Virus record (IMG/VR): IMGVR_UViG_3300017989_002952
Coordinates: 82,891 to 105,615 of that record
DNA: 22,725 bases
Strand: one strand, 5' to 3'
Source: a virus
Lineage: Duplodnaviria; Heunggongvirae; Uroviricota; Caudoviricetes
Part shown: positions 1-22,725 of the stretch, one piece after another
Position numbering within the stretch: the first letter of the stretch is position 1
Layout of the letters: every line of letters begins with the position of its first letter
Translations under genes and position numbers: made by a program
The notes under the pieces: model-generated
The model's input: only the letters and a program-made list of their open reading frames with translations
The model's database searches: none
Told to the model about the DNA's origin: nothing

Positions 1-389
1 TGCCATGGAACAAACAATATTTCCTCGACTTGCTTCGGCTCGTGCATCATTACCACGTTTGGTTCATTATCCACACATTTGAGAGCAGATACTCCTTCAC
101 CAGACTTCGAAGACATATCATGGTTTCCATCTATAATCCAAAAGGTAAGCTTAGGATTATAATCTCGTATCCAATCTAATAATACAGATTGAGCCAGAGA
201 ATGTATAATGCTCTTTGTATGGAATGTGTCACCCGCAATAACAATATTCTCAATAGAATGAGCAATCGCATATTCTGCAATGTCTCGTAATACGAAGTTA
301 AGATAATACAATCTCTCAGGCATCCCTTTGATTATAGGATCTTGAGAATACATTGAGAGATGTAAATCTGCTATACCAATAAATTTCAT
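1..389 (-). CDS. Metallophosphoesterase, SbcD/Mre11/T4 gp47-like recombination nuclease subunit (partial, runs off window start)
   Basis: Not in ORF track. Manual translation from ATG at 389: MKFIGIADLHLSMYSQ...IVIAGDTFHTKS...IIDGNHDMS. Shows DxH, GDxFH and GNHD calcineurin-like motifs. ATGA overlap with the upstream gene's stop. Confidence 0.9.
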   Translation of the reverse strand, partial: MKFIGIADLHLSMYSQDPIIKGMPERLYYLNFVLRDIAEYAIAHSIENIVIAGDTFHTKSIIHSLAQSVLLDWIRDYNPKLTFWIIDGNHDMSSKSGEGVSALKCVDNEPNVVMMHEPKQVEEILFVPW

Positions 390-820
390 ATCGTTTCTCC
401 GTCTTTCGAACCCCAACCACCGTGACGAATACCCCATTGACCATCTACTATTTGATCAATTTTGTCTTGTATTTCTTTATTACTGATATTGAAAATTGCT
501 CCACAACCCATAGATGAATCCCATTTTCTTATTACTAGCTCAAGCTCTTCAAGAATGTCCAGAACCGCCCAATATGCAATGTATTCAACACCATCCTCAC
601 AATATGTCATCACATCGCTTGCTATCAGTCCGAACTGAGATACAACCATGTCTTCAAGAGATTCAGCCTCCGGATCCTCATTTGTAATCCACTCTTTATA
701 ATCTTTTTTGGATTGCTCTGGTATTAGATGTAGGAACTTTTGTATTTCTAATTTCTCTGGAATAAACACCATAAACGAGGTTGAGGAACTATTCGTTACC
801 TCACTTGCTCGAAATTTCAT
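386..820 (-). CDS. Hypothetical protein with N-terminal MKxRxxxVTNSSSxSF motif
   Basis: 144-aa ORF overlapping both neighbours; starts MKFRASEVTNSSSTSF; otherwise acidic. Confidence 0.75.
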   Translation of the reverse strand: MKFRASEVTNSSSTSFMVFIPEKLEIQKFLHLIPEQSKKDYKEWITNEDPEAESLEDMVVSQFGLIASDVMTYCEDGVEYIAYWAVLDILEELELVIRKWDSSMGCGAIFNISNKEIQDKIDQIVDGQWGIRHGGWGSKDGETI

Positions 821-1001
821 ACGTCCTCACTGAAATTGTTCTTTTTTTGCCTCTAACTCGTATCTCTTGTTCTGGTTTCTCCATGTTGTGACGTCTCCAC
901 AGTTGATATGACTTACAATAAGAGGAACATGTCACGCCTACAATACATTCATCACATGGACATAATACCGGAACTTCACCGACTTCATAAGGGTTTATCA
1001 T
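801..1001 (-). CDS. Small Cys-rich (CPCxxCxVxxxCxxxC) putative metal-binding protein
   Basis: 66 aa, CPCDECIVGVTCSSYC; ATGA overlap with helicase stop; same motif as 9537..9905. Confidence 0.7.
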   Translation of the reverse strand: MINPYEVGEVPVLCPCDECIVGVTCSSYCKSYQLWRRHNMEKPEQEIRVRGKKRTISVRTYEISSK

Positions 1002-2401
1002 AATTTGCCTCTAAGAATTTTCATAGCAGTTTTTTCATCTACTGGGTGCAAATTACGAGCTTGGTCGACAACAATATGTTGTACAAACCATCCCTTCGAC
1101 TCATAATATTGTTTACGTCCATAATAACTGCTTGAGATTTCTGGACACCCGATGTCAACCATGTCGATAACGATTGGTTCTTGTTTGTCTGGATAAGCTC
1201 TGTTTATTCGACCAACCATTTGATGTATATTTTTGATTGGTGAAGTCATAATACAGACATCTTTCCATTGAGCATCTACACCATCACGGCATTTACCTGG
1301 AGTTGAGAACGTCATTCTTTCTTCTAAAGCTTCCAATGGGCATCCAGCCGTAAACATTGCTTTACTATTATGTTCTATATCGTCAAAGACAGCATCCAAG
1401 ACTTTTAATCTTTCAGCAATATACAATACATGACGACTTCGAAATTTCTCAAGTAAAGCTTTGCTCACACCCAACACCATTTCTGAATTCTTTATGAGAT
1501 TAAGATATCTACTCCTTTGGAATTGACCTTCCCATCTGAGATATTTAAATCTCTTTGGAATATCAACTCCGAAATCAAATAACAGGACCGTTACTCTTGC
1601 TGGTAGTGTATCTGATGTATCTTCATCCTTATATGTATCTCCAAGGTGATACTCAATAATATCTGTATTACCATCCCATCGATATGGTGTTGCGCTCAAC
1701 CCAAATACCACTCTAGATGGAATATGAATAGACGCCTCAGAAAATGTGGGTGCTCCTATTGTAGTATGAACTTCATCTCCAATAAAGATTCCCACTCTAG
1801 CTTTATCAAGCTCAACTAAGAACTGCATTCGTTTTCGATTTAAGATTGACAATAGAGTTTGGTTTGTGGTGATAATCACCGGTTTTTGTAAATCTTCCTC
1901 AAATTTAGTTGAGGAAAGTCTAGCAATATCATCCTCCTTCAAATTCGTAAATGTAAGAAATCTATTCTTCCACTGCTCGACCAATGAATCACGGTGAACA
2001 AGAATCAAAGACTTCTTCTTTCTTGTCGCAATCGTATAAATACTGATCACAGTTTTACCCATTCCAGGTTGTAGCTCAATAATACCACTGTCGTTCTCGA
2101 GCATATATTTTATAGCATTTTCTTGGGCTTCATTCCGTGGAGTAATATTATGACTAATTTTGATATCTTTCCCTTCATGTGATACGTCACGTATTTTACA
2201 ATCGACATATTCATGAATAGGAAAGAACCTTGGAATGGTCAGATAATTTGGTGTTTCTATAAAGAATTTTTGTATGACGTAATCTGGAGTATTGTATTGC
2301 TTTTGTCTCCTGAATAAGTGCGCTCTGATCTTGTGATAGAACGTCTCATTTTTATACTTCTCAGGAATTGTAATCCCAGATCTTCTCGTCAGTTCAATCA
2401 T
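998..2401 (-). CDS. Superfamily 2 DExH helicase (UvsW/XPB/A18-like)
   Basis: Walker A QPGMGKT, motif Ia VHRDSL, Walker B DEVH, motif III SAT, motif VI QMVGRINR. Confidence 0.9.
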   Translation of the reverse strand: MIELTRRSGITIPEKYKNETFYHKIRAHLFRRQKQYNTPDYVIQKFFIETPNYLTIPRFFPIHEYVDCKIRDVSHEGKDIKISHNITPRNEAQENAIKYMLENDSGIIELQPGMGKTVISIYTIATRKKKSLILVHRDSLVEQWKNRFLTFTNLKEDDIARLSSTKFEEDLQKPVIITTNQTLLSILNRKRMQFLVELDKARVGIFIGDEVHTTIGAPTFSEASIHIPSRVVFGLSATPYRWDGNTDIIEYHLGDTYKDEDTSDTLPARVTVLLFDFGVDIPKRFKYLRWEGQFQRSRYLNLIKNSEMVLGVSKALLEKFRSRHVLYIAERLKVLDAVFDDIEHNSKAMFTAGCPLEALEERMTFSTPGKCRDGVDAQWKDVCIMTSPIKNIHQMVGRINRAYPDKQEPIVIDMVDIGCPEISSSYYGRKQYYESKGWFVQHIVVDQARNLHPVDEKTAMKILRGKL

Positions 2402-2404
2402 TTG

Positions 2405-2839
2405 TTACTCCGAATATTCCGTCATACTTCCATCATTTTCCCAAACACGAATCCAATCTAGGACCAGCCGAGAATCTATTTTATTGACGTAATTTTGTAT
2501 CTTCAAGAATAAGTATTCCGCAAAGACCTCCGCAGTCGGGTCAACATCTTCATCATACAAAACTCTTGTTTTAAACCCAGCCTTGGTTGAAAATTCTTTC
2601 ACTGTAGTGTCAGAATTATTTACTAAAATAGCATGGTCGAACTGATCCAACATTGGTTCTACAATTGTCTTAATATCTTTAAAGTCAATAACCATGTCAT
2701 TGTCATTCAACACAAACGACGAAATTTGTACCTCAAGTTTTAAGTTGTGACCGTGAATATTTTTACAAAGACCTTTGTGTTTACTCAACCTGTGACCCAC
2801 AGGCACTTTAAAGATTTTTCTAACACGCCATATAGCCAT
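2405..2839 (-). CDS. queD: 6-carboxy-5,6,7,8-tetrahydropterin synthase (QueD/PTPS family)
   Basis: GHRL..HKGLCKNIHGHN (catalytic Cys, Zn-binding His residues), FDHAILVN, PTAE, VWE; RBS AGGAGG. Confidence 0.92.
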   Translation of the reverse strand: MAIWRVRKIFKVPVGHRLSKHKGLCKNIHGHNLKLEVQISSFVLNDNDMVIDFKDIKTIVEPMLDQFDHAILVNNSDTTVKEFSTKAGFKTRVLYDEDVDPTAEVFAEYLFLKIQNYVNKIDSRLVLDWIRVWENDGSMTEYSE

Positions 2840-2842
2840 CCG

Positions 2843-3325
2843 TTACCCTCCTTGACATGGTATTGGGTTAAGACTTCTCCAACCGTCGTCTTTCCCCAAA
2901 AAGAATTTTCTATTACCAATAAACAGAGTGCTTTCACCATTCTCACACCCAGTTTCAATTTTACCTTGAAGTTGATAACATGGAAACATTTGAATATCTC
3001 CATAACTATCTTTTTCACCATAAAAGAACTTTGTCTTGTTGATATAGACAATTGCTCTGCCCTCATCATCAACCAACTGACAATCTATGGTTGGTGTGCC
3101 CTGCACCGTTTCAATCTTTTGTTCTTTGTCAGTACTAGTTGTTACGGTAATTTTTACCGGTGAGTTCTCAGAAACAACTCCAGCAATCTCCTTGATGTTG
3201 GCGACGCCTTCTTTTAATTCTTCCTTATTATCCTTGACGTAATCAAGAACAAGACCAGCTATTGCACCAATAATCACAATAGCGATCAACAACTCGAACA
3301 ACGTAAATCCTTTCTGTGATTTCAT
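2843..3325 (-). CDS. Type IV pilin-like protein with prepilin N-terminal cleavage/methylation signal
   Basis: MKSQKG/FTLFELLIAIVIIGAIAGLVL: basic leader, G-F cleavage site, Glu+5, hydrophobic helix; four Cys in the C-terminal domain. Confidence 0.85.
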   Translation of the reverse strand: MKSQKGFTLFELLIAIVIIGAIAGLVLDYVKDNKEELKEGVANIKEIAGVVSENSPVKITVTTSTDKEQKIETVQGTPTIDCQLVDDEGRAIVYINKTKFFYGEKDSYGDIQMFPCYQLQGKIETGCENGESTLFIGNRKFFLGKDDGWRSLNPIPCQGG

Positions 3326-4665
3326 AACAATTCCTTTCCCGCCTTACTATATTGGTCCAAGACGTATTTTTCGATATTCGTTAAGTTATCTTTTAATTCC
3401 TTCACTTTTTCTTGGAGTTTAGCTGTATCCGTATCAACAGTTAATAATTTTTGAATTGGATACTTGGAAAGAATTTCCTTAACCACGTTCGATCCAACAC
3501 TCGATTGATTTGACAACTCCATTACTTTTTCACTCAGCGGTGCTTGTCTAAATTTTTTGTCAGTCATTAATTTAGATAAAGGACCCCGCAACATGGACAA
3601 AGCAGTCAATTCTTTGATTGACTCGTTGGTCTTATCTATTTCATGATTCAACATTTTGATATTAACACCAGTGAACATTTTATAAGTATTCAATAACATT
3701 TCATCAACAGGCACAACTCGAGTCTGATTATTGGTATCTGTCATTGTTATTTCAAATGTTACCGATCCTGTCGTGGCTTCTTGAATAGCTTTGAGACAAG
3801 CTTTATAAATCTTATCTCGGTTTCTTTGCTTTAAGACACTGAAGACAATCTCAGTTCCGACCTTTTTACTTGAAGAGTCAATATATCCAATATCCTGGTT
3901 ATCTAACATCTTCTTTATGGCTGCTTTATTGAGAATGGATTCAAATCTCCGACCAGGCGGCCAAGATTTCACGATGACTTTGCAAAGAGCAGCGTTGGTT
4001 TTAATAACACCTTTCATTGGTATTGCTGCTTTTCCCGTGGTGAGTAATTTCTCCAAAGTTTTTGCATCAGCTATAATTTGACAATCCGACCTTGGAGATA
4101 TGGTGGGTTTGGTTTTCCTGATCCCAAGCAACCACATGAGTCGCTTATGGAGATCAGAAATTAAATAGGTTGGTATGACAGTCCGATAACCAAAACCAAT
4201 ACCTTGACTATAATCCTTTCCAATAAGACATACAGGAAACATAGTTGGAAGAAAAAGCGGTTCTTTATCATCTTTTGACTCGCTCTCAACCCAAGGCACG
4301 TGTTTGATATACTTAAACATTAAAGAATAAGTTCTCGAACTCAATTTACATTCCGTGTATCTCATAGCCGCAGGTGGAGATGGATCTACTCCAATGGAGC
4401 TTCCAAAATTTCCTTGTTTTTCTAGAAAACCTTGATTAGCCATTTGGACTATCGTTCCATATGTAGTGCTGTGTGGATGGAACCGAGCAATACAAGTTCC
4501 ATCCACCCTTGGACACTTTGCAAATTTCTCTCTTGCGACCAGATACGCAGATAACAATACCCTACGCTCGACTGGTTTTAACCCATCCAGATCTAAAGGA
4601 AATGATCTGAAAGCGTTAATATAGTCACCGTAGCTTTTATACTTCCTTGGTATTATCTGGTCCAT
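3322..4665 (-). CDS. Type IIA DNA topoisomerase A subunit (GyrA/ParC/T4 gp52-like), no C-terminal pinwheel domain
   Basis: DGLKPVERRVL, FHPHS, QGNFGS, AAMRYTE (catalytic Tyr); only 447 aa. Confidence 0.92.
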   Translation of the reverse strand: MDQIIPRKYKSYGDYINAFRSFPLDLDGLKPVERRVLLSAYLVAREKFAKCPRVDGTCIARFHPHSTTYGTIVQMANQGFLEKQGNFGSSIGVDPSPPAAMRYTECKLSSRTYSLMFKYIKHVPWVESESKDDKEPLFLPTMFPVCLIGKDYSQGIGFGYRTVIPTYLISDLHKRLMWLLGIRKTKPTISPRSDCQIIADAKTLEKLLTTGKAAIPMKGVIKTNAALCKVIVKSWPPGRRFESILNKAAIKKMLDNQDIGYIDSSSKKVGTEIVFSVLKQRNRDKIYKACLKAIQEATTGSVTFEITMTDTNNQTRVVPVDEMLLNTYKMFTGVNIKMLNHEIDKTNESIKELTALSMLRGPLSKLMTDKKFRQAPLSEKVMELSNQSSVGSNVVKEILSKYPIQKLLTVDTDTAKLQEKVKELKDNLTNIEKYVLDQYSKAGKELL

Positions 4666-4675
4666 CCGGTTCTCC

Positions 4676-4828
4676 CTATTTCTGTTTTTCTTTTAAGCGT
4701 CTGGTTTTCTTCTCCATTCGCTTTTTATGTTTTTCCTGCTTACGCAGCTTGTTGGTCTCCCGTCTCTTTTCTTGTTGGTACTTCTGTGATGCTGGCTTCT
4801 TGCTGTTCCGTCCTGGTCTTTTTGACAT
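4676..4828 (-). CDS. Small, very basic 50-aa protein (not in ORF track)
   Basis: GGAGG (4838..4834) 5 nt before ATG. Translation: MSKRPGRNSKKPASQKYQQEKRRETNKLRKQEKHKKRMEKKTRRLKEKQK*. Its TAG abuts the GGAG RBS of the topo A gene and it fills an otherwise empty gap. Confidence 0.7.
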   Translation of the reverse strand: MSKRPGRNSKKPASQKYQQEKRRETNKLRKQEKHKKRMEKKTRRLKEKQK

Positions 4829-5312
4829 GCGTTCCTCCGTGCACATGATATCTTAGAATCCAAAAGAATGTGTATAATTGGTAGTTATCATATAATTCAA
4901 TCGTGAATTGCCTCTGATTATCCTCATACGACCAATAAACCCACTCGTCACGAAATCCTTCACAATATACTGAGTTGATTTTCTTGTCTTTAAATAATCC
5001 AAGAAAGTCAATACTCAATTCGACTCCAACTGGAGCACGAACAGACAATTTCCAATCATAGAAATTATATCGTGCAATGAATCGAAAATCATTCCATGTC
5101 AACTCAAATACCGGAAGAGTTACTGATTTGGACGTATGGGTGCTAATAACCATAACACCATCTCGAATACCTCTAAATTCTTCTTGTGATCTAGCAAGAA
5201 TGCTTGGAATGGTATCCCGAAACATCTTAACTTGAGGCCACAGACCTCCTTTGTAGATCAGATTTTCGTCTGGTTTGTTTTTGTTAAACCATTCTTGAAG
5301 TTTCTCGTACAT
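4740..5312 (-). CDS. Hypothetical phage protein
   Basis: 190-aa ORF, RBS GGGAG, starts 1 nt after the topo B stop; aromatic-rich, VISTHTSKSVTLPV segment. Confidence 0.75.
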   Translation of the reverse strand: MYEKLQEWFNKNKPDENLIYKGGLWPQVKMFRDTIPSILARSQEEFRGIRDGVMVISTHTSKSVTLPVFELTWNDFRFIARYNFYDWKLSVRAPVGVELSIDFLGLFKDKKINSVYCEGFRDEWVYWSYEDNQRQFTIELYDNYQLYTFFWILRYHVHGGTHVKKTRTEQQEASITEVPTRKETGDQQAA

Positions 5313-5313
5313 C

Positions 5314-7110
5314 TTAAATCTCCCACGTACCTTCCAGGAGTTTGCGCTTTTGGTCTGCTCCAGAGAACAGTTTTGACATCTTTGTAATATTAGACGTCAT
5401 CTTAATTGGCACTAACTTTCTTTTCTTTTCATTAATTGCAACTTCCCCAAGTTGATCTGGATTTAATTCACCCAAACCCTTCAGGCGCACTATTGGTTTA
5501 TTCTCTTTTTTCGCTTTTTGTATTTCGTCATCCGTCCATAACGGAACAAAGTTCTTTTTCTCATTGATTGCATACAATGGAGTCTCAACAAGATAGTAAT
5601 GTCCATTTCTAATAACATCTGGCACCAATGTGGCGAGAATTAACGTCACCAGACAAAAGATATGAGCGCCATCCTCATCGGCATCAGTTGCACATATAAT
5701 TTTGTCATACTTCAAACCAGATATATCAAAGTCAGGACCCACGCCGGTTCCAAGAGCCATAATCATCTCCGAAACCTCTTTATTCTTTATGATATCCTTT
5801 GCATTAACCGCATTGGGAATTTTACCACGTAATGGTAATATAGCATGCTTCTTTGGATCTCGACATTCCACAAATCCACCACCTGCGGAATCCCCTTCCA
5901 CGATAAATAATTCACCATGAGATGATGTGCAATCTCTGAGTTTGGTAAACTTGGTTGATGCTCGTTTACCGTTAGTTTTTGCCTTAACTTTTCTAGCATT
6001 GAGTCTTGCTCGGTATTCCGCAAATCTCTCAAGCAACTCGGTTAATTGTTCAGGGTTCGCCGCGAAATGAGCTTCAATTTTTGCTTTGAGCTGTGTCACA
6101 AACTTACCCAATGTCGCCTTTCTATTTGTCAGCTTATCTTTGGTCTGTCCGGAGAATTTTGGCTCCTTTAAACTGAGCATTAAATATGCTCTTAGACCCA
6201 TAAGACAATCGGCTGGCATAAAGTTAAACCCTAATTTCTTGCCTTTGGCGACGAAGAAATCTCTGAGAATCTCATAGAGGGCGTTAACGTGAGTTCCCCC
6301 GCTGTCGACAGGTAAGAGATTGACTGAGGATAATACTCTCGGTGATACACTACCATTCATCGCATATGTCATCATGACATGGAAAGCTTCAGGTCTTTCC
6401 AAAGCAGAAAACTTCATTAGACCGACGTGTTGTTCTCCGTCATGCATGATATGATCCATAAAATGCTCATCCAACGTCAGTTTAAAAAGTTCTCTTTTGT
6501 CGTCGACATTGAGAATAAATGTAATGTCTTTGCTGAGTTCAGCTGAAGCAGTGCTCAGACGTCTCTTAATCCGTCGAACATCGGGTATGAGATTCTCAAA
6601 GATTTTCTTGGAAGGCTTGAATTCAATTTTGGTTGAGAAGGGTTTTTTATCTGTATAAGGTTTAATAGATTTGCTTTTGAGTTTTCCATTTGCAAATCTG
6701 AAGACTCCGTGTTTATTGTTTCTGTAAACTTCCACCAAGTAATGATCACTCAGAGCAGAGACAGCACACAAACCAACACCGTGCAATCCACTTGCAATTT
6801 CATATGCTGTTTTTCTGTCCTGAAATTTTGCTCCTGAGAATAGTTTTGAGGATATTCTAACTGGAGTATTATCACTTAGCGGAATCCCACGACCATTATC
6901 CAATACGGCGCAAACACCAGTCTTAGTATCAATATTTACTGCTATAATTGACCCATGACCACCTTGAGCCTCATCCAATGCATTATCAAGACATTCCTCT
7001 ACAAGATGTGCAGGTGTTTCAGTGCCTCCAACATACATTCCGGCGTTTAACTGGATATGGGTAATCTCATCCAACACCTGCACATCTTTTGCTGTATATC
7101 TTTTTACCAT
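5314..7110 (-). CDS. Type IIA DNA topoisomerase B subunit (GyrB/ParE-like; GHKL ATPase plus TOPRIM)
   Basis: ECLDNALDE, DNGRGIP, GLHGVGL, EGDSA, PLRGK, DADEDG, KGLGE. Confidence 0.95.
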   Translation of the reverse strand: MVKRYTAKDVQVLDEITHIQLNAGMYVGGTETPAHLVEECLDNALDEAQGGHGSIIAVNIDTKTGVCAVLDNGRGIPLSDNTPVRISSKLFSGAKFQDRKTAYEIASGLHGVGLCAVSALSDHYLVEVYRNNKHGVFRFANGKLKSKSIKPYTDKKPFSTKIEFKPSKKIFENLIPDVRRIKRRLSTASAELSKDITFILNVDDKRELFKLTLDEHFMDHIMHDGEQHVGLMKFSALERPEAFHVMMTYAMNGSVSPRVLSSVNLLPVDSGGTHVNALYEILRDFFVAKGKKLGFNFMPADCLMGLRAYLMLSLKEPKFSGQTKDKLTNRKATLGKFVTQLKAKIEAHFAANPEQLTELLERFAEYRARLNARKVKAKTNGKRASTKFTKLRDCTSSHGELFIVEGDSAGGGFVECRDPKKHAILPLRGKIPNAVNAKDIIKNKEVSEMIMALGTGVGPDFDISGLKYDKIICATDADEDGAHIFCLVTLILATLVPDVIRNGHYYLVETPLYAINEKKNFVPLWTDDEIQKAKKENKPIVRLKGLGELNPDQLGEVAINEKKRKLVPIKMTSNITKMSKLFSGADQKRKLLEGTWEI

Positions 7111-7112
7111 AG

Positions 7113-8396
7113 TTATATCCTCACAATGTAGCCGGTCTTATTTACTTGGTCAATAACACCTTCTTTCTGAATGACCCATATAATTTTCTTAGGAAGCAAT
7201 TGTCTCGAAATTCCGTTAATATTATCACAACCACCATCTGTGAATGCTAACACAACATCCGGTTTTAACTCACGTGCTCGCTCAAGACCCGGAAACAAAG
7301 TTGTTCCGCCTCGACCTTTAACCTCAAAATCAATATCCCGAACCTTCTTACACTCGTATTCTTTTTGAATCTTTGTGTCATTCTCAATAACCGTCGTCTT
7401 ACAATGACGATCATTTTCAATTATGTTCTTGATTCCTTTTAAACCTTCTTTAATATCGTCAGGCGACATACTACCTGAGGTATCAATCAAGACCACAATG
7501 TTGAATGAGAAGTCTCGAGTCCGACCTGGAAACGGCGAGATCTGAGGGAGATTTTGTTCTCCGATTGCAAACACGTAAGTCCGTTTACGATTAATCCTGG
7601 TAAAAGATCTCTTGAATTTACTTAATCTTGAACCTCTCACCAGTTTTCTAATTACTTGATAATATGGAACTTTTGGGGGAGTGAGCGCCTTATCTATCAG
7701 TTCCTTGACAAATCCCGGTAGCTCACCTCGCTTCTTTCGAAAATTCTTCAAAGAATCTTTGATGATTTCTTCGACATAACCGTCAATCTTTCGTGATAAG
7801 GAGCTCACATCAGCAACCTGAGAGATTGCTTTCCCCCAAGACCCATGATCGTCCACCGCATCATAGTCTTCACCAGCACCACCAAACTGCATTTCACCAC
7901 CCATCTGTTTCATTTGATCTCTGACTTCATCTAACAGGTGATGATAATAATGCTCGGTCGACTTACCATCTTCCATATCATAAATGTCAGGAAAACAACC
8001 CGCCCATGGTTTTCCGGCTATCGTTACTTCCCTTGGCATTTCTATGATAGGATTAACAGCACAATCAGCTGCAGTATTCCAAATCCTAGCCTTGACAAAT
8101 TTAATTTCTTTCGAGACCTCGTTTGAGAGTATTCTCAATAATCTGGACACATGTTTATTCAACACATGCATTCCTTCATGTTCAAGAATTTTCTCTATAA
8201 CTAAATCATCTGTTTCTTTCATCAATGCTGGATTAAATATCAGGGAAATGGTACCATCTCGTTCTGGTCCAACCCCCATTATAGATGGAAGAGTATCTGA
8301 AGCAATGCGACGAATCCTACCAAATAGATAACCCCAATAGCTATGTCGTAATGCCATTTTTGCTATCTGTTTTTTGAGGCGTTCGCTTTGATCCAT
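7113..8396 (-). CDS. DUF2201-type putative metallopeptidase plus C-terminal vWA domain protein
   Basis: HEGMH (HExxH), WNTAADCAVN, acidic DDHGSW linker, MIDAS DTSGSM, GRGGT, FTDG. Confidence 0.85.
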   Translation of the reverse strand: MDQSERLKKQIAKMALRHSYWGYLFGRIRRIASDTLPSIMGVGPERDGTISLIFNPALMKETDDLVIEKILEHEGMHVLNKHVSRLLRILSNEVSKEIKFVKARIWNTAADCAVNPIIEMPREVTIAGKPWAGCFPDIYDMEDGKSTEHYYHHLLDEVRDQMKQMGGEMQFGGAGEDYDAVDDHGSWGKAISQVADVSSLSRKIDGYVEEIIKDSLKNFRKKRGELPGFVKELIDKALTPPKVPYYQVIRKLVRGSRLSKFKRSFTRINRKRTYVFAIGEQNLPQISPFPGRTRDFSFNIVVLIDTSGSMSPDDIKEGLKGIKNIIENDRHCKTTVIENDTKIQKEYECKKVRDIDFEVKGRGGTTLFPGLERARELKPDVVLAFTDGGCDNINGISRQLLPKKIIWVIQKEGVIDQVNKTGYIVRI

Positions 8397-8398
8397 TA

Positions 8399-9631
8399 TT
8401 ATTCTCCCTCTTCATCACGACCTGTTTTGACAATAGCTTCATAAAACATGATCTTATATTCGGGTATTTTCAACATTGCTGAATGAAGCTTTGTAACATA
8501 TTTAAATTCTGGAGTTTTGCGATCCAGACTATCAATATCGGTAACATAAATCGCCGCTGTATCAATAGGCAGGTCAACCAGAAACTGAGCAACATTTTTC
8601 TTCTCTTTGTTCGTATAGTCCGGTCGAGACGTCGTCATAAAAGTTAAGAATGACATCATCACCTCTCCAAGAGATGCGTTATCATTCTCTTTCTTCATAG
8701 CGAGAATCTTTGGTCTCACTTTGACATAATCATAGAAGATATCTTTGGGATTAATTCCCTTACCTTCTCTAAGAAACTCCATAAATTTCGAAGTCATAGA
8801 GACGTTTAACAATCCAGAAGCTAATGCCTCAATTTCAGCCATATGTTTCTCAATACCACCGTTCAATTGAAATTTCCAGAGGTGGTCGGATAATTTCTCA
8901 TAACTCGCTGGGTTTGCATAAACGGCACCGAGTTTCTGAGAATCCCAGTCATAAAGAAAATCAGGATGAGTCTGAATAAACTCAATGATAACTTCATGGA
9001 ATTTTTGCTCAATTGCATACTTCAAGAAATCATTTGCATTTACCTCAACGTATAGATGCAATTGACGTCTTAGACCTGCTGCATCCTCCATTGTATCCAT
9101 TTGATATTCAGAATCATCTGGATTGTCAATGGATATCACAAACCAATGAGTTGGAAAATCCAACAAATGAACTTTATATTCGTTTTGCACCTGCCAGAGC
9201 AACTGCTGCAGGGCATGATCGCCTCTAGAACATTCATCAATGACAAATATTCCATAACTCTCTTTGTCTTTAGGGACAAAATCAGAATACAACATCTTAA
9301 AAGATGTGTCTCCATTATTGATGATTGGAAACGGAATGATAAAATCGTCTCGGGAAAGAACAGGAGCTTTTACCATAATCATTTGAAAATGAACTCCCAG
9401 TTCTTCAGATAATTCATTTGTGATCTGATTTGTTATTTCAGTCTTGCCAACACCAGCCGGTCCTACAATTCTGAAGCATTGTCTTTGTACGTTTCGTCCT
9501 TGTTTCCACGTATTGATTGTGTTTTTAATATCTGCTTTAAGCAACTCCTTGATTTTTGAAATACTTAGAACAGAAATGTTTAACCTTTCGTAATATTTTT
9601 GTTCCTGTACCTGTTCTTCCTCGCTCGGCAT
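8399..9631 (-). CDS. AAA+ ATPase (MoxR-like partner of DUF2201/vWA protein)
   Basis: Walker A GPAGVGKT, Walker B FVIDE, sensor NP, LRR arginine finger; RBS AGGAG; directly upstream of the vWA gene. Confidence 0.88.
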   Translation of the reverse strand: MPSEEEQVQEQKYYERLNISVLSISKIKELLKADIKNTINTWKQGRNVQRQCFRIVGPAGVGKTEITNQITNELSEELGVHFQMIMVKAPVLSRDDFIIPFPIINNGDTSFKMLYSDFVPKDKESYGIFVIDECSRGDHALQQLLWQVQNEYKVHLLDFPTHWFVISIDNPDDSEYQMDTMEDAAGLRRQLHLYVEVNANDFLKYAIEQKFHEVIIEFIQTHPDFLYDWDSQKLGAVYANPASYEKLSDHLWKFQLNGGIEKHMAEIEALASGLLNVSMTSKFMEFLREGKGINPKDIFYDYVKVRPKILAMKKENDNASLGEVMMSFLTFMTTSRPDYTNKEKKNVAQFLVDLPIDTAAIYVTDIDSLDRKTPEFKYVTKLHSAMLKIPEYKIMFYEAIVKTGRDEEGE

Positions 9632-9905
9632 CTTTGATCTCCTTTTTCCGTTTCTTCTTTACTGGCGTTTTCTCTATGTCCGCCACGGATAAATATTCCA
9701 TACTGACTAGTTTTCGTGCCGTCTCTACATCTTCACCAGTATGTTTTTCTACAATTCGTTTTAGGATTCTTTTCCTTCGTTCATAATATGCGGTCCAGTC
9801 AAAATCATCTACCTTTGTGGTTAAACTTTCAAAATATGGTTTTGCGTTTTCACACATTTCACGACATGGTAACGTAACTAAACAGTCATCACATGGGCAT
9901 TTCAT
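9537..9905 (-). CDS. Cys-rich (CPCxxCxVxxxCxxxC) hypothetical protein
   Basis: MKCPCDDCLVTLPCREMC; RBS AAGGGGT; 3' end overlaps the AAA gene by 95 nt. Confidence 0.72.
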   Translation of the reverse strand: MKCPCDDCLVTLPCREMCENAKPYFESLTTKVDDFDWTAYYERRKRILKRIVEKHTGEDVETARKLVSMEYLSVADIEKTPVKKKRKKEIKDAERGRTGTGTKILRKVKHFCSKYFKNQGVA

Positions 9906-9932
9906 ATCTCACCCCTTAGTAATTCAATATTC

Positions 9933-9940
9933 GTATTTAA
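9933..9940 (-). promoter_or_regulatory. Candidate phage promoter element TTAAATAC (T4-late-like)
   Basis: TAAATAC lies just downstream of a terminator, 27 nt before ATG 9905. The same 7-mer lies 26 nt before ATG 20316. Confidence 0.35.
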
Positions 9941-9944
9941 ATAT

Positions 9945-9968
9945 AAGAGGGGACCGAAGTCCCCTCTT
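9945..9968 (-). terminator. Intrinsic terminator with C(UUCG)G tetraloop
   Basis: Minus strand AAGAGGGGAC-UUCG-GUCCCCUCUU: perfect 10-bp stem followed by AUAUUU, 14 nt after the SSB-like stop. Confidence 0.8.
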
Positions 9969-9982
9969 TGGGAGGAGGTAAT

Positions 9983-10930
9983 CTAGAAGCTCAAGTCCTC
10001 AAATGAGAACGGAGCTTCCTGGGATTGAGCAGCAGGCTCCTGCTTCTTCTCCTGCGTCTCCTGTGTGGGAGCTTCACTTTGTCCTCCAGTATTTGCTTGT
10101 TCAGTCGGTTGGTTATCAGGGATTTGTGAACCCTCAGGGGCTGCAGCCTGTCCATAACCACTTCCGGCTGCGCCCTTTGACCAATCCATTTTTTCGTTGA
10201 ACTTCTCTAGCGTCTGTTTCGCTATTTTCAGTATTTCCATCACATTTTGCTTGGGAATGGCGGCTCCCTTCGCAAGTTCAAACACATTCTTTACCCCATA
10301 CTGGGAATTCGCCTGACCCACGGTAATACATGTCACATGGCGCTTGTTATTCACAACTGCTTTTTCGAATTTCTTACTCTCTTCTGTCGGTGGTTCGAAT
10401 AATGGTTCCAATTCCAACTTACTCATCTCGTTCAGATATTCAGCTACTCCCGAATATTTCATCCCCTTCCCCCTGACGAAGATGAAAGTCGGTTTATTTT
10501 CCTCTGTGAGTGCGGGTTTGCCACTCTCATCACAGAGAATACCAGCCACAATCATTTGAGCGCGGCATGCATTACAGAAATCCACAGCCGCTCTTTCTGC
10601 AGAATTTATTCCGCATTGACGTCCAGATGTACCCTTCCAAGGCGGTCCACCTTCTTGATAACTAAAACACTCTACCGTTTCTTTACCCTGCTGGTTCCTA
10701 GCAATTTTTGCGAGAACTTGCTTGGTATGTGTAATGATCATACACACTGTGCCTTTATTGTACTCGACACCACGGACTTGTAATTTTCCGATTTGCTCCT
10801 CAATCCCGACGTGATTTTTTCTTTGAACTCCAGCGATATATACACTATGAAAGAATTCATCTTCGGGTTTAATCGGTTCTTTACTTTCGTGTCCTGTCGC
10901 ATACAGTCCTGCATAGTCTTCGTAACTCAT
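9983..10930 (-). CDS. Probable single-stranded DNA-binding protein (gp32-like organisation)
   Basis: Globular N-terminal part with four clustered Cys (88, 106, 119, 122), long Q/E/A/P low-complexity linker, acidic-aromatic tail FSFEDLSF; replication-gene context. Confidence 0.55.
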   Translation of the reverse strand: MSYEDYAGLYATGHESKEPIKPEDEFFHSVYIAGVQRKNHVGIEEQIGKLQVRGVEYNKGTVCMIITHTKQVLAKIARNQQGKETVECFSYQEGGPPWKGTSGRQCGINSAERAAVDFCNACRAQMIVAGILCDESGKPALTEENKPTFIFVRGKGMKYSGVAEYLNEMSKLELEPLFEPPTEESKKFEKAVVNNKRHVTCITVGQANSQYGVKNVFELAKGAAIPKQNVMEILKIAKQTLEKFNEKMDWSKGAAGSGYGQAAAPEGSQIPDNQPTEQANTGGQSEAPTQETQEKKQEPAAQSQEAPFSFEDLSF

Positions 10931-10943
10931 AATGTACTTCCTC

Positions 10944-11522
10944 CTAACGATTTGGAATTAAACACCAGTTACAATAACTGGAACTTTCTGGTAATGTTAC
11001 GATTGAAAACTCGTCACTAAACCAACATTTCATGTTTTGTCCCATTAATTCACTTGAGACAAATTTAAATACTGTCTTGAACTCTGGTAGTCCTGTAAAT
11101 TCAGGATCATCTACCGTTGTGATGTTGACCCGTCTGACTTTAGAATTTGTATATCTTCCATTTATGAGTTTTGGATGAGGACAATAGAAAATCACTAATT
11201 TTCCATCCACGTTACGGAAGATTTCATTCTTGTACATGTAAGTTTGTGTGTCAAGATCGAAAGCCACATTATCTGCGTTCATAACTCTTGTAATTGACGT
11301 ATGTTGACGACAGAATTGAAACTTGCCTTTCTTAGCTTCACAAACTTTACAACCATCAGCGCTTATCGAGTATTTCGTTCCACCTGCTTTAAATTTAGGA
11401 TTCGCAACTTTGGAGAAGTATGATAAAATTCTTCTTCGATTAAGCAGGTATTTCATAATTGTTATTGGATAAACGTCGCACTCTAATCGTTCGACAAACA
11501 TCTCAACACTAGTCAGTTTCAT
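10944..11522 (-). CDS. Hypothetical protein with C-x2-C-x9-C-x2-H putative zinc finger
   Basis: CKVCEAKKGKFQFCRQH. RBS AAGGAGGT spacing favours ATG at 11522 over TTG at 11525. Confidence 0.75.
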   Translation of the reverse strand: MKLTSVEMFVERLECDVYPITIMKYLLNRRRILSYFSKVANPKFKAGGTKYSISADGCKVCEAKKGKFQFCRQHTSITRVMNADNVAFDLDTQTYMYKNEIFRNVDGKLVIFYCPHPKLINGRYTNSKVRRVNITTVDDPEFTGLPEFKTVFKFVSSELMGQNMKCWFSDEFSIVTLPESSSYCNWCLIPNR

Positions 11523-11579
11523 CAACCCACCTCCTTCACTAAAAATTCAACAAAACAAACAAAAACCCTATCATCCCAA

Positions 11580-11675
11580 ATCCGACCCAAGATTTATTAG
11601 TAACAAGAATGTCAGCGCACATTTTTCAGTGCTTTGCTAACAATAACTTTGATACTAATAAATCTCGAGTCGGAT
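11580..11675 (-). ncRNA. Long RNA hairpin (leader, ncRNA or processing site)
   Basis: 11653-11675 pairs with 11580-11602 over 23 contiguous bp. The two non-Watson-Crick pairs are G.U wobbles on the minus strand. Inner stems UGUUAGC/GCUGACA and GCAC/GUGC. Confidence 0.55.
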
Positions 11676-11705
11676 AATATTGTATGATAACGTAGGATAC
11701 TTATA

Positions 11706-11764
11706 ACTCAATTTTGACGGAGGAAAAGAAAGACACTCTTTTCCTGATGAAGAAAAAATTGAGT
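11706..11764 (-). ncRNA. Second intergenic RNA hairpin
   Basis: ACUCAAUUUU/AAAAUUGAGU (10 bp) enclosing AGGAAAAGA/UCUUUUCCU (9 bp). Confidence 0.45.
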
Positions 11765-11860
11765 GTTAATTGATTATTACTTGTTTTTTACTTGAATAAA
11801 ACTTGACAAATCACTTCTCTAGTAAATTATATATATAGTTTTGTTTATTAAAAATAAAAA

Positions 11861-12181
11861 TTATTCAGCAATAGCCCGAACCGGTTTGACATAATTCAAT
11901 AGGTCAACGACCAAATCTGTTGTCTTAAAAGTATTCAATGCTACTGCAATCGATCTTTTTGCTTCCAAAGGCATTCTCGGATCTGTCAAAGTCATGTGAA
12001 GATTTCCTTGCAGATTAAAAACCATTCCATCTCCTGTCTCTTTGACTTCAACCAAATCTGACCTGTTTATTGTAAGTAAAATTGTGTGTTTTTTGATCGT
12101 AATTGTTTTATCTGGGACCTGTTCCTTCTTTGGTAACTTCTTGTCATTCTTTTTTGATACTCTAGTCACTGAAAGATCCAT
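11861..12181 (-). CDS. Hypothetical protein, last gene of RNAP module
   Basis: 106-aa ORF, RBS GGGG, 20-nt overlap with upstream gene. Confidence 0.7.
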   Translation of the reverse strand: MDLSVTRVSKKNDKKLPKKEQVPDKTITIKKHTILLTINRSDLVEVKETGDGMVFNLQGNLHMTLTDPRMPLEAKRSIAVALNTFKTTDLVVDLLNYVKPVRAIAE

Positions 12182-12761
12182 TCTTTAATTCCCCCTCTCT
12201 GATCTTCGCTTCGATCATCATTTTCGACTTTTCCGTAAGATTTACAAACAAACTAATCATATTGTCTTTATTATATGTTCTCAAAAAATCTGAAATTATC
12301 TGAGGTAAAAAGTGGGATTCAATCTGTTCATCAATTACCAACAAGATTCTATCTGCATTTGACAAGCAAAAATCTCGGATATCAGACCGCAAGTCGATAT
12401 TCATAAATTTCCAAACATCGGCAATGAAATCAACATATTCATACTCTATGAATTTTACAAATTTAAAAATAGATGCGATTTCATTCGGTGTCGGAACCTC
12501 AGGAAGATGTAACTCAATCTCGTATACTTCTTCAACTTTGTCTACCAGATCACGAGCAAGTTCTCTTCTGTCGTCAATATTATAATCATTATTTAAGATA
12601 TTTTGATAATGAGCTTTGAAGTCAGGAGTACCTACTGAGTTAATCAAATCAATAAAATCATATCGTTTAAAAGCTATTTCGTCTGGATATATTTCATCGT
12701 ATTCTTCGCTTTCTGGCTCTTCGACAGTTCCTAATAAAGCTTTCAAACTTTCTTCAGACAT
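12162..12761 (-). CDS. Acidic hypothetical protein downstream of RNAP beta
   Basis: 199-aa ORF, RBS AAGGAG, 9 nt after beta stop; D/E-rich, likely helical. Confidence 0.8.
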   Translation of the reverse strand: MSEESLKALLGTVEEPESEEYDEIYPDEIAFKRYDFIDLINSVGTPDFKAHYQNILNNDYNIDDRRELARDLVDKVEEVYEIELHLPEVPTPNEIASIFKFVKFIEYEYVDFIADVWKFMNIDLRSDIRDFCLSNADRILLVIDEQIESHFLPQIISDFLRTYNKDNMISLFVNLTEKSKMMIEAKIREGELKNGSFSD

Positions 12762-12770
12762 GATATCTCC

Positions 12771-15700
12771 TTACTTTGAAAGAATTAATGCTGTCATATA
12801 ACTTGAGAGCAAATCTCTAGCTGGTGATCCTTTAGCAATACGAAATTCAGCATTGCCCTTTTGGACAATATCAGCAATAATCTCATTTTTTGTCACATGA
12901 TCATCTGACAATGGACCCATTAACTCCGATAGCAGGGTTGGGCAGTTATAAGATATAAATGCGTATGTGTCCATTTCACCCAATCTCTGACCACCTTCTC
13001 GCCTTTTACCTGATGTTGGTTGTTTTGTTTTACCAGTAACAGGTCCTGTGGATCGAGCATGAGTTTTCTCTTCACTGATATGTTCAAGTTTATTGATATA
13101 CATATATCCAACAGGAACAGGTTTCTTTGTTTTTGTATTATATTCTGGTAATGTAAGTTTGTATCCCGTTTTTAATCCAAGAAATTTTATCACTTCATAT
13201 ATATTTTGGTGTGAAGGTGATTTAAATGGTGGCACCATAACAGGAACAAAACCAGAAGCCTGAACCTGCTTCATAAAAGCCTTAAATTTGGCATCAGACA
13301 ATTTTGCAAAATTTGTCAGAAATGTTCCACTAAAATCTTGTTTTGGGCTTCCATCTAATCTTGGAAATACTTTTCTAAAAAGAGTAAGTACTTGAGCTTT
13401 TGTTTTCATTTTTAAAACTTTGTTGCCCAATTCTTTAGAAATCAAACCTGTATATAGTTCAAGCAACTGTCCAACATTCATACGACCAATAATACCAATA
13501 GGATTTACTACAATATCAACTCGGTCGCCCCACGGAGTTCTTGGCATCAATTCTTCTTTTTCAATTAGACCAATAGTGCCCTTTGCTCCAAATCTATTAG
13601 TAAGCTTGTCTCCAATACCAATTCTCAATTCTTGCTCAATTTTAAATCTGACCAACACACCTTTTATTGGTGTTCCTCGAACAGTAACTTTATCTTTAGC
13701 TGATAAACCATGAATACGTCTGGTTCTTCGAATTAGTTTTGTCAGCTCTGGAAATTTATCATCTGCAGTATTTGAGAAGACCTCAATATCAACAATTGTG
13801 CCACCTGGACTCTTTTTGATCATTTGTCCGCCAGCATAATCAACACCTTCTTCATCCTCATCTATACCAAGTAATTCCTCCAGTTCGCCCATTGTCTTAC
13901 GTAAAATTGGTTGACCTTTTTCAACCTTCTCACCAATTTGACTGATAAACAGCAGTCGATCTTTTTCAGAAATTAATACTTCTTCAAAAATCCCATGCAA
14001 AGAAGTCAGGGTGTCGTCACGCACTAAACGATCACTAATAGCAATACTATCCTCAAAGTTATAACCTTTGTAAGGCATAACGGCTACTAATAATGTTCGC
14101 CCAAGAGCAATACTGCCATCAGCCACACAACTACCCTCAGCCAAGATTTGATTGGTTTTAACTGTTTGACCAACTTTTACTTTGGATTGAAAAACACTTA
14201 ACGTATCTTTACCAGATCCAGATCTTAAATGGACAGGAATTATTGAAATGTTTTGTTTTCCACCTTTTGAACACTGAATTGTAATATTATCTCCAGTAAC
14301 AGCGGTCACTTTGCCCGCACACGGACTCTTTTTAACGAAATTCTCCGATAACACATTTGTCAGTAATGATTCATAACCAGATTGAACTACAGGAGGTTCT
14401 GGATCCTTTAAAGGAACAACCTGTTTTTGTTGTGCTGAAAGCATGATAACCCTTGCTCCATCATTATTCTCAACAAATGGAGTGAGGGTTGTAGTTGTGG
14501 ACAATACTCCTGATCCCTCTTTATCTGAAAATTCTTTTGGTAGAAATAATCCCCTCGCAGAAGTCACAAAAGCGTTTACAGTCAAGTGTTGTACAATACC
14601 AATATTTCCACCTTCTGGTGTATCAAGAGGGTCAATATTTCCAAAATAACTATTATGAACACTTCGAGCATTAGTTTGGATTGCTCTCTTATCTGGAATG
14701 CCTCCAACATTCTTTCCAACGGGCGATGTCCTTGTCATCGTAGACATCTCTTCTATTGGGTTGGAATATTCCATATCTTGAACAATTTCTAATTGGTTAA
14801 AGTCAAGAAGAACTTTCTTTTGGTTAATTTTAAATTCAGCATCCTCATTACCAGCTAATCTTTGTTCTCTATAATCTGTATGTGCTGCCTGTACTTGCTT
14901 TTGAACCAAATGGACAATAGTTTCAGAACCTCTGATTCTTTGGTTGGTTAAATCATTTCTATCTTGGACAAATCCCTCAATTACCTTTGTTGCCATATAA
15001 TACATAATATCTTTCAAGTTTGAGGGTAATTGTTTATTGACTAATACTTGCTTTGCAACAGGATCAACCATATTTTCCAACATATTATTAATTAACCAAG
15101 TAGTGTTTACTCTGCCTGTCATGGCAACAAGCAGACTGTCAAAATATTCTTTCGTACCAAATTTCTCTTTTATATCATATGTGTGAACTTTGGCTTTACC
15201 AAAGGAGTCGCAAAACTCCTCTTTTAGTTCAGTATCTACCTTGGTAAATCTGATATATGATTGTCCAATATTGAAGATGAATTTTTCACCTTTCTTTGGT
15301 TTGGTGTCTGTAATTTCATAACCCAATCCATAATCTTTCAATATTTGCTCAAAACCAAAACTGTAAAATGAGATAATCGATAGAGGCAACTTATATGAAC
15401 CAAAGTAGGCTTCAAGATACTTTAAACGTTTTGTCCGCTTACTATGAATTCTGAACTTGGAATATGAACTCTCAAAACGAGACTCATAGGGAGCTGGAAA
15501 TGTAATCGGACATAACACAAGTTGATTAATAAGACACTTCTTTTTACCATAAACTCTAAACGTGCCTGTATTTGGATCAATTTTCGGTATGTCAATTTGG
15601 ACTACGTGAGGCTTTCCGTCTTTATCATTTAGAGTTATTTGAGCTGTTTCAATGTCAGATTTATTAAGCTCTCCCTTTGCATGAGCTTTCTTAATAACTT

Positions 15701-16862
15701 CAACTTTCTTAACAAATAACGGCTGTTCTTTTGATTCCAAAACCTTGAATGAATTTTTCAAATCCTTTTTAAGATTCTTTTGGAAGTCAACTTGTCTTTT
15801 CTGAAAAAGGTGTTCTGGCGTCTTTTTATCGACAGCTTTAGATGGGTTACTTGTAGCAACAAAAACTTCGTCAGTTGATGAAACCGGTTCCTCTGGTTTT
15901 AACATTTCATCAGCATAGTTTTTGTCAACTGCAATGAGAGCTTTACCTAAATTTTTTGGTGCAATTGCTCTTGCCATTGCTGTGGATTTTTGAGGATCAC
16001 CATTCCCTTTTGTAAGGATAGCAGCAATTGCAACTCTTTTAATATCATCACTACTAGCCGCCTTCGACGCGATTTCATCCCGTTTTTTGGGTGAAACCTC
16101 CATGTAATCGGCTATCGCACCTCGAATCGCCGCCTTATTAGCAGGAGTAACCTGGTCACCAATTTCATCCATTACTTCTTTTGTTGTCTCACCAACTTCC
16201 ATTTCTACTTCTGCCTCAACGTGACGGAGCTTAATGGATTTGAGAATTTGATACACTCTTGTGAATTGAAATTCTCTGTCTTTGATAAGAAGTCTATGAC
16301 GTGACCCATTCTCTCCAACTAAGGTCAAAATCATATGATCAAAAGAAAATTCCATATCTTTGAGTTTTCTCAAAACGGGGAATATTTTACGATTAAGTAG
16401 AGACGGCATTTCCTTTGAGATATTAACAGAATACATCAATACTTTTTGGTAATGAGGGGGATATCTATCAAATGCTCTTTGGAGCATATTCATTAAAAGA
16501 AAACCAGCTCTTTGTCTATAATTTGAGACTTTATATGTAGTATCAATAGCGGACATATATTTTGTCACATCGTAGAAGATATTTTGTCCAATCGGGACTT
16601 TCTGGTTTTCATTATAGGCGTATAACCCGTATGTTCGATATAGCTTTTTTGTATCTGGAGCTAACCATGTCCTTGGAACCTTCGTTCTGGGTACAACAAC
16701 ATAACGAGCATCAATAGATCTAATTCCGAGATGTGGATAATCATCAACCAACAAAGAATTCTCAGAAAAATAGACAATGACAAATGGTTCTGCTGCCTTT
16801 TGCGGGAAACGTATCCCTTTGACTAGATGTGTGTATTGTCGTAACCCTTTAAATTGAATCAT
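12771..16862 (-). CDS. rpoB: Viral multi-subunit RNA polymerase beta-like subunit with long N-terminal extension
   Basis: IPKIDPNTGTFRVYG, VHNSYFGNIDPLDTPEGGNIG, GYNFEDS, GDKLTNRFGAKG, KLEH, GGQRLGEMD. Confidence 0.95.
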   Translation of the reverse strand: MIQFKGLRQYTHLVKGIRFPQKAAEPFVIVYFSENSLLVDDYPHLGIRSIDARYVVVPRTKVPRTWLAPDTKKLYRTYGLYAYNENQKVPIGQNIFYDVTKYMSAIDTTYKVSNYRQRAGFLLMNMLQRAFDRYPPHYQKVLMYSVNISKEMPSLLNRKIFPVLRKLKDMEFSFDHMILTLVGENGSRHRLLIKDREFQFTRVYQILKSIKLRHVEAEVEMEVGETTKEVMDEIGDQVTPANKAAIRGAIADYMEVSPKKRDEIASKAASSDDIKRVAIAAILTKGNGDPQKSTAMARAIAPKNLGKALIAVDKNYADEMLKPEEPVSSTDEVFVATSNPSKAVDKKTPEHLFQKRQVDFQKNLKKDLKNSFKVLESKEQPLFVKKVEVIKKAHAKGELNKSDIETAQITLNDKDGKPHVVQIDIPKIDPNTGTFRVYGKKKCLINQLVLCPITFPAPYESRFESSYSKFRIHSKRTKRLKYLEAYFGSYKLPLSIISFYSFGFEQILKDYGLGYEITDTKPKKGEKFIFNIGQSYIRFTKVDTELKEEFCDSFGKAKVHTYDIKEKFGTKEYFDSLLVAMTGRVNTTWLINNMLENMVDPVAKQVLVNKQLPSNLKDIMYYMATKVIEGFVQDRNDLTNQRIRGSETIVHLVQKQVQAAHTDYREQRLAGNEDAEFKINQKKVLLDFNQLEIVQDMEYSNPIEEMSTMTRTSPVGKNVGGIPDKRAIQTNARSVHNSYFGNIDPLDTPEGGNIGIVQHLTVNAFVTSARGLFLPKEFSDKEGSGVLSTTTTLTPFVENNDGARVIMLSAQQKQVVPLKDPEPPVVQSGYESLLTNVLSENFVKKSPCAGKVTAVTGDNITIQCSKGGKQNISIIPVHLRSGSGKDTLSVFQSKVKVGQTVKTNQILAEGSCVADGSIALGRTLLVAVMPYKGYNFEDSIAISDRLVRDDTLTSLHGIFEEVLISEKDRLLFISQIGEKVEKGQPILRKTMGELEELLGIDEDEEGVDYAGGQMIKKSPGGTIVDIEVFSNTADDKFPELTKLIRRTRRIHGLSAKDKVTVRGTPIKGVLVRFKIEQELRIGIGDKLTNRFGAKGTIGLIEKEELMPRTPWGDRVDIVVNPIGIIGRMNVGQLLELYTGLISKELGNKVLKMKTKAQVLTLFRKVFPRLDGSPKQDFSGTFLTNFAKLSDAKFKAFMKQVQASGFVPVMVPPFKSPSHQNIYEVIKFLGLKTGYKLTLPEYNTKTKKPVPVGYMYINKLEHISEEKTHARSTGPVTGKTKQPTSGKRREGGQRLGEMDTYAFISYNCPTLLSELMGPLSDDHVTKNEIIADIVQKGNAEFRIAKGSPARDLLSSYMTALILSK

Positions 16863-19800
16863 TATTTCTTTTCCTCAACCAATGTTCCTGTAAGAACTTT
16901 CTCTAGAATGCTTGGTTCTACCTCTTCCTCGGAAATTAAACCATTACGGATTGCCTCTCCAATATTTTCAAAAGCAAGACCTTGTAGGAAACCGCTAGAA
17001 AATACGACCTTTTTAATATTGACAAGAACAGGATCCCAAGTATTTCCTAATCTAGCTGGTATACTCAAGTTATTTTTATCTCGAATACAATTACTTAGCA
17101 AGCATTCCAAATGAACCATATCCATATCTGCTCCAATTTCAGCATAAACACGGACAAGTTTCAAAATGAGATGGTCAACACTTTTGAATACTTCTTTGCC
17201 TGCAAGCAAACGTTCCACGTATAATGCTTGCTCTTTTAATTCCAAAGCTTCAAGAGGAATTTCTAAAATAACACTTCCGGGAATATAACGGCAATTAATT
17301 GACTTTTTCTTTATAAGCTCGAATTCTTGTTTTTTGATATCAACAGGATAGTCCAGAACCATATTGAACATTTTGTCTTCAAATTCGATTCTTGAGGATA
17401 GACCACTCAACCAAATACTATCCTCTTTTATTTCAATATTTTTGCTTTCAGTATAATCCATTAGATCAATTAGTAATTCACAACCTTTTTTACAGACAAG
17501 AGATCCACCCTCTTGTACAATATATTTCTTAAGAGTGGACATATCTAAATCAGCAATTGGATCATTATTAATAATGTCTTGGAGCATATCCTTTTGTTTG
17601 ATTGTGACAGCTCCGCCTGTGTGGAAGGTGCGCATGATTAACTGTGTGCCCTTCTCACCAATGACCTGCGCGGCCAGTACTCCTACATATGGTGTCCGAT
17701 GTCGTTGTAAGAGTCTACCATAGCAAGTAAGACATAATTTTCTGCTACGACAATAGATTGGACTTCTTAATTGAATCACATCACCAGGCTTGAATTTCTC
17801 TGGGTCAAATTCTGTTACTTTACCTCTATAAATATGAAATCGACCGCTCAATCTACTAATGATATCTTTTGTCAATTTTAATGAAACGGTTTTCTTTGTT
17901 CCACAGTCTCTGAGATGTGTATGGGCTTCTAAATTATTCAATACAAATGCTAGTTTTCTGGACATATAACCTGTAGTCGCAGTATTGATAACTCGGTCAA
18001 TAATTCCTTTTCTAGCTCCTGTTGAGGAGTTAAAATACTCGGTTGGACTTAAACCATCTGCAAACGATGCGGAAATAACAGGGAGGATATTTCCTTCTGA
18101 GTCTGCAATGATACCTTTTGCAACCAGAATCTGCATAGGCTGACCCCAACCTTTTGTTGATCCTGATTCTGTAAGATCGTATAAACCAGAATCTTCAAGC
18201 TTTTTCTTGACAATAGTATACATTTGTTCTAATATCGCCATAGCCTCATCTGTATCTTTGCCTTTTAATTGTTTCTTTAGTTGGTAGACCTTTGCAGGTA
18301 CTTCAAAATCATCCAGCGTAATACTCGACCCCATAATTGTTGCAAATTTAAATCCGAGTTTCTCCATACGAGATATACTCTCTCTTGCAATCTCTCCCCC
18401 ATATGTATCAACCATTTTGGAAATGATACTATTTGCAACCTTTTTTGTTGCTCTCTGATTCACAAACGGGTAATTCCTTGGAAGACAACTATTAAACAAT
18501 GCTTTTCCCATGGTCGTATTAACACCACGAAATTTGACAGCGATATATGGGTCGGTTGCTTTTTCCAAATCTTCTGGAGAAACCTCTTTTGGAGAATTTT
18601 TTGGTTTAACATCTTTTGTGATTGAATATAATCCAACCATCATTTCTTTAGACAAAGAAAATGTGATTGCAGTTGATGATGAACCGGATTCTGCTCTGAG
18701 CATTTTTGCCTTGGCTTCCTCTTGTGCTTCATCTGTTAATGGATGATATAACGCCATTGCATCACCATCAAAGTCTGCATTATGTCCGCCAACCTGCATT
18801 GTACACATTTGAATTGTATTGCCTGTAATCAAGACAGGTTTATATGCTCGCACAGATTCAGCTTGTAATGCCGGGTCACGTTTAGCTAAAACAACTCTAT
18901 CCATCATAGCTACTTCTGTAGCTTCATAAAATATCTTATACAGTGTGTCTGGTATTTTATCACCAGATTTAATTGCTTTTAATACTTTACGAACACTGTC
19001 CACAGATAGTTCAAGCTCGTTAAATGCTTTAATCTCATTAGATAACATTTCCTTATCAATTCGACCAGCATATAATAACTGGTGTAAAATAAACGGCTCA
19101 AACAGTCCCACAGCCATTCTAAACGGAACACCAATTTCATTAACCTTGAGGTCAGGACCTGGTGTAATAACCGCTCTACCGCTAAAGTCTACACGTTTAG
19201 AAAGGAGTTGACTCCTAATAATACCTTGTTTTTTAGCAACCTTAGTATGAATATACTTATGGTGTTCAACAATTGCGGTTTGTAAAGAATAGTTTAAAAT
19301 ATCAAAAAGTGGACCAGAACCAGATGCACTTCTCACTTGTAGAGCTTTTCTCATAATGTCCATATAGACATCATTCATGGTATCAATAGTCCATTGGTCA
19401 TCTTCATCTTTATATGCTGGTCTATGCTCTGGTGGTATGACAGGCAATCTACTTAAAAAGAGTGTTCCTGTTTTATATGCATTTTGAATGACTTTATTTA
19501 GTTTTGTGCGGTCTGTTGTTTCTTCCCTGAATTTGATTTTTGGAAACATTTTAATAAATGCTGCAATACCTGTTACACCATTTTCATCCTCTACTAGCGC
19601 GCCACTAGCATCTAGACTAAAATTCTTCTCTGTTGAAATAAACTTGACTATTTTACCATTGAGGCGTATCAGAATTTTTAATGCCTCCGGATGGATGATT
19701 TTCGCATGCAAATCAATATACGAAAATGTGCTTCTTCTTTCTTTATCTGTGATTCCGAAAATTGATTCAGAAAACAGACCACCAACATGGAACTCGCCTG

Positions 19801-19876
19801 CTCTAGTAAAATATTCAGTTGTTGTAACAGGTTTGAGTTTCTTCGTAAACTCATCCATATTCAGGAATCGAATCAT
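16862..19876 (-). CDS. rpoC: Viral multi-subunit RNA polymerase beta'-like (catalytic) subunit
   Basis: NADFDGD catalytic motif (18761-18781), LPVIPPEHRP, KRVDFSGRAVI, bridge helix GARKG..TGYMSRKL, trigger loop GTQLIMRTFHTGG, second Zn site DCGT...CRSRKLCLTC. Confidence 0.96.
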   Translation of the reverse strand: MIRFLNMDEFTKKLKPVTTTEYFTRAGEFHVGGLFSESIFGITDKERRSTFSYIDLHAKIIHPEALKILIRLNGKIVKFISTEKNFSLDASGALVEDENGVTGIAAFIKMFPKIKFREETTDRTKLNKVIQNAYKTGTLFLSRLPVIPPEHRPAYKDEDDQWTIDTMNDVYMDIMRKALQVRSASGSGPLFDILNYSLQTAIVEHHKYIHTKVAKKQGIIRSQLLSKRVDFSGRAVITPGPDLKVNEIGVPFRMAVGLFEPFILHQLLYAGRIDKEMLSNEIKAFNELELSVDSVRKVLKAIKSGDKIPDTLYKIFYEATEVAMMDRVVLAKRDPALQAESVRAYKPVLITGNTIQMCTMQVGGHNADFDGDAMALYHPLTDEAQEEAKAKMLRAESGSSSTAITFSLSKEMMVGLYSITKDVKPKNSPKEVSPEDLEKATDPYIAVKFRGVNTTMGKALFNSCLPRNYPFVNQRATKKVANSIISKMVDTYGGEIARESISRMEKLGFKFATIMGSSITLDDFEVPAKVYQLKKQLKGKDTDEAMAILEQMYTIVKKKLEDSGLYDLTESGSTKGWGQPMQILVAKGIIADSEGNILPVISASFADGLSPTEYFNSSTGARKGIIDRVINTATTGYMSRKLAFVLNNLEAHTHLRDCGTKKTVSLKLTKDIISRLSGRFHIYRGKVTEFDPEKFKPGDVIQLRSPIYCRSRKLCLTCYGRLLQRHRTPYVGVLAAQVIGEKGTQLIMRTFHTGGAVTIKQKDMLQDIINNDPIADLDMSTLKKYIVQEGGSLVCKKGCELLIDLMDYTESKNIEIKEDSIWLSGLSSRIEFEDKMFNMVLDYPVDIKKQEFELIKKKSINCRYIPGSVILEIPLEALELKEQALYVERLLAGKEVFKSVDHLILKLVRVYAEIGADMDMVHLECLLSNCIRDKNNLSIPARLGNTWDPVLVNIKKVVFSSGFLQGLAFENIGEAIRNGLISEEEVEPSILEKVLTGTLVEEKK

Positions 19877-20316
19877 TATTTAAGACCTTTTAAATAACTA
19901 GACATAGCATTAAAATCTTTTGTGACGTTAGCTTTTCTTGCTGCTTCTGGAGCTGGGGTTGGTATACTCTTAACCAAACGAGCCTTGATACGTCTCAACT
20001 GCCCTAACGTGAGATCAATTTTATCGGCATCAATTTCAGGTTCATTTTTCAATCTCTGAGCGAGTTTCAATGAAAAGTCAACCATTTGTGGATCGGCAAT
20101 CCCCGACACGTTACAAATTGGAAAAGGAATATCACGACCAATAGGATTTGTCATATTGATAAAGCATTTTGGATGTTTTTCTTGTTGAGCCTTTCTCATA
20201 TCTCGATCAAGATACCATTTGAGATCTGAGTGCATATCAAGAGGACTTATGAGTTTATAAGCCTTTCTGAGTAACTCGTCCAGGATTTGAAAGCTTTCTT
20301 CTAGCTTAGTTGTCAT
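19876..20316 (-). CDS. Hypothetical protein translationally coupled to beta'
   Basis: 146-aa ORF, RBS GGGAG, TAATG stop/start overlap with beta'. Confidence 0.8.
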   Translation of the reverse strand: MTTKLEESFQILDELLRKAYKLISPLDMHSDLKWYLDRDMRKAQQEKHPKCFINMTNPIGRDIPFPICNVSGIADPQMVDFSLKLAQRLKNEPEIDADKIDLTLGQLRRIKARLVKSIPTPAPEAARKANVTKDFNAMSSYLKGLK

Positions 20317-20342
20317 AGCAATTTTCTCCCTGTAAACGTAAT

Positions 20343-20350
20343 GTATTTAT
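20343..20350 (-). promoter_or_regulatory. Candidate phage promoter element ATAAATAC upstream of RNAP module
   Basis: TAAATAC 26 nt before ATG 20316, downstream of terminator 20387-20414. Confidence 0.35.
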
Positions 20351-20386
20351 TATTTGTTCTAATCTCCGAACAAAAAATGACGGAAA

Positions 20387-20414
20387 ACGTCCACCCCCTT
20401 TCGAGAGTGGACGT
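20387..20414 (-). terminator. Intrinsic terminator with GAAA tetraloop
   Basis: Minus strand ACGUCCACUCUC-GAAA-GGGGGUGGACGU: 12 bp with two G.U wobbles, followed by UUU and then UUUUUU; 4 nt after a stop codon. Confidence 0.75.
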
Positions 20415-20418
20415 CCTT

Positions 20419-21864
20419 TCAGAAGTCAGCATCCATCTGTCTAGCTATGTTTCTGATCTCGCTATCCAGTTTTCCAGCAAAGAAAAGAGAGTAAAATCTG
20501 ATCATATCAAGCTCAACTTTTGACAATGGTATACCTGACAATTTTGAACCATCAACAACATGACAAAAGTTTATTCTGGATATTCTACCAACAAAATAAC
20601 TCAAAATTTTATGAGGCAGAATTTTTGTATTGAACCCAAAAAAGTTCTTTTGTTTATTGCTCACACTGATATACTCATGGACTTTCTTGACTGTGTAACT
20701 AGTTGCAATAGCAGGTTGTGACGTTGGGTAATATCCAAGAAGAGAAATCAAATGTTTATAATCTCCCCGAAAAATTCTCTTCAACAGACCCATTGTATAA
20801 ACAGATAAAACTGCCGCATGTTCAGGCGACAAAGTTCTGAAATGTGTATAGGGTATTGCCGTAATTCTAGATAATATGGGAAACACAAAGCATTCACACA
20901 AAGGTGAAACATATTCAATTGTGCTTACCCGACTTTGAAAGGAGATAATGAGTTTGTCATCAGGCTCCTGATCGAAAGTCAAAATTGAAGCTCGTTCTAA
21001 TTGTTCATATATTTGCTCGTATGCTATTCCCTTTAACCTACCAAGTGTGTCATTGTACGAATATGTTTTTAGATTATTTATATTGAGTCCATGTATATCT
21101 TCGGTTGAAATTGAGTCGTCGTAAATAATTGACCCTTTGTAAACTGACCTCAAGAACCATTTAACACTTTCCTCAACCACACCAACAAAGTATGTAATAG
21201 GATTCTTGTCTTCTTCACAAAGAATCAGAATAGAGTTCATAATAAAGTTGAATATCTCGATAACGTGAACATCAATGGTTTTACATTGAATCATCTTAAT
21301 GTAATCCCACATATATTTGTCCGTAATATTATACTTAAAGGTCTTCGTCTTGATAACATTGAAGATCTTAAATATGATATCTGTTTCCATAATTTCTTTT
21401 GCAATTTTATTATACACTTTTTTGTGTAATCTCTGACTCAATTTTAAGTTATCCGAGTTGGAGAAAATTGCATAGACTTTGAGATATCCTGATAATCTTG
21501 TGATCATCTCAATTTCGTCAGCTGTAAATAAAATGGAATTCTTTTTAGCTTTACTTTCATCAACAAATTGGCTAAAATCAATTCCAGAATTGTCAACATA
21601 ACTATCAACAAATTCCTTTAATTGTCTCACGTTTTTAAGAAGGGTTGGATATCTATGTTCTTTATTCTCCACATAATCACGAATTAAAGAAACAAACCAT
21701 TTGTCAAATTCTTTTCCGCAAGAACCAGAAACCCTCTCAATAAAACTAGAAACAATATGAAATTTGTTTGTGATAGATGAAGAGGTTAAATTGAGTCGCA
21801 GAATCTCTTTATCTCCTAAAGAAACTAACCACTCTTTTGTAGTGCTTTTCTCAAACTTAATCAC
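20419..21864 (-). CDS. Hypothetical 481-aa protein (candidate RNAP specificity/transcription factor)
   Basis: GTG start with AAGGAGG RBS; no enzymatic motif recognised; appears largely helical; immediately upstream of the RNAP module. Confidence 0.8.
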   Translation of the reverse strand: MIKFEKSTTKEWLVSLGDKEILRLNLTSSSITNKFHIVSSFIERVSGSCGKEFDKWFVSLIRDYVENKEHRYPTLLKNVRQLKEFVDSYVDNSGIDFSQFVDESKAKKNSILFTADEIEMITRLSGYLKVYAIFSNSDNLKLSQRLHKKVYNKIAKEIMETDIIFKIFNVIKTKTFKYNITDKYMWDYIKMIQCKTIDVHVIEIFNFIMNSILILCEEDKNPITYFVGVVEESVKWFLRSVYKGSIIYDDSISTEDIHGLNINNLKTYSYNDTLGRLKGIAYEQIYEQLERASILTFDQEPDDKLIISFQSRVSTIEYVSPLCECFVFPILSRITAIPYTHFRTLSPEHAAVLSVYTMGLLKRIFRGDYKHLISLLGYYPTSQPAIATSYTVKKVHEYISVSNKQKNFFGFNTKILPHKILSYFVGRISRINFCHVVDGSKLSGIPLSKVELDMIRFYSLFFAGKLDSEIRNIARQMDADF

Positions 21865-21907
21865 AAAATTCCTCCTTACAAAAAATCTTCATTAAAAGGT
21901 GGGATAC

Positions 21908-22147
21908 CCAAGCCGCATTAAGCGACTTGGACTAGGCGGAAATTTGGTAACCCAGCAACGTCCGGAAGTGTTGTGGCGGTTTGCGACAAAACCAAGCACT
22001 TGAACCATGTGATATGATTAGATACTTAACAGTAACTTGACAGTTACCGCCCTGGTCGCATTGTTTTCACAGTTTACCGTTGCTGGGTTGCCAAAAACTT
22101 AGGGTAATATATAGGCGGATCTCAAATCCAGATTCTACCATATTACC
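21908..22147 (-). ncRNA. Multi-helix structured intergenic RNA
   Basis: Helices: 22103-22110/22140-22147 (8 bp plus inner stems); 21943-21960/22078-22095 (17 of 18 bp); CGGUAACU/AGUUACUG; UGCGAC/GUCGCA; 21908-21930 (9 bp, one G.U). Confidence 0.5.
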
Positions 22148-22156
22148 AGCATGTTG

Positions 22157-22708
22157 CTAGAGTTCTTCGGGGATTGGAGGGGTGAGCAATTCCGTGGTGG
22201 AATTGATGTCGAACAATATATCGTCGATCTGATTGATCAAATCAGACCACTCATCTAACAGAGATCTTTTCTTTCTTTCATCGTAGAACTTCACGATTTC
22301 AGCGCCGTTTCCTGCAACTGAAGCAAGTGAATCATCAACACACATTGCCTCAATTATCATCTCATACAGATGAGCGGCTCCGAATATTTTCTGAGTTTTT
22401 GTACCTCCTGATCGAGGTAATTGACAATTTGTTTTACCCTCCTCCTGTTTAAAACGTTTTCGTTTTAGCGTTTTCCGAATGCCTAATAATGCTGCGACTC
22501 GGAAATGCTGTCCATTAACCGAAACCCAGGTAATCGAGTTTGTATAGTCGATGTCCGCGCGGATGTTAATAGCTTCCAACAAGAGGTCGAATCCCTCTTG
22601 AACCAATTCTAGAATTCGTTGTCGTTGGACCTCTTCACTCTCAAAGTAAGGTTCGACGGTTGAGAGCATGCTACTATATTTCTTCACATCCTCTACAATC
22701 TTCAACAT
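22157..22708 (-). CDS. DIP1984/DUF6847-like coiled-coil protein (tentative)
   Basis: IRADIDYTNSITWVSVNG..RVAALLGIRKTL and terminal QIDDILFDINSTTEL resemble my recollection of the DIP1984 family pattern (IxxTNxxT...; LDxxIQxxNxxTEL). Confidence 0.5.
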   Translation of the reverse strand: MLKIVEDVKKYSSMLSTVEPYFESEEVQRQRILELVQEGFDLLLEAINIRADIDYTNSITWVSVNGQHFRVAALLGIRKTLKRKRFKQEEGKTNCQLPRSGGTKTQKIFGAAHLYEMIIEAMCVDDSLASVAGNGAEIVKFYDERKKRSLLDEWSDLINQIDDILFDINSTTELLTPPIPEEL

Positions 22709-22725
22709 TCTTTGATGTATCTTCC

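Follow-up and report, generated by a model that had tools for sequence, protein, structure and literature searches.

The last 22,725 nucleotides of an IMG/VR record of 105,615 bp (hereafter the window) encode a genuine two-subunit RNA polymerase, whole and of phage origin, referred to as set A, and the same contig carries a second unsplit pair, set B. Judging from sequence comparisons, we consider it rather probable that set A is homologous, in unsplit form, to the virion RNA polymerase (vRNAP) of jumbo phages like phiKZ and AR9 and set B to their non-virion enzyme (nvRNAP), in an uncultured large myophage of the mReC type (Caudovirales that encode a multi-subunit RNAP), in which the two would have their own promoters and the set A enzyme would be packaged.

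The set A genes lie on the minus strand, where the beta' gene (19876..16862; 1004 aa; Pfam RNA_pol_Rpb1_2, Rpb1_3 and Rpb1_5) stands upstream of the beta gene (16862..12771; 1363 aa; RNA_pol_Rpb2_3, Rpb2_6 and Rpb2_7). Each is a single, unsplit ORF. Direct reading of the junction on the minus strand (...AAATAATGATT...) places the stop codon TAA of beta' at 16864-16862 and the start codon ATG of beta at 16862-16860, with one base common to both, forming a TAATG overlap (16860..16864) that couples beta' to beta. Thus, the unsplit subunits, the beta'-before-beta order and the overlap, all claimed in a preliminary description of this DNA, are borne out, and the motifs listed there were all located: KRVDFS (residue 227), EIGVP (247), KRDPALQ (332), NADFDGD (the catalytic motif, 366-372), GARKG (620) and GTQLIMRTFHTGG (743) in beta', as well as RFGAKG (1090) and GGQRLGEM (1290) in beta. 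At the columns of KRVDFS and EIGVP, which had been taken as archaeal/eukaryote-like, E. coli and Staphylococcus carry KRVDYS and QCGLP. Type A departs from the bacterial states NRxPxLHR (KRDPALQ) and RHGNKG (RFGAKG), whereas type B retains them. The beta subunit of set A has a long N-terminal half, with ~380 N-terminal residues more than its set B counterpart.

With bacterial RNA polymerases, set A has in common the double-psi beta-barrel core, NADFDGD, GGQRxGEM and FHTGG, and its best matches among solved structures are bacterial beta' (E ~1e-65) and beta (E ~1e-70), those to archaeal and eukaryotic beta homologues being much weaker. The identity to bacterial subunits is nevertheless low (~25-30%, and not above ~30%), and the best tblastn identities to GenBank phages are 24-30%. 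The gene order is opposite to that of bacterial rpoB-rpoC (compared in E. coli and Acinetobacter), and the rplKAJL neighbours are absent here; as the preliminary description had stated, the window ORFs include no ribosomal-protein gene, nor any other housekeeping gene. No alpha or omega gene was found near the set A pair. Other neighbours in the window are genes for topoisomerase II subunits, a helicase, SbcCD, QueD and a VWA/ATPase pair, together with unassigned ORFs.

The source record, a fragment estimated to be ~26% complete, carries genes for a tail sheath, a baseplate wedge, a tape-measure-like protein and a T4-type TerL (Pfam PF03237, as in mReC), which upholds the claim that the polymerase is virus-encoded. 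No tRNA or ribosomal genes were seen in it. The check for capsid and terminase genes proposed in the preliminary description succeeded for the terminase, but no major capsid protein (MCP) was identified among the scanned ORFs of this ~26%-complete fragment. The record matches contig Ga0180432_10000164 (105,615 bp, metagenome 3300017989) in the supplementary tables of the mReC study (Weinheimer & Aylward 2020; PMC7481178), where it is marked 'included'; the GC content of the record is 39.3%, and the value 40.19 appears in a table column that has no label. The table's ORFs 64 and 67, of 1017 and 903 codons, correspond to our set B ORFs 64 and 67 of 1016 and 902 aa. For this contig the table lists only the set 'b', equivalent to our set B, and the set A pair is absent, while sister contigs list pairs of 1364/1005 codons, i.e., the A type. 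The mReC were defined there by beta and beta' subunits both of at least 800 aa, COG0085/COG0086-type matches and NADxDGD, with Caudovirales genes, TerL of PF03237 and MCP of PF07068 as further markers (PMC7481178). Set A has subunits of 1363 and 1004 aa, Pfam Rpb2/Rpb1 domains and NADFDGD and, in trees whose cellular rows were bacterial, takes a deep position outside Bacteria. The polymerase is thus of the already published mReC type, as had been suspected, and the suggestion that its exact lineage may be new does not hold: the clade has been published, and its relatives form more than 120 clusters (90% identity) at 52-84% identity, with thousands of metagenomic relatives of phage type; forms that are naturally split were seen as well. 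A beta' identical to that of set A occurs on a contig of 183.5 kb. One relative carries an NCBI label of an archaeal MAG protein. The text of PMC7481178 does not bring up phiKZ, the presence of two polymerase sets in one genome, the order of the genes or promoters. What is new beyond that study is the evidence for set A being the unsplit counterpart of the vRNAP, plus the second unsplit pair matching the nvRNAP, the conservation of the gene order and the promoter-like motifs.

Set B (G000:C1:62399-68617) also consists of two unsplit genes in beta'-to-beta order (902 and 1016 aa), and its identity to set A on the same contig is ~30%. The reversed order was kept in all 80 B-type loci, all six close A-type loci and five distant A-type contigs, and the same arrangement, with two paralogous pairs per contig, recurs in hundreds of viral contigs. 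It is therefore a rule of the clade rather than a peculiarity of the set A locus. Two phages in culture, Carin-5 of Cobetia and YerA41 of Yersinia, also encode RNA polymerases in beta'-to-beta order with a small gene upstream, like set A; in Carin-5 a sigma factor is annotated, and the beta' of YerA41 is interrupted by a split in its middle. Rhizobium phage TM30, considered as a further comparable system, was set aside, as it has only a beta'-like gene with no adjacent beta.

The relationship to the phiKZ/AR9 enzymes bears on what the two pairs do. Instead of the virion/non-virion division proposed above, A and B might be two intracellular phage polymerases, serving different temporal classes or redundant, which arose by a duplication independent of that in phiKZ and AR9, with A never packaged; we regard this as possible but distinctly less probable. 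Sequence profiles speak against it. With A-type and B-type profiles, those for beta built from seq­uences of the A type (7) and the B type (61), and with phiKZ/AR9 pieces classed as virion or non-virion (those of AR9 by its own annotation), virion pieces mostly scored higher with the A type: AR9 gp144 (A 146.7 vs B 29.7 bits), the AR9 gp188 exon of the virion beta (65.1 vs 7.6), AR9 gp077 (24.6 vs 1.8), AR9 gp124, which bears the annotation of a virion structural protein (16.2 vs 4.0), phiKZ gp180 (101.8 vs 24.8) and phiKZ gp178 (72.3 vs 41.8). Non-virion pieces scored higher with the B type: AR9 gp104 (A 6.0 vs B 73.4 bits), gp088 (94.5 vs 143.1), gp269 (90.9 vs 112.2) and gp153 (86.3 vs 100.9), and phiKZ gp55 (18.1 vs 30.2) and gp74 (45.6 vs 58.4). 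Three pieces ran contrary to this pattern, namely AR9 gp263, the C-terminal piece of the virion beta' (B 113.9 vs A 99.5 bits), the final exon of AR9 gp188 (B 49.3 vs A 39.7) and phiKZ_65693-66595, a piece of the phiKZ nvRNAP beta (A 19.4 vs B 10.7), which is the single exception among all tested non-virion pieces. The one-sided scores were strong for the N-terminal halves of both beta and beta'. Positions 210-705 of the A-type beta profile match the AR9 virion beta exon, and phiKZ gp178 was matched too; the long N-terminal half of beta is common to set A and the phiKZ/AR9 vRNAP.

Phylogenetic trees (LG+C20+F+G4) were inferred from alignments that left aside archaeal, eukaryotic and NCLDV rows. 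Bacteria formed a clade with 100/100 support, and sets A and B both fell outside it, in agreement with the deep branching proposed in the preliminary description. In the beta' tree, 20 A-like rows, set A of the window and the vRNAPs of phiKZ and AR9 formed a clade (98/99), albeit the phiKZ and AR9 rows, here as in the beta tree, all have very long branches and were assembled from concatenated or partial pieces. The same clade was recovered on a smaller set (95/97), and the AR9 vRNAP stayed in it when phiKZ was removed (97/96), which argues against two intracellular enzymes of independent origin. In the beta tree, the AR9 nvRNAP grouped with the B-like rows (99/97), a split with 92/88 support put the vRNAPs on the side of A, and an AU test rejected the tree holding virion and non-virion enzymes together (p 0.0037). 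The beta' data are more favourable to that alternative: the nvRNAP beta' rows found no settled placement in any beta' tree, and the AU test on a 28-row set did not reject the tree uniting virion and non-virion enzymes of phiKZ and AR9 (p-AU 0.22). With this beta' result as a caveat, the set A pair appears to be closer in sequence to the vRNAP than to the nvRNAP.

Overall, the best profile and tree affinity of set A is to the phiKZ/AR9 vRNAP (phiKZ gp178 and gp180; AR9 gp144, gp188, gp263, gp077 and gp124), and set B appears to be the counterpart of the nvRNAP (AR9 gp104, gp088, gp269 and gp153; phiKZ gp55, gp74 and the beta pieces). Set A differs from the jumbo-phage vRNAPs in having one polypeptide per subunit, as opposed to at least five polypeptides in all (PMC7598289); it has no HD domain and is ~21-32% identical to the phiKZ/AR9 vRNAP. 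The genes for tail sheath (2e-47), TerL, topoisomerase II, VWA/ATPase and helicase are common to the record and AR9. A phmmer search of the ORFs of the ~26%-complete record yielded no homologue of phiKZ gp68/AR9 gp226 (the fifth subunit), chimallin or PhuZ.

In close relatives, beta' of the A type is split at approximately residue 780, with extra genes inserted, and beta is not. The split-off C-terminal piece has its own ATG, and the gaps hold ordinary ORFs. Group I/II introns were considered as the cause of the interruption and rejected, as a search of the window and of the relatives L009-L011 and L013 gave no hit to an Rfam family at gathering score; these are split genes. The stretch of the A-type beta' past ~780 matches AR9 gp124 and, at residues 782-995 of the window protein, phrog_2926 ('virion structural protein'). 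In jumbo-phage vRNAPs, the beta' C-terminus is a separate small virion protein of the SPN3US gp244 type (PMC7598289). The split position and these virion-protein matches again weigh against a strictly intracellular pair. The preliminary description had set the polymerase apart from the fragmented phiKZ/AR9 enzymes; the subunits are indeed unsplit, but the link was understated, since set A most likely represents an unsplit homologue of them, and close relatives split beta' at ~780. The genomic surroundings point both ways: the A operon adjoins replication rather than structural genes in the source record, as might be expected of an enzyme that is not packaged, but adjoins baseplate genes in distant relatives.

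Two classes of promoter-like motifs were detected, both resembling those of AR9. A motif of the AR9 late-promoter type, M2 (GAACAAATAATAAA; 20346..20359, minus strand), lies 30 nt upstream of the A operon's first gene, orf102, and is preceded by a terminator-like hairpin of 15 pairs and a T run (20384..20417, minus strand), which ends the upstream unit (orf103). A second M2 (GAACATATAATAAA; 12267..12280, minus strand) lies 86 nt upstream of orf98, within the 3' portion of orf99. These two are all that the window contains, where 0.03 would be expected; the record has eight, against none in 30 shuffles, seven of them intergenic and all upstream of a gene on the same strand, including the tail-sheath and terminase genes. 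The position before orf102 is kept in L008, L009 and L011, and that in orf99 in L008-L012. The second class, M1, resembles the AR9 early (virion RNAP) promoter, whose consensus is AAATATATATTAT-N6-G (PMC5312081). Its one match in the window (core CTATATATATAATT then TACTAGAG; 11814..11839, minus strand; 0.03 expected) faces orf97 and the DNA-metabolism block and is kept in position in L008-L012. The record has seven M1 sites, all intergenic, and at two of them the core ATATATATTAT is identical to that of AR9; M1 is AT-rich and a candidate promoter. Promoter class was tried as a discriminator between A (late) and B (early) and abandoned, as M2-type sites precede both operons: the B operon's first gene has one with a single mismatch 37 nt upstream of it, and perfect ones lie 1.2 kb upstream of the B-type beta' in four relatives. 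This sharing of M2 is also what two intracellular enzymes could present.

The operon's first gene, orf102 (19876..20316, minus strand; 146 aa; function-unassigned), whose stop codon overlaps the start of beta' by one base, is relevant to another alternative, which we find unlikely: that set A is a bacterial-like core needing a sigma-type factor from phage or host, as RNA polymerases of the Carin-5/YerA41 kind probably do, and acting as an ordinary, non-packaged middle or late polymerase. Such a reading would suit the bacterial best matches among solved structures, the annotated sigma-like gene just upstream in Carin-5/YerA41, which have the same gene order, and the equivalent position of the small, conserved orf102. 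This gene has syntenic homologues in L008-L012 and 12 homologues in a large protein database, with no match in Pfam and PHROG searches. Its position suggested a minimal sigma factor, comparable to AR9 gp148 and the Carin-5 sigma, but hhalign gave a probability below 1% against both, and a PDB fold search with its AF2 model (pLDDT 72) gave nothing at E<=0.001, with neither a helix-turn-helix nor a sigma fold matched. Moreover, sigma-70-like sites occur at chance level (43 vs 38.9 expected), and in the trees Carin-5 and YerA41 fall among Bacteria, at a distance from the A clade. Two further function-unassigned genes flank the polymerase. Directly 3' of beta lies the conserved orf99 (12162..12761, minus strand; 199 aa), with no family match in Pfam or PHROG. 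On the other side, orf103 (20419..21864, minus strand; 481 aa) is a conserved neighbour of A-type beta' genes: its synteny is kept in L008 and L010-L012, and homologues with 20-37% identity adjoin the distant A-type beta' genes in L148-L150. It has no Pfam/PHROG family and no usable atlas match (atlas model pLDDT 0.37).

That the genes are cellular rpoB/rpoC and the contig was assembled or classified wrongly, as the general similarity to bacterial RNA polymerase and the archaeal label of one relative might hint, is highly improbable given the phage structural genes and TerL on the same contig, the lack of ribosomal and tRNA genes, the low identity to bacterial subunits, the bacterial clade that leaves out both sets, and the paralogous pairs in hundreds of similar viral contigs.

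If set A is the unsplit vRNAP homologue and set B the nvRNAP homologue, the A operon (orf102, beta', beta and orf99) would be read from its own M2 promoter, and its product would be packaged, injected with the DNA and open the infection at the M1 promoters, which are AT-rich. The M2 promoters would be read by the B enzyme, and transcription would do without the polymerase of the host, as it does in AR9 and phiKZ. Transcripts are predicted to start ~6 nt past the M1 TATATATATTAYT core, and at or just past the ATAAA of M2.

How the fragmented jumbo-phage RNA polymerases originated is a question that the field itself describes as open. The mReC study left them out of its tree because of their long branches, and a virion-type multisubunit RNA polymerase had not been purified by 2020 (PMC7598289). 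We give about even chances to a scenario in which the mReC retain an ancestral unsplit two-polymerase system, the A/B duplication predates the divergence of the phage groups, the phiKZ-like fragmentation is derived, and the AR9-like promoter classes are shared. The beta' split at ~780 in close relatives, accompanied by inserted genes, would be a first step of such a fragmentation. An opposed proposal regards the split forms as pre-LUCA relics (PMC7824862). The set A polymerase by itself, a published mReC enzyme, adds nothing new. Nevertheless, if A corresponds to the vRNAP and B to the nvRNAP, an abundant and diverse clade with whole subunits would break the long branches, the direction of change would be from whole to split, and simpler two-gene enzymes, together with candidate promoters, would be at hand for reconstitution.

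Every ORF of the window is on the minus strand, and two of them encode the RNA polymerase (RNAP) subunits that we call set A. Because of their domain assignment, beta'-A (window 19876..16862, minus strand, 1004 aa; Pfam RNA_pol_Rpb1 domains 2, 3 and 5) is upstream of beta-A (window 16862..12771, minus strand, 1363 aa; Rpb2 domains 3, 6 and 7). The coding strand at their junction reads AAATAATGATT, one base being common to the stop (TAA) and the start (ATG). These ORFs, domains and junction confirm the proposal of the preliminary description that beta' precedes beta and is joined to it by an overlap, and all motifs quoted there, the catalytic NADFDGD included, were found at the kind of position described. 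The closest solved structures were bacterial beta' (E about 1e-65) and bacterial beta (E about 1e-70), archaeal and eukaryotic homologues of beta giving far weaker structure-match scores than bacterial beta. No GenBank phage matched the A subunits above about 30% identity by tblastn.

The window covers the final 22.7 kb of a linear 105,615-bp IMG/VR record, 26% complete by CheckV. This record encodes a tail sheath and a baseplate wedge as well as a tape-measure-like protein of 1628 aa and a large terminase of Pfam type PF03237, so that the polymerase is indeed virus-encoded. As had been claimed, the A locus lacks ribosomal-protein neighbours, none being present among the ORFs scanned, and no tRNA gene was detected in the 92 kb checked. 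The other window genes encode both topoisomerase II subunits (large and small), a helicase, SbcCD and QueD, a DUF2201/VWA protein paired with a MoxR-like ATPase, as well as a pilin-like protein and products without assigned function. Many genes of the record and window have counterparts in Bacillus phage AR9, the strongest being the tail sheath (2e-47). The pair of a DUF2201/VWA metallopeptidase-like protein and a MoxR-like AAA ATPase (window 7113-9631) is also found in AR9 (21908-24586), and is therefore a conserved module of the wider phage group. The QueD-like PTPS (window 2405-2839), a FolE2 GTP cyclohydrolase elsewhere in the record (L006:7008-7928) and a GTP cyclohydrolase I in the relative L152 suggest that this group of phages has a pathway for 7-deazaguanine modification of DNA. 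Between the QueD and topoisomerase II genes, a 160-aa protein (window 2843-3325) bears a type IV pilin N-terminal methylation motif (PF07963, 4.6e-08). Two adjacent giant ORFs (L003:8-11159; 1749 and 1966 aa) consist of many internal repeats with 30-40% identity to one another, and the first ORF matches PHROG families whose annotation is virion structural protein or baseplate wedge subunit.

The flagged polymerase is real and was interpreted correctly, but it is not new: even the contig itself has been published. The supplementary tables of PMC7481178 include contig 3300017989_Ga0180432_10000164 (105,615 bp) with RNAP genes '_b_64' (1017 codons) and '_b_67' (903 codons) marked 'included', which match ORFs 64 and 67 of our record (1016 and 902 aa). 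The closest relative, a 149,482-bp contig from the same metagenome (L008), is in the same table, and sister contigs there carry '_a_' pairs of 1364/1005 codons, i.e., the flagged type. Because of these entries, the earlier assignment to the multisubunit-RNAP-encoding Caudovirales (mReC; Weinheimer & Aylward 2020) is correct, and the RNAP almost certainly belongs to this group; the suggestion of a possibly new lineage does not hold. The family is large, with >120 clusters that share 52-84% identity and are all about 1000 aa long, and 12,786 representatives in the 50%-identity library at E<=0.001. In that library, the A-like clade also contains many naturally shorter forms (N-terminal pieces spanning 1-375 or 1-420 and C-terminal ones spanning 290/369-1000) as well as longer, fused forms of 1100-1800 aa, which suggests repeated fission and fusion, although some may be contig-end fragments.

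The record carries a second pair outside the window, set B (G000:C1:62399-68617; L006:8399-14617), composed of beta'-B (record 68617..65909, 902 aa), an 80-aa ORF and beta-B (65449..62399, 1016 aa). Set B is unsplit, about 30% identical to set A and likewise ordered beta'-to-beta, and it retains the bacterial-type motifs NRQPSLHR and RHGNKG; a B-type relative is present on 297 viral contigs. A FolE2 gene lies directly downstream of the pair; upstream, the gene run begins with a ThiF/E1-like gene. The reversed order highlighted in the preliminary description is real at the A locus but is no local oddity: it is a rule of the clade, kept in 80/80 B-type loci, all six close A-type loci and five distant A-type contigs (30-40% identity; beta 1312-1441 aa), and it is found as well in the cultured Cobetia phage Carin-5 and Yersinia phage YerA41. 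The latter two phages (about 150 kb) have the order (sigma-like), beta', beta, but their subunits form the sister group of Bacteria in both beta and beta' trees, not that of the mReC A and B clades, and look like a separate phage RNAP lineage.

We scored type-A and type-B profiles (the A-type beta profile having only seven members) on all ORFs of phiKZ and AR9, and read the hits via AR9's own annotation. Pieces of the virion RNA polymerase (vRNAP) preferred the A profiles (A vs B, in bits: AR9 gp144, 146.7 vs 29.7; gp188 exon, 65.1 vs 7.6; gp077, 24.6 vs 1.8; gp124, 16.2 vs 4.0; phiKZ gp180, 101.8 vs 24.8; gp178, 72.3 vs 41.8), whereas those of the non-virion polymerase (nvRNAP) preferred the B profiles (AR9 gp104, 6.0 vs 73.4; gp088, 94.5 vs 143.1; gp269, 90.9 vs 112.2; gp153, 86.3 vs 100.9; phiKZ gp55, 18.1 vs 30.2; gp74, 45.6 vs 58.4). 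Three pieces were contrary by small margins: gp263 and the last gp188 exon of AR9, and a single beta fragment of phiKZ.

Maximum-likelihood trees (LG+C20+F+G4) agreed with these scores. In the beta' tree, 20 diverse A-like rows, the window A and the phiKZ/AR9 vRNAPs formed a clade (98/99; 95/97 on a smaller set; 97/96 with AR9 alone), the nvRNAP beta' rows having no firm placement. Attraction between long branches should bring vRNAPs and nvRNAPs together here, which is not what the tree shows. In the beta tree, the AR9 nvRNAP grouped with B-like rows (99/97), and a split with 92/88 support left the vRNAPs on the same side as A. Holding vRNAPs and nvRNAPs together was rejected by the AU test for beta (p 0.0037) and not for beta' (p 0.22). 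This beta' outcome is a weak point of the case, and so is the fact that the phiKZ and AR9 rows are all very long and partly incomplete.

Gene architecture points to the same correspondence. The A-type beta has about 380 more N-terminal residues than the B-type, part of which can be aligned with the virion beta of AR9 (profile positions 210-594). In five of the six close relatives (L009-L013; L013:1602-4484), a break near residue 780 divides beta'-A into two genes, 0.3-1 kb apart with small ORFs inside, and some relatives have 1-4.7 kb of extra genes between beta' and beta. A search of L009-L011, L013 and the window detected no Rfam intron. In a distant A-type contig (L149), the extra genes include GIY-YIG/NUMOD3 homing-endonuclease-like genes. 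The stretch of beta'-A that is C-terminal to this break matches phrog_2926 ('virion structural protein') and AR9 gp124, which also carries the annotation virion structural protein. The beta' C-terminus of jumbo-phage vRNAPs is described as a small virion protein of its own, of the SPN3US gp244 type (PMC7598289), and we infer that these matches represent that protein.

Two promoter-like motifs were found. M2, GAACAWANWATAAA, occurs eight times in the record vs none in 30 dinucleotide shuffles (two sites in the window vs 0.03 expected). Seven of the eight lie in the intergenic part, 6.6% of the record, and every site is followed 19-86 nt downstream by a gene on the same strand; these genes include the terminase gene, the gene before the tail sheath and orf102, the first of the A operon. 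A 15-pair terminator-like hairpin just upstream of the orf102 site ends the preceding gene. M1, (C)TATATATATTAYT followed by TACTAAG, has seven sites, all intergenic, one of which (window 11814-11839) is directed towards the DNA-metabolism block that closely follows the A operon. A conserved ATTGT about 28-30 nt downstream of each M1 site, record-wide, may be a 5'-UTR element of transcripts starting there. Both motifs keep their relative positions in relatives with proteins only 55-84% identical. M2 resembles the AR9 late promoter, AACA-N6-TA/G, read by the nvRNAP, and M1 the early promoter, AAATATATATTAT-N6-G, read by the vRNAP (PMC5312081). Sigma-70-type matches were at chance level, and the motif pattern fits a host-independent scheme with two polymerases. 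Three conserved neighbours, namely orf102 (146 aa), which lies upstream and overlaps the start of beta', orf103 (481 aa) and orf99 (199 aa), showed no recognisable family or fold, and we found no support for orf102 as a sigma factor.

Set A is probably homologous to the vRNAP. Since the B operon, too, is preceded by M2-type sites, the motifs do not tell which enzyme uses which promoter. The parts, with their conservation, relatives and motifs, were established directly; for their use, we infer that the A operon would be transcribed from M2 together with virion genes, that the A enzyme would be packaged, injected and active at M1, and that the B enzyme would read M2. We lean towards this scheme as a whole, while the chances of the A enzyme being packaged in the virion appear about even. 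The text of PMC7481178 mentions neither phiKZ, gene order nor two sets per genome, jumbo-phage RNAPs were left out of the mReC tree according to Sokolova et al. (PMC7598289), and the literature that we searched contained no paper linking mReC A/B pairs to the phiKZ/AR9 polymerases. What the present analysis adds is evidence for A and B pairs among the published mReC enzymes as unsplit equivalents of the vRNAP and nvRNAP of phiKZ/AR9-type phages, together with promoter motifs like those of AR9.

What the first reader, a model, noticed from the sequence alone, without database searches (positions are those of the whole stretch)
15828..16862. ~345-aa unknown N-terminal extension fused to RNAP beta
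The first clear beta motif (IPKIDPNTGTFRVYGKKKCLINQL) is at aa ~425-448, versus ~125-150 in E. coli RpoB (recalled). The extra part appears bipartite: a mixed alpha/beta segment (aa 1-212) and an Ala/Lys-rich helical segment (aa ~215-345). Inference: a fused accessory subunit, such as an assembly platform replacing alpha, an initiation factor or an RNA-processing domain.
Basis: partly seen in the sequence, partly recalled or inferred. Interest (0 to 1): 0.7.

Follow-up and report, generated by a model that had tools for sequence, protein, structure and literature searches.

The report
Head-linked N-terminal module on phage RNAP β
One of the two RNA polymerases of this uncultured giant phage has about 350 extra residues in front of its β subunit; copies of the same folded domain are encoded as separate genes in the head-assembly module and RNA polymerase operon of relatives, so it is probably the handle that loads this polymerase into the virion.

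Summary
The 1363-aa β (window 12771-16862, minus strand) carries about 349 residues ahead of the first β-homologous residue. That is 340 more than the phage's own second β, and about 310 more than bacterial β.

The extension has three parts:
- a compact α/β domain, aa 1-212 (AF2 pLDDT 94.5);
- a helical bundle, aa 220-319;
- a floppy linker, aa 320-349.

It is conserved and always fused in at least 119 near-full-length homologues. Pairwise identity in the domain is 0.50, against 0.57-0.62 in the β core.

New findings:
- All six phage records of this clade that I searched, the window's included, carry two β/β' sets. Only the long β has the extension.
- The 212-aa domain also exists as free genes, which arose at least four times independently. 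One group lies between the T4-type portal and prohead protease genes. The others lie between β' and β.
- The nearest folds are the N-termini of phiR1-37 g099 and a PBS1 protein. A profile also matches the Staphylococcus jumbo-phage β, whose orthologue was detected in virions.

Best reading (about 0.5): this is a virion-packaged RNAP, and the extension is its head-incorporation module, possibly removed by the prohead protease. The α-like platform idea is not supported, though a polymerase-intrinsic role remains possible. No proteomic or biochemical evidence exists. A core-region tree does not place the long β with known virion β subunits.

The parts
12771..16862 (-). Long β subunit gene (P0001, 1363 aa) of the first RNAP set
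   Evidence: ORF list and translation. Pfam Rpb2_3 at aa 697-766, Rpb2_6 at 849-1288, Rpb2_7 at 1290-1358. Bacterial β in the PDB at E 1e-70.
16227..16862 (-). N-terminal α/β domain, aa 1-212. Invariant among 27 close homologues: Y31 E34 N35 D51 P58 T60 P63 N94 D98 Y115 R116 R118 Y144.
   Evidence: Alignments A1 and A3. AF2 pLDDT 94.5, pTM 0.90. Free-standing homologues of 205-262 aa. BFVD fold matches to jumbo-phage β-like N-termini.
15906..16226 (-). Acidic connector (aa 213-219, consensus I-D-T-E-E-E) and helical-bundle domain (aa 220-319)
   Evidence: AF2 model of aa 200-560 shows six helices at pLDDT about 88-91. Column counts over 119 homologues. Only generic helical matches in the PDB.
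15816..15905 (-). Low-confidence flexible linker, aa 320-349, between the extension and the β core
   Evidence: pLDDT 60-67. β-fold alignment starts at about aa 350. The conserved KSPEHxFxKRxIDF motif starts at aa 347.
15906..15914 (-). A317-D318-E319, a candidate (inferred, untested) prohead-protease site of the A/S-x-E type at the end of the helical bundle
   Evidence: Column counts A53/S32, D79, E73/D26/Q19 of 119. A-x-E and T-x-E cleavage motifs in giant-phage heads are reported in PMC5694885.
12771..15815 (-). β core, aa 350-1363, homologous to cellular and phage β from its first residues
16862..19876 (-). β' gene of the same set (P0002, 1004 aa, NADFDGD). It is translationally coupled to β. 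Its C-terminal aa 782-995 match a PHROG annotated as virion structural protein.
   Evidence: phrog_2926 at E 1.2e-5, which the second-set β' does not hit. TAATG overlap.
16873..16876 (-). Shine-Dalgarno GAGG, 10 nt upstream of the β ATG
   Evidence: Sequence read.
12162..12761 (-). 199-aa gene directly downstream of the long β. It is a conserved neighbour: 198-201 aa in L061, L062, L080 and L094. No known family; possible further subunit.
   Evidence: Unrelated to the N-domain.
19876..20316 (-). 146-aa gene whose stop overlaps the β' start; first gene of the apparent operon, after a terminator-like hairpin at 20384-20417

Best explanation
The window comes from a T4-like jumbo phage that encodes two complete, unsplit β'/β RNA polymerases. 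I read the long-β enzyme as the virion (packaged and ejected) polymerase, and its first ~349 residues as a head-incorporation module.

Proposed mechanism. The 212-aa α/β domain binds a component of the assembling prohead core. That component is either a free paralogue of the same domain, or portal, scaffold or core proteins. The helical bundle acts as a spacer. The floppy linker (aa 320-349) lets the core enzyme either be released by the S77 prohead protease or stay tethered.

Shown:
- the extension exists, is folded and is conserved;
- only one of the two β paralogues has it;
- free paralogues lie in the head-morphogenesis module or in the RNAP operon;
- the same fold heads the virion-associated β subunit phiR1-37 g099, and a profile matches the N-terminus of the Staphylococcus jumbo-phage β whose orthologue was found in virions.

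Inferred: packaging, the binding partner, and cleavage.
For: 1. Two RNAP sets. The window's own contig and five relatives, two of them complete with terminal repeats (277 and 312 kb), each have a long β (1361-1384 aa) next to a ~1000-aa β' reading frame (split to 782-784 aa in two relatives). Each also has a short β (~1000-1050 aa) next to a ~900-aa β'. The short β lacks the extension; the motif offset is 340 aa. This is the layout of phiKZ-type phages, which have virion and non-virion RNAPs (PMC7598289, PMC7824862).

2. Head-module paralogues. In G025 a 210-aa free copy is 39% identical to the same genome's β N-domain (E 3e-40). It lies between Portal_T4 and Peptidase_S77, upstream of the scaffold-sized genes and Gp23. 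L003 and L076 show the same slot, and the shorter contig L077 shows the same gene order without Pfam calls.

3. Fold relatives.
- Foldseek on BFVD gives as best hits a 1393-aa protein (E 3e-6, TMq 0.63), a PBS1 921-aa protein and a β-like phage protein.
- I equate the first hit with phiR1-37 g099 by its length alone. g099 is a 1393-aa protein annotated as RNAP β and 'phage structural protein'.
- hhalign of the domain profile hits the very N-terminus of g099 (E 2e-4).
- It also hits the N-terminus of the Staphylococcus phage SA1 1418-aa β (189 columns, E 1.7e-4).
- The UFV_DC4 orthologue of that protein was detected in virions by LC-MS (PMC10638138).

4. Precedent. The 201phi2-1 virion β loses a 275-aa N-terminal propeptide at TFE-275. 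SPN3US keeps the equivalent region. Long propeptides are argued to target proteins to the giant-phage prohead (PMC5694885).

5. PHROG pattern.
- The long β/β' pair hits profiles of 1424, 225, 539, 433 and 241 positions (phrog_3148, 3233, 2986, 2962, 2926).
- These lengths fit the masses of the five SPN3US virion-RNAP subunits.
- The short pair does not hit 3233 or 2926 and hits 3148 and 2986 more weakly.

6. Purifying selection on the domain is close to that on the β core.
Against: - No proteomic, expression-timing or biochemical data exist for this clade.
- A tree of the shared β core puts known jumbo-phage virion β subunits in their own clade (99/98). The window's long β is left in an unresolved group with its short paralogue, the second β genes of the same cultured phages and bacterial β. 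Orthology to known virion β is therefore not shown.
- The N-domain was not detected in OBP (a phiKZ relative), JD-Fnp1 or LPJP1 β N-termini.
- Most free copies lie in the RNAP operon between β' and β, not in the head module. That fits a polymerase-intrinsic role equally well.
- In complete genomes G001 and G002 the domain occurs only once, so no free head partner exists there.
- The hhalign hits have only about 50% probability against single sequences.
- The UFV_DC4 virion detection rests on one peptide.
- Candidate cleavage motifs lie in Glu-rich sequence and may be chance.
Confidence: 0.5

Rival explanations
1. Polymerase-intrinsic accessory module. The N-domain, alone or paired with a free paralogue, is a subunit-like part of this particular RNAP. 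It would act as an assembly or stability platform (a functional analogue of the α dimer), or as a promoter-specificity or initiation factor for the class of promoters this enzyme reads. It would have nothing to do with packaging.
For: - At least six distinct loci encode a free copy between β' and β, or directly upstream of β, in the same operon.
- The free copies arose independently at least four times from the local β domain, which suggests that two copies work together.
- Jumbo-phage RNAPs lack α, ω and σ homologues (PMC7598289), so some other part must supply specificity.
- β' and β are translationally coupled.
Against: - The paralogous short β in the same genome has no such module.
- Complete genomes G001 and G002 have a single copy.
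- One clade of free copies sits in the head-morphogenesis module between portal and prohead protease, which this reading does not explain.
- No DNA-binding, σ-like or α-NTD-like fold was returned, though that absence is inconclusive.
Confidence: 0.3
2. Enzymatic or nucleotide-binding domain. The N-domain is a diverged P-loop-kinase-like (zeta-toxin / polynucleotide-kinase / SRP-GTPase-like) three-layer α/β domain. It would modify RNA 5' ends, nucleotides or host targets after ejection, comparable to the HD domain fused to the virion β of Bacillus jumbo phages.
For: - The best PDB structural neighbours are zeta/PezT toxins, SRP54/FtsY/FlhF GTPase domains and polynucleotide kinases, at Z 5.5-7.7. 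The ESM Atlas returns zeta-toxin/AAA_33-like clusters at TM 0.46.
- A set of invariant polar residues (E34, N35, D51, N94, D98, R116, R118) could form a site.
- An HD-domain fusion to virion β is known (PMC7598289).
Against: - There is no Walker A motif. The loop after strand 1 reads F-S-E-N-S. The position resembling Walker B is N in the window protein.
- No Pfam or PHROG family hit.
- Z values of 7-8 are what models without a true match typically reach (note).
- An enzymatic role explains neither the head-module paralogues nor their repeated duplication.
Confidence: 0.08
3. Annotation artefact. The true β starts at an internal codon near aa 346, and the upstream reading frame is a separate or non-functional piece.
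For: In one relative (G003) the frame breaks at about aa 315, giving a 315-aa ORF and a 1003-aa ORF.
Against: - 119 homologues keep one uninterrupted frame of 1358-1372 aa.
- The start has a Shine-Dalgarno and is coupled to the β' stop.
- The domain is conserved at 0.50 pairwise identity.
- The G003 break follows a lysine run and looks like a frameshift, with no start codon or ribosome-binding site for the second part.
Confidence: 0.02

Closest known systems
Long N-terminal region or propeptide of phiKZ-type virion RNAP β (201phi2-1 gp274/273, SPN3US gp241, phiKZ gp178)
   Same: - Several hundred extra residues lie ahead of the β homology, on the virion enzyme only.
- The phage has a second RNAP without them.
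- In 201phi2-1 the region is removed by the T4-gp21-type prohead protease at TFE-275; in SPN3US it stays on (PMC5694885).
- The window's clade also encodes an S77 protease.
   Different: - Those β subunits are split into pieces and have ~700 residues before the first β motif, against 425 here.
- No sequence similarity to the phiKZ relative OBP was detected.
- The core tree does not join the window's β to them.
- Packaging is shown there and only inferred here.
N-terminus of phiR1-37 g099 and of the Staphylococcus jumbo-phage β (SA1 1418 aa; UFV_DC4 gp67); PBS1 921-aa protein
   Same: - The same α/β fold at the extreme N-terminus of a β-like subunit: BFVD E 3e-6 / TMq 0.63 and E 6e-5 / TMq 0.55; hhalign E about 2e-4.
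- Shared motifs: FSENS against FNDNS, and NIFYDxTKY against PVFADLSKY and NYIVDSTKF.
- g099 is annotated as a structural protein.
- UFV_DC4 gp67 was detected in virions.
   Different: - Identity is only 14-19%.
- In those proteins another ~450 residues follow before β homology.
- The identity of the PBS1 protein was not checked.
- The first BFVD hit is equated with g099 by length only.
T4 capsid-targeting sequence of internal proteins and Alt, and the prohead-core genes 67/68 between genes 20 and 21
   Same: - An N-terminal element that brings cargo into the prohead and is cut off by the gp21 protease (described in PMC5694885).
- The free N-domain paralogues occupy the slot between portal and protease. 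T4 keeps its core genes 67 and 68 there (T4 gene order is from general knowledge).
   Different: - The T4 sequence is 10-20 residues, not a 212-aa folded domain plus a helical bundle.
- No sequence relation.
- Cleavage is not shown here.
mReC lineage: Caudovirales with unsplit, deep-branching β and β' (Weinheimer and Aylward 2020, PMC7481178)
   Same: Uncultured large phages from aquatic and other metagenomes with whole β and β' genes and T4-like structural genes. The window's clade fits this description.
   Different: - Membership was not tested sequence by sequence.
- The words 'virion', 'N-terminal' and 'copies' do not occur in that paper's main text. Two enzyme sets and the β extension therefore seem not to have been described there.
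Other ways of delivering a phage RNAP: the N4 virion RNAP and the P23-45 tape-measure-fused RNAP (bioRxiv 10.1101/2022.12.01.518664)
   Same: An RNAP is made part of the virion by fusion to, or existence as, a packaged or ejected protein, so that early genes are read without the host enzyme.
   Different: Different polymerase families, or a different fusion partner (tail tape measure). Known to me only from the abstract listed and from general knowledge.

Membership tests
Jumbo-phage virion RNAP (vRNAP) β subunit | The phage encodes two multisubunit RNAP sets, one of them virion-specific | tested here: met
   There are two β and two β' loci in the window's own contig and in five relatives, two of them complete.
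Jumbo-phage virion RNAP (vRNAP) β subunit | The protein is present in purified virions | not testable with these tools
   The clade is uncultured. Only distant fold relatives (phiR1-37 g099, UFV_DC4 gp67) are reported in virions.
Jumbo-phage virion RNAP (vRNAP) β subunit | A long N-terminal region ahead of the β homology that the non-virion paralogue lacks | tested here: met
   About 349 aa extra. The paralogue P0231 starts 340 aa later relative to the shared motif.
Jumbo-phage virion RNAP (vRNAP) β subunit | Groups with known virion β subunits in a tree of the catalytic core | tested here: not met
   OBP, phiR1-37, SA1, LPJP1 and JD-Fnp1 large β subunits form a clade (99/98) that excludes the window's long β. 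The rest of the tree is unresolved. The vRNAP clade includes some very long end branches, so attraction is possible.
Jumbo-phage virion RNAP (vRNAP) β subunit | β and β' are split into five polypeptides | tested here: not met
   β (1363 aa) and β' (1004 aa) are whole here. Some relatives have split forms: β pieces of ~880 aa and β' reading frames of 776-784 aa.
Bacterial RNAP α subunit N-terminal domain / RPB3-RPB11 assembly platform | α-NTD fold | tested here: inconclusive
   This fold is not among the Foldseek PDB, VIA wide or Atlas matches. A family that is not listed is not excluded.
Bacterial RNAP α subunit N-terminal domain / RPB3-RPB11 assembly platform | Required by every core enzyme of the organism, as a dimer contacting β and β' | tested here: not met
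   The second β/β' set of the same phage has no such domain. Complete genomes hold a single copy. Contacts with the core could not be tested.
P-loop NTPase / kinase (zeta toxin, PNK, SRP GTPase) | Walker A motif GxxxxGK[ST] after strand 1 | tested here: not met
   The loop reads (Y)FSENS and is nearly invariant. No Pfam hit.
P-loop NTPase / kinase (zeta toxin, PNK, SRP GTPase) | Three-layer α/β/α fold with the matching strand order | tested here: inconclusive
   Z 5.5-7.7, rmsd 3.4-6.3 Å over 141-162 residues. That is within the range of models that have no true match.
Capsid-targeting propeptide cleaved by an S77 prohead protease | N-terminal position on a head-internal protein, in a phage with a gp21-type protease | tested here: met
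   The position is N-terminal. Peptidase_S77 is found in all five relatives searched, above Pfam's cut-off in four. It is absent from the 105-kb fragment that holds the window. Head-internal location itself is not shown.
Capsid-targeting propeptide cleaved by an S77 prohead protease | Cleavage after Glu at a conserved motif | not testable with these tools
   Only candidate motifs are available: A/S-D-E at 317-319 and T/A/S-E-E at 215-217 of the consensus.

The most novel reading that the evidence does not exclude
The 212-aa domain is a previously undefined, widely distributed 'virion-RNAP β N-terminal domain'. It would work by self-association. A free copy built into the prohead core, or carried by the enzyme, would recruit the β-fused copy. 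A whole two-subunit, roughly 270-kDa polymerase would thus be loaded into a T4-type head and released by the prohead protease at the floppy linker. That would be a modular, transferable packaging handle for very large cargo. It would also show that the virion/non-virion RNAP division of labour exists outside the phiKZ/AR9 group, in T4-like phages with unsplit subunits.
Probability: 0.3. Interest if true: 0.75.

Novelty: new variant of a known kind. Interest (0 to 1): 0.6.

Why it matters
- How giant phages load a multi-subunit RNA polymerase into the head and eject it is an open question. For phiKZ-type phages only 'a long N-terminal region, sometimes cleaved' is known.
- This work defines a compact, confidently folded domain, its boundaries and its invariant residues.
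- Nature has repeatedly made free copies of the domain and placed them either in the head-assembly module or in the polymerase operon. That gives a concrete, testable handle: pull-downs, packaging of reporter fusions, and mapping of the mature N-terminus.
- It also indicates that a large clade of uncultured T4-like jumbo phages with unsplit β/β' carries two polymerases. I did not find this stated in the paper that described such phages.
- If the packaging role holds, the domain could be used to load foreign proteins into large capsids.

Tried and rejected
- Pfam and PHROG scans of the extension and of eight free copies found no family.
- Foldseek against the PDB gave only aminotransferase noise at TM below 0.3.
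- ESM Atlas by shape and by features gave nothing specific.
- Complex prediction of two copies of the N-domain gave no verdict (score 0.00, controls not run). It is neither for nor against self-association.
- hhalign of the domain profile found nothing against the N-termini of OBP, JD-Fnp1 and LPJP1 β, nor against the 199-aa downstream gene.
- tblastn of the phiR1-37 and SA1 N-termini found only their own close relatives.
- A profile-based locus search with the mixed alignment failed for lack of a conserved stretch, and the single-protein search gave only weak partial hits.
- I searched for a true split, meaning a β without the domain plus a free gene. None was found. The G003 case is a frameshift after a lysine run, and the L078 free copy precedes a β that has its own domain.
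- I tried to derive the protease's cleavage motif from the major capsid protein N-terminus. Several L-x-E and S-x-E candidates appeared and none was decisive.
- The core-β tree meant to show orthology with known virion β did not show it.
- The 341-aa gene in the portal-protease slot of G002 is a papain-type peptidase, not a diverged N-domain.
Full report
**What is there**

All genes of the window lie on the minus strand. ORF 16862-19876 encodes a 1004-aa β' with NADFDGD. ORF 12771-16862 encodes a 1363-aa β. The two genes overlap as TAATG, and a GAGG lies 10 nt before the β ATG. The window is the end of a 105.6-kb IMG/VR contig that CheckV estimates to be 26% complete.

**Checking the observation**

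Pfam finds β domains only from aa 697 onward and nothing in aa 1-480. Three observations locate the start of β homology:
- phmmer against PDB chains aligns β from about aa 688 onward. It gives a weak match (score -2 bits, not significant alone) of aa 424-455 to bacterial β 114-144.
- A second β in the same contig (P0231, 1016 aa) carries the equivalent motif at aa 85, an offset of 340 residues.
- An AlphaFold2 model of aa 200-560 (pLDDT 82) aligns from about aa 350 with the first residues of Mycobacterium β B1/B2 (4kbj_A, residues -1..262) and of the AR9 non-virion β-N subunit (7s00_c, residues 28-255). Z is middling and rmsd large because the domains are oriented differently.

A conserved motif KSPEHxFxKRxIDF starts at aa 347. 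The extension does not belong to the β lobes.

**Anatomy**

- Aa 1-212 form one compact α/β domain (80-sequence alignment, pLDDT 94.5, pTM 0.90).
- Aa 213-219 are an acidic connector. In 119 homologues E218 is present 111 times.
- Aa 220-319 form a helical bundle at pLDDT about 88-91.
- Aa 320-349 have low confidence.

Mean pairwise identity over 119 near-full-length homologues:

| Region | Identity |
|---|---|
| N-domain | 0.50 |
| Two linker parts | 0.32 and 0.39 |
| β proper | 0.57-0.62 |

**Distribution**

A word-indexed search with aa 1-420 found 189 clusters. All but one of the 120 listed are 1344-1372 aa, and they cover 95-100% of the N-terminus. An exhaustive HMMER search of 1.8 billion representatives found 109 hits. 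These were full-length β proteins, some with LAGLIDADG inteins. There were also ~880-aa pieces that may be split N-parts or contig-end fragments (their contigs were not checked), plus shorter fragments. The last group was proteins of 205-262 aa that match only aa 1-212 and have their own termini.

**Context of the free copies**

1. Head module.
   - In L003 and L076 the order is Portal_T4, a 161-200-aa protein, the free N-domain, Peptidase_S77, two small proteins, then Gp23. The shorter contig L077 shows the same gene order without Pfam calls.
   - In the 118-kb record G025 the same head-module copy coexists with a 1375-aa β that carries the fused domain. The two are 39% identical (E 3e-40).
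2. RNAP operon. In L062, L064/65, L078, L091/92, L093 and L094 a free copy lies between β' and β or directly upstream of β. Wherever β was readable it still had its own domain.
3. Fused only. In the complete genomes G001 (312 kb) and G002 (277 kb) the domain occurs once, in β. G002 has a papain-type peptidase in the portal-protease slot.

A tree of N-domains shows that the free copies arose at least four times from the local β domain. The head-module copies form one clade (support 100) next to the β domain of G025 (a quick search, with SH-aLRT support only).

**Two polymerases**

The window's own contig and five relatives each carry two sets:
- a long β of 1361-1384 aa next to a ~1000-aa β' reading frame, split to 782-784 aa in two relatives;
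- a short β of ~1000-1050 aa next to a ~900-aa β'.

The PHROG matches also differ between the sets. The long pair hits phrog_3148, 3233, 2986, 2962 and 2926, the last annotated as virion structural protein. The profile lengths fit the masses listed for the five SPN3US virion-RNAP subunits. The short pair misses 3233 and 2926 and prefers 3295, 2987 and 3015. This is pattern evidence, because I could not list the PHROG members.

**Fold relatives**

Against solved structures the N-domain has only middling matches to P-loop-kinase-like folds (Z up to 7.7), and it has no Walker A motif. Results against predicted viral structures and by profile comparison:
- The best BFVD hit is a 1393-aa protein (E 3e-6, TMq 0.63). 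I equate it, by length only, with phiR1-37 g099, which is annotated as RNAP β and as a structural protein.
- The next hits are a PBS1 protein and a β-like phage protein.
- Profile comparison independently aligns the domain with the first ~150 residues of g099 (E 2e-4).
- It also aligns with residues 29-239 of the Staphylococcus phage SA1 1418-aa β (E 1.7e-4). The UFV_DC4 orthologue of that protein was found in virions, from one peptide.
- OBP, JD-Fnp1 and LPJP1 gave nothing.

**Literature**

- In 201phi2-1 the virion β loses a 275-residue N-terminal propeptide at TFE-275. SPN3US keeps the region. Long propeptides are proposed to target proteins into giant-phage proheads (PMC5694885).
- Jumbo-phage RNAPs lack α, ω and σ (PMC7598289).
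- Iyer et al. note a unique N-terminal region on the phage β-DPBB proteins (PMC7824862).
- The paper describing phages with unsplit deep-branching β/β' does not contain the words virion, N-terminal or copies (PMC7481178).

**Interpretation**

The simplest account that covers all observations is that the long enzyme is the packaged polymerase and the extension is its head-incorporation module. That account covers an extension on one of two paralogous enzymes and a domain shared with the N-termini of virion β subunits. It also covers the paralogues in the head-morphogenesis module and in the RNAP operon, and a T4-type prohead protease in the clade. The floppy linker after A317-D318-E319 is a plausible but unproven cleavage region.

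**Weak points**

- The core-β tree does not join the long β to known virion β subunits.
- Most free copies sit in the RNAP operon.
- There are no experimental data.

I therefore give the packaging reading about 0.5. A polymerase-intrinsic role (assembly or promoter specificity) gets about 0.3, an enzymatic role about 0.08, and an annotation artefact about 0.02.

**Novelty**

Long N-terminal regions on virion β subunits are known. Four things appear to be undescribed:
- this defined domain;
- its repeated release as a free gene;
- its placement in the head module;
- the two-polymerase layout in T4-like phages with unsplit subunits.

I therefore class the finding as a new variant of a known kind.

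Noticed in passing
G000:C1:61184-68620 (outside the window; locus L070 6400-12618, minus strand): There is a second, shorter RNAP set in the same contig: β' of 902 aa followed by β of 1016 aa (P0231). Its catalytic motif GNRHGNKGVIS is more bacterial-like than the long β's TNRFGAKGTIG.
   Followed up: partly
window 12162-12761 (-) and 19876-20316 (-): A 199-aa gene follows the long β, and a 146-aa gene overlaps the β' start. The 199-aa gene is a fixed neighbour of the long β in four relatives (198-201 aa). Neither has a known family. They could be further subunits of this polymerase.
   Followed up: partly
L059 8986-10011 (G002, a complete 277-kb relative): A 341-aa papain-family cysteine peptidase (Peptidase_C1, E 1e-17) is encoded between the T4-type portal and the S77 prohead protease. 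Other relatives keep the free N-domain copy in that slot. A second, unrelated protease in a head module is unusual.
   Followed up: no
proteins P0131 (1742 aa) and P0180 (1702 aa): These long-β homologues are enlarged by LAGLIDADG-type insertions inside Rpb2 domain 6. They are probably inteins.
   Followed up: no
L061 3500-4733 (G003): The long β frame breaks after a lysine run at about aa 315, giving a 315-aa ORF and a 1003-aa ORF. This is probably an assembly or homopolymer frameshift, not a natural split.
   Followed up: partly
proteins P0127, P0139, P0153, P0156, P0176, P0192; G001 and G004 β'; L078: Some β homologues are only ~870-907 aa and end after Rpb2 domain 3; they may be split N-parts or contig-end fragments. 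Some β' reading frames are 776-784 aa. In L078 a Zn-ribbon gene and a Pyr_excise gene lie between the β' piece and a 220-aa ORF.
   Followed up: no
window 16862-17527 (-), β' aa 782-995: The C-terminal quarter of the long-set β' matches phrog_2926, annotated as virion structural protein (E 1.2e-5). The short-set β' does not.
   Followed up: partly
window 20384-20417 (-): A strong terminator-like hairpin (15 pairs followed by a T run) lies between the 481-aa gene and the 146-aa/β'/β operon.
   Followed up: no
free copies P0198, P0222, P0229 (C-termini): The free N-domain copies encoded between β' and β carry an extra acidic tail that ends in a conserved amphipathic motif (K-x-S-I-L-x-x-I-x-K). 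The head-module copies lack it. It may be a binding peptide.
   Followed up: no
window 2405-2839, 3322-4665, 5314-7110, 7113-8396 (all -): Neighbouring genes: a QueD-like 6-pyruvoyl-tetrahydropterin synthase, the two topoisomerase II subunits (T4 gp52 and gp39 type) and an HNH endonuclease. These fit a T4-like replication module.
   Followed up: no
'phages' collection records AFYI01000006.1, AGRM01000005.1, OR844998.1: Some records in the phage collection look like bacterial DNA. The two Salmonella contigs are annotated bacterial DNA with rpoB. The unverified 'Staphylococcus phage SA 1306 Kay' record has no annotation but holds a 1185-aa β that groups with Salmonella rpoB. They gave the top tblastn hits to β and should not be read as phage relatives.
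   Followed up: partly
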